Shown here piece by piece: positions 1 through 57,636 of a stretch of 57,636 nt of DNA. Position numbers and translations under genes: made by a program. The first letter of the stretch is position 1. Every line of letters begins with the position of its first letter. Source of the stretch: an uncultured Chitinophagales bacterium (GTDB lineage Bacteria; Bacteroidota; Rhodothermia; Balneolales; DATFMH01); the NCBI GenBank assembly GCA_964572735.1, contig CAZNHE010000011.1:1-57636 (forward strand), read 5' to 3'. A model generated the notes under the pieces. The model did no database searches. It saw only the letters and a list, made by a program, of their open reading frames with translations, and had not been told where the DNA came from.

Positions 1-31
<31 letters not shown>

Positions 32-148
32 AAAGAAGATAATCAACCAGCCAACCGACGTGAGATCATGAAGTTCTTCCCGGCCTCCGGATCCGGGGAA
101 ACTTCCTTACTCATTTTTGGCAGGCGGGCCGTCCTCCCTGCAATCTTT

Positions 149-1981
149 TCAGGGTTGAATTACCGTCTCCCGGTTTTGGCCAAGCAGCTGATCTTTATAT
201 TGCAATTCGTATAACTTACGATAAATGCCCTTTTTGTTCCGTAATAATTGTTGATGGGTACCTCTTTCGCGGATCTCTCCTTTGTGCATCACCAGAATCT
301 GGTCGGCATGCTGTATCGTCGAAAGGCGGTGGGCGATAACGATTGAAGTACGGTTTTTCATCAGCAGGCTCACTGCGCGGCTTACCTTCTCTTCGGTCTC
401 CGAGTCGACGTTCGAAGTGGCTTCATCCAGAATAAGAATAGCGGGGTCATATACCAGAGCACGCATCAGGCACAACAGCTGACGCTGCCCCATGGAAAGG
501 GAGGCACCCCGTTCGGAGAGCACATAATCGTACTTTCCCGGCAGCCGCCCGATGAAATCATCGGCTTCGATCAGTCCGGCGGCACGCACCACTTTTTCAG
601 GATTGATCGAAGAGTTGCCAAGGGTGATATTCTCCATCACAGTTCCTGAAAATAAGGTGTTATCCTGCATGACGAGCCCCATCTGGGAACGCAGATTCGA
701 TATACGAAGCTCGCGGATATCAATCCCGTCGATCAGGATCACTCCCTCACGAATATCGTAGAACCGGTTCATCAGATTGATGATGGTTGTTTTGCCTGCG
801 CCCGTTGCGCCGACGATGGCTACGGTCTCGCCCGGTTTGGCTTCAAAAGAGATATCACGCAGCACGTCGTTGCCGTCCGGACGATAACGGAAGCAGACAT
901 TACGGAATTCCACATGCCCTTTCGGGTGAGGAATCACCTTTGGATGTATAGCCTCCGTGATTCTGCTGGGCGTCTCCAGTACACCGAAAATACGCTCGCT
1001 AGCGGCCATGGCGCTCTGGAGCGTATTATATTTATCAGATAAATCGCGAATAGGCTGAAAGAATTGCCGTACAAACTGGATGAAAGCTACCAGAACCCCG
1101 AACGTAACAGTACCCGACAATACCCTCGCCCCTCCGTACCAGATCACCAGGGCGACGCTTACCGTGGAAATCACTTCCACCGCCGGCCAGAACAAAGCAA
1201 AGTAAAAGATCGTCTGGATATAAGCATTACGATGGCCTGCGTTAATCTCGCTGTAACGGCCTGCTTCACGCTCCGACCGGTTGAACAACTGTACGATGTT
1301 CATCCCGTTGATATGTTCCTGGACGAACGAATTGAGCCGTGCGATCTGGTCACGTACATTCAGGAAAGAAATCCTCACCTTTTTCTTGAACAGGAAAGAC
1401 AGATAGATCAGGATCGGCATGACCGAGAGCGCCACAATGGTGAGTTCCCAGTTCATTTTCAGCATGAAAAATACAATGAACAGGATGCGCAGCATGTCTC
1501 CCATCATATTCACCACTCCATTAGACACCAGGTCGTCGACCGCTTCAATGTCGTTGGTTGCCCGTGTGATCAGCCTGCCCAGCGGGTTCCGGTCGAAATA
1601 CTGAACATGGAGCGACTGGATCTTCCTGAAAACAGCGATGCGCATACGATGGAGTGTTCCCTGCCCGATCCAGTTTGTCAGGTAGGTGCTGCCCACCGAT
1701 AGCAATGCCTCTCCTGCCAGGGCTGCAAGAATATAAAGGATGATGTGCACAAGACCGCCGGCATCTCCGGTTGCCACATAATCATCAAGAGCTATACCGA
1801 TAAGGTAGGGACGTAAAGGTCCCAGAAATGCTGCAGCGGTCGTGAGCAGCAACGCCGCAAGCACCCACCACTTATAAGGTGCTATAAACTGAAAAAGCCG
1901 CCGGTAAAGAGATCTATCGACGGCTTTTTCCCTGTGAACGGCTTTTTGATTTCCTGCTTTGTCAGAACCGGTTGAAGTCAT
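149..1981 (-). CDS. ABC exporter half-transporter (TMD+NBD), MdlB/TM288-like subunit
   Basis: N-terminal TM domain; Walker A GATGAGKT, non-canonical signature LSMGQ, Walker B ILILDE, H-switch IAHR. Confidence 0.93.
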   Translation of the reverse strand: MTSTGSDKAGNQKAVHREKAVDRSLYRRLFQFIAPYKWWVLAALLLTTAAAFLGPLRPYLIGIALDDYVATGDAGGLVHIILYILAALAGEALLSVGSTYLTNWIGQGTLHRMRIAVFRKIQSLHVQYFDRNPLGRLITRATNDIEAVDDLVSNGVVNMMGDMLRILFIVFFMLKMNWELTIVALSVMPILIYLSFLFKKKVRISFLNVRDQIARLNSFVQEHINGMNIVQLFNRSEREAGRYSEINAGHRNAYIQTIFYFALFWPAVEVISTVSVALVIWYGGARVLSGTVTFGVLVAFIQFVRQFFQPIRDLSDKYNTLQSAMAASERIFGVLETPSRITEAIHPKVIPHPKGHVEFRNVCFRYRPDGNDVLRDISFEAKPGETVAIVGATGAGKTTIINLMNRFYDIREGVILIDGIDIRELRISNLRSQMGLVMQDNTLFSGTVMENITLGNSSINPEKVVRAAGLIEADDFIGRLPGKYDYVLSERGASLSMGQRQLLCLMRALVYDPAILILDEATSNVDSETEEKVSRAVSLLMKNRTSIVIAHRLSTIQHADQILVMHKGEIRERGTHQQLLRNKKGIYRKLYELQYKDQLLGQNRETVIQP

Positions 1982-3215
1982 CGAACGGAGTCCGCGGAGT
2001 TATCGGTTTATACCGTGGTTGCCTTTCATCGTCATTTTTCTTCTTGCCCCGGTCATCCCGGTTATTTCGTTTGTTGTAATCGTTCCTTTCATTACGATCG
2101 CCACGGGGTGGGCGCTGAGGACGATCACGATAGTAATCGCTCAGATTCTTGTTACGACTGGTTGCAACCGGTTTATTACGGCGCTTGTTGATCCGTGCCT
2201 TGCGTGGTTTACCTGATTTGAACGGCTTGCCGGATTTCTTTGCCGCCTGACCGGGGATATGAATCCGCACTTTAGGCTGAATGATATTCTTTTCGTGCTT
2301 CATGTCGGTCATGATCGGCCGCATTTCATTGGCAATCCAGGTATCGGGGAAAATCTTCCGGGCTTCTTTCATCAATACGAACGGATTGGTATATCGTCCG
2401 GAAAAATGGCCGATGACCAGCAGTTTTGCTTTTGCGTTGGCCGCCAGGTTCGCGGCATCTTCCGCGGTTGAATGTTTTGTCTCTTCTGCTTTATCTCTGA
2501 GATCGCTTCCGAAGGTGGCTTCATGATACAGGATGCTCACGTTGCGTGCCAGTTCCAGTGCATTGGCGCTGTACAGGGTATCGGTCACGTAGGCGAAGGC
2601 ATTGCCTTCACGTGGTTCGCCGACAATATCAGCCGAGCGCACCACCGTCCCGTCCGGCAATTCCACATCATTGCCCCGTTTGAGCTCCTTGAAATGTGCG
2701 TCTTCGCTGATACCCAGGGAAACGGCTTTCTCCGCATCGACCTTGCCCGGTTTGGGTTTTTCCTCCAGCCGGTATCCGATACAGAAGCGGGTATGCTCCA
2801 GCGGGCGTGCCTCGACCAAAAACTCTTCTTCGTCAATCACAACCTCCCGTTCGAATCCTTCTTCCAGTTCCACAAACGCGATAGGATATTCTGCATCGAC
2901 GCCTGCCGATTTCAGGTTGAAATCCACAAACTCTTTCAATCCCCTCGGCCCGATAAGAGTGAGGGTTTTCTCTCTTCTCTGGATGTGAAAGGTGGCCAGC
3001 AAACCAGGCAGACCAAAGATGTGATCGCCATCAAGATGGGAAATGAAGATATAATCAATCTTGGATCGCTTCATTCCTGCTTGCAACATTCTTGCCTGCG
3101 TATTCTCACCGCAGTCGAATAAAAACACCTGACCTTCCCTCCATAAAGCTACGGATGGCATACTCCTGTGTACCGTTGGTGTTGCTGACGAGATACCAAG
3201 AGGCACTAAAATCAT
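1962..3215 (-). CDS. rnz: Ribonuclease Z with basic low-complexity C-terminal extension
   Basis: LFDCGE, metallo-beta-lactamase motif HLDGDH, exosite arm GKVD...G, HEATF, KHST, GHFSGRY; ~100 aa K/R/N/D-rich tail. Confidence 0.93.
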   Translation of the reverse strand: MILVPLGISSATPTVHRSMPSVALWREGQVFLFDCGENTQARMLQAGMKRSKIDYIFISHLDGDHIFGLPGLLATFHIQRREKTLTLIGPRGLKEFVDFNLKSAGVDAEYPIAFVELEEGFEREVVIDEEEFLVEARPLEHTRFCIGYRLEEKPKPGKVDAEKAVSLGISEDAHFKELKRGNDVELPDGTVVRSADIVGEPREGNAFAYVTDTLYSANALELARNVSILYHEATFGSDLRDKAEETKHSTAEDAANLAANAKAKLLVIGHFSGRYTNPFVLMKEARKIFPDTWIANEMRPIMTDMKHEKNIIQPKVRIHIPGQAAKKSGKPFKSGKPRKARINKRRNKPVATSRNKNLSDYYRDRPQRPPRGDRNERNDYNKRNNRDDRGKKKNDDERQPRYKPITPRTPFDDFNRF

Positions 3216-3299
3216 ACTATACTCCTTACAATGTTAGGTTTGCTTGCCGGCGGTCAAACCGGCGAAGGCGTTATTTGTGTTATCTCAATCTTTGACAGA

Positions 3300-5099
3300 T
3301 TATATTTGTTCCAGTTCCTGCTCCAATTGTTGTTTATGGAACATATCAGCATAAAACCCCTGTCGGTTCAGCAGGGTTTCGTGATTGCCGGATTCAACGA
3401 CTTGTCCGTCTTTTATAACAAAGATAATATCTGCATTCCTGATGGTAGAAATTCTATGACTGATCATGATGGTGGTCCTGCCCCTCATTTCATTAGTGAG
3501 ATGATCCAGAATGGCATTCTCGGTTTTTGTATCCACTGCATTTAAAGAATCGTCGAATATGAGTATATCCGGATTTTTAATAAGAGCCCTTGCAATACTT
3601 GTCCGCTGTTTTTGCCCCCCGGAAAGTGTAATGCCACGTTCACCTAATATAGTCTCGAATTTTTTTTCGAATTCCAAAATATTTTCGAGTATCTGTGCTT
3701 TTTCCGCTGCCTGTTCGATCTCCTGCGGCCCAGCCTTTTCTACTCCAAACGCAATATTTTCACTAATCGTATCCGAAAACAAAAAAACCTCCTGAGGTAC
3801 AAATCCGATATGGTCTCTCAATATCTGCAACGGTATGCGCTCAACCGGAATACCATCAATCAAAATTTCACCTGAGTTTGCATTATACAGTCGTGGAATC
3901 AATTCCACCAACGTAGATTTTCCTGATCCCGTTCGCCCGACGAAGGCCACGTGCTGGCCGGCTTTTATCCGGAGGCTGATACCTTTAATCGTATCTTCTT
4001 CACTGCCGGGATACCGGAAGCGGACATCCCTGAATTCTATCTCTCCTTTCAATTTCGTGATGGTATGATCGGTATGTTCGTTATCTTCGATTTCCAGGGG
4101 AATGTTCATCAGTTCCTGGATGCGTGTGTTTGACGCTGCCGAGCGCTGCAACAGATTCAGGGTGAACCCGAGCGAGGCGATCGGCCAGGTGAGATAAGCT
4201 ACATAAATCAGGAATTCGGCAATATTCCCAATCATTATTTGTCCATCGATGACCATCATCCCGCCTCTCCAAACGACAAAGACGACCGACAGTCCGATAA
4301 GCAGGGTAAGAGTCGGGAAAAAAAGCGCCTGTACAAAGGCAAGTTTCAGTTTCTGTGAACGGAACTCCTCACTCTCGTTTTCAAATAATTTCTGTTGATG
4401 ATTCTCACGCACATAGGCTTTGATCAGACGTATGCTTGAGAAGGTCTCCTGTGCACGATTGGCGATCCTGGAATATTGCTGCTGAATCAGTTTTGACCGC
4501 ACATTGATGTACCCGCTTAGCCTGTAGGCGAGAATCGTGAGGAACGGCAGCGGGAGCAGCGCCCAAAAGGTGAGCCACGGATTTACGATCAGCATGATGG
4601 TAACGATAATGCCAGCCCGACTGACGGTGTTGATCGTGTACATGACACCGGGACCGAAATATTCCCGAACCCGGCTGATGTCTTCGGTGGCGCGGACAAA
4701 AATATCCCCGGAGTTCCATCTGCTGAAGAAACTTTGCGGCAGGCTCAGCAGGTGCCTGAAAACTTCGTTGCGGATGTCGTATTCGATTCGCCGGGAAGCG
4801 ACGATCAGGGTCTGCCGCGTGGCGAACAGGAGCAGCGCGTACATCAGCACCGCACCAATGAGTGACAATGCCGTAAGGCTGAGATCCCATCCCAGATTAT
4901 GATGAGCGAGCACGTCCCAAAAACCCTTGAAATGGGACCCGTACTGTCCTACAATCACCTCAATGTGATTGATTGCCTTACGGATCAGAATTGGGATGCC
5001 AACCAGAAAAAAATTCCCAAGTACCAGAAACAACGCTCCCAGCAGGATTGTACCCCTGTATTTCCTGAAGTATCTGTTGAGTTTTAGGAGTTCACGCAC
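3300..5099 (-). CDS. ABC exporter half-transporter, MdlA/TM287-like subunit
   Basis: TM domain; Walker A GRTGSGKS, signature LSGGQ, degenerate Walker B ILIFDD, SHR. Confidence 0.93.
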   Translation of the reverse strand: MRELLKLNRYFRKYRGTILLGALFLVLGNFFLVGIPILIRKAINHIEVIVGQYGSHFKGFWDVLAHHNLGWDLSLTALSLIGAVLMYALLLFATRQTLIVASRRIEYDIRNEVFRHLLSLPQSFFSRWNSGDIFVRATEDISRVREYFGPGVMYTINTVSRAGIIVTIMLIVNPWLTFWALLPLPFLTILAYRLSGYINVRSKLIQQQYSRIANRAQETFSSIRLIKAYVRENHQQKLFENESEEFRSQKLKLAFVQALFFPTLTLLIGLSVVFVVWRGGMMVIDGQIMIGNIAEFLIYVAYLTWPIASLGFTLNLLQRSAASNTRIQELMNIPLEIEDNEHTDHTITKLKGEIEFRDVRFRYPGSEEDTIKGISLRIKAGQHVAFVGRTGSGKSTLVELIPRLYNANSGEILIDGIPVERIPLQILRDHIGFVPQEVFLFSDTISENIAFGVEKAGPQEIEQAAEKAQILENILEFEKKFETILGERGITLSGGQKQRTSIARALIKNPDILIFDDSLNAVDTKTENAILDHLTNEMRGRTTIMISHRISTIRNADIIFVIKDGQVVESGNHETLLNRQGFYADMFHKQQLEQELEQI

Positions 5100-5108
5100 C
5101 GCAAAGAA

Positions 5109-6149
5109 TTATTTTGCCGAAAACCGCTCCAACCAATGTTGTGCCAGTTTATAACCGGACAAATAAGCGGATTCAATGGTGTTGCCATTGTAATAATCAC
5201 CGATAAGAGCTAACGCACCATCAGTCCGATCTATTTCAAGAAATGATTTTTTTACGGGATTGATAACACGCCGGTATTTCCACTTGTGGAGGCTGGTCCA
5301 GTCGGGTTTGGTGATCCAGTCGCCGGTAACTTTCGCAGCGCCCTGCAGCAGTTCTCTGATCGTCTCCTTTTCGGCCCGGTCGCGGTAATCGCGATAAAAA
5401 TCAAAAGAAGACTGAAGAACAAGTGCCAGCTTCCCTCCTGTCTCCCGCTTGGAAGATTCGTTGATGATCTGATCCACCTCACAGGAAACACATTCAACGG
5501 CCTTCCAGTCAGGGACCGGCACGTCGTCAAATACCGTGACAAGGGAAAAACAGGATTCGTAGCGTATCTTGTCGAGCTGGGGGATGAGTTCTCTCACCAG
5601 GCGTTCGTCCTGGCTGTTTCCGATCAATCCGTAAGCCTGGGGTGCCGGCGTGGCGACAATCACGGCATCGACTTCGAATACATTGAAACTGGTGAGATTT
5701 AACATCCAGGGCTTTTTTATCTGCCGTTCCGTGCCGAGGCAGGTGAACCCGCCGACCCGTTCATTTATCTCGACATCAACCCAGCGGCTCAGATAGCTGC
5801 CGATCCGGGCAATGCCCCCGGGCGCGCAATACAATGTATCTTCGTCGCCATCCACATGACCTTTCTTTAATTTCTGGCCATTGTAAAGGGGAATCTGCCC
5901 CTCCCACACGCGGAGAATTTCCTTTTCAGTTAACTCATCAACAAACTCACTGAACAGGGAACCCCGCGCAGGAAAAGCGGCCTCCCGCTGATCAACAATA
6001 ATATCGTTATCTCTGCCGGCTTTCATGGAAGCCAGCCGCCCCCCTGCCGATTGCGCGCGTTCATAAACTTTGACGGTGTGTCCGCCATCGGATAATATCT
6101 TAGCTGCCACCAATCCCGAAAGTCCAGCTCCAATGACACCTATGTCCAT
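5109..6149 (-). CDS. Renalase-like NAD(P)/FAD-dependent oxidoreductase
   Basis: N-terminal GAGLSG FAD motif, GGRLAS, ATPAPQA, C-terminal GDY...IESAYLSG. Confidence 0.8.
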   Translation of the reverse strand: MDIGVIGAGLSGLVAAKILSDGGHTVKVYERAQSAGGRLASMKAGRDNDIIVDQREAAFPARGSLFSEFVDELTEKEILRVWEGQIPLYNGQKLKKGHVDGDEDTLYCAPGGIARIGSYLSRWVDVEINERVGGFTCLGTERQIKKPWMLNLTSFNVFEVDAVIVATPAPQAYGLIGNSQDERLVRELIPQLDKIRYESCFSLVTVFDDVPVPDWKAVECVSCEVDQIINESSKRETGGKLALVLQSSFDFYRDYRDRAEKETIRELLQGAAKVTGDWITKPDWTSLHKWKYRRVINPVKKSFLEIDRTDGALALIGDYYNGNTIESAYLSGYKLAQHWLERFSAK

Positions 6150-6554
6150 AAATTACGACCAACATTAAAAATTAAAAGTGAAAAGATAAAAGACAGAATG
6201 CATTCTAAAAAGTATGATGGTGCTTTTTCTTCATTAAAAGAGGTATAAAGGTACGTAAAAGAAAAGATATTGTGCCTTTTATGACTGAACGCTTTCCTCT
6301 ATGAAAAACGGAAGTATTGCCGGCAGAGAGAATTATCGCACGTGTTCCCCTTCCGTCGGATAGATGAAAGGATCGCTAACCGGGTGTTTTATAAAGCGGC
6401 CCGTCTGCCGGCCGGGAAGCCTTCCGAAAGTTTGTTCGGGTTTAAAAAATTCTAAGGCAGAAAAACAAATTATTCCATCACGGCAGGTCCGACATAAGTG
6501 AATGCATCACAACTGATTATAAATGAACAAGTTATTTGAAATTTTCGCCTCCGA

Positions 6555-6583
6555 GACAACAAAATACCCTTTCCATTCGTATA
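6555..6583 (+). promoter_or_regulatory. Putative ECF-sigma-type promoter (CAAC-N17-CGT)
   Basis: caac 6557-6560, exactly 17 nt spacer, cgt 6578-6580; followed by a structured non-coding stretch and a terminator. Confidence 0.45.
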
Positions 6584-6587
6584 TGTA

Positions 6588-6692
6588 ACTGAATGCACAA
6601 CCAACATTTCTTTTGTGCACTACGACACACACCAAATAGATACCGGAAACTACCGGATGAGCCCTCATCTTTGACAAGATGAGGGTTTTTTT
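6588..6692 (+). ncRNA. Candidate ~100 nt small RNA
   Basis: Lies between the putative promoter and a + strand terminator while both flanking genes are on the - strand; hairpin tgcacaa/ttgtgca; no substantial ORF. Confidence 0.4.
6661..6692 (+). terminator. Rho-independent terminator
   Basis: gccctcatctt-tgac-aagatgagggt stem-loop followed by a T tract. Confidence 0.85.
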
Positions 6693-6881
6693 ATAGTCAT
6701 CCGCAGACGAGAATGTGTTGTGTCCCTACTCTAAACAGGTTAAAAAATAACACTTAAAAAAGCCACCTTTTTTTAAAGAAGATATTTACTTCTCCGGCAG
6801 CTTCCTTTCCGGAAATCCGCGTGATGATCAACCGGATCCCGAAGGACGAAGATTTATGAGAGACGAAAAGCCCCCCGTCTC

Positions 6882-7433
6882 TCAGGCAGGAGGGAAATTC
6901 CGGAATACACCGATCAAGAATGATAAATGATCATTCAGAGGTTTTTCGATCAGTGCAGCACCCCTGTTAATATCCTCCCGGCTGACATTGGCTGCAAAAT
7001 GGTGGTCCTTCAGCTTCTTCGTCACGGATTTAACCTTCATATCCGCAAAACCATTCGGACGCATAAGCGCAACCGCATTCATAAATCCCGAAATTTCATC
7101 ACAGGCAAACAAATATCGTTCTATATCCGCCTCCGGTTCCCTGCCCGTGCGCTCAGGGGCATGTGCCCGGATAGCATTGATAACCGCATCAGGAATATCA
7201 TATTCCGGAAAGATATCGGCAATCGCTTTATTGGGATGCTCATCCGGGTATTTCTCCCAATCCAGATCGTGAAGCAGCCCGGCGGTCCACCATTGTTCAA
7301 CCGTTTCGTCGGGGAGCTGCCGCTCGCGGGCGCAGGCCTCCATCGCCACGGCTACCATCTCGCAGTGGCGGCGCAAACTCTCGTTCTCAATGTACTGCCG
7401 GAGAACCCGGCGGGATTCCTCACGGGTGATCAT
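6882..7433 (-). CDS. HD-domain (HDIG-type) metal-dependent phosphohydrolase
   Basis: SLRRHC...AGLLHDLD, AIRAH, LFACDE motifs. Confidence 0.85.
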   Translation of the reverse strand: MITREESRRVLRQYIENESLRRHCEMVAVAMEACARERQLPDETVEQWWTAGLLHDLDWEKYPDEHPNKAIADIFPEYDIPDAVINAIRAHAPERTGREPEADIERYLFACDEISGFMNAVALMRPNGFADMKVKSVTKKLKDHHFAANVSREDINRGAALIEKPLNDHLSFLIGVFRNFPPA

Positions 7434-7558
7434 AAGATTATAGCAGTGTTAATTATAAATGGACGTAACCTTCGCGATTTTTAGAAACTCTGAGTGAAAC
7501 CCCGTTTTTCCGGAAGCCCGCCGCCAGCCGGATCTGCACCCGTGAAATACTACTCTGT

Positions 7559-8005
7559 TCAGACCCCCTGAGAGTGTTTCTCCTTAAAAGCCACGGCATA
7601 ATACTGGATTTCCTTGCACATAGAAGCCAATCCATTTGATCGCGTAGGGGAAAGATGATTTTCCATGCCGATTTTATCGATGAACTGGGGAGAATGAGAG
7701 ATGATGGCATCCGGAGCTTGTCCGGAGTAGACCCGCAGAAGCAGTGCAGCCAGCCCCTTCACAATAAGAGCATCGCTGTCGGCCTCATACCAGATGCGGC
7801 CGTCTTCCTCAAAAGCATATAACCACACCTGCGACTGGCATCCTCGCACCATATTTTCTTCGGTTTTATGCTCTTCCTCCATCTCCGGAAGCCTGCGCCC
7901 CAGTTTGATCAGATATTCGTACTTCTCCGTCCAGTTTTCCAGTACGGAAAATTCGCGTACGATTCGTTCCTCAATTTCGACGATATCTTTCGGATGTTCC
8001 ATCAT
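7559..8005 (-). CDS. sufE: SufE-family sulfur acceptor protein
   Basis: VRGCQSQVWL, ADSDALIVKGL, HLSPTRSNGL. Confidence 0.93.
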   Translation of the reverse strand: MMEHPKDIVEIEERIVREFSVLENWTEKYEYLIKLGRRLPEMEEEHKTEENMVRGCQSQVWLYAFEEDGRIWYEADSDALIVKGLAALLLRVYSGQAPDAIISHSPQFIDKIGMENHLSPTRSNGLASMCKEIQYYAVAFKEKHSQGV

Positions 8006-8059
8006 ATATAAATGTATATAAACCCGCTGCCGGGCCGGATCTGAAAATTTTTCGTGATG

Positions 8060-8935
8060 TCATTCATATTCTTCCGGAGGAGGATGGTTTGCATTTTCGT
8101 GAAACGATTGCAAGGCCCTTAGGCGGTTTTTTGCTTTTACGCTATCGGGTTTATCCCCGGCATACTGGTAAACGGCCTGATTCCATTCTCCGTACACGGG
8201 ATTGGGAAATACAATAAATTTCCGGCCGAATTGTTCTGCTTCCCGGTCAACCAGTTCGTTTCGTTCCTCAACCGGCTTTTTCTGAAATAACTGTTCAAAG
8301 TCGCCGAGATTGTCTCCCAGAAGCAAGATAATTTCATGAGTCCGGCGGACCAGATCCCGCCGGGCTGTCTTGTTATCCATTGTTGTTGCCAGCAATACAT
8401 GATCCGAATCGGCCTGCGGGAAATTCCATTTGCGAAGATTTTTAATAGTCGGCTTCAGGTTCTTCTCACTTCTGTTGGAGATATAATAGACGTCAATTCC
8501 CTTTGACACAACATATTCAAGAAAACGGCGTGCACCGGGAAGAGGTGCAGCCTGCGCCAGCCTGACCCATGCCTCCCACGTGCCCGGTAAATCCGCATTA
8601 TCCTTTATGATCTGTGCTTCCCAGGGGCTGTTATCGAGTATGGTTTCATCAATATCCAACACAACGGCTTTCTTCCGCGAGGTTGTGTCGTCCGCCAGGA
8701 TCCGGTCCAGCCGATCGCGGGCTACATTGAACGCCTGGTAATAAAGCGCCCGGCATTCGGCCGACTGCTGATACCACAGCACCGCCAGTACATCCTGTTG
8801 CAACAAAGGATCGGGATGGGTGATTCGGGACGGCTGCTGCACAGAAGGACGGGTTGAACGGCATCCCGAAAAAGCAACACCGATAAGTATCGGAAAAATA
8901 AATCTGACCGTATTTGAGGGATGCTTGATGAACAA
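8060..8935 (-). CDS. 5'-nucleotidase / class C acid phosphatase lipoprotein, e(P4) family
   Basis: Lipobox AFSGC, WYQQSAE, LDIDET, SNR, GDNLGDF, PNPVYGEW; start placed at TTG 8935 to avoid overlapping the upstream SCO gene (ORF track starts at 9043). Confidence 0.85.
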   Translation of the reverse strand: MFIKHPSNTVRFIFPILIGVAFSGCRSTRPSVQQPSRITHPDPLLQQDVLAVLWYQQSAECRALYYQAFNVARDRLDRILADDTTSRKKAVVLDIDETILDNSPWEAQIIKDNADLPGTWEAWVRLAQAAPLPGARRFLEYVVSKGIDVYYISNRSEKNLKPTIKNLRKWNFPQADSDHVLLATTMDNKTARRDLVRRTHEIILLLGDNLGDFEQLFQKKPVEERNELVDREAEQFGRKFIVFPNPVYGEWNQAVYQYAGDKPDSVKAKNRLRALQSFHENANHPPPEEYE

Positions 8936-8945
8936 AACCGGTTCC

Positions 8946-9854
8946 TCAGGAAATGGTAAGCACGTCGGACACTTCTTTGACGAGTTGCTGCGGTTTCCAG
9001 GAATTCCCCGAAAATATCCGGCGGATTTTGCCCGAAGGATCAATGACCACCGTGCGCAGGTTATGGGTGATCAATCTGCCGTCCCGTCGGTAAAAAACGT
9101 CGAAAGCGGAAGTCAGTTTTGCAATTTCTTTATCGGTGCCGCTCGCAAACGACCAGTAGCGGAAGTCTGCATCATATCTCAGCCCGTATTTCTTCAACAC
9201 CGAAGGGGTATCGTGCCGGGTGTCGAAACTGACACTCAATAAATGGACTTTACCTCCGTAGGTCTTAACCAGCGTCTTATCCGCCTCCTTAAAATTCTTC
9301 GACATCAGCGGACAGTAACTCGGCAAGGGACAGCTGGTGTAGAAAAAGGTGATGACAAGCACTTTTCCCCGGAAATCAGCCAGGTGAATTTTCGTACTGT
9401 CCTGATTTAGCAACGTGATGTCGGGCACCTGATCGCCGACATGCAGCCTGGGACCGCCTCCGCTGGAAGCGACTTCTTTCAGAACGCTGTTTTCCGGTTT
9501 GATGTGAAATGAAGAATCTGCAAGCGGATGGATATCGGAAATCCAGTCGTTTTCGCTGGTCACGTGCAGCCTGAACCGAATGTTTTCTCCTGTATGTAAA
9601 GAAGAAAGCGCAGTAGTGTCGCGCACCGGAAAAGGCATGGTCATCGCCTGCATATATCCTGGAATATCTTCATGAGAGATAATTACCGACGTACGATCTG
9701 CTCCAAAGCCTTCTATCCGGCCTTTGACGGTAAACTCTCTGGATGTCTCGGATGTCCCGTCGCTGAGGCGATGATAGCTGTCATAGCCGATGTAAAGCCC
9801 CAGAACAATCACAGCCGCTATTACGACAATGCGTGTAAGAGATTTGTTACTCAT
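8946..9854 (-). CDS. SCO/SenC-family copper chaperone with N-terminal CusF-like domain
   Basis: TM anchor; HEDIPGYMQAMTMPF (CusF-like); FYTSCPLPSYCP, SFDTRHDT, ITHNLRT. Confidence 0.85.
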   Translation of the reverse strand: MSNKSLTRIVVIAAVIVLGLYIGYDSYHRLSDGTSETSREFTVKGRIEGFGADRTSVIISHEDIPGYMQAMTMPFPVRDTTALSSLHTGENIRFRLHVTSENDWISDIHPLADSSFHIKPENSVLKEVASSGGGPRLHVGDQVPDITLLNQDSTKIHLADFRGKVLVITFFYTSCPLPSYCPLMSKNFKEADKTLVKTYGGKVHLLSVSFDTRHDTPSVLKKYGLRYDADFRYWSFASGTDKEIAKLTSAFDVFYRRDGRLITHNLRTVVIDPSGKIRRIFSGNSWKPQQLVKEVSDVLTIS

Positions 9855-9956
9855 TTTTGCGGTAAAACGTGTATTTTCGAAAATAGCTATCCGGTGCTAC
9901 ACCAGGCAAGATACCCTTTTAATGGCTAATTATAAACAACAAACATTGCTTTCCCT

Positions 9957-10409
9957 GTGGTCAAGGCTGTAAAATGTATCGCTTCCGGCTTGTTTCAGTA
10001 CGGAGGTTCCGGGCGTCGTCTCCCCGCCCAAAAACTGCGGCTAAACCGCTTTTTAGGAGGCCTGTTCCTCCTGTCCGGTTTATGGGGATGTACGGGAAAC
10101 CCCGGAGTAGCCGACCTGAGCCGGGATTTATATGCAAGATATCCGGCGCGCTTCCTGCACGCAGGTCTGAGCGACAGCACCCTGCATATACTCATGCTTC
10201 AAAACCCGGATACCCTTTCACGTTCCGAATGGCAGGCAAACGCGCAAAATCTGGTTCGGTTTATACTCAAAACAGATTATCATATTCCTTTCAGGGAGGT
10301 GGCTCTGCGCTACCAGCATATTGCCGCGCAGGTGATTATCGCCGATTCCGCAGCCATCGTCTTCCGGGTGAATGCCGACAGCCTGCGGAATGTTATAACA
10401 CAAAAGTAA
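9957..10409 (+). CDS. Hypothetical protein, probable lipoprotein (start uncertain)
   Basis: Hydrophobic segment ending in LWGC; ends 25 nt before ogt on the same strand. Confidence 0.5.
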   Translation: MVKAVKCIASGLFQYGGSGRRLPAQKLRLNRFLGGLFLLSGLWGCTGNPGVADLSRDLYARYPARFLHAGLSDSTLHILMLQNPDTLSRSEWQANAQNLVRFILKTDYHIPFREVALRYQHIAAQVIIADSAAIVFRVNADSLRNVITQK

Positions 10410-10434
10410 CCACCAAAACCCCTGCTGCCAAAAC

Positions 10435-10941
10435 ATGATTCCTATTCCCCGCCCGCCTGTAAAACAGGAACAATGCCTTTTCGAGTCGCCCAACGGCCTG
10501 CTGAAGATCGCCGCAAGCAGGAACGGGATAATGGAAATAGCCCTGGCCGATGCAACAGAGTTGCCAGGGGAAAGACCTTCCAGCGCGGTTTTGAAGCAAT
10601 GTGTCCGCGAACTGTCGGAATACTTTGAAGGCAGCCGTACCACGTTCTCGGTGCCTGTAGATCCTGAAGGGACCTATCTTCAGAAAAAAATATGGTATGC
10701 ACTGGCCTACATTCCTTTCGGATCTGTGACAACCTATGGAGAACTCGCAAAGAGATGCCATAAACCGGGAGCCGGCCAGGCGGTGGGAAGAATCCTGGGG
10801 AAAAACCCGGTGCCTATTCTTCTGCCCTGCCATCGCGTGATAGGATCGGGCGGTAAACTGACCGGATTCGGGTGGGGAATTCCCTGGAAGGTCTGGCTCC
10901 TTCGCCACGAGAAGGTCGAAATGCCTTTTGGCCAGAGCTAG
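10435..10941 (+). CDS. ogt: Methylated-DNA-protein-cysteine S-methyltransferase
   Basis: ESPNG, IPFGSVTTYGELA, NPVPILLPCHRVI active site. Confidence 0.93.
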   Translation: MIPIPRPPVKQEQCLFESPNGLLKIAASRNGIMEIALADATELPGERPSSAVLKQCVRELSEYFEGSRTTFSVPVDPEGTYLQKKIWYALAYIPFGSVTTYGELAKRCHKPGAGQAVGRILGKNPVPILLPCHRVIGSGGKLTGFGWGIPWKVWLLRHEKVEMPFGQS

Positions 10942-11196
10942 CCGTCCGCTGCCCTGCTATATTTGTGTATTTTATTATTTCTACAAGGATTATAAGGCAG
11001 AAATGCGGCCCAATAATTCCCATCTCCGCCCGTTATATGCGTCAACCCTGTGACACTTGCAGGCAGAAACGATTTGTCAGGGAAGCAATAATATTTTATA
11101 ATTTATAATAGTACACCTGCCACAAATAATGTATCTTTATCCCGACTGATTAGCAATCCACCCAATATCCATCATTCTTAGGCCTTCAAGAGTACT

Positions 11197-11691
11197 ATGA
11201 AACTTTCGATTGGTGACAAGGCTCCTGACTTTATTCTTCCATCCACGTCAGGCGAGTCTTTTACATTGAGTGAGGAATTACAGAAGAGGGGAAAACCGGT
11301 CATTCTGTTTTTCTATCCCGGCGACTTCAGCACCCTTTGTACGCGAGAGGCCATCGCCTTTCGGGACGAAATGGATCAGCTGGAAGAGCAAAGTGCGGAT
11401 GTTGTAGGTATCAGCACCAATAACATGAAATCTCACCGCCGTTTTCGTAAGAAATTTCAGCTTCCTTTTGAGCTGCTTTCCGATCCCGCTGGAAAGGTAT
11501 GCCGGATGTATGACGCCTATCGCCCTGTATTGCGCCAGGCAAGGCGGATAACGTTCGTTATTAATCCCGACAGAACCATCCGCAGTATCTGCAACGGACA
11601 GTTCCGGGTATTCAGGCACGTTGAACATGCCATCCGGGAAATCTGCAAGCTGCCTAAAGCCGATCCTGTGAGGGTCAAAATCACGGTTTGA
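11197..11691 (+). CDS. bcp: Peroxiredoxin, BCP/PrxQ family
   Basis: GDKAPDF, FYPGDFSTLCTRE peroxidatic Cys motif, LPFELLSD, RITFVI. Confidence 0.88.
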   Translation: MKLSIGDKAPDFILPSTSGESFTLSEELQKRGKPVILFFYPGDFSTLCTREAIAFRDEMDQLEEQSADVVGISTNNMKSHRRFRKKFQLPFELLSDPAGKVCRMYDAYRPVLRQARRITFVINPDRTIRSICNGQFRVFRHVEHAIREICKLPKADPVRVKITV

Positions 11692-12205
11692 CAGCGGCAT
11701 GAAGTGCCTGATGTAAAAGGGAAGCTCCTTCCTACAGAAGCGGAAGGTAGGAGGAGATTTTGCAAACAGTTTATCGGCATCATAAAACCGGAATTGCAGC
11801 AGTAGGTTATTGATTCTTATTGCGCCAGATCACGGTGGATCATACGGCAAAATAATCACTGCAGAAAGACGATTTACGGCTTTATAGCAGAAGTATTGCC
11901 AAAGGCGGACTCTGCACTTTACGAAAAGGCAGAATAAGCGATTAAAAATCGATCGATGGAATTCATGGATATATTCAGCGGCATTCTTGAACAATCATAA
12001 AACAATATCTTTCTGCCGCTGACACGCTGTGCCATGACATATCCGCCCTCGGAATTAGTCGTTCGAGGAATGTTTCTTTCTCATCTCTTGAACGAAAAGA
12101 TTCTCCCAGAGAGTTATTTATTTGCCATGTACCGGCACAATTGGGAATTTATGATGTGTATGATGTGGTACAGGAACCTGTTAACCAATCCCGCTGGCCT
12201 GACTA

Positions 12206-13414
12206 ATGACGGAAACACGACAAGCTTCAACCAAATTTGCCAATGAAGTATTACGTCATATTCCCGCATTAGAAAAAGCCGCCAGAAGAAGCCGGGATCT
12301 GCTTCTGGCTAATCTGGTGATGATCAGTGAGATACCTGCCCCCACTTTCCGTGAGGCGGCACGGCTGGAATTCGTAAAAAGCCGTTTCACGGAGGCAGGC
12401 ATCCAAAGCTGCTCAACCGATGAACTCGGGAACGCGGTTGGCTTGCTCCCGGGAAGCAAAAATGAGCGCAATATTTTGTTGGTAGCCCATGCCGACACCG
12501 TTTTTCCGGAACAGGCGGATCACACCATATCGATGGGACCAGACCAGGTTATGGGGCCGGGGGTAGCCGACAACAGCCTGGGGCTGGCCGTACTGAGTAC
12601 AATCCCTCCACTGCTTCAGAACGCGGATATCAGCTTCGAGTCGAACCTGCTGCTGATGGGCACAACCCGAAGTCTCGGACGCGGCAACCTGGAAGGATTA
12701 CGCTTCTTTCTGGAAAATTCTACACTGCCCATTCATACCGGCGTTTCAATCGAGGGAGCACAACTCGGCCGGCTCAGTTATTCATCAGTGGGTATGTTGC
12801 GCGGGGTGATCACCTGCACGGTTCGCGACCGGGCGGACCACACAGGAACAGCCGACACAAACGCCATCATTACTATCAATGAAGTCATCAATAAGATTAT
12901 TGATATTCATCTGCCTAAACGGCCGCGTACGCATATCATCATAGGTGCAATCAATGCCGGACACTCTTACAATACCGCAGCCACCAAAGCGGCGTTGCGA
13001 TTCGAGGTACGCAGCGAGAAATCAGAGATTGTCAGTCAAGTTCACAAACAGCTGGAAGGCATCGTGACCGAGGTGTCCTCACAGTCGGGCATGCAGATCG
13101 ACATGGATATTGTAGCAACACGGGGACCGGGCAGCATCCGTTTTCACCATCCTCTGGCACGCAGAACCCGCGAAATCATGAAATCGATGGGAATTGAACC
13201 GGAAATCAGTCCGAGTATTTCCGAGCTCAGCGCCTTCATCACTCATGGAATCCCGGCGATCACTATCGGGATCAGCCAGGCACAAAATATTCATGAGCCC
13301 AATGAAACGGTATTAATCGACCCTATGTACAAAGGCATCGCCCAGCTTCTCGGAATACTTATAGCCATTGATAAAGGATTTTGTGATGAAGATAGAAGAG
13401 TGGATCAAAAGTAA
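12206..13414 (+). CDS. M20/M25/M40-family metallopeptidase-like protein, apparently degenerate active site
   Basis: IPAPTFRE, DELGN, AHADTVF, GPGVADNSLG, dimerisation domain, IHEPNE; RSLG where EEG is expected. Confidence 0.8.
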   Translation: MTETRQASTKFANEVLRHIPALEKAARRSRDLLLANLVMISEIPAPTFREAARLEFVKSRFTEAGIQSCSTDELGNAVGLLPGSKNERNILLVAHADTVFPEQADHTISMGPDQVMGPGVADNSLGLAVLSTIPPLLQNADISFESNLLLMGTTRSLGRGNLEGLRFFLENSTLPIHTGVSIEGAQLGRLSYSSVGMLRGVITCTVRDRADHTGTADTNAIITINEVINKIIDIHLPKRPRTHIIIGAINAGHSYNTAATKAALRFEVRSEKSEIVSQVHKQLEGIVTEVSSQSGMQIDMDIVATRGPGSIRFHHPLARRTREIMKSMGIEPEISPSISELSAFITHGIPAITIGISQAQNIHEPNETVLIDPMYKGIAQLLGILIAIDKGFCDEDRRVDQK

Positions 13415-14375
13415 CACCTTTCATCATTCCCAGTTCTGGGATCTGAAGGCGCTGGTCGGGGAAAAGGAGCGCCAGGGTCTTAAGATCTCGCTGTGCATTC
13501 CTACCCTGAATGAAGAACATACGATCGGCAAGGAAATCGTCCTTTTTCGCTCGGAACTGATGCAACGCTTTCCCCTGCTTGACGAAATCGCCATTATCGA
13601 TTCGGGATCGGAAGATAAAACCTGCGAGGTGGCCGCAGCGTTTGGCGCCGACGTCTACAATGCCGAGGATATTCTGCCCCGGCTGGAATATAAACGCGGA
13701 AAAGGTGAAAACCTTTGGAAGGCTATATATCAGCTCAGCGGAGATATCATCTGTTATGTAGATGCGGATATTAAAAATATCCACCCGAGGTTCGCATACG
13801 GACTCGTCGCTCCGCTGATTCATAATCCGGAAATAAAATATGTAAAGGCTTTTTACGACCGGCCGCTGGCGTATTCCCAGGGTGTTCGTCCCTCAGGGGG
13901 CGGGCGGGTGACCGAAATCCTGATCCGGCCGCTTTTTTCACTTCTTTTCCCCGATCTTACGGCGCTCATCCAGCCGCTCTCAGGCGAATATGCGGTGCGC
14001 CGGGAGGTCCTGGAGCGTATTTCCTTTCCCATTGGTTATGGAGTAGAAACCTCGCACCTGCTGGACGTCTATCACCTGTGGGGACTTAAAGCTATCGCCC
14101 AGACCGACCTCGATCAGCGTGTACACAGAAACCAGCCAACCCGCGATTTGGGAAAAATGGCGTTCGGTATCCTTCAGACCTTTTTGCGCAGGGCCAGAAA
14201 ACTCGGCATTCTGAATGAAACTCCCGAATTTCACACTGAACTTCTTCAATATCAGGCTAAAGAAAAAGATTACAATCAGGTGAAGTTTGAGATCGTAGAG
14301 GATGAACGCCCGCCTATGATCACGATTCGGGAATATCGGGAGAAATTTCACCTCGCCCGGCAGAAAAATGCTTAG
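13386..14375 (+). CDS. gpgS: Glucosyl-3-phosphoglycerate synthase (GT81)
   Basis: IPTLNEE, DSGSED, GKGENLWK, YVDAD, KAFYDRP, GGGRVTE, QPLSGEYA, GYGVE, RVHRNQ; ATG 13386 overlaps the upstream gene by 29 nt. Confidence 0.92.
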   Translation: MKIEEWIKSNTFHHSQFWDLKALVGEKERQGLKISLCIPTLNEEHTIGKEIVLFRSELMQRFPLLDEIAIIDSGSEDKTCEVAAAFGADVYNAEDILPRLEYKRGKGENLWKAIYQLSGDIICYVDADIKNIHPRFAYGLVAPLIHNPEIKYVKAFYDRPLAYSQGVRPSGGGRVTEILIRPLFSLLFPDLTALIQPLSGEYAVRREVLERISFPIGYGVETSHLLDVYHLWGLKAIAQTDLDQRVHRNQPTRDLGKMAFGILQTFLRRARKLGILNETPEFHTELLQYQAKEKDYNQVKFEIVEDERPPMITIREYREKFHLARQKNA

Positions 14376-14411
14376 TGCCATGCTGGATAATGAACCGGTG
14401 AGGGATAATTC

Positions 14412-15863
14412 ATGCTGATTGGAATACTTCATTATCACCTGCATGGAGGCGGCGTGACGCGTGTCATTGAAACCACGGCCCGGCTTCTAAGCGAACAGGG
14501 ACATCATGTCGTTGTTGCCTGCGGCGAACAGCCGGAAAAAGCACCTGTTTCAAACATCATCGTTCACGGATCACTGGCCTACAACATCGCGCCCGAGGCG
14601 GGGAGGGTGAAAGAAATCGCCCGGGAGATTGAAGAAAAGATCAGGCGGATCTTTGGAAGGAAGCCTGATTTATGGCACATCCACAATCATAGCCTGGGCA
14701 AGAATACCACGCTTCCCCTGCTGGCAGATTACTGGGCTAACCGGGGAATGCCTCTTCTGTTCCATATACACGACTTTTCAGAAAACGGGCGTCCGTCCGG
14801 CTATCATTATCTCACCCGCCATCTGGATTCTTCGCCGGTATTGCCGCTTTACCCGCAGGCGGAGCATATCCATTATGCAACACTCACCAGCAGAGACCGG
14901 GATATCCTGTCACGAGCCGGCTTTCGGGAGGATCACCTTCATGTGCTGCCAAACCCGGTTTCGATGGAGCAGGGAGACCGGGGACGCGATGCCCGGGTCT
15001 TATTCCCGGAATGCGACCGGCTGGTTTTATACGCCGTACGCGGCATTCGCAGGAAAAATCTGGGGGAATTTTTCCTGCATGCCATTTTGAATGCCGGATC
15101 CGGCCATTTTGCAATGACACTCGCACCGAAAAATCCGGATCAGAAAAAATATTACGACCCATGGGTACAATTCGCCCGGGAGAAAAGCCTGCCCGTGACC
15201 TTCGGAGCCGGCCAGACCGATCGTTTTCCATTTCCGGCAATTATTCAGGCCGCCGATGCATTGCTCACCACCAGCATCATGGAGGGATTCGGCCTCACCT
15301 TCCTGGAACCCTGGCTCATGGACCGCCCTCTTTATGGCCGTGATCTGCCCGGCATCACCGATGACTTCAAAAATCACGGAATCCGCCTGAACCACCTTTA
15401 TTCGTTTCTGCCCGTCCCACTCGACTGGCTGAATGTTAGCGAGGTAAAAAACAGAGTCAGGGAGGCCTTAAAACAGGCCTACACGCAATATGGATACAAC
15501 TATGAAGAAGAATTACTCGGGAGATTCTGGCGGTCCGCCACCAGAAACGATACTATCGATTTCGGGCGGCTGGATGAAGAAGGACAACGCCTCATCCTCA
15601 CCCGTCTTCTGGCAGACGGCACGATTCCTTCAGAATTGACGAAATATCGATTGAATGATAATATACCAGGGGCCGGAACGGTTGCTTATAACAAAGAATG
15701 TGTCCGGAAAAACTACAACCCGAAAGTATATATTGAACGACTCATGGCCATCTATAAACAATTATTGAGTGCTCCCGGGAAGCTGCCGGAGTACGTCGAT
15801 CGACAACAGGTACTAAACCAGTTCCTCAAGCCCGAACGCTTTTACTTCATTCAATCCGCCTAA
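14412..15863 (+). CDS. GT-B/GT4 glycosyltransferase, candidate mannosylglucosyl-3-phosphoglycerate synthase (MggA-like)
   Basis: GGGVTRVI, HNHSLGKN, HIHDF, RGIRRKN, EGFGLTFLE; directly downstream of gpgS. Confidence 0.75.
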   Translation: MLIGILHYHLHGGGVTRVIETTARLLSEQGHHVVVACGEQPEKAPVSNIIVHGSLAYNIAPEAGRVKEIAREIEEKIRRIFGRKPDLWHIHNHSLGKNTTLPLLADYWANRGMPLLFHIHDFSENGRPSGYHYLTRHLDSSPVLPLYPQAEHIHYATLTSRDRDILSRAGFREDHLHVLPNPVSMEQGDRGRDARVLFPECDRLVLYAVRGIRRKNLGEFFLHAILNAGSGHFAMTLAPKNPDQKKYYDPWVQFAREKSLPVTFGAGQTDRFPFPAIIQAADALLTTSIMEGFGLTFLEPWLMDRPLYGRDLPGITDDFKNHGIRLNHLYSFLPVPLDWLNVSEVKNRVREALKQAYTQYGYNYEEELLGRFWRSATRNDTIDFGRLDEEGQRLILTRLLADGTIPSELTKYRLNDNIPGAGTVAYNKECVRKNYNPKVYIERLMAIYKQLLSAPGKLPEYVDRQQVLNQFLKPERFYFIQSA

Positions 15864-15866
15864 GAT

Positions 15867-16772
15867 ATGGAATACCCGAATCGTGATCAGGAGGTCATCA
15901 TCCGGATGCGTGAATTGTCACACCCTTTGGAACCGCTGGCTACAGACGCGACGGCACATCTGCGTTCCCTGAACAGAATCAAAGCCGTCATTTTTGATAT
16001 TTACGGAACCCTGTTGATCTCCGGGTCGGGCGACATCAATCCGGCCGATGAAGATGAGGCGGGGATGGCTATCCGGGAAGCTTTCAAAAGTATCGGGCAA
16101 ACCATCTCCGGGGAAATAACTGCGGCAGCACTGGCCGACCTCTTTTTTATGACGATTGCAAAGGCCCGCAACGCGCTGAAGGCCAACGGGATTGATTATC
16201 CCGACATCGACATCCGCGATATCTGGTTCGAAGTGTGGGAGCATTTATATCATGACGGCATTCTCGGGGAGTCTCCTCAACCGGGACAAATACCCCTGCT
16301 CTCAGTTGAGTACGAATGCAGGGTCAATCCGACCTGGCCAATGAAGGATTTTGGAGAAATCTTCCCGAGATTGAGTGAAAAGGGGTTTATTCTGGGAATC
16401 ATCTCGAATGCCCAGTTTTTTACTCCTCTCCTGTTTGAAACCCATTTGCATCAAAACCTGGCTGATTTAGGCTTCAGGGATGACCTCTGTTTTTTCTCCT
16501 ATGCCCATGAAATCGCCAAGCCTTCTCCCCGTTTTTTTGAGAAATGCGCAGAAAGGCTGAATGATCGTTACCATGTGCAGCCTGAGGAGGTTTTATACGT
16601 CGGCAACGATATGCTCAATGACGTATGGGCCTCGCAGAATGCCGGATTTCGGACGCTCCTTTTCGCCGGCGACCGGAGATCTCTGCGCCTCCGCCACGAA
16701 AACCCCTATCTGCAAAACCTCCGGCCTGATGCCGTTATAACTACCCTTCCACAATTGATGAATGTGATATAA
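15867..16772 (+). CDS. HAD-family phosphatase, candidate (mannosyl)glucosyl-phosphoglycerate phosphatase
   Basis: Motif I FDIYGTL, motif II ISN, motif III KPSP, motif IV GNDMLND; starts 3 nt after the GT4 stop. Confidence 0.8.
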   Translation: MEYPNRDQEVIIRMRELSHPLEPLATDATAHLRSLNRIKAVIFDIYGTLLISGSGDINPADEDEAGMAIREAFKSIGQTISGEITAAALADLFFMTIAKARNALKANGIDYPDIDIRDIWFEVWEHLYHDGILGESPQPGQIPLLSVEYECRVNPTWPMKDFGEIFPRLSEKGFILGIISNAQFFTPLLFETHLHQNLADLGFRDDLCFFSYAHEIAKPSPRFFEKCAERLNDRYHVQPEEVLYVGNDMLNDVWASQNAGFRTLLFAGDRRSLRLRHENPYLQNLRPDAVITTLPQLMNVI

Positions 16773-17107
16773 CCGGCAGAAGGCTTCCTTTGCAGGGGCT
16801 CCGTCTTTAACCCTCCCTTTATCCCTTTGTCATTAACTCTCTGTATGGCATACCGTAATATGTAAAACCATTACCTGCTGATCTTCCACATCTCTATAGG
16901 ATTTATAATGAGATAATTATGGAGGAAATACCTGAATCCGAATAGCCAATTTATACTTAAATGCTATGCAATATGATTACGTATTTGTAACTATAACCTG
17001 AACTTTATATATTCCTCTCAGAAAGTTTTTCTCTCTATAACCCCAACCCCATCTCTCTTATCCGATAAGGCGCCTGCCTGAATGTCTTGTCGGGAAAGAT
17101 GGAAAAT

Positions 17108-17143
17108 AAAAGGCCGTATGGTTCCCCCTATACGGCCTTTTTT
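17108..17143 (+). terminator. Rho-independent terminator, possibly bidirectional
   Basis: aaaaggccgtat ... atacggcctttt stem with T tract. Confidence 0.75.
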
Positions 17144-17584
17144 ATGTTCCTGAAGTGGGATTTAACAGCGTGACTTACGGTATGCGGAATTTCTTACAAC
17201 CTCGCCGGCCCAGGTTTGCCTGGAAAACGCCGGGCTTTCTTCCAGGGCCGGAACAAACGGAAAAGATTGCAGATTTTCAGGATGATAAAGTAAAAATACG
17301 TATAACATTAGCCTCATCCTTTTCTCCTGAAACCGCCAAAGAAGGTCATTACAATAACAGGCGCGACATCATAATCCGGGCAAACGAATCCGGCGAACGC
17401 ATAGATTTCCAATATGCTCGTGCCCGTAAGCATAACCGGTCATTCAAAAAGAAACAAGAATGCGGATTTCCCGGGAAAATCCCGGTTCCTCGTAAGAAAG
17501 AGAATGTTCAACACACCATTTCGAAGTCCAGAAGATCCGGCGTCGGATAATGTTCTTCCAAACGGCTGTCTGGTTTCAATCCAT

Positions 17585-17623
17585 AAAACACAAAGCCCCG
17601 CTCACTTCACATGAACGGGGCTT
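17585..17623 (-). terminator. Terminator downstream of tRNA-Asn
   Basis: aagccccg/cggggctt stem followed by a T-rich tract on the - strand, 15 nt past the tRNA 3' end. Confidence 0.7.
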
Positions 17624-17637
17624 GAATGTTGATAGTG

Positions 17638-17709
17638 CTCCCCGGGTAGGACTCGAACCTACAACCCTGCGGTTAACAGCCGCATGCTCTGCCATTGAGC
17701 TACCGAGGA
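17638..17709 (-). tRNA. tRNA-Asn (anticodon GTT), CCA not encoded
   Basis: Reverse complement TCCTCGG-TA-GCTC AATGGCA GAGC-A-TGCGG CTGTTAA CCGCA-GGGTT-GTAGG TTCGAGT CCTAC-CCGGGGA-G folds as a full cloverleaf. Confidence 0.97.
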
Positions 17710-17740
17710 ATGGCATAAGCCGCTTTTCTTAAAGCGGATG

Positions 17741-17748
17741 CAAATATA
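17741..17748 (-). promoter_or_regulatory. Bacteroidetes-type -7 promoter box (TAnnTTTG) for tRNA-Asn
   Basis: TATATTTG on the - strand ~32 nt upstream of the tRNA 5' end. Confidence 0.6.
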
Positions 17749-17774
17749 ATATCCCTTCGCCTCACATGCCAATC

Positions 17775-18554
17775 TTAAGTCGGCGATTCCTGAAATTTCT
17801 CTCCGCTTAATTTCAGCGTTTCATCCGGGAAGTTCACTTCTTCCAGAATGAGACCACGGGCCGGGGCAGTGGGACCACCGGACGACTTTCCCGGTTCTTC
17901 CAGCAATTGCCGCACCTCCTGAACAGAACGTTTGCCCAATCCGACCTCAACAAGTGTTCCTATGATTCTCCGCACCATATGATGTAAAAAACGATTGCCA
18001 TGAATACGGTAGCTCAGCAATATCCCCGATTCCTCAAAACCGGAATGCGTGATGGTACACATTGTATTCCGCTGATCCGGATTTCTGCGGCAGAAACTTA
18101 GAAAATCGTGCTCCCCCAGAAATAAAGCCGCTGCCTCGCACATCATGGCGGTATCGAGCAGGCGGAACTGCTCCCACGCTTTCTTGTAGTAAAGGGGATT
18201 TGGATCACGAAGTATCTGGTAGCAATATCGCCGGGCAGATGCATGAAAACGGGCATGAAATTCATCCGACACTTTCCAGGCATTCGTAACGGCAATCGCC
18301 CTGGGAAGCACTCCGTACATGCTCCACAAGAACGCTTTCAGATCCAGATCGCGGGACACATCGAAGTGTGCGGCCTGCCCGCCGGCATGAACGCCCGCAT
18401 CCGTACGCCCAGCGCCTGTCAGCTGAATCTTCTCACCGAGAACCTGCTCCATGGCGGCCGTGAGGACATCCTGCACTGTTTGCCCTCCCGGCTGCGTCTG
18501 CCATCCCATATAGGGCTCTCCATCATATGCTACCGTTATTTTATAACGAGGCAT
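17775..18554 (-). CDS. truA: tRNA pseudouridine(38-40) synthase
   Basis: AYDG...GWQ, GAGRTDAGVHA, FHARF, FLHHMVRRI, TAPARGL. Confidence 0.96.
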   Translation of the reverse strand: MPRYKITVAYDGEPYMGWQTQPGGQTVQDVLTAAMEQVLGEKIQLTGAGRTDAGVHAGGQAAHFDVSRDLDLKAFLWSMYGVLPRAIAVTNAWKVSDEFHARFHASARRYCYQILRDPNPLYYKKAWEQFRLLDTAMMCEAAALFLGEHDFLSFCRRNPDQRNTMCTITHSGFEESGILLSYRIHGNRFLHHMVRRIIGTLVEVGLGKRSVQEVRQLLEEPGKSSGGPTAPARGLILEEVNFPDETLKLSGEKFQESPT

Positions 18555-18569
18555 GATCCGTCTCTTCTT

Positions 18570-19274
18570 CTAAAATCCAATACTGACCTGCGCCACAATT
18601 CCACGGCTACTCTCCGGACGAAAGGCGGCCGGGGCAAGTCCGATCTGAACTCTCTGCTCCCGGTAATGACGGGCCTCCAGGTAGGCGCTGATTCCGCTAA
18701 TAACCCGGTTAGCTACCATCAGCACAATAATTGCAGGAATCTGATTGCGGACCTTATCATGATGCCTGACCAGGTTCTGATAATGCAAGCGGTTATCCTG
18801 CTGATCCCACTGCCATTCATACTGAGCCGTCGCCGGATATAGATCGTCCCAGTTGCGTGCCCTGCTCTGATAGCCGTTATATTCCTGCAGCGAATTGAAG
18901 TCTCCGACCGCCAACCGATACCGGCGGTTAGCATCCCGTATATTTTTGCCCGTATGCAACTGAGCATACGTGTACATATCCGTATTGAGGGCATGGGAAT
19001 ATCCTTCCAGACTTAGCAGGGCTGTCCATAAAACGGCCTCGGCTGCCAGGTGAAACTGTCCGCGCCCCCAATGATGAGGGTTAACGTAGTAATGGCCGAG
19101 CCCTGGCAGAATCAAGGAATACAACAGCGCCCGCCCCGGGCTTGGGTTGCGTGAGGAGATGGAGCCACCCTTACCCTGCCGAACGGGTTGAGCGGACTGA
19201 GCAAGGCATCCGGAAGCCCCGAAAGCAACCGCTGCCACTATAAAAACCGAAATAACCTCTACTTTTCGTTTCAT
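18570..19274 (-). CDS. Hypothetical exported/membrane protein with TM2/DUF5683-like motif
   Basis: Signal-like N-terminus from ATG 19274 (ORF track start 19400 overlaps ccmF); ALLYSLILPGLGHYY motif. Confidence 0.6.
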   Translation of the reverse strand: MKRKVEVISVFIVAAVAFGASGCLAQSAQPVRQGKGGSISSRNPSPGRALLYSLILPGLGHYYVNPHHWGRGQFHLAAEAVLWTALLSLEGYSHALNTDMYTYAQLHTGKNIRDANRRYRLAVGDFNSLQEYNGYQSRARNWDDLYPATAQYEWQWDQQDNRLHYQNLVRHHDKVRNQIPAIIVLMVANRVISGISAYLEARHYREQRVQIGLAPAAFRPESSRGIVAQVSIGF

Positions 19275-19291
19275 CCAAACGCTTCCTGTTT

Positions 19292-21841
19292 TCACCCTTC
19301 CAGTCCCTGCAAAAGACGGGTATTTTTCGCTTTCCTGCCGAGGTACCTGTAAATGATCGAGACCGCAAATCCGACTATTATAATAAATACTCCAAGCCAT
19401 ACCAGTGAGATAAACGGCTTTTTCTCGGCAACCACGATAACCCAGTTATCCCCTGCTTTCTGCATCCGGAGCCCCGGACCGTCAACCCGGATCTGTATTT
19501 CATTGGATGCAGGCTTCACTTCCCGGAACTGCATTGCAAAATGCCAGTCGGAAAGTGTTATTGGAGGGGTGTAGGTCATCTTCTCTCCCCCTGAGCTGAT
19601 AATGGCAAACAACGGCTTTTCCGTCTTTACGGAACCGTCGGCGTTGTCTTTGATCGTTATAACAGCTCTCACAGCAACAATAGCGCTGTCGGGTGCAGCT
19701 GCACCTGTCACTTTCTCAAAATTTTTGAACGTAAAGGTATACTTGCCAATCGTTCTGCTGTCGCCCCGGCGAAAAGTCAGATCATGGGGGTCATTCTGAA
19801 TATTTCCAGATGCCGGAGACACGCCCTGAACCACATCAGCTACCGGTTGTACAGCCCCTTCTTCCTTAACACGTTTATTTATGTCCTCCACATAGGAACT
19901 ATTTCCAATATACATATAGATATCCCGGAATAATCCGGGACGTACTTCCGGGCTTGCCGCCCAGTTTATATCTTTTGCTGTGGACGTGGTCAGCAAAGGA
20001 TATACGATCGGATACATGAAAAAACTCCGGCTGGTGTCGTCCGCACTCTGCAGCCGTATCGTATACTTCTGTCCTCCCGGATGATTTGTATCATCCATCT
20101 TCATATTCATGAATGTGGCAATCAGGTTATCGCCGATTCTTTGGGGTTTTCCCTCCTTCAATTCAAAGAAATTGATAGGCTTGACAAGGGGCGTCCCGTC
20201 TTTATCCTTCATCAGTCCTTTTTTTACGGCCTTATTGTAGGCAACCGAATCCGGGGTCAGCAAAGTGGTGTCATAGCCGGAAGAGCTGAGGATGCCGATC
20301 AGCAGCAGGGCAAAACCTACATGAGCCACCATGCCGCCGGTTCGACGGGGATTCGTTCTCAGCATACGCAGAAGCACCGCACCATTGCCGAATACCGAAA
20401 AAAAAGCGGCGAAAAGGTAGATCATATAAGCAGGACTGGTCACCTGTCCCCAGATGATGCTTATCATCGTTGCAGCGGAAGTAATTAAAAGCGGGACCAG
20501 CAAGGCAGACGACAGGCTTTCGGCATTATATTTTCTCCACCAGAGAAATTGTCCCAGTACCGACAGGATCGCAATCAGGATGGCGAAAGGCATCGTCCAG
20601 TCATTATAAAAGCTTTTTGGAGGCGGAGTCGGGTTGGTGACAAAGAACTTGCCCAGAATAGGAGAACTCGTGCCGATCAGAATGACTACGCCGGCCAGGA
20701 GCAGAACAACCGCTCCTGTAAACACCACAAATTCACGGTTGAGAAGCGAGATCCGGAGAGACCGGCCGCCGGTCAGTTCCTTATATCGATACACATACAT
20801 GCTCAATGCGATTGCCGTAATGATGCACATAAATACGAGGAGCTGATTGTAAAGGCCCAGATCGACAAAGCTGTGAACTGAAGAGTTCCCCAGAATACCC
20901 GAGCGGGTCAGGAATGCTTCATACACAACGGCCAGGTATGCCAGGATGGTAAAGAGCAGTGCGCTTTTCCGTGCAGATCCGCTTTTACGCTGGATAAGCA
21001 TCATGTGTATGCCCGCCACTCCGAAAATCCACGGAATAAAGGAGGCGTTTTCGACCGGATCCCAGGCCCAGAAGCCGCCGAATGAGAGGGTCACATAGGC
21101 CCAGTAACCTCCCAGGCAAACGGCCGTAAAGAGACAAAGGTTAGCTGCAAGAGTCCACGGTATGGCCGTATTGAACCATTCATCGTATTTCCGCTTCCAC
21201 AAGGCGGCCATGGCAAAGGAAAAAGGGATGGTCATCATTGCAAAGCCTGAAAAAAGGATGGGCGGATGGATGAGGATGTAGGGGCTTCGCAGCAAATCGT
21301 TTAACCCGGTTCCATCGGCAGGGACGAAATCGGGGTTAGCCCGCAGGAACGGGGCATTGGGCAGGGCTTCGACCAGCGTCCGGAAAGGTGAAGAGCCGAT
21401 GTCCAGTGTGCCGATGCGCAATCCCAGTATCATGGAGAGCAGGCAGGCGGCCGAAAGCGTCATAAAAAACAGCATTGGTGCGCGGTAAGTGCGTGAGGTA
21501 AACCTGGCAACAATGCCGCCAAACAGGATAGTCAGGAAAATCCAAAGCAGGAAACTTCCCTCCTGTCCGCTATAAAAGGCCGAAATCAGGTAACGGGTCG
21601 GAAGGTCTCTGCTGGTATACTCATATACGTAATAATATTGAAACTGATGGTTCAGTATCAGGTACATCAGCAAGGCGCCTGAAAGGAAGACGAGTATCCC
21701 GGAGACAGCAAAAAGGTAATGGCCGGTTCGCTCAAAACGGATCAACGATTCGTTGCGCCCGGCTTTATAGTAACAAAAGAGGGCTCCCACAGCAGCGGCA
21801 AAGGCAACATCAACAAAGATTTTCCCGAAAAGGCCGATCAT
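19292..21841 (-). CDS. ccmF: Cytochrome c biogenesis heme lyase CcmF
   Basis: GQEGSFLLW, GLNDLL, IHPP, WAY...GGFWAWDPVENAS (WWD domain), LTRSG, SVHSF, AHVG; ATG overlaps ccmE stop (TGATG). Confidence 0.93.
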   Translation of the reverse strand: MIGLFGKIFVDVAFAAAVGALFCYYKAGRNESLIRFERTGHYLFAVSGILVFLSGALLMYLILNHQFQYYYVYEYTSRDLPTRYLISAFYSGQEGSFLLWIFLTILFGGIVARFTSRTYRAPMLFFMTLSAACLLSMILGLRIGTLDIGSSPFRTLVEALPNAPFLRANPDFVPADGTGLNDLLRSPYILIHPPILFSGFAMMTIPFSFAMAALWKRKYDEWFNTAIPWTLAANLCLFTAVCLGGYWAYVTLSFGGFWAWDPVENASFIPWIFGVAGIHMMLIQRKSGSARKSALLFTILAYLAVVYEAFLTRSGILGNSSVHSFVDLGLYNQLLVFMCIITAIALSMYVYRYKELTGGRSLRISLLNREFVVFTGAVVLLLAGVVILIGTSSPILGKFFVTNPTPPPKSFYNDWTMPFAILIAILSVLGQFLWWRKYNAESLSSALLVPLLITSAATMISIIWGQVTSPAYMIYLFAAFFSVFGNGAVLLRMLRTNPRRTGGMVAHVGFALLLIGILSSSGYDTTLLTPDSVAYNKAVKKGLMKDKDGTPLVKPINFFELKEGKPQRIGDNLIATFMNMKMDDTNHPGGQKYTIRLQSADDTSRSFFMYPIVYPLLTTSTAKDINWAASPEVRPGLFRDIYMYIGNSSYVEDINKRVKEEGAVQPVADVVQGVSPASGNIQNDPHDLTFRRGDSRTIGKYTFTFKNFEKVTGAAAPDSAIVAVRAVITIKDNADGSVKTEKPLFAIISSGGEKMTYTPPITLSDWHFAMQFREVKPASNEIQIRVDGPGLRMQKAGDNWVIVVAEKKPFISLVWLGVFIIIVGFAVSIIYRYLGRKAKNTRLLQGLEG

Positions 21842-22245
21842 CAGCTTGCGGGTTTGGGGATTTTCAGGGAACTGGCGTCGGCCTGGTATTTTGAGGGGCA
21901 TTTGAGCAGCATGGTCTCCGCATAAAAGACACCGTTCTTCAGTTGCCCGACCACGACCATGCTTTTGGCTTCTTCAAAATTGTTGGGTTTCGGCTTGGAA
22001 TAAATGACCTTGCGCTCATTACCTTCCAGATCCTTCAGATAAAAAATAAATGATTTCGTTTGTGAAGAAAACCGGGCGGGTTTGCTTTTGTCCCAATGCC
22101 CGACCACATGAATATGGGTATCTCCCGGCATATGTTCTGCCTGGGCGAAATTCACATAGGTACTAATGCTGCTGCCGAAATTATAAAACAGCAACGAAGT
22201 GAATCCGATAATCGCAACAACACCGATCAAGACTTTTGGTTTCAT
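21841..22245 (-). CDS. ccmE: Heme chaperone CcmE, CxxxY variant
   Basis: TM anchor, KPNNFE, LLKCPSKY; sits between ccmD and ccmF. Confidence 0.9.
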   Translation of the reverse strand: MKPKVLIGVVAIIGFTSLLFYNFGSSISTYVNFAQAEHMPGDTHIHVVGHWDKSKPARFSSQTKSFIFYLKDLEGNERKVIYSKPKPNNFEEAKSMVVVGQLKNGVFYAETMLLKCPSKYQADASSLKIPKPAS

Positions 22246-22529
22246 AATGTTTCTTCCTTTTCTGCTTCAGGGAAGTCTCTTTCATGCCGCTTCTGTTCCA
22301 GCCGGTTTACTTTGCGGTCGAGCCGTATAATAAAGAAGAGCAAAATCAGCCAGATGATCAGGGTAACACCAAGGACGATAAAAATCAAATCGTGCGAAGC
22401 CATTGCTTGTATGACGGCCGGCGACTGCGACATCTGATCTGCGGCCTTCCATTTGCTGTCTGTTATTTTAGAAAGCGTATCAACGGCTTGCACCGCCCCT
22501 TGTTGTTGAAGAAAGGTGATGATAATCAT
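22242..22529 (-). CDS. ccmD: CcmD-like single-TM protein
   Basis: Single TM followed by RLDRKVNRLE; located between ccmC and ccmE. Confidence 0.7.
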   Translation of the reverse strand: MIIITFLQQQGAVQAVDTLSKITDSKWKAADQMSQSPAVIQAMASHDLIFIVLGVTLIIWLILLFFIIRLDRKVNRLEQKRHERDFPEAEKEETL

Positions 22530-23189
22530 TCAGACGATGGTTTTGGTTATGGATCGCAGTTTCAGATAGCGCAGCATAATGTCGCGGATCCACCATCCAA
22601 GCCCGATGAAGCCGATCACGGCCGGGTAGAAAATCCATCGTATAGACGGATCCGTCATATCGCTGAATGCAGGGTTCCCGGAGGCACCCGGATGCAGGCT
22701 GGGCAACTGGCGCGGGATGATATAGATTAAAAACGGGATGGTGCTGGCAGCGAATACATTATACACAGCCGACATTTTCGCTCTCTTCACCGGGTCGCTG
22801 AATGCCGTGCGGAGAACAAAGTATGCGGCGTAAATCATCAGGGCCATGGCCGACATATTCATCTTCGGCTCCGCAAAAGTCCACCACGTTCCCCAGGTGA
22901 ACCGTGCCCATAACGAGCCGGTCAGCAATCCGCAGATTCCGAAAGTCACTCCTACCGCATTGGCAGAAACAGCCTTCAGATCCATTTCAGGTATCTGATC
23001 ATTCAGGTACCTGATACTGTAAAACAGGCCCACAAGAAAAAGGACCGTCATCGTGAACCACATAGGGATGTGGAAAAAGAAGTTTCGTGCCGATTGATGG
23101 AGGATGGGGATATCGGGTATCGGAATCAGGAAACCAGCAATAATTACGGCCGTAAGCCATACGGCAACGCCATATTTCCAGAATTTCAC
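22530..23189 (-). CDS. ccmC: Heme exporter/WWD protein CcmC
   Basis: RNFFFHIP, TGSLWARFTWGTWW, SLHP; GTG start. Confidence 0.9.
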   Translation of the reverse strand: MKFWKYGVAVWLTAVIIAGFLIPIPDIPILHQSARNFFFHIPMWFTMTVLFLVGLFYSIRYLNDQIPEMDLKAVSANAVGVTFGICGLLTGSLWARFTWGTWWTFAEPKMNMSAMALMIYAAYFVLRTAFSDPVKRAKMSAVYNVFAASTIPFLIYIIPRQLPSLHPGASGNPAFSDMTDPSIRWIFYPAVIGFIGLGWWIRDIMLRYLKLRSITKTIV

Positions 23190-23413
23190 GTTATTTTCTC
23201 TTTATTTTGACTCACCTTTCGTGGCCGGAACAGATAAAGATCAGGTGATTTCATTTCCCGGGATATTATTTCATCCCTGCCTTGTAAGCTCGCAAACCTG
23301 CCTGCGCTTCGACAATGCCCGGGTCTGAAAAATCAGAGAGTCCGGGATTCATTACGAGTTTCATAGCCCGACGCATGCCAGGTTTTTCCCGAAAATGACG
23401 TTTCCGGGCGAAT

Positions 23414-23421
23414 CAAATATA
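23414..23421 (-). promoter_or_regulatory. Possible TAnnTTTG promoter box for the ccm operon
   Basis: TATATTTG on the - strand ~225 nt upstream of ccmC. Confidence 0.35.
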
Positions 23422-23519
23422 CAAAAATTTGGTTGACTTTAGGAAAGAAAGTGCGATCTTTACACGCGTTATACGTCATAACAATGCGGCGTGCATCATC
23501 CCTAAAATGACTCTGTTGA

Positions 23520-24044
23520 ATGGTGGCTGAGCAAGACCAGACATTTAAGCTGCAACCGGACTGGCATTACAATCTGTTGCCTTATCTTATTAGCATTCTT
23601 CTTGTTCCGGTGGGCATCGGTATTATCCTGTTTTTCTATTTCAGATCGCGTATAAGCCATTTACGCTATGTTATCACGAACAACGAAGTTCGCGTCTGCC
23701 GTAAAGATGAAGAAACCTCCATTTCCATCAGACATGTAGAACGTTTCAGCATCACCCGGAACCGGTCTGAACGCCTGAATAATCTGGGTACTCTGGTTAT
23801 CGAGGGGGAAGGAAAACGGCTGAACCTTTTGGGTATCCGGAGCCCGGAAGAGATCCGTCGGATGCTGCAGCAGGCACGGGACGTCTACCGCAGAACGGAT
23901 GAAATCTTCGACAAAGAGCGGGGATGGCATAATGAGTTAAAAACGGGAGGAATCGCGTTTGTCGACGACCTTGTGGGGCTGTGGCAACAGGGACTCCTCA
24001 GCGACGAAGAGTTTGAAAGGGAGAGCCGGAGATTTACGAACTGA
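23520..24044 (+). CDS. Membrane-anchored bacterial PH-domain-like protein with SHOCT-like C-terminus
   Basis: TM hairpin, YVITN..V, NLGTLVI, C-terminal LWQQGLLSDEEFE. Confidence 0.6.
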   Translation: MVAEQDQTFKLQPDWHYNLLPYLISILLVPVGIGIILFFYFRSRISHLRYVITNNEVRVCRKDEETSISIRHVERFSITRNRSERLNNLGTLVIEGEGKRLNLLGIRSPEEIRRMLQQARDVYRRTDEIFDKERGWHNELKTGGIAFVDDLVGLWQQGLLSDEEFERESRRFTN

Positions 24045-24049
24045 ACAGG

Positions 24050-24508
24050 TCAGGCTACCCCGGTACTGCCGAATCCTCCTTCTCCGCGTTCACTTTCTTC
24101 CAGCACTTCCGTTTCCTGCATCGTTACGCGGGTTACCGGGGCAATCACCATCTGTGCAATACGATCTCCGCGGTGGATCTCGAACTCCCGGTCCCCGTGA
24201 TTAATCATGATGATCTTCACCTCCCCGCGATAGTCGGCGTCTATAGTGCCCGGGCTGTTCAGCAAAGTGATGCCTTCCCGGATTGCCAGCCCGCTTCGGG
24301 GCCGTATCTGGGCCTCATAACCCACCGGAAGCTCGATTTTGAGTCCCGTCGGAACAAGCGCCCGGCCTCCCGGCCAGATGATCATCCGTTCCGTGACCGC
24401 AGCGCGGATATCCATTCCCGCGGCATGAGCACTTTCATAGGAAGGAACCGGCAGATCTTTTGCATGGTCGAGACGTAACAGGCGGACAAGCGGGGTATTT
24501 TCAGGCAT
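24050..24508 (-). CDS. dut: dUTP diphosphatase
   Basis: [40 protein letters not shown]. Confidence 0.97.
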
Positions 24509-24551
24509 AGCTATCTTGGATTAACAGTACCAAATTACAGAAAAATGAGCG

Positions 24552-24569
24552 GCCTCAATATATTGAGGC
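24552..24569. repeat. 18 bp perfect palindrome upstream of dut
   Basis: gcctcaata/tattgaggc. Confidence 0.7.
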
Positions 24570-24592
24570 TGTGCCCACAACGGCAAGCTATC

Positions 24593-24627
24593 AACCTCTC
24601 CAAAAGTTCGAAACTTTTGGAGAGGTT
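24593..24627. repeat. REP-like palindrome, copy 1
   Basis: aacctctccaaaagtt-cga-aacttttggagaggtt, 16 bp perfect stem; core shared with 26384-26416. Confidence 0.85.
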
Positions 24628-24862
24628 TTTAATCTCGTGCTCGTAAAACGTAATAGATTCTCTCCCGGCAACAAAAAGGTGAACCGGAATTTTCAGGAGA
24701 AAGACAGGATGATGAGGATCTGTGGTTTTGTTAATCGACAATCATAACCGGTAGGAAATTGCCGGTTAACAACTAACACCCGACCATTGACAAATGGGAA
24801 CTCACCCAACAACTAACCAACAATCCATTCTTGGCAGGCCCGCTGTCCCCCCCAAAAAAGGC

Positions 24863-24904
24863 TGTCATCCTGATTTATCCGCCCCGGCGGATAAGGAGGA
24901 TCCC
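24863..24904. repeat. Partial TGTCATCCTGA-type repeat containing a TTATCCGCC-cc-GGCGGATAA palindrome
   Basis: tgtcatcctga 24863-24873 (same 11-mer as 54400-54410), then a 9 bp inverted repeat at 24875-24894. Confidence 0.6.
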
Positions 24905-25034
24905 GTCTCCCGCGGCACTGCCCCCTCATCCTTCCCATAAACATCGAAATTTCCCTTGACATTTAGAGTAGGACGGCTAACTTGCTCCGGAACTCCACCA
25001 AATGGAGCCAGGTAATAATACGCAGAGGAGTCTT

Positions 25035-26090
25035 ATGAGAAGACTAATAAGTGTGGGCATTGCGGTTCTTTTCCTGGCGGCCGCCTGCGGGCTGCTGGGC
25101 GGAGGCAGGAACACCCCACCTCCGCCGGGCCGCCGCGATTATACCTGGACCGTGGACACCCTGGCCAACGAGCCGGGCGGGTTTATTTACGATATCTGGG
25201 GGCCCTCGCCGGATGATATCTGGGCCGGATCCCCATCTGGGGTACACCGATTGTGGCACTTTAACGGGAAAAAATGGACCCCATGGCCTCATGCGCAGCA
25301 AATCAGCCCCGGGTTTAATGTTACCTGCCTGTATGGGTTTGCCCGTAATGACGTCTGGGCCGGGAGCGGGACGGGGGAACTCTATCATTTTAACGGGAAG
25401 AAATGGTCGGTGGTCTTTACTTATACCATCAAAGGAATGGGTCAGCCGGACTTTACGGACATCTGGGGTACCTCCTCAGACGATATCTGTGCGATCGGGC
25501 GGGCTTGGCCCGATACCGCCAAGTCCGTGGCCTCCATCAGAGGGTTTCTCTTGCATTACGATGGCCGACACTGGAAAGAGCTGTTGGTGACTGATTTCAG
25601 AGGGCAACTTCAACAGGTTCGTGTAGAACAAGAAAACGTATTCATAATGGGCACCCAACATACGCCCGATACGTATTTGTTGTACCATTATAAAAATGGA
25701 CGACTGGATCAGCTGGCTTCTAATACAAGTAACATAAGAATGGGCAATGTAGGTAGTGAAATTTATTTTACTATGGGAAATAAAGTGAAACTTTATCGGC
25801 GGGGCAATTTTTTTACGGTGATGGCCATTTCGGCAGATCCGGGAACAGTTGTCGGGGCAAACGGGAGAGATAGAAATGACGTGTTTATATATACTTGGGA
25901 GGGAGTCATGCAGTATAACGGGACGAATATACAATACCTTCTCCGTATCCCGAAAGATATGCCCCGTTATCCTTTTCGGGAAATACTATTCAAAAAGGAA
26001 GTCTTCTTTACCGTGTTGGATGCTGACTTTGGAGTAACGAATCTGGTTTACCACGGGATTTTACCAGACACAATAAACAGTAACAATTAA
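25035..26090 (+). CDS. Lipoprotein with repeated IWGxxxxDxW...HxNGxxW units (probable beta-propeller)
   Basis: gaggag RBS before ATG 25035; lipobox LAAAC; PPPPGRRDYTWTVDTL; repeats DIWGPSPDDIWA, LYGFARNDVWA, DIWGTSSDDICA, HFNGKKW x2, HYDGRHW. Confidence 0.8.
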   Translation: MRRLISVGIAVLFLAAACGLLGGGRNTPPPPGRRDYTWTVDTLANEPGGFIYDIWGPSPDDIWAGSPSGVHRLWHFNGKKWTPWPHAQQISPGFNVTCLYGFARNDVWAGSGTGELYHFNGKKWSVVFTYTIKGMGQPDFTDIWGTSSDDICAIGRAWPDTAKSVASIRGFLLHYDGRHWKELLVTDFRGQLQQVRVEQENVFIMGTQHTPDTYLLYHYKNGRLDQLASNTSNIRMGNVGSEIYFTMGNKVKLYRRGNFFTVMAISADPGTVVGANGRDRNDVFIYTWEGVMQYNGTNIQYLLRIPKDMPRYPFREILFKKEVFFTVLDADFGVTNLVYHGILPDTINSNN

Positions 26091-26116
26091 TAAAAGAAGA
26101 AATGCTCTAAAAACAA

Positions 26117-26272
26117 ATGGGCCAGCGGGTGGCCACCCTGGCCGACGGGATCAAAGCCCCGGGCCGCTACTCGGTCCGCTTCGACGGGGCCGCGCTGGCC
26201 AGCGGGGTCTACCTGTACCGGCTGAAGGCGGGCAGTAAGGTGCTGGAGCGAAAAATGCTGCTGATGAAGTAG
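26117..26272 (+). pseudogene. Orphan C-terminal part of a T9SS (Por) type A sorting domain; not in ORF track
   Basis: Translates MGQRVATLADGIKAPGRYSVRFDGAALASGVYLYRLKAGSKVLERKMLLMK*, with typical GQRVATL, LASGVYLYRL and KMLLMK; no cargo or signal peptide upstream. Confidence 0.85.
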
Positions 26273-26292
26273 GGGCGCAAAATTTTGCACCC
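26269..26292 (+). repeat. GTAG-type REP-like palindrome
   Basis: GTAG followed by gggcgcaaaa/ttttgcaccc (one mismatch); overlaps the stop codon of the T9SS fragment. Confidence 0.6.
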
Positions 26293-26339
26293 AATTCCCC
26301 CCCTGTGGTTTCACATTACCGGCTGATGCCTTTGTTTAA

Positions 26340-26372
26340 AACCCTCCAGGGTTTTCGTAAACCCGGAGGGTT
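26340..26372. repeat. REP-like palindrome
   Basis: aaccctcc(a)gggttt-tcgt-aaacccggagggtt. Confidence 0.7.
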
Positions 26373-26383
26373 CGCTATTCCCA

Positions 26384-26416
26384 AACACTCCAAAAGTTCG
26401 AAACTTTTGGAGTGTT
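26384..26416. repeat. REP-like palindrome, copy 2
   Basis: aacactccaaaagtt-cga-aacttttggagtgtt; 25 nt core ctccaaaagttcgaaacttttggag identical to copy 1. Confidence 0.85.
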
Positions 26417-26421
26417 CTTGT

Positions 26422-27261
26422 TTAATTATGCGGCGAAATACTATAGGATTCCAGCCTTACTTTCACGTTGCCCAGCCAGACGCGCGCGTTTCCCCCGACC
26501 GGCACACGCAAGGAATCGGCTGTAAACCAGACCGTAAAATCTCCATGGAACCCAAACGGGCCGTCAAAACCGGTGTAGGCTTTGCATTTATAGACGCTGA
26601 CCGGATCATCTCCAAAGTAATCTATCTGCATTTTATCTATAGAATCACTGTTTTTCACCCGGATGGAATCTCTTTTCTGATTGATATAGATCGGGATGGT
26701 TTCGTTCTCTTTCGTACCGGCGTAAATCCTGAGGTAATAGAACAGCGACGGCCCGCATATCGACGGCTGATGCAGGGGCAGAGTGTCTCCGGCAATTAGC
26801 GGACCGCCCCTTTTCTCACGTTTAAAACTGTACACTTTACCTTCGTCATATCTGAGCTTATAGAGCGTCGCAAAATGGATATGGTCGTCCACATCATCGT
26901 TCCAATAAAGCACCTCGTAAGGAACGGTGTCATTTTTAGCTATCAGGCTGTAAAATTTCTCCTCCTTATTTCCAACAAAAGGGATGGATGGATTGCTCTT
27001 GATGATGGCTCTGAGGAAGTGGTAGGACGTGCCGCGATAGGTCGTGTCCGGCAGGAGATCGACCGTCAGCCAGGCTACGGTAAAAAAACCGTACCTGATT
27101 TTATAAACCAGATGTTCACGGACATTCCACAATTGCTGTATTGTCGGCGGACCGCCGCCTGCTTTGCCCGGAGAACGGCTCCCCCCGGAAGGAAGATCGT
27201 GATGTGCCGGTCCGGTGTAGATGAATAGCATCAAAAAACCGGCCAGCAGGCTTTTTTTCAT
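26422..27261 (-). CDS. DUF3108-like exported protein
   Basis: Signal peptide; EHLVYKIRYGFF, LFYYLR, VWFTADSLRVPV, LGNVKVRL pattern. Confidence 0.7.
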   Translation of the reverse strand: MKKSLLAGFLMLFIYTGPAHHDLPSGGSRSPGKAGGGPPTIQQLWNVREHLVYKIRYGFFTVAWLTVDLLPDTTYRGTSYHFLRAIIKSNPSIPFVGNKEEKFYSLIAKNDTVPYEVLYWNDDVDDHIHFATLYKLRYDEGKVYSFKREKRGGPLIAGDTLPLHQPSICGPSLFYYLRIYAGTKENETIPIYINQKRDSIRVKNSDSIDKMQIDYFGDDPVSVYKCKAYTGFDGPFGFHGDFTVWFTADSLRVPVGGNARVWLGNVKVRLESYSISPHN

Positions 27262-27629
27262 TGATTACTCCCAGTCCCGTTCAGCACAAAGCTGCCGTAG
27301 GCATCCTCATCAAATCCGACCAGTACCGCCTCGCCGCCGCGGATCAATACCGGCCGCTTAATCATCGTCTGATGTTCCAGTAACTGCTCTTTAAGCTGAT
27401 CGTCGGTAAGATCCTTATCCGAAAGCCCCAGTCGTTTCCAGGTCATTCCCCGGCGATTAACCAGCGGATCAAGTCCGACCAGGCGGATCAGTTCGTCCAG
27501 TTCATCCGGCATCAGCGGTTCCTTTTTGACATCACGAAACGTATAGGCAACCTCATGTTCTCTCAGCCAGGTGAAGGCTTTCTTCATTGTGTTACAATTT
27601 TTGATCCCACAAATAGTAAACATGATCAT
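27258..27629 (-). CDS. ArsC/Spx family protein (YffB-like)
   Basis: GIKNCNTMKKA, LVNRRGMTW, MIKRPVL, VGFD. Confidence 0.9.
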   Translation of the reverse strand: MIMFTICGIKNCNTMKKAFTWLREHEVAYTFRDVKKEPLMPDELDELIRLVGLDPLVNRRGMTWKRLGLSDKDLTDDQLKEQLLEHQTMIKRPVLIRGGEAVLVGFDEDAYGSFVLNGTGSNQ

Positions 27630-27927
27630 TTGCTTTGGTGAATGACGAAAAGTGCTGAAAAAAATTCCTTTGCCGGTTTCCCCGTTCCATAATCATCCTG
27701 AGGGCCGACCTCCGCAATGCACTGGAGTCGCTTCCCTCATCTTATGAAGACAGGCAACGGAACCGTGCCTTGTAAATTTGATAAGAAGAAAAGATAAGGA
27801 ACCCCGGTGTCTGATTAAAAAGGTTAGCAAATTCTCAGGCTTTCTATTATCCCGAACGCCCCCGGCCGGTATAAGCCTTCATAACAGGACAATATTTCTT
27901 ATCTGAATGCTTTTTCCATAATTTGGC

Positions 27928-28473
27928 ATGGTATATTCTTCAGAACAACTATTTTCGAATTTCATGATTTGCCGCCGCCTCTGTTTATCCTTTCTGATTG
28001 CCTTCGCCGGAGTGGTAATTTCGGGTTGCAACAGCAACAATGCCGATCAGGATGATTTCATAAAGGAATCGCTTCGTGTTCCTGTCGGGTACACACACAC
28101 CAATGCACAGGGAACTGTCGCGAAAGACGGAAAGGATCCGGACGACTGGCGCATCAGTCCCATGTATCAGGGGCTGGTCTATATTCAGCATCCGGCTTTT
28201 CCCAATCCGGTCCAGACCGAGAACGTTCAGTTAGAATTGCTGGTTACCGGAATTCAGGCTGTAAACGGGATGTACTTATTCAAGCGATCGGCTAACGGGA
28301 CCTTCGTCCTGCTGGCTTCTCAAACACAGTCAACAGGCGTGTTTGTATTTCGTTTTGATCCCGTCCGCCTCTCGGAGAACGGCACCTACGCCGGAGCAAA
28401 AGGGCTCCACCGGGTGTTCGTCTACGACGGCAGCAACAACCTGGTCACTTACGGCGATATTAAAGTCAACTAA
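27928..28473 (+). CDS. Hypothetical lipoprotein (start may be ATG 27964)
   Basis: Hydrophobic segment ending in ISGC; DPDDWRISP, AFPNP. Confidence 0.7.
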   Translation: MVYSSEQLFSNFMICRRLCLSFLIAFAGVVISGCNSNNADQDDFIKESLRVPVGYTHTNAQGTVAKDGKDPDDWRISPMYQGLVYIQHPAFPNPVQTENVQLELLVTGIQAVNGMYLFKRSANGTFVLLASQTQSTGVFVFRFDPVRLSENGTYAGAKGLHRVFVYDGSNNLVTYGDIKVN

Positions 28474-28502
28474 CATTTTTACACGATCCGGGAGAGTTTA
28501 TT

Positions 28503-28784
28503 ATGAACAGGCCTCTTTTAAAGAGCGAACGCAAGATTCTGGGATTGTTAATTTTCATGGAACCCTATGATTCGCTGCTATCCGACTCCGAACTTCAGCC
28601 CGGAGAACTTCGCGACGACTTAATCAACCTGATCGACGCACGACTCATTCAGGTGTTCGAATCCAAAACAAAGACGATTCCCGTGCCTATTTCGTTCTGC
28701 GATACAGATCATCTCGAAGAATTTTCCTTCCGCGTGACCCAGGACGGCCTCAATGCCATAAAGCTGCAGGAAAAGGAATCATGA
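28503..28784 (+). CDS. Hypothetical protein, possibly winged-helix-like
   Basis: 93 aa ORF 29 nt after the previous gene with ggagag RBS; ends FRVTQDG. Confidence 0.55.
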   Translation: MNRPLLKSERKILGLLIFMEPYDSLLSDSELQPGELRDDLINLIDARLIQVFESKTKTIPVPISFCDTDHLEEFSFRVTQDGLNAIKLQEKES

Positions 28785-29196
28785 CTTCTGAAGAGAGACA
28801 GGTTCTTTCATGTACAAAAAATATATCTGAAATAGCTTAAGTTACTTTTATGCAATAAATTATATTGTGTGATATATGAAATCATAGAATACGGATGGGG
28901 GCTTTTCGCTCCTTTTCGACATCCCGGGCAGATATCAGATATAAAAGAAGGAACAGGTGTCATTATGACCTGCCGGCCGGCGGCTTCTTCCGGTCGGCCT
29001 GCGTGATATAATTACAGCCGTTTTTTCCTGAGGGATGAAGTATCCGTATGACTACGGGTTTTTCTACAAAGCTCACAGAGGCCGGGAAGCGTATTTCAAA
29101 AAAATGATGCGGAAGTTACATCGCATGGCAAAACACAATATCTTTCCCGGATATTACAGGATGGCAACAGCAGAATAATCATCGAAATTCATACGG

Positions 29197-30477
29197 GTGG
29201 ATAAATTTATCATTAACGGCATAACGCCCCTGCAGGGAACCATTCCGGTCAGTGGATCGAAGAATGGCGCGTTGCCTCTTATGGCGGCCTCCCTGCTGGC
29301 GAGCGGACCTACAACGATCACCAATGTACCGCGCCTGCGCGACATTTATACGTTCAACAACGTTCTGCGTGTAACGGGCGCACGGGTTGATTTCGACGAC
29401 CGGAAGAACCAGCTGACGATTGATCCGGCTCATGTCACACACCTGGAGGCTCCTTACGATCTGGTTCGCAAGATGAGAGCCTCCTTTTATATGCTGGGGG
29501 CTTTGCTGGGCCGTTTCGGCCGGGCGAAGGTCTCTATGCCCGGAGGCTGTGCATGGGGACCCCGCCCGGTCAATCTTCACCTGGAGGGATTGCGCCGGCT
29601 CGGTGCCCGGCTTGATCTCGAGGGTGGATACGTGGTAGCCAAAGCTCCGCCTGAAGGATTGCAAGGTGCCCGCTTTCACATGAGTCCGGCCAGCGTGGGA
29701 GCAACCGTCAACATTCTGATGGCCGCTGTGCTTGCACGCGGAACCACGGTCATAGATAATGCCGCTATGGAACCCGATGTGGTCGACTTGTGCGAAGCCC
29801 TGAACGCCATGGGTGCCAGGATCACCGGGACCGGGACATCAACACTGACCGTAGAGGGAGTAGACGAACTCACGGGCCTGGAACTCCAAAATTCGCCCGA
29901 TCGTATTGAAACGGGCACCTTTATGATTGCTGCCGCCATGCATCCCAGGTCGGAAGTCACTCTCAGAAACGTGCGTTCATCCCAGCTTGGAACTTTTCCG
30001 GACGAATTTCGCAAGACCGGTGCAGAACTGGTTGTCAACGATAACGAAATACATATTAAAGCACCGGACGAGATACAGCCGGTATCGATTAAAACACAGG
30101 TTTACCCGGGCTTTCCCACCGACCTGCAGGCGCAATGGGCCACGCTGATGACCCAGGCTAAGGGCACCTCGGTCGTGACCGATGCCATTTATACCGATCG
30201 GTTTAGTTACGTCCCCGAACTGATGCGAATGGGCGCTCAAATGGAAGTAGATGATAACCGCGTGCTGATTCAGGGATCAACCCGGCTCAGGGGCGCCTCT
30301 GTGATGAGCACCGACCTGAGGGCAAGCGTCAGCCTGGTTATGGCGGCCATGGCTGCCGAAGGTTCCAGCGAAGTACTCAGGGTCTACCACCTCGACCGGG
30401 GCTATGAATCCCTGGAAAACAAGCTGAACAACGCAGGAGCGCAAATTAAACGCGCCGGTACAGACGAAATGTATTAA
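29197..30477 (+). CDS. murA: UDP-N-acetylglucosamine 1-carboxyvinyltransferase
   Basis: SGSKNG, KMRAS, PGGCAWGPRPVNLH (active-site Cys), PDRIE, YPGFPTDLQAQ, TDLRA, HLDRGY. Confidence 0.97.
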   Translation: MDKFIINGITPLQGTIPVSGSKNGALPLMAASLLASGPTTITNVPRLRDIYTFNNVLRVTGARVDFDDRKNQLTIDPAHVTHLEAPYDLVRKMRASFYMLGALLGRFGRAKVSMPGGCAWGPRPVNLHLEGLRRLGARLDLEGGYVVAKAPPEGLQGARFHMSPASVGATVNILMAAVLARGTTVIDNAAMEPDVVDLCEALNAMGARITGTGTSTLTVEGVDELTGLELQNSPDRIETGTFMIAAAMHPRSEVTLRNVRSSQLGTFPDEFRKTGAELVVNDNEIHIKAPDEIQPVSIKTQVYPGFPTDLQAQWATLMTQAKGTSVVTDAIYTDRFSYVPELMRMGAQMEVDDNRVLIQGSTRLRGASVMSTDLRASVSLVMAAMAAEGSSEVLRVYHLDRGYESLENKLNNAGAQIKRAGTDEMY

Positions 30478-30489
30478 GTTCTCGTTACA

Positions 30490-30519
30490 TTGACAGTAAG
30501 GCACGACTTACACTATATT
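30490..30519 (+). promoter_or_regulatory. Putative sigma70-type promoter upstream of rne
   Basis: TTGACA 30490-30495, 18 nt spacer, TATATT 30514-30519. Confidence 0.4.
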
Positions 30520-30884
30520 ACAAGCATAAACCTGTAGTGTGATTCGATTGCCTTATTCGAATTTATGCCCTGTTACTCTTGGGGTTTTACCGACGTAATA
30601 ATGGTTTTTATACGGATTACGGATTGAATGACCGAACGGCTCAAGTTATTTTGAAGATCGAATCGGTACAGGAGAAAGAAATTTTATGAGGCCGCGTGCA
30701 GATCAATCCTATTGCGAGGTTAACTAGAACGAAAATGACCACGCAGCCACGATTTTATCACTGTTTTACACATTTATGAGAAATTTCCTGGGAATACTTA
30801 TGACCGGCCTTTCAGACATTTCGGGTACATTAGCTTGTCCAGCGGTAAAATCGTGCGACTGCTCTTACAGAAGCACTTATATTC

Positions 30885-33110
30885 ATGAACAACAATCAGA
30901 TTATTATTCATGCCGCTGGAAAACAAACCCGCATAGCTCTCATTGAAAATGGAGAATTAGCCCAGTTCTTTATTGAATCTCCGGAAAATCAGCGAACGGT
31001 TGGCGACATTTACCTGGCCGGAGTACATAAGGTAATGAGCGGCATCCGGGCCGCATTCATCGATCTGGGTACGCCTAAAGATGCGTTCCTTCATTTTTCC
31101 GACGTTGGAGATCATCTTGAGGAATATGTTCGTACGCTCAATGGGGATGACGCGGTTTCCCCGGATATTGACAAGGAAGAAGGAAAGGATGAAAAATCCA
31201 GGAATCTATCCATAGGTCTGGAGAAACAAATGCGCGCGGGGCGCATCCTGCAACCGGGTCAGAAGCTGCTGGTTCAGATCATAAAAGAGCCGATCGGATC
31301 GAAAGGACCGCGTGTCTCAACCGACATCACACTGGCAGGACGCTTTTTGGTCCTGGTGCCTATGGGCGATTATGTCGGGGTTTCCAAACGTATTCGCTCC
31401 TATAAAGAGCGCCGGCGCCTTCGCAATGTCGTGGCGGAAAATCTTCCGGAAGGTTTTGGCGTCATTGTCCGTACAGTAGCCGGTGGTCAGCCTGACGAGC
31501 TGGTCAAAAACGATCTCAGGGACCTGCTCAAAAAATGGGACTCGGTGCTGGAAAAACTGAAAACGGCCAAACCCACTGCCCTGCTCTACCGCGACCTCGA
31601 TATGACCGAAAGCCTGATCAGGGATTTGTTTGCCAAGGATTACAACCGTGTCCTTATCGACGACGCAGCGATGTACAAAACCATCAAATCGTATGTCGCA
31701 CGGGTTGCTCCCAAACTCCTCCCAAGCATTGAGTTGTACAAAGGCTCCGAGCATGTGTTTGATTACATGAAGATATCGCGCGATGTGGATTCGATCTTCA
31801 GCCCGCGGGTAAAGATCCCCAGCGGAGGATACCTGATCTTCGAACAGACCGAGGCCATGTTCGTCATCGACGTAAATTCCGGGCGTTATGCTGCAAACAA
31901 GCATCAGGAAGACAACTCTCTGAAAACAAACCTGGAAGCGGCCAGGGAAGTGGCCAAACAACTTCGCTTGCGCGATATCGGGGGGATTATCGTGGTCGAT
32001 TTCATCGATCTGAAAGAGGATGCCAATCGTAAGAAGGTCTATGACGAACTAAAGAAAGAATTTCGGAAAGACCGGGCCAAAACCAATATCCTGCAGATGA
32101 GTGACTTCGGCCTGGTTCAGATCACACGCCAGCGGATCCGGCCGAGCGTGGTTAAGTCGGTTTCCCGGATCTGCCCGATGTGCGGAGGCTCTGGAAGCGT
32201 CATCTCACAAAATACCATTCTCTCCGATCTGGAGGCATGGCTTACCAAATTCAGGCATGCCACCCGCTACCGGGCGGTCGACCTCTACATTAACCCGTAC
32301 CTCAAATCCTTTCTCACGCGGGGCATTTTCAGCCAGAGAGTTCGCTGGGTGTTCCGTTACGGCATCAGGATCTCTATGATAGCCGACGAGACGGTCTCGC
32401 TTAACGATTATAAATTCACCCTGAGCAATTCCGACGCCGATATCACAGACGCCGTACTTTCGGAAAAATCGATTGAAGAATTCATCGCATCCCCGGATGC
32501 CAATATTCATACGGTCGGCGGGGAGAAGCGGCGGGATCCGTCCCAGCTCGAAGTCTACAGTCACAAGAAAGGCGAATCCGGGGCGTCCGTACACAAACAT
32601 CCGCATCATGAAAAACCAGAATCATCAAAATCTTCCGGTCGCCATCCGGTAAAACGACTTGCTCCAAAACAAAAAGAAAAAGAGCAGGAGCCGGATACCC
32701 GGGGCGGCAGTCAGGAAAAGTCAAAGGCGGCGAATACGCATCGATCATCTTCTGAAAAAAAGATCTCAAAATATTACAAGGAGCGAAACGGAACCACCTC
32801 CGGACAGGGCAATCAGCCGGGAGAATCCGGGGAACGAACTTCGGCATCGCCGGCCAACGGCGGGCATACACCGAAGGAGGATTTGCCGAAGGCCATAGAG
32901 GTGGCCAAAGCCTATAAAGAGAAAATGGAACGCAAGGCCGATGCGGAGGCTACATCCGAAAACGGGAGTGCAGAAGCCCCTGAAAAAGGAAGTAAAGCGG
33001 GAAACCAAAAGTCAGGCGAGCCGACCGGATTTTACTCCGGGGAAGCTTCGCCGGATCATTCCGGGAAAATAACCCATGCCGGCAGGGCCGATGGGGAAAC
33101 ATCGGAATGA
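30885..33110 (+). CDS. rne: Ribonuclease E/G family endoribonuclease with disordered C-terminal tail
   Basis: S1 domain, KEPIGSKGPR, VIDVNSG, LRDIGGIIVVDFID, Zn-link CPMC; ~200 aa charged low-complexity tail. Confidence 0.93.
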   Translation: MNNNQIIIHAAGKQTRIALIENGELAQFFIESPENQRTVGDIYLAGVHKVMSGIRAAFIDLGTPKDAFLHFSDVGDHLEEYVRTLNGDDAVSPDIDKEEGKDEKSRNLSIGLEKQMRAGRILQPGQKLLVQIIKEPIGSKGPRVSTDITLAGRFLVLVPMGDYVGVSKRIRSYKERRRLRNVVAENLPEGFGVIVRTVAGGQPDELVKNDLRDLLKKWDSVLEKLKTAKPTALLYRDLDMTESLIRDLFAKDYNRVLIDDAAMYKTIKSYVARVAPKLLPSIELYKGSEHVFDYMKISRDVDSIFSPRVKIPSGGYLIFEQTEAMFVIDVNSGRYAANKHQEDNSLKTNLEAAREVAKQLRLRDIGGIIVVDFIDLKEDANRKKVYDELKKEFRKDRAKTNILQMSDFGLVQITRQRIRPSVVKSVSRICPMCGGSGSVISQNTILSDLEAWLTKFRHATRYRAVDLYINPYLKSFLTRGIFSQRVRWVFRYGIRISMIADETVSLNDYKFTLSNSDADITDAVLSEKSIEEFIASPDANIHTVGGEKRRDPSQLEVYSHKKGESGASVHKHPHHEKPESSKSSGRHPVKRLAPKQKEKEQEPDTRGGSQEKSKAANTHRSSSEKKISKYYKERNGTTSGQGNQPGESGERTSASPANGGHTPKEDLPKAIEVAKAYKEKMERKADAEATSENGSAEAPEKGSKAGNQKSGEPTGFYSGEASPDHSGKITHAGRADGETSE

Positions 33111-33203
33111 TTCTCCCGTTTAGACGTTTAAAAGTAACATCCGGCGATTTCAGGCAGAGAGAGCAGCGGATATCACCTTTGGATACGGAGTTTAGTACGC
33201 AGT

Positions 33204-33749
33204 ATGGCATTTAATCTTGAAGCGACCACGGTAATGGGAGTCCTGCATAACGGAACGGCTGTAATCGGCGGAGACGGGCAGGCAACCATGGATAAAACCG
33301 TGATGAAGGCGAGCGTCAAAAAAGTGAGAAAGATTTACGGCGGGAAGATCCTGGCCGGTTTTGCAGGATCGACGGCCGATGCCTTTACTCTCTTTGAACG
33401 GTTTGAAGAAAAATTAAATCAATATAACGGGAATCTGCAGCGATCGGCTGTTGAAATGGCCAAAGACTGGCGCGGCGACCGATACCTGCGCAAACTTGAG
33501 GCTCTGTTGGTCGTAATGAACAAAAATGAGGCTTTGCTCATATCCGGTCAGGGAGACGTGATTGAGCCTGATGACAACCTCATTGCGATCGGAAGCGGCG
33601 GTTCTTACGCCCTGGCAGCCGGACGCGCCCTCAAGAAGCACGCGCCTGATCTGTCTGCCCGCGAACTGGTTGAAGAGTCCCTGCATATCGCCGCGGACAT
33701 TTGCATTTATACCAATCATAATCTGACGATTCTGGAAATAGATGAATAA
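33204..33749 (+). CDS. hslV: ATP-dependent protease peptidase subunit
   Basis: Short propeptide then [35 protein letters not shown]. Confidence 0.97.
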
Positions 33750-35190
33750 ATCGGAACAACTGGCACGTTCACTCACACCCCGGCAGATTGTTGAAGAGCT
33801 TGACCGATACATTATCGGGCAGGATTCGGCAAAGAAAGCGGTAGGTATTGCTCTACGCAACCGCTGGCGGCGCATGCAGGCCCCCGAGGATATCCGCGAT
33901 GAGATTCTGCCCAACAACATCATTCTTATTGGTCCGACCGGGGTCGGCAAGACCGAAATCGCCCGCCGGCTGGCCAAACTCGCCAAGGCGCCCTTCATCA
34001 AGGTCGAAGCCTCCAAATACACCGAGGTCGGTTATGTGGGACGCGACGTGGAGTCGATGATCCGTGATCTGACCGATATCGCCATTACCATGGTGAAGTC
34101 GGAGATGCAGGAACGGGTGATGAAAAAAGCACGTGAGAATGTCGAAGAACGCATCCTCGACCTGCTGATTCCCCCTGTTAAAAAGCCGGCGGAAATCCGC
34201 AGCGAAAATCATAATACCCGCGACACAGACGAGCACGGCCATCAAATCGGCTTTGACTCCTCAGACGTCCGGGATGTCTCCGATTATGAGCTTAATCAAC
34301 GTACCCGTAAAAAGTTCCGCGAAAAATTGCAGCGGGGCGATCTGGACGACCGGATGATAGAAATCGACGTGGCGACCCGAAAACCTGCCAGCATGCAGAT
34401 TTTCGGTCCGGCAGGGATGGAAGAAATGGGCATTAACCTGCAAGATCTGCTTGGAAACCTTTCCCCCCAGAAATCCAAAAAGAAGCAGGTTAAAATTAAA
34501 GATGCACGGGAAATCCTGGTCAATGAAGAAGCCGAGAAACTGATCGATCATGACGCTGCGGTCAATGAAGCGCTGGAGCGTGTTCAGACCTCCGGCATTG
34601 TATTTATTGATGAGATCGATAAAGTAGCTGCAGGAACTACCGGAGACGGCCGGGGCGGCGGGCCCGACGTGAGCCGGCAGGGAGTCCAGCGGGACCTGCT
34701 GCCTATCGTGGAAGGCAGTAACGTAATGACCAAGCACGGCATGGTAAAAACGGATCATATCCTTTTTGTAGCCTCCGGGGCCTTCCATGTGTCTAAACCA
34801 TCGGACCTGATTCCTGAACTCCAGGGGCGGTTTCCTATCCGCGTGGAAATGGACAGCCTGACGGAAGATGACTTTTACAAGATACTGACCATTCCTAAAA
34901 ATGCCCTGACAAAGCAATATGTGGCTATGCTCGCTTCAGAGGGCATCACTCTGGAATTTAATGACGACGCAATTAAGGAAATCGCCCGGCTGGCTGCTGA
35001 GGTTAATGCTTCCGTGGAAAATATCGGTGCCCGGCGGTTGCAAACCATCCTCTCGAGTGTACTCGAAGAGATTCTCTACGCCGTGCCCGACGACATTAGC
35101 AGCGGAACGTTATCCGTTGATAAAGACTATGTAGATAAACAATTAAAAGACATCGTACAAAACCGGGATTTAAGTCAATATATTCTGTAA
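33742..35190 (+). CDS. hslU: ATP-dependent protease ATPase subunit
   Basis: [41 protein letters not shown]. Confidence 0.97.
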
Positions 35191-35358
35191 ATTATTCTGT
35201 TAGGAAATAGTCAAAAATACTTTGCTGTCATCTGAACAACCACTTCTCGGGAGCTTTGATTCTGACACAAATCGACACTTTTCAGGAAACTTTCGATATC
35301 ATAACGTAATTTACGGATGCACTTGTTTCGGCAGTCTTAGTGAACATTATTCAAACTT

Positions 35359-37278
35359 ATGTCTATAAAGAAATTTTTCGCGCCAGGCCTTGTTACCGCT
35401 GTCATCCTCGTTGCCCTCTGGCTTTCAGGCGTAGATCCGGTTACGATCAAGAAGAATGACGACCGTACCAATATCCAGAAGTACATCCAGGTTGAAAAGC
35501 GGATTCTGGATAATTATGTGGATCCGGTAAATGTAAAAACGCTTTATGAGAACAGCATCCGCGATATGGTGGCACACATCTCGGACAGTACAGTCAAAAT
35601 ACAGGGTACCCCGCTGGATACGACTTTTGCCGGAGAGGATGTGCATGACCTGAGGTCATCGGTGCTGAACTTTGAAAAGGCCTACGTCTACCTGTCGAAC
35701 AATTATCCTGATGAGAATATGAACAAACTGACCGCGGATGCCATCCGTGGGATGTTTCACAACCTGGATCCTCATTCCATCTATATTACGCCTGAGGATA
35801 ATAAACGTGTAAGAGAGGAATTCAACGGAAAATTCTCGGGAATCGGCATCCAGTTTGATGTGATCAACGATACCATCACGGTCATCACTCCTTTATCGGG
35901 CGGTCCGAGCGCCTCGCTGGGTATCTTATCCGGAGACCGCATCGTAACGATCAACGACAGCAGTGCGATCGGGTTTTCCACCGAGCAGGTTGTAAATACG
36001 CTGCGCGGTCCCAAGGGATCGGTAGTAAAAGTGGGCATCGTACGCCCGCATATCAATCATATTCTGCATTTCAAAATCACCCGTGACGACATCCCGCTCA
36101 CTACCATCGATGCGGCTTATATGCTGGATGACAAAACGGGATATATCAAAATAAACCGGTTTGCACGAACAACCCATGCAGAATTTGCCGCGGCACTGGC
36201 GAAGCTTCAGGGCGAAGGTATGACCCGCCTGGTGCTGGATCTGCGGGGAAATCCGGGCGGTTTCCTCGACCAGGCTATCGAAGTCGCCAACGAATTTTTC
36301 CCGCGTGGGGTAAAGTTACTCTCGACCAAAAGCCGCCATCCCCGTTATAACCAGGTGTTTAAATCCACAACTGAGGGTTCTTTTGAGCATGGAATGCTCA
36401 TGGTACTCATCAACAAAGGCTCAGCCAGTGCCAGTGAAATTGTAACCGGAGCCATCCAGGATCACGACCGGGGCCTTGTGGTGGGTCAGCGTTCCTTTGG
36501 AAAGGGACTGGTTCAGCAGCAATATGAACTCGTCGACGGTAGTGCCATACGGGTCACTATTTCGAGATACTATACTCCCTCAGGGCGCGAAATACAAAAA
36601 CCGTATAATAAAGGCCGGGAAGCTTATGCATACGAGCTTTATAACCGAAGCAACAACGCCCGGACCGATGTTGAGCAATTCATCGATCATGTTCCTGATT
36701 CTTTGAAATACAAAACCGATGCCGGACGGACGGTTTACGGAGGCGGTGGAATCGTGCCCGACCATATCGTCCAGGAAGATACAACCACCAGTTATATCTT
36801 GGCTTTCATGCAACACAAGCAGTTGGATGTGGAATACGTATTGCATTATCTGGAAAACAAAGGGAAACAGCTGCAGAAAAAATACCCCGACTTCAAATCG
36901 TTCCGTAAGAACTTCCACTTTTCGAATGAGGATGTGGAACAATTCCACAATCTTCTCAGGAAGAATGGTCTGGTCGAAAACGATTCGGTGAAGGTACCAG
37001 CCTATCGCAGAGATACATTATATGTGAAGCCGGGTATCTTCAAAAAAGAATTATGGATATGCAAGGGCTTTATGAAAGCGGAAATGGCGCGTCAGGTGTG
37101 GGGACGTTCCTATTACTACCCTGTCTATAACGATGTCTTCAATGTTACTCTGAAAAAAGCCATGACTCTGTGGCCCGAGGTTAAGCACCTGGAGGCTTAT
37201 GCCGCCCTCCACACTCCGACAAAGAAAGAAGCCTCTGCCACCAACACAGCAGCACAGCCGGTTATCGACAGTAACTAA
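35359..37278 (+). CDS. Carboxyl-terminal processing protease (S41A, PDZ)
   Basis: LDPHS, GIGI PDZ loop, DLRGNPGG, SASASEI, SFGKG. Confidence 0.93.
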   Translation: MSIKKFFAPGLVTAVILVALWLSGVDPVTIKKNDDRTNIQKYIQVEKRILDNYVDPVNVKTLYENSIRDMVAHISDSTVKIQGTPLDTTFAGEDVHDLRSSVLNFEKAYVYLSNNYPDENMNKLTADAIRGMFHNLDPHSIYITPEDNKRVREEFNGKFSGIGIQFDVINDTITVITPLSGGPSASLGILSGDRIVTINDSSAIGFSTEQVVNTLRGPKGSVVKVGIVRPHINHILHFKITRDDIPLTTIDAAYMLDDKTGYIKINRFARTTHAEFAAALAKLQGEGMTRLVLDLRGNPGGFLDQAIEVANEFFPRGVKLLSTKSRHPRYNQVFKSTTEGSFEHGMLMVLINKGSASASEIVTGAIQDHDRGLVVGQRSFGKGLVQQQYELVDGSAIRVTISRYYTPSGREIQKPYNKGREAYAYELYNRSNNARTDVEQFIDHVPDSLKYKTDAGRTVYGGGGIVPDHIVQEDTTTSYILAFMQHKQLDVEYVLHYLENKGKQLQKKYPDFKSFRKNFHFSNEDVEQFHNLLRKNGLVENDSVKVPAYRRDTLYVKPGIFKKELWICKGFMKAEMARQVWGRSYYYPVYNDVFNVTLKKAMTLWPEVKHLEAYAALHTPTKKEASATNTAAQPVIDSN

Positions 37279-37397
37279 GACAACGCGGGGAATTGGATCC
37301 GGAGGAGCGCGGATATATTCCTCCTTGATTCAGGTAACTCTTTAACCCCTGAGGTAAGCCCCATGAGTGGGAGATGCGCAAGGTTCCACGGCTCATT

Positions 37398-38042
37398 TCA
37401 TTCAACCGGGCGGACATCCAGGCCGGCGGCAAGCATCTCGTTATGGTATCCGATCCACCCGTGAACGCTGACGATCAGGGCAATGCAAAAGCTGATCTCC
37501 CAAATCCACCCGTTCCCCTGAAAGATATCGGATGAAAACCAATATGTCAGATAGGAGACTGCAAAGAGGCACAGTCCGACGAGTGTCAGATAATTCTGCT
37601 CTCCTTTATGCCGGTTAATAGCTACAAGTAAAATGGCTGCAACCAGCCCCCCTCCTTCGTAGATGCCCATCAGCCACTCTTTCAGCACCAGGGTACGATC
37701 TATAAAAGGCCAGAAAACCAAAAGAAGCAATGGGAGAAAGATGAACATCCTTGGGAAGCGCGCATATTCAGGCTTGGAGTAGTGAGTATATTCCATCAGG
37801 CCGATCAGCAGGATGGTTATGGTAATGATGCGCCCCCAGCCGATCATCATTTCCAGAGAGTGTGACACGCCGATGTACCCGCTCACATAATAAAGAAGCA
37901 GCGTCAGGAATAATGTGAAACCCGAAACCGCCAGAATCCGGATATGCCAGCTAACGGCTTTCCAAAATATCATCCCCATCCGGAGGCAGACATACAATCC
38001 GGAGATGAGCAATAAAAAATCTGCTAATCGTTGATAAGACAT
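37398..38042 (-). CDS. Hypothetical polytopic membrane protein (~7 TM)
   Basis: About seven hydrophobic segments; SKPEYARFP loop; 10 nt downstream of the DinB-like gene. Confidence 0.7.
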   Translation of the reverse strand: MSYQRLADFLLLISGLYVCLRMGMIFWKAVSWHIRILAVSGFTLFLTLLLYYVSGYIGVSHSLEMMIGWGRIITITILLIGLMEYTHYSKPEYARFPRMFIFLPLLLLVFWPFIDRTLVLKEWLMGIYEGGGLVAAILLVAINRHKGEQNYLTLVGLCLFAVSYLTYWFSSDIFQGNGWIWEISFCIALIVSVHGWIGYHNEMLAAGLDVRPVE

Positions 38043-38052
38043 TCTCAGGCAA

Positions 38053-38577
38053 TCAAAACATATTCTTCGACGGCAATTTCCCGCTATTCATCACGACAAC
38101 ATGCTCCGCCATTCCCCGAAGCTGATTCCTTTCATTATCGATCATCGACTGAAGCAAATCAAGCAGCGTGCGACCGTCCTCATCAATTATTTCCGGCCAT
38201 TTATCCTCATCAATGGCATGCAGCGTCTTTAGAAGTGTGGTTCGATGCCGGATTACAGAATTGAGGAATTCATCGATTGAGGTCACCTCTTCCTGTCTGA
38301 ATGTGAAGTCTTCTTCGATATCTCTGCGAGAAACGGGCTTCCTGTCGGCTGCCTGTCCGAAAAGAGGCCTGTAAACATTCTGCTGATGATGATCAATCAG
38401 GGCGATCATCTCAAGGATCGAATAGCCGTCCAGGGGCTTCTCTCGGTACGGGACTGATTCGATAACAGATTTGAGCGCCTCCAGTTCATCCTTCAGATAA
38501 GAAGCATCGCCGAGCAGGTATTGCAGCCGGATCTCCCCATCGATTTCGTTCATCACGTTATCCGGTTTATTATGCAT
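38053..38577 (-). CDS. Hypothetical DinB/YfiT-like helical protein
   Basis: P..GYSILEMIALID and RTTLLKTL..I.EDKW resemble DinB-fold spacing; His triad not evident. Confidence 0.5.
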   Translation of the reverse strand: MHNKPDNVMNEIDGEIRLQYLLGDASYLKDELEALKSVIESVPYREKPLDGYSILEMIALIDHHQQNVYRPLFGQAADRKPVSRRDIEEDFTFRQEEVTSIDEFLNSVIRHRTTLLKTLHAIDEDKWPEIIDEDGRTLLDLLQSMIDNERNQLRGMAEHVVVMNSGKLPSKNMF

Positions 38578-38615
38578 TTTTTGCCAAACAGGGGATGATC
38601 AGTCTGCGGCCGCGT

Positions 38616-39296
38616 TCAGGCTATGGCTTCCTTCTTTTCGGACTCACGTTTGGCTTCCAGCATTTCAACCAGCGAGAGGCTGGTTTCCCAGTTTTGGTCG
38701 CGATTGCGCACGGAATGGATGTTATTTTCCTCAGGAAAATGCCAAAACTGACCAAATTGCCGGTTTTTATATTCCCGCAGCCAGTCGAGACGATATTTGA
38801 GATCTTCTTTGGGAATCAGCAGTTTCTCCTTATCGTAAATGGCCTCTTCCCTTGATTCAAATACCAGATCAAAATCGTTGCTCATGACGATGGCTTCCTC
38901 CGGACAAACTTCCTCACAAAAGCCACAGTAGATGCACCGCAGCATGTTGATTTCGAAGAACTTCGGATAACGCTCCTTGGGATCGTCCGGATTCTCTGCG
39001 GCCTGCATGCTGATGGCCAGCGGAGGGCAGGCCCGGGCGCACAATCCGCAGGCCACGCATCGCTCCTGCCCGTCGTCCTTAACGAGAACCGGCCGTCCTC
39101 TGAATACCGGAGGCGGATCAAACCGTTCCTCAGGGTATTGCATGGTGAACTTGGGCAGAAATATTTGCTTCAGACTATACCACATCCCTCTGACGATTTC
39201 CGGAACATAAATCTTCTCCCAGAAATTCAGTTTGCTTTCTTTGGCGGCATTTTTATTGAGCGCGTTTAAAACAGGTTCTTCAAGATTCCGGGACAT
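38616..39296 (-). CDS. nuoI: NADH-quinone oxidoreductase subunit I (2x[4Fe-4S])
   Basis: [47 protein letters not shown]. Confidence 0.95.
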
Positions 39297-39481
39297 AGGC
39301 TAACGTCTTATCAAATCCAATGTATCCAAGTTAATGCCTCGACATGGCGAAAAAACCGCCATCATCTCAACATGTAAAAATACTCCGAATTCCTTACGAT
39401 ATCAAAAGATATTATGGAGGGAATTGCCGGTGGGAGATGTCAATTTGCCCGCTCACGGCCTCTCGTCCGCAGCTCTCTTCA

Positions 39482-40783
39482 TCATTTCTCTTTAAAGACC
39501 ATTGTGATGGGTACCCCTTCGAAGCCGAAAGTATCACGCAGGCGGTTTTCGATAAACCTGCGGTAATTGGCAGGCAGATCGAACGGACGATTCATAAAAA
39601 ATGAGAAAACGGGCGGGTTGGATTTCACCTGTGTGGCGTACTTAATAGAGAGTGTGTGTCCTCTTTTCTGGGGCAGAGGCCGTTCTTTGGCGAGAGCAGC
39701 CAGGAAGCGGTTTAACTCTCCCGTGCCGATACTCTTCCGCCGTTCGGCAAGGATCTTATCCACAAGCTCCATTATTTTATGAATCCGCTGCCCCGTCAAT
39801 GCAGAAGCCGGGAGGACAGGCACGTACCGCATGTCCGGAATGCGGTTGTAAATAGCATCTACATAAAGGTTATAGCTCCCGGAATCTTTCTCCACCAGAT
39901 CCCATTTGTTGATTACAATGAATATCCCCTTGTTGAATTTTTCGGCTTCTTTAAGTACGTGAATATCCTGACTCTCGAACCCGACCACAGCATCTATCAG
40001 CAAAACAGCCACATCGCATTCGTGGATGCTGCGAAAGGAACGCAATGAACTATAAAACTCCACGCTCTCCTTGATGCGGGTTTTACGTCTTAACCCTGCT
40101 GTGTCGATAATCTCGTAACATTTGCCGTAATATTTCAGAATACTGTTGATAGAGTCGCGCGTGGTGCCGGCAACCTCCGAGACCATACTTCGCTGGTTGT
40201 TCAGCAGCTTGTTCACGAGGCTGCTTTTGCCCACATTCGGGCGGCCCACGATGGCCAGTTTGGGATATCCGGTTGGAGCTTCTCCCGGACGATCCGGAAG
40301 CAGCTCTGCCACCCGGTCGAGCAGCTCGCCCGTTCCGCTGCCGTTGATGGATGAGATAGGATAGATCTCCCCGAAGCCCAGCTCATAAAATTCATTCGCA
40401 TCCAGTCTGTACTTTGGGTTGTCGGCCTTGTTCGCCGCCAGAATCACCGGCTTGTTCTGCCTGCGAAGCATCCGGGTGACCGCCCGGTCGAGCTCAACAA
40501 TGCCTGAACGGACATCAACCAAAAAAATAAGCACATCCGCCTCATCAATAGCCATATCGATCTGATCCCGGATGCTGGCCAGGATCTCATCGGGGTCGTC
40601 AGGCACATATCCGCCCGTGTCGATCACGCGGAAGTCTCTGCCATTCCAGAAAGTCTCTCCGTAGTGACGGTCGCGGGTAACTCCTGCCGCGTCGTGCACA
40701 ATCGCTTTGCGTTCCCCGATCAACCGGTTGAAAAACGTAGATTTGCCCACATTGGGTCTTCCTATAATTGCTGCAACCGCCAC
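39482..40783 (-). CDS. der: Ribosome biogenesis GTPase Der
   Basis: Two G domains GRPNVGKS / DTGG / DTAG / NKAD / NKWD and a KH-like C-terminus. Confidence 0.97.
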   Translation of the reverse strand: MAVAAIIGRPNVGKSTFFNRLIGERKAIVHDAAGVTRDRHYGETFWNGRDFRVIDTGGYVPDDPDEILASIRDQIDMAIDEADVLIFLVDVRSGIVELDRAVTRMLRRQNKPVILAANKADNPKYRLDANEFYELGFGEIYPISSINGSGTGELLDRVAELLPDRPGEAPTGYPKLAIVGRPNVGKSSLVNKLLNNQRSMVSEVAGTTRDSINSILKYYGKCYEIIDTAGLRRKTRIKESVEFYSSLRSFRSIHECDVAVLLIDAVVGFESQDIHVLKEAEKFNKGIFIVINKWDLVEKDSGSYNLYVDAIYNRIPDMRYVPVLPASALTGQRIHKIMELVDKILAERRKSIGTGELNRFLAALAKERPLPQKRGHTLSIKYATQVKSNPPVFSFFMNRPFDLPANYRRFIENRLRDTFGFEGVPITMVFKEK

Positions 40784-40943
40784 GATATTATCCTGATATT
40801 TCTTTATATTGATGAGATCCGGGCTTTGCGAAAGGCTGAAAACGGCAATAGGGGACGGAATCGCGACGAAGTACCTCTATCCCAAAGCTGTCGGATGAAA
40901 CCGGTAAAAATAGCAATTATCTGAATAACACGCGGCATCTATC

Positions 40944-41186
40944 ATGCTTAAATGGATTTACGATTCCCTGGGATTCTTCTTAACATTCGCCATATCCATC
41001 GTTATTTTCCTGTTATTCATTTGCTATCTGGCCGGAATAGCGGGTATTTCTGACCTGCATATCTCTGAAAAAAAGAAAAACTGGCTGCTGGTCGCGAGTG
41101 TCGTTATTTTACCATACCCGGTAATCTGGCTCTTTATGAACATCCTTCAGCAGAAAAAACGCCTGACTCTGGACGCCCGGCAATAA
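40944..41186 (+). CDS. Small two-TM hypothetical protein
   Basis: 80 aa, two hydrophobic helices, fills an intergenic gap. Confidence 0.65.
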   Translation: MLKWIYDSLGFFLTFAISIVIFLLFICYLAGIAGISDLHISEKKKNWLLVASVVILPYPVIWLFMNILQQKKRLTLDARQ

Positions 41187-41197
41187 CCTCATTCATT

Positions 41198-43201
41198 TTA
41201 TTCCGGAAGAGCCTTCGCCTCTGCAGACGGCTGTTCCACCAACAGCCACGGCTCAAGGTTTTCTTCGCCGATATCCTGGAGGAAACGGGAAAGATTGGTG
41301 AAATATTCTCCATAACTCATATCCCGGACAACCGGCCAGGTCAGGTACAGGTTGGATCGCGCCCGCGTACAGGCCACATATAAAAGCCGGAGTTCCTCAT
41401 CCAGTTCTTCCTCCTTTTTTACAGAATACCCTGAAGGGATGACCCCGTCGAGGCATTGTATGATGAATACCTGATCCCACTCAAGTCCCTTGGCGGAATG
41501 AATCGTACTCAACACCAGCGGCATCTCATCCCGATCGGAGCCCTTTGTATCCACTGCCGTTGCTTCGATCGGATCCAGAGCGAGTTCGTCGAGTAGTTTT
41601 TGCAGATCGGAGTAGTTTTCAGCAATGCCTGCAAAGGTATCAAGATCCTTCATCCTTTTAGGATAGTCGTCGAATTTCTTCTTGCAAAGAGGTTTATAAT
41701 AGGCAACAATACGGCCAACCGCCTCTGCCGTTGCATAATCTTTATTCCTGAGATCCTGCAGCAAGCTGCTCAGCAAGTGAATTTGCTGCAGGTAACGTTC
41801 CGTAACCAAATGGGAAGCATCCACTTCATAAGGATTCTGCTGCTTGCCGAGCCATTCCGCCAGATCGCCTGCGGTCTTGGGTCCCACTCCTTCTATCAAT
41901 TGTAAAATACGGTTCCAGGCAATGGCATCTTTCGGATTCACCACCACACGGATATGAGCAAGCACATCCTTGATATGAGCGGCTTCGGTGAGTTTCTGGC
42001 CGCCAAACTTCACGAACGGAATCTTTTTCTGATTCAGCTCAACTTCCAGGTCGAATGAATCGCGGGCATTACGAAAAAGGACCGCCATATCGGCAAGTGC
42101 TATCCCCTGCTCTCTGAGGTTCAGGATCATCTGGCTCAGAAACCGCGACTGGTCCCGGTCGTCCGGAGCTTTAACCAGGGCCGGCAATTCTCCGGGATTG
42201 TTTCGGGTGAAAAGCCGTTTGTCGAATTTATTTTGGGCCTGATCCAGCAGTTTATTCGCCAGATTGAGGATATTTTGCGTGGAACGGTAGTTTTCTTCCA
42301 GTTTGATAATTTCGGTATCCGGGAACTGTTCCGGAAACTGCATGATATTCCGGTGATCGGCTCCGCGGAAGGAATAGATACTCTGGGCATCGTCACCCAC
42401 CGCCATCACGTTGCCATGCCGTGAGGAAAATAAGCGTACCAGTTTTGCCTGCAGCGCATTGGTATCCTGGTATTCATCTACCATTACAAAGCGGTTTTTC
42501 CCCGACACCCGTTCACGGACGTGCTCATGATCCGCCAGGAGGTTACAGGTCTCGAGCAGTAAATCGTCAAAATCCATCACACCGTTCGACTGTTTATACC
42601 TCCGGTAGCGATCCGCAATTTCTTCGATGCGGTCGATATGCGTCAGAAACTGGGGATATTGCCGGTCGACGATCTCGTGAAGCGACTGCTGTTTGTTAAT
42701 CGCCGTGCTGATTATCTGATACAGCGTGTTCTTTCGCGGAAACCGCTCTTTGAGTTTATTGAATTTTCGTTCGGAACGAATACTCTGAAGGATGTCCATG
42801 GCATCGCCGGCATCAAGAATGGTGAAATTCCGCGGATATCCAATCTCTTCATGGTAGCGATGAAGCAGGCTGTTGCAATAAAAATGGAAGGTACCTCCCC
42901 TCACGTTCCTGCACCGCCGGTCGAGCAGGTCTGCGGCACGGGACAACATCTCCCGGGCAGCCCTCCGGGTGAAGGTGAGCAGAAGAATATGCGCCGGATC
43001 AACCCCGCTCTCCACCAGCCGGGCCACACGGTAGATAAGGGTACGGGTCTTGCCCGTACCCGCTCCGGCGATCACAAGAGCTGCCCCGCCATCCAGAAAT
43101 ACGGCCCTTCTCTGCCGGGGGTTCAGCAATTCATCGTAGGGAATGGTGTAAGCCGTTTCTGACGGGCGGGGTTCATCGTTTTGAAGGACGAATTTCTTCA
43201 T
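41198..43201 (-). CDS. UvrD/PcrA/Rep-family SF1 DNA helicase
   Basis: AGAGTGKT, LTFTRRAA, VDEYQD, VGDDAQSIYSFRGA, LEENYRS, STIHSAKGLEW, YVACTRA. Confidence 0.95.
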   Translation of the reverse strand: MKKFVLQNDEPRPSETAYTIPYDELLNPRQRRAVFLDGGAALVIAGAGTGKTRTLIYRVARLVESGVDPAHILLLTFTRRAAREMLSRAADLLDRRCRNVRGGTFHFYCNSLLHRYHEEIGYPRNFTILDAGDAMDILQSIRSERKFNKLKERFPRKNTLYQIISTAINKQQSLHEIVDRQYPQFLTHIDRIEEIADRYRRYKQSNGVMDFDDLLLETCNLLADHEHVRERVSGKNRFVMVDEYQDTNALQAKLVRLFSSRHGNVMAVGDDAQSIYSFRGADHRNIMQFPEQFPDTEIIKLEENYRSTQNILNLANKLLDQAQNKFDKRLFTRNNPGELPALVKAPDDRDQSRFLSQMILNLREQGIALADMAVLFRNARDSFDLEVELNQKKIPFVKFGGQKLTEAAHIKDVLAHIRVVVNPKDAIAWNRILQLIEGVGPKTAGDLAEWLGKQQNPYEVDASHLVTERYLQQIHLLSSLLQDLRNKDYATAEAVGRIVAYYKPLCKKKFDDYPKRMKDLDTFAGIAENYSDLQKLLDELALDPIEATAVDTKGSDRDEMPLVLSTIHSAKGLEWDQVFIIQCLDGVIPSGYSVKKEEELDEELRLLYVACTRARSNLYLTWPVVRDMSYGEYFTNLSRFLQDIGEENLEPWLLVEQPSAEAKALPE

Positions 43202-43464
43202 AGCCTCAAAATAGGAAATGCCCGGATATATATGAAATATGTGTAGCGATCTCCGGCCACATAGAGAGATTCACATAAAATAACTCAAAAACGGTGCAGA
43301 TGTCTGGCGAGATTCTCCCGGCGGCCGGATTAATCCGGGGATCCCGCCCCGGATCTTTTGCGCCGGAGAATATTTTTAATTTATGCATCCCACCGATATA
43401 TTCCGTTGTCATTTTACATTTTGTCTGCCGGAATGCAGATCTTCATAAGAATAAATCACAGATC

Positions 43465-45477
43465 ATGGCTACAGGGATCCCCCATAAATCGCGCTTGTTG
43501 ACAACGGTTATGCTTCTCACGATCATTTGCTGGTCGTGCAGCAGTTCAAAAAAAACAAAAACTTCTGCCAGTGATTCCATCGATGTGGTTGGTTATGTGG
43601 GAGATACTCCTGTCACGTACCGGCAATTACTGGATCAGTACACTACTTCCGGTTCCCATGAGGCCTTCAAGAAAGATTCCGCCACCTACCGGGATCTCTC
43701 TCAGTTTCTGGATTTATATCTGACTTACCGGGCAAAGCTGCTGGAAGCCCGGGATGCAGGATATTATCAGCAAAAAGAGATCCGGGACGAACTGGATCAG
43801 TATGCCCGTCAATATGCCTATACTTACTGGATGGACAAAAGGATACGTGATGAGTTGCTCGATACCCTCATCGCCCGCTCAAAGTACGATGTTCATGTCT
43901 CCCATATCCTGATCGTACTCCCGCGGGATGCTTCTCCCAAAGATACCCTGGCAGCCTGGAACAAGCTCATGGAAGCCCGCAGGGAGTTTCTTCAGGGAAA
44001 ACCTTTTCCCGAGCTCGTAAAAGAATATGCGACAAAACGCAACGGACGAAGTCTGGGTGGAGATCTGGGATATATCTCGGCCGGAAAAACGGTCAAGCCT
44101 TTTGAAGACGCCGCCTATAACACGCCTGTCGACAGTATTTCAATGCCCGTACGCTCGCAGTTCGGGTATCACCTGATTTATGTCCAGGGACGCCGCAAAC
44201 ATCAGCCCGACCGCCTTGTTTCCCATATCTTCTTCCGCACGGACGGAAAGGGCCGTTCGATCTCAAGAGCAATGAAACAGGCCGACAGCGTGTATTCTCT
44301 GCTCAAAAACGGTGCTTCCTGGAATAAGATGGTGCAATTATCGCAGGATCCACCCAGCCGCCAGCAAAACGGCCTGATAGGATGGGTCAACAGGAAGCGA
44401 TACCGCCCGACATTCAGCGATACCGTCTTCTCAATCAGAAAACTTCATACGCCCTATCATCCTTTCTACAGCGGTTACGGCGTGCACATCATCCGAATCG
44501 ATTCGATCCGCACCTTTCCGGACAAAAAAGCGGAAAGAGCTTTCTGGTTGAGAGAGCTTAAGCGCATGCCCAGGTACCGGAATCACAAAAAGTATATCCT
44601 GGAGCAGGTTGAAAAGCTCGGAGGTGCACAGGTTTATGCTCCTGCCTATGATAGTCTTGCAGAATTAATAGCCCGGAGGGATTCGATTGATTTATCGCAT
44701 CCGGAGCTGCCGCAGGAACTGCTGGCAAAACCCTTTTACAGTATCAATAATCAAACTTATACGGGTGCCGATTTCGTCAAATGGCTCAGGGAAGAACGCC
44801 CGGACCAACGCCGTTTCCCTCACCTTTATTCCCGGTTTTCCGAATTTCAGGACTCCCTCGCCAGAAAGGAACTCGTGTCTGTGACCGGGGAACGGTTCCC
44901 AAAATACAAACAGGAGGTTCAACGCTATCTTGACGGCCTGGTGGTTTACAAGATCACGGACGACTCGGTGTGGAGTTATGTCCGCCGCGACACTACTGCG
45001 CTTCGCAGCCTGTTTGCTTCGGATTCGCTCAAATACTGGTATCCGACCCGCTACAAATACTACGAAATCACATCCGACGAAGATTCCACGCTGAACCTTG
45101 CCGCGCATCTGTTGAAAAACGGGGTCGTCCCCGACAGTCTCAATAATCATATCGGCCGGAAATACCTATCGGTACGGGAAAATATCGCCTCGGACCCGAA
45201 GGCCGTATCCTATCAGCGCCTGGAAAAATTACACGAAGGGGGAGTGAGTTCTGCCTTTACCGTGGATGGCCGCCATCATGTCCTTTATCTGAACGCGATT
45301 ATGAAGCCACGACCAATGACATTTAAAGAGGCATATAATCAACTATCTTCCGATTATCTGCCGATAAGGAAAAAGGAGTGGCTGAACCGGCTGCACGAAA
45401 AATATAATGTTCACCGGGCCGGACCCGATCATCTGAAAAAGGCATTCTGGACAAAAGATCCGGATGAAGGATCTTAA
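43465..45477 (+). CDS. Lipoprotein peptidyl-prolyl isomerase with parvulin domains (SurA-like)
   Basis: Lipobox CWSC; VSHIL...GGDLGY...PFEDAAY...SQFGYHLI and a second SHIFF...YGVHII; start placed at ATG 43465. Confidence 0.88.
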   Translation: MATGIPHKSRLLTTVMLLTIICWSCSSSKKTKTSASDSIDVVGYVGDTPVTYRQLLDQYTTSGSHEAFKKDSATYRDLSQFLDLYLTYRAKLLEARDAGYYQQKEIRDELDQYARQYAYTYWMDKRIRDELLDTLIARSKYDVHVSHILIVLPRDASPKDTLAAWNKLMEARREFLQGKPFPELVKEYATKRNGRSLGGDLGYISAGKTVKPFEDAAYNTPVDSISMPVRSQFGYHLIYVQGRRKHQPDRLVSHIFFRTDGKGRSISRAMKQADSVYSLLKNGASWNKMVQLSQDPPSRQQNGLIGWVNRKRYRPTFSDTVFSIRKLHTPYHPFYSGYGVHIIRIDSIRTFPDKKAERAFWLRELKRMPRYRNHKKYILEQVEKLGGAQVYAPAYDSLAELIARRDSIDLSHPELPQELLAKPFYSINNQTYTGADFVKWLREERPDQRRFPHLYSRFSEFQDSLARKELVSVTGERFPKYKQEVQRYLDGLVVYKITDDSVWSYVRRDTTALRSLFASDSLKYWYPTRYKYYEITSDEDSTLNLAAHLLKNGVVPDSLNNHIGRKYLSVRENIASDPKAVSYQRLEKLHEGGVSSAFTVDGRHHVLYLNAIMKPRPMTFKEAYNQLSSDYLPIRKKEWLNRLHEKYNVHRAGPDHLKKAFWTKDPDEGS

Positions 45478-45494
45478 ACCCGCCTTACAAGTTT

Positions 45495-46406
45495 ATGTTG
45501 AAGACGTATCTGCATTATTCTGTTTATCTCCTTGCGGCATTTTCGGTGGCAGGATCGTTCTCCGGGTGTTCCCGGAAGGCTCCGGCAACTGATAGCAGAA
45601 TTGTGGCCCGTGTAGGTACGGCTACACTTACTTACGATCAGGCCAAATCGCGAATTCCCCATATCGTTTATCAGGAAGACAGCACCGGGGCGGTTTTGCG
45701 ATACCGGAATCACTGGGTCAGGGAGCAGCTCCTGATTCAGGAGGCTGAGCGGGATAACTTCGACCAACAACCTGTTTTTCAGGAAAAACTGAAGGATATG
45801 AAAGGCCAGCTTTTGGCGGAAATGATGCGCACGTATGTGCTCAGCCATGCTGATACCAGCAAGATAACCGACCAGGAAGCACAGAAATATTATGAGGAAC
45901 ATAAAAAGCAATTTGCCCTGAATGAACGCTATGTCCAATTCCGGCATTTGATTGCCGCCACACTCAGCGACGCCAAACAGGCCCGGCAGGATCTGCTGCA
46001 CGGGATCCCCTGGCCGACGGTGGTCAGGAAATACGGTATTCACCCCGACGACCAGTTACGGGCTTCCGAGAAATACTGGCCTATTTCTCTGGCGGCACAC
46101 GATTACCCGATTATAAACCGGTTTCTCCATATCATCGGAAATATGGAGATCTCTCCAATAAGGTATATCAACGGCCGTTATCATTTCGTACAACTGACCG
46201 GGCAGAAGCCAAAAGGAGCACATCCCGGGGTAAGCTGGGCGCTCGACCGGGTAAAGGAATGGCTTAAGCTCCAAAAACGACGGAAGACCCTACGTACATT
46301 CGAGGAGAATCTCTATCTTAGGGCGGAATCGAATAATGAGCTTACGTTGCCGACCATTTTTCCAAACGCCTCCACCGACACGACCGGATCAGCCAATATC
46401 AATTAA
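45495..46406 (+). CDS. PrsA/EpsD-like foldase lipoprotein (degenerate parvulin)
   Basis: Lipobox FSGC, VARVG, ITDQEAQKYYEEHK, ISPI...YHFV. Confidence 0.75.
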   Translation: MLKTYLHYSVYLLAAFSVAGSFSGCSRKAPATDSRIVARVGTATLTYDQAKSRIPHIVYQEDSTGAVLRYRNHWVREQLLIQEAERDNFDQQPVFQEKLKDMKGQLLAEMMRTYVLSHADTSKITDQEAQKYYEEHKKQFALNERYVQFRHLIAATLSDAKQARQDLLHGIPWPTVVRKYGIHPDDQLRASEKYWPISLAAHDYPIINRFLHIIGNMEISPIRYINGRYHFVQLTGQKPKGAHPGVSWALDRVKEWLKLQKRRKTLRTFEENLYLRAESNNELTLPTIFPNASTDTTGSANIN

Positions 46407-46412
46407 TTCTTC

Positions 46413-47795
46413 ATGCGAATCACTAAAATCCGATTTCTTTTTGTTGTCATTTTCAGTCTTATTGTGATTGCTCCCACCGTTCAGGCCCAACAAAAGCAGG
46501 TACTGGATAAAATCGTGGCTCTCGTCAACAACCACATCATCCTGAAATCAGACGTCGATAGCGTTCTGGACCAGTTTCTCCAGCGGTCGCAACAGGTGAA
46601 ATTCTCTAAAGACCTCTGGTATCAGGCGCTGGAATCGGAGATCGACAAGTATGTGCTCCTCGAAAAAGCCAAACTCGATTCCGTGACCGTAACAGACGAG
46701 GATGTAAACCGCGCTCTCGACCAGCGCATCCAGCAGATGGAGCAACAGGCCGGCGGTCAGGAAGCACTGGAAAAATACTTCGGAAAAAGCATCATTCAAT
46801 TGAAATCGGACTGGAAAGAGCTTTATCGGGAAGACGCGATCGTTAATAAAGTCCGCCAAACCGAGCTTAATAAAATAACCATCACACGGCCTGAAGTCAT
46901 CAATTTCTTCAACAGCATACCTAAAGACTCCCTGCCTGCGATCCCGGAGTCCGTCGACCTGGCCCAGATCGTCAGAATCCCCCCTTTGGATAAGAACGCA
47001 CAGCAGGCGGCTTTCAACCTGGCCAAGAGACTGCGTGATTCGATTGTCGTTTATCACAAAAGCTTTTCGGAAATAGCCAAACGATGGAGCGACGGGCCTG
47101 CGGCTTCCAATGGAGGACACATCGGGCTGATCAATGTGAAGGAACTGGTATCTTCCTATTCGGCGGCAGCAGCGGCCCTGCAGCCCGGGGAAATATCCGA
47201 AGTCGTTAAATCTCCCTTCGGGTATCATATTATCAGGCTCAACAGGAGGATTGGCAACAAGATCGACACGGATAACATCCTGATCAAAATCGATTCCGAC
47301 AAAAGAGACGATTCCAAGGCTATCACATTTCTGAAACAGATTCGTGACAGTGTGCTTACCGGCGGCAGGTCGTTTGCAAAAATGGCGCGTAAATATTCCG
47401 ATGACAAAGCCACAGCACCGGCAGGAGGACAACTGGTCGACCCGCAAACCGGAAGTCACTATATCCCTATTAATAAGCTGGATCCTTCGCTGTATCGTAT
47501 TGTTTTGCTGCTTGATAAAGACGGCGCCATCTCGTCTCCCAAGCCCTTCACCATCAAAAACCCCGATGAAGTGAAGGCTTACCGGATCGTTCAGTTGAAG
47601 AAACGTATTAAGGAACATCAGGCCAATCTGGATCAGGATTACGACCTGATCAAACAGTATGCTCTCCAGCAAAAGCAGATGAAGGTGATGTCAAAATGGA
47701 TGCAGGACCTGCGCAACCAGGTGTATGTCGAATATAAAATCCCGGTTCCCCGGAAGGATCAGAACCGGACATTGGGAAAACAACAGACAGGCTAA
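46413..47795 (+). CDS. surA: SurA-like chaperone/PPIase
   Basis: Signal peptide, LDKIVALVN..IILKSD, two parvulin domains (SPFGYHII), DYDLIK. Confidence 0.85.
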   Translation: MRITKIRFLFVVIFSLIVIAPTVQAQQKQVLDKIVALVNNHIILKSDVDSVLDQFLQRSQQVKFSKDLWYQALESEIDKYVLLEKAKLDSVTVTDEDVNRALDQRIQQMEQQAGGQEALEKYFGKSIIQLKSDWKELYREDAIVNKVRQTELNKITITRPEVINFFNSIPKDSLPAIPESVDLAQIVRIPPLDKNAQQAAFNLAKRLRDSIVVYHKSFSEIAKRWSDGPAASNGGHIGLINVKELVSSYSAAAAALQPGEISEVVKSPFGYHIIRLNRRIGNKIDTDNILIKIDSDKRDDSKAITFLKQIRDSVLTGGRSFAKMARKYSDDKATAPAGGQLVDPQTGSHYIPINKLDPSLYRIVLLLDKDGAISSPKPFTIKNPDEVKAYRIVQLKKRIKEHQANLDQDYDLIKQYALQQKQMKVMSKWMQDLRNQVYVEYKIPVPRKDQNRTLGKQQTG

Positions 47796-47798
47796 CGG

Positions 47799-48791
47799 AT
47801 GAAGCATATTCCAAAAGATCCGGACAAGGCGGCCCATTTTTTTCAGGATTCTTTTGAACGGCTCCGCAAGGAAATTGCACGAGTAGTCGTCGGTCAGGAT
47901 ACAACCGTCGAGTTACTGTTGATCAGCCTTTTTTCACGCGGGCACTGTATTCTGATCGGCGTGCCGGGACTGGCCAAGACCCTGCTGGTAAAAACCGTAT
48001 CGCAAACCCTGAATCTGAAGTTCAGCCGTATTCAATTCACTCCGGACCTGATGCCGGGTGATATTACCGGGACGGAAATTATCCAGGAAGATATCAAAAC
48101 AGGTCACAAGGCCTTCCGGTTCATTCATGGGCCTGTTTTTGCCAATATTCTCCTGGCAGATGAAATCAACCGGACACCCCCGAAGACCCAGGCGGCGCTG
48201 CTGGAGGCCATGCAGGAATATCATATAACAGCCTCCGGGAACACCTATGATCTCACTCCGCCCTTTTTTGTGCTGGCTACCCAAAATCCCATTGAACAGG
48301 AAGGCACCTATCCGTTACCCGAGGCCCAGCTCGACCGCTTCATGTTCAACCTCTGGCTTGATTATCCCCGCTTCGAGGAGGAGATCGATATCGTGAAACG
48401 TACAACCGCTTCTCCGGACGCAACCGTCGACCCGGTACTGGATGCCGGCCAGATTCTGGAACTTCAGGCGTTGATCCGGGAGGTGGCCGTCCCGGAGAAC
48501 GTGCTCGATTCGGCGGTACGCCTGGTAAGTATGACACGCCCCAAAACCGATCATGCGCCTGATTTCGTGAATCAATATATGAGCTGGGGAGCCGGGCCGC
48601 GGGCATCTCAGTATCTGATTTTGGGAGGAAAAACACGGGCACTCTCGCAAGGGCGTTATAATGTTACCGAAGAGGACATCCGGGCCCTCGCCATCCCGGT
48701 TTTGCGACACCGCATTGTTCCGAACTATGCGGCCGAAGCCGACGGCGTTGACAGCGTGGGCCTGATCAACGGACTGCTCGACCGGCTTTGA
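47799..48791 (+). CDS. moxR: MoxR-family AAA+ ATPase
   Basis: GVPGLAKT, RIQFTPDLMPGD, LADEINRTPPKTQAALLEAM, ATQNPIEQEGTYPLPEAQLDRF. Confidence 0.95.
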   Translation: MKHIPKDPDKAAHFFQDSFERLRKEIARVVVGQDTTVELLLISLFSRGHCILIGVPGLAKTLLVKTVSQTLNLKFSRIQFTPDLMPGDITGTEIIQEDIKTGHKAFRFIHGPVFANILLADEINRTPPKTQAALLEAMQEYHITASGNTYDLTPPFFVLATQNPIEQEGTYPLPEAQLDRFMFNLWLDYPRFEEEIDIVKRTTASPDATVDPVLDAGQILELQALIREVAVPENVLDSAVRLVSMTRPKTDHAPDFVNQYMSWGAGPRASQYLILGGKTRALSQGRYNVTEEDIRALAIPVLRHRIVPNYAAEADGVDSVGLINGLLDRL

Positions 48792-48838
48792 GCGATTTGC
48801 TTCTTCACCCTAATGACTAACCGATCGAAACGCGGTTT

Positions 48839-50959
48839 ATGGATCTGCTCACACCGGCATACCATTCGACGTTTGCTCTTGTACTGATCGTATTATTGTT
48901 TCCCGCAGCGGCCGTCCTTGCCTGGTGGAGTTACCGAAAACCGATCTCTCTTTCCATCCCCCTCCGTTATACTCTGATGATCCTGCGCTGTCTGGCTATC
49001 TGGATCATCCTGATCGTTTTGCTAAACCCGGTTATCAAAATGACCCGTTCATGGGAGGTGAAGCCCGATATAGCGGTACTGCTCGATAACTCGGCCAGCA
49101 TGACGATAAAAAAGGGGGATTATCAGGGGATCCCGGATTACCGGTCCGTACTCAACGCGTTACAGCTCTCGGACACCAGCCACATCCGATATCATACCTT
49201 CGCCTTTTCCCGAAACGTGCACGCTGCCCCGCCCGGCAGCCTGGCCTTCAATGGAGAGAATACCGATCTTGACGCCGCCCTGAGGTCCGTATCCCGGCAG
49301 GGAGAACCGTATAACGCGATCATCCTGGTCAGCGACGGTATCTCAACTTACGGCGCCGACCCCACAAACACGGTAAACCGGCTGACGATCCCGGTATTCA
49401 CAATCGCCACAGGAGATACGACCCATGAGCGGGATATTGTCGTGGAAAATATCGTTCACCCTGACAAATCGTACAAAAACACCCCTACTCCCCTTGACGT
49501 GACGATATTGAACGACGGATTTCCGGATGACAGGCTCGATGTTCAGCTGATCAGAAATAATGAGATCATCGACCATAAAACCATCCGGACGAAGGGGAAG
49601 AAATCCGCAGTAACCGTCCACTTCTCGGTGAAACCGGTTGAAACGGGATTACATCAGTACGAGATTCGGGTTCCGGCACTTTCAGGTGAACGCAATACAC
49701 GCAACAATCATCGTTTTGTGACACTGAAGGTCCTGAAGAACCAAATCCGGATTCTTCACCTTGCTTTCGAGATTTATCCGGATGTGAAGACGGTGCGTTC
49801 CATCCTTGAGGAGGACAAAGGCATCAAATTATCAACGCGAACCTGGGTTTCGGGAGATACTTTCATCGGAGGAAATCTTCCTGCAAAACCGGATTCTCTG
49901 GATGTGGTCATCCTTCAGGGATATCCTGACTCCTCTGTTCCTCAGAAAGTCAGAAAACAGGTGCAGAAGCTGATTCAAAACAAGCCGGTCATTCTGTTGG
50001 CTACGCCCCGAACGGATATTACCGATGCCGGCCCTTCGCTTCGGTCTGTCCTCCCGCTGGATGTCCCACCGGGAACCCCTTCTATGAGAATCTCCATTCA
50101 GAAAAATGCAAAGGAAGAGGGGCATCCCGTTCTTGATTTACCGGCCATCGATCAGGGAAACGTTCCGGCTATGTATGGACCCATCAAAAATGTAAAGGCA
50201 GCCGCCGGCGCTCATGATTTATTCGACGCGGTGTATCACGATCAGGATACGCACACTCCGGTACTGGCTCTCAGAACACTCGGCAACCGGCGGATTGCCG
50301 AAATGCTGGCTTTCGGCTACTTTCACTGGTATCAGCAACCCGGCTCCACCCGCGATTTCGTGATAAAGCTGATAAACAACCTGGTCCAATGGACCGCTAC
50401 CTCGCCGGATAACCGCCTGTTGCGGCTCAAACCCACACAGCCGGTGTATAACCAGACGGAATCTGTGGCATTTACCGCCCTGCTGAACAACCAAAACGGC
50501 CGGCCCGAAGACCAGGCTATTATCGAACTGACGATCGACGGAGATCAATACGAAAGCCGTCATTTTACAATGACGCATTCAGGTACAGGTCAATATGATC
50601 TTCAGGTAGGTAAATTACCGGAGGGACATTACCATTATCATGCGGTTGCCCGCCGGCAGAAAGTTATCCTTGGAAAAGCGAATGGGGAGTTTATCATCGG
50701 CACCAAAGGCACCGAATTCGTCAATACCGATCGGAATGATGCGCTGATGAGCTATATTGCCAAAACCACAGGCGGCGGATTTTATACCTGGCAGAACGCC
50801 TCTGAGGTCCTTCCAGCCATGCGCAGCAGAGGATTGCTCCAAACAACGCAGAAAACAGAAAATACCTCTCTGCCCCTGCATCAGTCTCCGTGGTGGCTCG
50901 TGGCCGCACTCATACTGCTTACCGGCGAATGGACGATCCGGAAGGTAAAAGCACTGTAG
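48839..50959 (+). CDS. Membrane-anchored vWA-domain protein with Ig-like domains
   Basis: N-terminal TMs, MIDAS DNSAS, SDG, C-terminal GGGFY...TM...EWTIRK. Confidence 0.8.
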   Translation: MDLLTPAYHSTFALVLIVLLFPAAAVLAWWSYRKPISLSIPLRYTLMILRCLAIWIILIVLLNPVIKMTRSWEVKPDIAVLLDNSASMTIKKGDYQGIPDYRSVLNALQLSDTSHIRYHTFAFSRNVHAAPPGSLAFNGENTDLDAALRSVSRQGEPYNAIILVSDGISTYGADPTNTVNRLTIPVFTIATGDTTHERDIVVENIVHPDKSYKNTPTPLDVTILNDGFPDDRLDVQLIRNNEIIDHKTIRTKGKKSAVTVHFSVKPVETGLHQYEIRVPALSGERNTRNNHRFVTLKVLKNQIRILHLAFEIYPDVKTVRSILEEDKGIKLSTRTWVSGDTFIGGNLPAKPDSLDVVILQGYPDSSVPQKVRKQVQKLIQNKPVILLATPRTDITDAGPSLRSVLPLDVPPGTPSMRISIQKNAKEEGHPVLDLPAIDQGNVPAMYGPIKNVKAAAGAHDLFDAVYHDQDTHTPVLALRTLGNRRIAEMLAFGYFHWYQQPGSTRDFVIKLINNLVQWTATSPDNRLLRLKPTQPVYNQTESVAFTALLNNQNGRPEDQAIIELTIDGDQYESRHFTMTHSGTGQYDLQVGKLPEGHYHYHAVARRQKVILGKANGEFIIGTKGTEFVNTDRNDALMSYIAKTTGGGFYTWQNASEVLPAMRSRGLLQTTQKTENTSLPLHQSPWWLVAALILLTGEWTIRKVKAL

Positions 50960-51321
50960 AGGATGATAGGGATAGGGAAGTTTAAAGTACTTAAAGTTTG
51001 GAGTACTTAGAGCTTTCTAAAAGAACCCTTGAAGTTTTATCGGAAGCTGGTAAATGAATATTACTATATTATAAAAAATGGTTATATACTCAGGGTTTTG
51101 AATTACATAAACTTACCCGGTATCACTTCTTCGGATTTTTGTACTTCCCTGCCTCTTCGAGGTCCTCGGGTTGCCTGAGCGGCTTTTTTATCCGAAATTA
51201 ATCATACTACCTCCTACAGGCTATTACAGCAGAAATATCCCAATGAAACAATCCGGGGCGATTGCAACACTCCAAATCACTTCACCACATCGCCATTACT
51301 CAGATATTTGCCATCCTCTCG

Positions 51322-51481
51322 TTTCAGCACCCATTGCCGTCTGCTTTAGCTGACGGACTATGAAGTCTCTCCATAAATAGGGCTTTTAGCCCATGATGCC
51401 GGGGCCTTTATGGGCTAAAGCCCTATTTGGAGGCGGCTTTTTTTATCCGTTGGCTAAAGCCAACGGCAATGGGTGCTGAAA
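51322..51481. repeat. REPIN-like 160 bp nested inverted-repeat element
   Basis: Outer arms 51322-51357 and 51446-51481 match at 32/36; inner arms 51370-51394 and 51410-51431. Confidence 0.85.
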
Positions 51482-51571
51482 ATGAATGGGAGAAAGAAAA
51501 GACAGATGACTGAAACCAATGGCAATGGGCGGCGAAATTATGCATCACACCATGATTGACATGGTACAAAA

Positions 51572-54220
51572 TCACTTCACCACGAAGTTTATGATTTTGC
51601 CCGGTACGAAGATTTCCTTCACCACATTGCCATTATTCAGATAGTTAGCCACTCTCTTGTTACGGCGCGCCTGATCCAGTACATAGTTTTTATCAGCAGC
51701 TTTATCGGCCGGTACTTCAATTCGTCCGCGTACTTTCCCGTTAATCTGCACGGCGTATATTTTGGTCTCACTTTTCAGGTATTCCTCTTTCCATTCAGGC
51801 CACGGCTCATGTGCCAGTGATCCTGCGTGACCTAAACGGCTCCAGAGTTCCTCAGCAATATGCGGGGCAAAGGGAGAAAGAAGCCGCACGTATGCCTCCA
51901 TCGCCGAACGAGGTCTTTTCTCCCATTTTTGTGCTTCATTATTGAAAATCATCAGGGCGGAAATGGCGGTATTAAGTTTGATCCCTTCGATGTCGTCGGT
52001 CACTTTGCGGATCGTTTCGTGCAGGATCTTCAACTGATCGCGATCCGGATCAATATCGGCCACCTCTTTGTTCAGTTCACCGGTCTCTTCATCAAGGATC
52101 AGGCGCCATACCCGGTTGAGGTACCGGAAGACACCCTCCACCCCCTGTGTACTCCAGGGTTTAACCTGCTCAAGTGGTCCCATGAACATCTCGTAGAGTC
52201 GCAGCGCATCGGCGCCGTACTGATGTACCACGTCATCCGGGTTAATGACGTTGCCCCGCGACTTCGACATCTTGAATGAGCGCGCATCGATTACCGTGTT
52301 CGTGCCTTTGATTACAAATGCATCTCCCTTTTTCTCTACCTCGGATTCCTCCAGGCGGACCGGCACCCACCCTTCCAACGGACCTTTTTCCTCTACGGAC
52401 ACGAAATGTCCGGCTTCGTCTTTATAAGCCGTATACTCCATTTCCCCTAAAATCATCCCCTGATTTACAAGGCGATAAAAGGGTTCTTTCGTGGCAACCA
52501 CGCCGATATCGTACAGCACCTTATGCCAGAAACGGGCGTATAACAAATGCAGCACGGCATGTTCGGCTCCGCCGATATACAGATCAACCGGAAGCCAGTA
52601 TTTCGCTTTCCCGGGATCGACCGGGCCTTTTTCGTAATCCGGATCGATATACCGAAGATAGTACCAGCACGATCCGGCCCATTGCGGCATAGTATTCGTT
52701 TCGCGTTTGGCAGGTTTTCCGGTCTCGGGATCGGTCGTATTCACCCAGTCATCGATGGCTGCCAGCGGCGACTCGCCTGTTCCGGCAGGCTGATAACTAT
52801 CCACATCCGGCAGGGTCACCGGCAGCTCGCTCTCCGGAAGGGCTTTCGGTTTCCCATCGACGTGAATAATCGGAAAGGGTTCCCCCCAATAGCGTTGCCG
52901 GGAGAAGAGCCAGTCGCGCAATTTATAGTTGACGCTTTTCTTCCCATACTTTTTTTGCTGAAGCCATTTCGTAATCTTTTCTTTGGCTGCGGGTACCGGC
53001 AGACCATCCAGCGAAATTTCATCATTTGAGGAATTTACGATTGTACCATTTTCCGTATCTGTAAATGCAGACTTCGCCACGTCTCCACCGGAAACGACTT
53101 CGACAATCGGGAGATCAAACTTGCGGGCAAACTCCCAGTCACGCTCATCGTGGCCCGGGACGGCCATGATGGCTCCGGTCCCATAACCCATCAATACATA
53201 ATCGGCGATCCACACCGGTATGTTTCCTCCTGTTGCCGGGTTAACGGCGTAGCCCCCGGTAAATACACCCGTCTTTTCCTTATTTAACTCGCCACGGTCC
53301 AGATCCGATTTCCGCGAAGCCTGCTCCCGGTAAGCTTCAACCGCCTGTTTGTGCTCTTCCGTGGTCAGCGAATCCACCAGCGGATGCTCGGGCGCAAGCA
53401 CCATGTAAGTGGCACCGAATAACGTGTCGGGGCGCGTGGTAAAGACGCGTATTTTCTCATCTGTTCCGGCCACAGGAAAGTCGATTTCGGCGCCGATCGA
53501 TTTCCCGATCCAGTTGCGCTGCATTTCCTTAATCGATTCGGGCCAGTCGACCTCCTCCAGATCCCTGAGCAGCCGTTCGGCGTACGCAGTGATACGGAGT
53601 ACCCACTGGCGCATCGGCTTACGGATTACCGGAAAACCGCCTACTTCGCTTTTCCCATCGATCACCTCTTCGTTGGCCAGAACGGTTCCCAAAGCCGGGC
53701 ACCAGTTTACCGGCGCATAATCTTCGTAAGCCAGTCCCTTTTTGTATAGCTGAAGGAAAATCCACTGCGTCCATTTGAAATAGTCCGGGTCGGTTGTGTT
53801 TACCTCCCGATCCCAGTCGTAGCTGAACCCCAGCGATTGCAGCTGCCGGCGGAAACGCCCGATATTCTGCTCGGTGGTCACCCGTGGATGCGTACCCGTT
53901 TTAATGGCGTACTGTTCGGCAGGCAGTCCAAAAGCATCCCATCCGATCGGATGCAGCACGTTGAAACCCTTCATGCGTTTATAGCGCGCTATGATATCCG
54001 TGGCAGTATATCCTTCGGGATGACCAACATGCAGGCCGGAACTGCTCGGATATGGAAACATATCCAGCACATAGAATTTAGGCCGGCTCAGATCCGTATC
54101 GTTAGTCCGGAAGGTCTTGTTCGTAAGCCAGTATTGCTGCCACTTCGGTTCAATCCGGGAGGGTTTATACGCTGTTATGCGGTCTTTCGTCGCTTCGTCG
54201 CTAATGGGTTTCTGATTCAT
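51572..54220 (-). CDS. leuS: Leucine--tRNA ligase
   Basis: MFPYPS..LHVGH (HIGH), editing domain FTTRPDT, SRQRYWG, KMSKS. Confidence 0.98.
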
Positions 54221-54389
54221 TTATAAGTTTTTGGACTGATTATACTTCCGGAAGAATACCTCGTATTGAGGTCTCCCGGAGAAAAAAATTATTCAGGATT
54301 TAAATTCTGGGATTTATAATTTAATCATAAGGCGTGAAGATACCGTTTTTTAAAACCTTTTGTCCGGTTTGATAAATCCATTTTCATGA

Positions 54390-54510
54390 TCTCCGAAAAT
54401 GTCATCCTGAATCCGTTTGGAGGTTTACCGCGCATACACGAACAGGTACTGGCTGGTATCCTGGAATGAAAACTCGGCCACCCGGCCTCATCAGGATGAC
54501 AGTTCGGAGA
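54390..54510. repeat. ~120 bp element with TGTCATCCTGA inverted repeats (MITE/REP-like)
   Basis: tctccgaa-aa-tgtcatcctga ... tcaggatgaca-g-ttcggaga. Confidence 0.7.
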
Positions 54511-54656
54511 CTTCTAAGAGATTGTCCCAATCCCAGGGAACTTAGCATGCATGTTTACTCCCTTAGCGGGAAGTTCCGCAGAGCCGGCAGAAAACAAGAC
54601 CATAGCACGTACATTAAGAATTCTCATAATCCTATCATCATCTCGAAAATCTCGGT

Positions 54657-55736
54657 TCACCCCTTCCGGACCAGCCAGCTCAACACATCCACGCCATCCG
54701 GCTGCCATGATATCAACGGACACTGGGCGCGGCTCAGCAAATCGGTGCGGTGTTCCCAGCCCGGAATCGTTATGTGATTGCCGGACACATAGATATTCTG
54801 AATCTGATCCGCAAAACGATTCCCCAGTTCAGCAGCTTTTGTTTCATCGCCCTGAACCCAGTAAATCACATGGTTCTGAAGATCCGGCTCGTTTTCCTCT
54901 ATCAGGAAAAGATCCGCGGATGCCTGTGAACGCTTCACGGCTTTATTATAGGCGACCCGGTAACGCAAAGCAGGAGTCTGCTTTCCCGCCGGAGGATTAT
55001 CCAGCCAAAAAGCTTCCAGGCAGTCGGTGAGGGAACATTCCACCGCTTCCAGGGGCAACGGACTCACCACAATGCCAACCGATCGGCACCCCCGTCCCTC
55101 GTACCGGGCTATTGCTTCAGCCAATGCTTTGAGCCAGGCAGAGTCGTCGCGGTCGAGGTACGCCATTGATAAATGAGCGGTCCGGATCAGAAAGCGGGTA
55201 TGTTCATCAGCCATATTTTGTTGATAGAGAATCGTCCTGACTTCCCGAACGGTTTCATTCGATCCCGAAAATAATACGGCGTCGGCATGAAGATCACAAA
55301 AATCGCCAAGCATCCGGCTCCAGTGTATGGATTCCGCCGGATTTCTTTCCCTCCAAAACTCCAGAAACGATGGAAGCAGATACGGATCCCTGCGGGATAT
55401 CTTTCCAAAATATTCATATCCCAGGATCAGACAGGCCAACACATCCTGAAGACCGACCAGCGGCAGGTTCCCGGCATGCAGGCAGAGTATTTTTTGAGGG
55501 ATAATGACAGATTCTGCAGATAGTTGCGTATCAATCCAGGATTCCAGATGCATTACGGTTACGTGCCGTTCGAAACATTGTAAACCGTATTCCACATCGT
55601 GATCCGGGAAGAAGTGCTCTGCGATCGTCTTTTCACGAGCCTCTGAAATGCCGCTTTTCGGATCGTGCAGCCATGCCTGAAACGCATCGGCCACTTTTTT
55701 TGCCCGTTCTCTGATATCCTTACTGTCCCTGTTCAA
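54657..55736 (-). CDS. LuxC-like acyl-CoA/acyl-protein reductase
   Basis: AGNLPLVGLQD, KISRRD, FSGSNET, catalytic GRGCRS, AQCP..W.PDGVD; TTG start abuts the luxE-like stop. Confidence 0.8.
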   Translation of the reverse strand: MNRDSKDIRERAKKVADAFQAWLHDPKSGISEAREKTIAEHFFPDHDVEYGLQCFERHVTVMHLESWIDTQLSAESVIIPQKILCLHAGNLPLVGLQDVLACLILGYEYFGKISRRDPYLLPSFLEFWRERNPAESIHWSRMLGDFCDLHADAVLFSGSNETVREVRTILYQQNMADEHTRFLIRTAHLSMAYLDRDDSAWLKALAEAIARYEGRGCRSVGIVVSPLPLEAVECSLTDCLEAFWLDNPPAGKQTPALRYRVAYNKAVKRSQASADLFLIEENEPDLQNHVIYWVQGDETKAAELGNRFADQIQNIYVSGNHITIPGWEHRTDLLSRAQCPLISWQPDGVDVLSWLVRKG

Positions 55737-56759
55737 CTATTCCTCCTGATCAATCAGGAAATTGCATCCCCGCAGGTTATGCGTTTTCCAGCGTCCCAGT
55801 ACACGAAATTTCCCATCGAAATCCATGACACCGCGATCGCCCGTTAGCAGGAAGGAACAGGACCAGATATTGGCCAGATCTATGATCCCAATCAACCCTT
55901 CCCGATTCGCCGGCTGAATTTTCGTCGGATTCTCCGGGTCGCGAATCGTAATCCCAAGCCAGTCTGTTGCCTCGAATTCGCTGCCGCCGCGATTATAAGC
56001 CTGGCTCAGCATCTCGGCCATCCCATATTCCGAGTGAATCTGCCCGCCAGGCAATCCAAAACCCGCTGATAGTCGTTGATGAAGTTCGGCCCGTGTCATC
56101 TCCCGTTTATACGTTTTCATACCGCCTGTTTCCATGACAATCGCATCCTCCGGCAACCGAACCACCCTCATTTCAATCAAATCCAATAAACCAAATGCTG
56201 CTCCAAAAAGCATCAGCCTTTTTCCGGAATCCCTGATTCGGCGAACATCATCCTCTCTCAACGGCTCATTTAGGGGCAGGAAACGGCTCAGTCCACTTTC
56301 ATCCTGTCCGATCAGTTCATTGATCATCCAAATCAGCGAGGAATGAGGGTTTTCGGAATATCCCGGTGTATATCCCCAGATGGCTAACTTGTCCAATGGA
56401 TAAAACTGCCGAAATCCTCTCAGCAGGGATTGCCGGTACAGATCTGTCTTGTATATTTCATGGCGGCTGCGCTTCATGCCACCTGTTCCGCTGCTTTGGA
56501 AAACCAATTCCGGATCCTTCCACGAACCTGTTTTTACCACCGTATCCCGAAATGCTTCAATCGGCAACAGGGGAATCTGTTCAGGAGAAGTAACCTCATC
56601 CGCAACAACACCGAGGGCATCGACAAATCGCCGGTATACCTCATTTCCTCCGTACTGGAACCGGAAGACAACCTGTGCTTTTTCTTCAAAGGAAACATCA
56701 GCGTCGAAAATAAAATCTCCCCACTCGCCGGGGTTCTCCGGATGTCGCCTTGTCGTCAT
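55737..56759 (-). CDS. LuxE-like acyl-protein synthetase (ANL adenylation family)
   Basis: IPLLPIEAF, FQSSGT, METGGMK, HSEYGMAEMLSQAY, TGDRG, LGR...RGCN. Confidence 0.85.
   Translation of the reverse strand: MTTRRHPENPGEWGDFIFDADVSFEEKAQVVFRFQYGGNEVYRRFVDALGVVADEVTSPEQIPLLPIEAFRDTVVKTGSWKDPELVFQSSGTGGMKRSRHEIYKTDLYRQSLLRGFRQFYPLDKLAIWGYTPGYSENPHSSLIWMINELIGQDESGLSRFLPLNEPLREDDVRRIRDSGKRLMLFGAAFGLLDLIEMRVVRLPEDAIVMETGGMKTYKREMTRAELHQRLSAGFGLPGGQIHSEYGMAEMLSQAYNRGGSEFEATDWLGITIRDPENPTKIQPANREGLIGIIDLANIWSCSFLLTGDRGVMDFDGKFRVLGRWKTHNLRGCNFLIDQEE
56589..56694. repeat. Direct repeat copy A (inside the luxE-like 5' region)
   Basis: 105/106 identical to 57531-57636. Confidence 0.95.
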
Positions 56760-56812
56760 TTGCCGGCCGGATTATGGTTGTTCATCTTGATGCACTTGTT
56801 AGAGTAACCATC

Positions 56813-57115
56813 TTACTTTAAATCCAGGCCTGATTCGTTAAAATCCTGTTTGGCATGTCGGATGGTGAGAATCTCTATACTTTCTTCCTGAATTTCATAG
56901 ACGATAAGATAGTCTTTTCTGATAATCAATTCTCTTACCTTTTCATCATTTAGAATAGGGACCATTCGACCCGCACGTGGGTGTGTCTTTAGATCCCCTA
57001 CCCGCCTTTCAAACTCTTCAACCAGTGCCAGGGCGGCATCTATGTTGTCGGTTGAAATATAATCAATAATTTCTTCGATTTTCCTGCGGGAAACAGCCGA
57101 CCAGACAATCTTCAT
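56813..57115 (-). CDS. RelE/ParE-family type II toxin
   Basis: MKIVWS..., IDYISTDN, HPRAGRMVP, RELI..DYLIVY, ILTIRH; ATGA overlap with the antitoxin. Confidence 0.9.
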   Translation of the reverse strand: MKIVWSAVSRRKIEEIIDYISTDNIDAALALVEEFERRVGDLKTHPRAGRMVPILNDEKVRELIIRKDYLIVYEIQEESIEILTIRHAKQDFNESGLDLK

Positions 57116-57399
57116 TTCAACTGCTTCAAGCGTTCTTTTAAAGAACTCATCACTTCTTCATGAACAACCCCTTTGCCTTCTTCAACTTCCTGGCGGGCCT
57201 GGTTGATTTCCTGAAGCAGTTCAATAGTATCCAGCATTTTTTCATAATCGGAGACCTCAAGCAGAACGGCCGAACTCTTTCCGTGTTGCGTGATAACGAG
57301 AGGGCGGTGTTCCTTTTTGACCTGCTCAATCATTGAAGCAGCATTGGCCCGAAATTCCGAGAGAGGTCGAATATCTTTAGTAAGTTGAACACGTTTCAT
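57112..57399 (-). CDS. Phd/YefM-family antitoxin
   Basis: DIRPLSEFRAN, RPLVITQHGKSSAVLL..SDYE. Confidence 0.92.
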   Translation of the reverse strand: MKRVQLTKDIRPLSEFRANAASMIEQVKKEHRPLVITQHGKSSAVLLEVSDYEKMLDTIELLQEINQARQEVEEGKGVVHEEVMSSLKERLKQLK

Positions 57400-57530
57400 G
57401 AGACCACCAATTGTTTCATATAACGACTTATATATGGTACGTAATTAGTTACAGATTAACAACGGGGAGAGAAGGGAAAAGTTGTTATAACGATAAGCTA
57501 AGCGTGTGAAGGTTTACCACGTCCGCCTTC

Positions 57531-57636
57531 AGTAACCTCATCCGCAACAACACCGAGGGCATCGACAAATCGCCGGTATATCTCATTTCCTCCGTACTGG
57601 AACCGGAAGACAACCTGTGCTTTTTCTTCAAAGGAA
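57531..57636 (-). pseudogene. Truncated second copy of the luxE-like 5' region (direct repeat copy B), running off the window end
   Basis: Reads ...SFEEKAQVVFRFQYGGNEIYRRFVDALGVVADEVT, then diverges to EGGRGKPSHA*; one substitution (V to I) versus the intact gene. Confidence 0.85.

Follow-up and report, generated by a model that had tools for sequence, protein, structure and literature searches.

The window, by which we mean the whole analysed stretch of 57,636 nucleotides, carries on its forward strand a gene for a beta-propeller lipoprotein of 351 amino acids (25035..26090) and, behind it, the remnant of a T9SS type A C-terminal domain (CTD) of 51 codons (26117..26272, forward strand), which is a pseudogene fragment without a signal peptide. 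The two are enclosed by reverse-strand genes, on the left one which we take from its sequence to be dut (dUTPase; 24050..24508) and on the right a DUF3108 gene (26422..27261; PF11306, E 5e-8). In relatives dut lies directly after the DUF3108 gene, with a gap of 16-25 nt in all five related genomes compared, so the 1.9 kb that separates them here is an insertion specific to this lineage. Around dut, relatives have two or three DUF3108 paralogues in a cluster. Palindromes that we presume to be REP-like were found on the left (24593..24627) and right (26384..26416) sides of the inserted block; these outer two belong to one family, of which the assembly contains about 14 copies at three mismatches or fewer, and further palindromes lie at 26274-26293 and 26339-26372. 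Contigs from sequencing runs X8 and X4 have different sequence before 26383, that of X8 continuing into the DUF3108 side, and in other runs the sequence joined at 26383 carries palindromes of a different family.

The lipoprotein begins with a predicted signal peptide (25035-25085, forward strand) and a lipobox cysteine, Cys18 (25086-25088, forward strand), that is predicted to be lipidated, and its frame stays open from 25035 to 26090 across a marked change in base composition, as the preliminary description of this DNA had stated. Its AlphaFold2 model (mean pLDDT 91.5) is all-beta after the signal helix. The Foldseek matches are propellers, the best being YCF48 (TM 0.62, 14% identity), with many unrelated propellers scoring close to it. 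Scans of Pfam, NCBIfam and PADLOC assigned the protein to no family. The homologue search returned 106 sequences, itself included; Ignavibacteria account for ten of the fourteen source names that give a taxon, the nearest taxon-titled records are Balneolales, and the Atlas neighbours at 0.96-0.97 are Ignavibacteriota clusters without a name. In both Balneolales and Ignavibacteria the homologues often occur as two to four genes in tandem. A distant subfamily, also found in tandem, matches the profile well over the first ~120 positions only (G062:C1:2799289-2802258, G062:C1:1699294-1699983, G061:C1:2821953-2822513 and G063:C1:3828461-3829504), and in G062 one such lipoprotein is followed by a leader and a weak cargo-core match of the kinds described below. 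Propeller lipoproteins of ~420-450 amino acids from a weakly related family adjoin the cassette in two genomes (L122:3989-5257 and L126:6964-8256), and at G065:C2:2256846 a leader match is preceded by a gene of this kind. In G002 a tandem pair of lipoproteins has one member split by an open reading frame (L022:7743-8980) which, judged by its sequence, is presumably an insertion-sequence-like transposase.

The 51-codon frame starts 26 nt past the lipoprotein stop and encodes the second half of a type A CTD, both as first described. Its match to TIGR04183 is weak (E 0.006; 16.5 bits against a cut-off of 23), and it is 39-63% identical to the tails of full-length CTDs in the same genome. With 0.92, the third-position G+C (GC3) of the remnant lies above the whole range of 0.41-0.80 measured on 30 other CTD tails of the host, and 72 of 74 nt of it were also found in another context in run X2. 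Neither a cargo signal peptide nor passenger domains were found in the window, and profile searches found no core of the T9SS-secreted proteins (cargos) described below anywhere in the assembly. The host has a T9SS machine, as both components searched, SprA and PorV, gave family matches above the cut-off.

The DNA between lipoprotein and remnant is explained by a homologue in G004, which is 65% identical and intact. A spacer at 26096..26117 (forward strand) is identical to the G004 sequence at 22 of 22 nt, and in G004 it is followed by a GC-rich hairpin and then, about 140 nt further on, by the start of the cargo gene. The triplets atg ctc taa (26102-26110), previously read as an aborted start, are thus part of a conserved non-coding spacer, which is all that is left of the leader region here. 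The ATG of the fragment was created by the junction, as intact CTDs have leucine at that place. At the deletion junction itself (26117..26127, forward strand), where the spacer is joined to CTD codons, there is a 9-nt stretch of which eight nucleotides equal the first arm of the leader hairpin, as judged from the leaders of G004 and G001; the 9 nt past the junction double as CTD codons for (L)GQR. It is likely from this sequence that the leader and some 1.6-3 kb of cargo were deleted through the 8/9-nt microhomology. A misassembly at this place, which the preliminary description had allowed for, is contradicted by contigs of runs X1 (25955-26273) and X3 (25992-26182) that cross the junction with no differences; the two samples come from a single study, and the source sample may be among those of that study. 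Two unrelated host CTDs resemble the remnant more closely (63% and 59% identity) than the CTDs of family cargos do (at most 55%), so that its position is what ties it to the cognate cargo.

Three parallel deletions that left a CTD behind a lipoprotein were found among the relatives. In L076 a lipoprotein 93% identical to that of the paralogous locus L072 is joined directly to a CTD tail, itself 85% identical to the cargo tail of L072, and in L037 and L048 the leader and the cargo start are kept before the sequence jumps to the CTD. The G004 cargo is without its 3' half, and the G002 and G003 cargos have frameshifts that may be assembly errors.

The preliminary description had expected lipoproteins of this type to stand upstream of T9SS cargo in relatives, and this was largely borne out. 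Linkage was scored on 76 loci obtained from the best 80 of 206 confirmed genomic matches. Among the 50 lipoprotein runs with at least 4.5 kb of downstream sequence, the cargo core starts within 1.5 kb in 34 and is absent in 16, a count that is partly circular because the 23 cargos behind the core profile all come from loci counted in these runs. A same-strand CTD was found downstream in 36 of the 50 runs versus an opposite-strand CTD in three, and 59 of 71 downstream open reading frames, with the CTD removed, fall into one cluster. A less biased test used the coordinates of matches in five whole Ignavibacteria genomes, each with at least 147 CTD genes. Ten of the twelve cargo-core matches there sit behind a match to the lipoprotein family: all six strong matches behind full-length lipoproteins, and four of the weak ones behind relatives that match the N-terminal third only, the other two weak matches being without a lipoprotein. 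Across 151 genomes of the order the lipoprotein was found in 17 and the cargo core in six, all of them lipoprotein-positive; the two are adjacent in five of the six and lie at contig ends in the other (G001). No cargo-core match was obtained in 11 of the 17 lipoprotein-bearing genomes, several of which are draft assemblies. The cassette occupies other chromosomal sites in relatives, for example between genes presumed from their sequence to be nadD-like and apt-like. An intact single lipoprotein-cargo pair is present in a named isolate, Stygiobacter electus (L088).

T9SS cargos have mostly been studied as enzymes and adhesins of Bacteroidetes. Intact partners of the lipoprotein have both a Sec signal peptide and, at the other end, a type A CTD (Por_Secre_tail), the latter above the curated cut-off in 26 of 28 partners, the remaining two being cut by contig ends. 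Their parts are ordered as signal peptide, variable head, shared beta-rich core, a part that we would label FN3-like or propeller-like from its motifs or else a beta-helix, and finally the CTD. The usual head is CBM96/DNRLRE-like (Foldseek match to 8wab at probability 1.0, TM 0.48-0.50 by target; CBM96 at 0.89 in the Atlas as a lead only), and NF033679 matches weakly in three of 29 cargos. Such heads suggest binding rather than catalysis. M4 peptidase heads were found in two of 28 cargos and M10 peptidase heads in one of eight, plus one of 44 weakly. Scans against Pfam, NCBIfam and PADLOC revealed no toxin family in any cargo, and no TANFOR or nuclease family was reported by the family scans; some heads matched no family at all. 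A search with the core returned 318 cluster representatives at E <= 1e-30, repeat proteins among them, and no solved relative turned up by sequence (best E 0.095).

Between the last lipoprotein and the cargo of the intact loci lies a structured leader of 130-190 nt. It consists of a 10-bp hairpin (P1) followed by a stem (P2) that encloses a small conserved hairpin (P3, with a 7-nt loop) and a variable hairpin to form a three-way junction, and it closes with a U-rich run that ends just before the ribosome site of the cargo. Double-sided changes were observed in 18 of 24 pairs over 25 sequences, and 88.5% of the leader cells are paired versus 78.8% in shuffles and 38-55% in slid controls, the structure having been read from the same 25 sequences, which favours its score. 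Stems P2 and P3 tolerate G-U pairs, as expected for RNA, and P1 shows Watson-Crick swaps only, so that P1 could conceivably act as DNA as well. Rfam 15 gave no matches for nine loci, and the best hit in a permissive scan of one leader (E 0.14) is far under the gathering threshold. The leader model matched 62 times at E <= 0.001 in 83 sources: 56 matches lie on the same strand within 250 nt behind a lipoprotein (L035:9125-9235 and L088:7022-7113 are examples), and the remaining six are opposite-strand echoes of the same spacers. In five whole genomes outside the training set, with 150 candidates scored per genome, all eight leader matches lie behind a lipoprotein-family match, one of which is a weak relative. 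The leader is duplicated in L032, L036, L041 and L044. It is lost in the window, and a model search found none in the window's own assembly.

The preliminary description had pictured the locus as one of several with GC-rich constant ends and an exchanged AT-rich middle. Searches of the window's own assembly by blastn, tblastn and profiles returned the one lipoprotein and neither a paralogue of it nor any cargo core or leader; that assembly has 239 contigs, is 99% marker-complete and has several contigs ending in CTD DNA, so that the absence of paralogues is not proven. Seven contigs of this same genome, G000 (C14, C50, C72, C122, C126, C167 and C180), start or end in or just before CTD-coding DNA, and its T9SS cargo genes, possibly with more cassettes, are therefore under-assembled. 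Constant ends and an exchanged middle were found instead in relatives and in population contigs. The 5' constant block runs from the signal peptide through the RDYTWxVD strand (25035..25158, forward strand) and is a likely recombination anchor; the variable propeller body follows at 25159..26087 (forward strand). In 28 pairs of lipoproteins from the same locus, codons 1-41 are 80% identical in nucleotides, the body 53-62% and the end 65%; the corresponding values for pairs from different loci are 54%, 43-52% and 52%. The extreme tandem pairs (L037, L049 and L056) reach 89-95% in the 5' block versus 36-56% in the remainder, some pairs are patchworks with 60-100% identity by segment, and in nine of the 28 the 5' block is just 47-67% identical. 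A constant 3' end inside the lipoprotein gene was considered and set aside as weak (65% against 53-62%, pooled nucleotides). The 3' constant block is the C-terminal part of the cargo: two cassettes in G003, a genome of the same genus, agree at 94% of positions in cargo 3' DNA (548 and 641 nt, CTD included) and at 74% in 383 nt of the 5' end, and blastn matches nothing between these parts.

Contigs from the population fork at the same place. Those of runs X1, X2 and X3 match the window up to 25158 and then pass into sequence reading SVYSAP, a subtype that is also present in G002 and G003; the part shared before the fork is 25073-25158. Run X2 in addition holds an 88%-identical variant over 25129-25493. 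The depths in X2, 10.6 for the upstream contig, 11.2 for the shared 81-nt piece and 4.8 for the 88%-identical branch, fit alleles at one site, paralogues or a sister species being further possibilities on contigs.

The composition of the lipoprotein gene follows other boundaries. Our counts agree with the earlier ones (47/60 G+C at 25081-25140, 20/60 at 25741-25800 and 45/60 at 26161-26220), and a change-point scan places the shift at 25590, within the variable body, where GC3 falls from 0.67 to 0.41 (z = 4.9). A step this large was found in three of 768 host genes of 300-450 codons, the host average being 0.56. It is the largest among 85 family members, of which 84 are richer in G+C in the first half, and the nearest homologues step in the same direction (GC3 0.56 to 0.37-0.42). 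We therefore rejected the step as the exchange point, since the swap point lies at ~25158 and the gradient is general in the family. Of the proposed GC-rich constant ends, the ends themselves exist, but the 5' block stops near 25158 while G+C stays high to 25590; the AT-rich half is no exchanged middle but ordinary homologous sequence, 49-65% identical to its nearest homologues.

Co-variation of the two proteins was measured on 21 full-length pairs, eight of 29 having been dropped (six truncated and two failing a C-terminus filter). In Mantel tests the lipoprotein body correlates with the cargo head (rho 0.26-0.30) and with the first core domain (0.35-0.38), with values of -0.06 to 0.11 for the later cargo parts. 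The 5' block of the lipoprotein tracks the later cargo parts (rho 0.30-0.35) and not the head. An apparent correlation of 0.31 between the 5' block and the CTD fell to 0.07 once truncated cargos were removed and is an artefact. All these values are inflated by genome relatedness and linkage, and physical linkage accounts for the co-variation equally well.

The locus is a true deletion relic of a recombining cassette which, when intact, is ordered as one or more propeller lipoproteins, a structured RNA leader and a modular T9SS-secreted protein. The earlier reading as the relic of a lipoprotein and T9SS-cargo pair is thus supported by the linkage in relatives, and the leader is added to it. Here the leader and all of the secreted protein save its sorting tail were lost, likely by microhomology. 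The lipoprotein body, the leader, the cargo head and the first core domain form a middle that may be swapped as one unit by homologous recombination between the 5' block of the lipoprotein and the 3' part of the cargo. The leader may lower cargo output relative to the lipoprotein by attenuating or processing the transcript. The lipoprotein would probably bind the variable front part of the neighbouring cargo, and extra or orphan lipoproteins could be retained as protection against, or for recognition of, the cargo variants of other strains. This explanation starts from the observed gene order, single cargo family, covarying leader, shared end blocks and repeated cargo loss, and by analogy it makes the intact lipoprotein a cognate immunity-like or inhibitor-like partner of the cargo front; as the best explanation of the relic and its partner relation, we give it about an even chance of being right.

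What speaks most strongly against a protective or recognition partner is how rarely the cargos have enzyme heads. In a different reading the cargo is a glycan-binding surface adhesin, diversified for escape from phages or predators or for new substrates, which the lipoprotein would serve as a folding chaperone or surface anchor rather than as a protective protein. The common CBM96-like head would suit such an adhesin, as would the remainder of the cargo, which consists of stalk-like beta domains, propellers or beta-helices; the best fold match of the lipoprotein, YCF48, is an assembly factor, although many propellers score alike, and repeated cargo loss would suit a phage receptor. A chaperone or anchor would however be expected to decay without its client, yet lipoproteins persist intact without cargo in 11 of the 17 genomes, at seven of the eight lipoprotein-bearing loci in the linkage set, and in the window, and a row of two to four divergent copies ahead of one cargo would be more usual in an immunity array. 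Since lipoproteins survive intact, and increase in number, where cargo is missing, we favour the protective or recognition partner and consider the adhesin reading a serious but somewhat unlikely one.

The two proteins might also be physically independent, merely co-transcribed on a horizontally moved block, their co-variation then being a product of linkage and neutral gene conversion. The presence of the block at different chromosomal sites in close relatives, its patchy occurrence (17 of 151 genomes), its frequent decay and the modest Mantel correlations (at most 0.38) all agree with this. It is nevertheless improbable in our judgement, as the same gene order, the same leader structure and, out of 150 or more possible T9SS cargos in each genome, the same partner family recur in two phyla at a protein identity of 25-35%. 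An origin of the CTD fragment by misassembly, or its lying next to the lipoprotein by chance and with no relation to it, gains some credit from the repetitive nature of CTD-coding DNA, at which several contigs of the assembly break, and from the single study behind both bridging runs. The error-free crossing of the junction in two samples, the conservation of the spacer right up to the junction and the same kind of join in another phylum (L076) make this very unlikely indeed.

The closest described system is the potempin/KLIKK system of Tannerella forsythia. According to the available part of its description (PMC9890683), an outer-membrane lipoprotein gene there also lies directly upstream of that for a T9SS-secreted protein, signal peptides are far more alike than mature lipoproteins (65% versus 4-14% identity), orphan lipoproteins with similar signal peptides occur, and inhibition of the KLIKK peptidases by potempins was demonstrated; some cargos of the present family are likewise thermolysin-like (M4) or M10 peptidases. 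The same partial source (PMC9890683) describes potempins as beta-barrels of 98-132 residues and unrelated sequence whose KLIKK cargos are all peptidases and whose genes mostly abut, whereas here a single family of 330-residue propellers (a 351-residue precursor in the window) is separated by a structured leader of 130-190 nt from cargos whose heads are mostly CBM96-like on a shared core, with peptidases in 2/28, 1/8 and 1/44. Membership in the potempin/KLIKK system thus fails on fold, size and cargo type. Similar logic is seen in the TilA/TslA pair of Staphylococcus aureus and in lpl and T7SS immunity arrays, as far as the accessible portions of these papers go (PMC10730906, PMC2568036, PMC9484751). 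TilA is a tandem lipoprotein of the Lpl/DUF576 type and TslA a proven lipase toxin in the accessible text (PMC10730906), whereas no toxin domain was found in the cargos here; that system is a Gram-positive T7SS rather than a T9SS one, its folds are unrelated, and the conserved block is central in lpl (PMC10730906, PMC2568036) and 5'-terminal in the propeller lipoproteins. Polymorphic toxin-immunity systems in general, of which our loci are putative members, share with them tandem partner genes of variable copy number that recombine across a conserved block, and orphan partner genes without a secreted protein. The TANFOR toxins of Bacteroidetes are also polymorphic secreted proteins in T9SS cargo neighbourhoods, but in the sections of the source at hand (PMC7073777) a DNase toxin domain is followed downstream by the immunity gene. 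The definition of T9SS type A cargo (TIGR04183 / PF18962) differs from our loci, which have a dedicated upstream lipoprotein and a leader, and from the window, which has half a CTD.

No description of the lipoprotein, the cargo or the leader was found in the open main texts of PMC and bioRxiv, and the cassette is apparently undescribed; supplements or subscription RNA-motif catalogues could list the leader. A dedicated, recombining lipoprotein partner of a T9SS cargo was found only for the peptidases of T. forsythia, as presented in the available part of PMC9890683. Because the copy in the window is no more than a pseudogene relic, this particular locus is itself of limited interest. The family as a whole joins two unannotated protein families, with more than 100 lipoproteins, and an RNA motif absent from Rfam into one conserved unit in two phyla, and the leader is in its own right a candidate for a new regulatory RNA. 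If the partner relation is true, polymorphic effector/immunity logic would be extended to the T9SS in environmental bacteria. A T9SS-based polymorphic self/non-self system of Ignavibacteria and Balneolales, in which a modular surface effector with swappable heads is matched by arrays of cognate propeller immunity or recognition proteins and silenced by a new cis-regulatory RNA, is a rather doubtful but attractive further step; were it true, the lipoprotein arrays would be replenished through recombination at an unchanging 5' anchor, with the RNA holding the effector silent until a signal comes.
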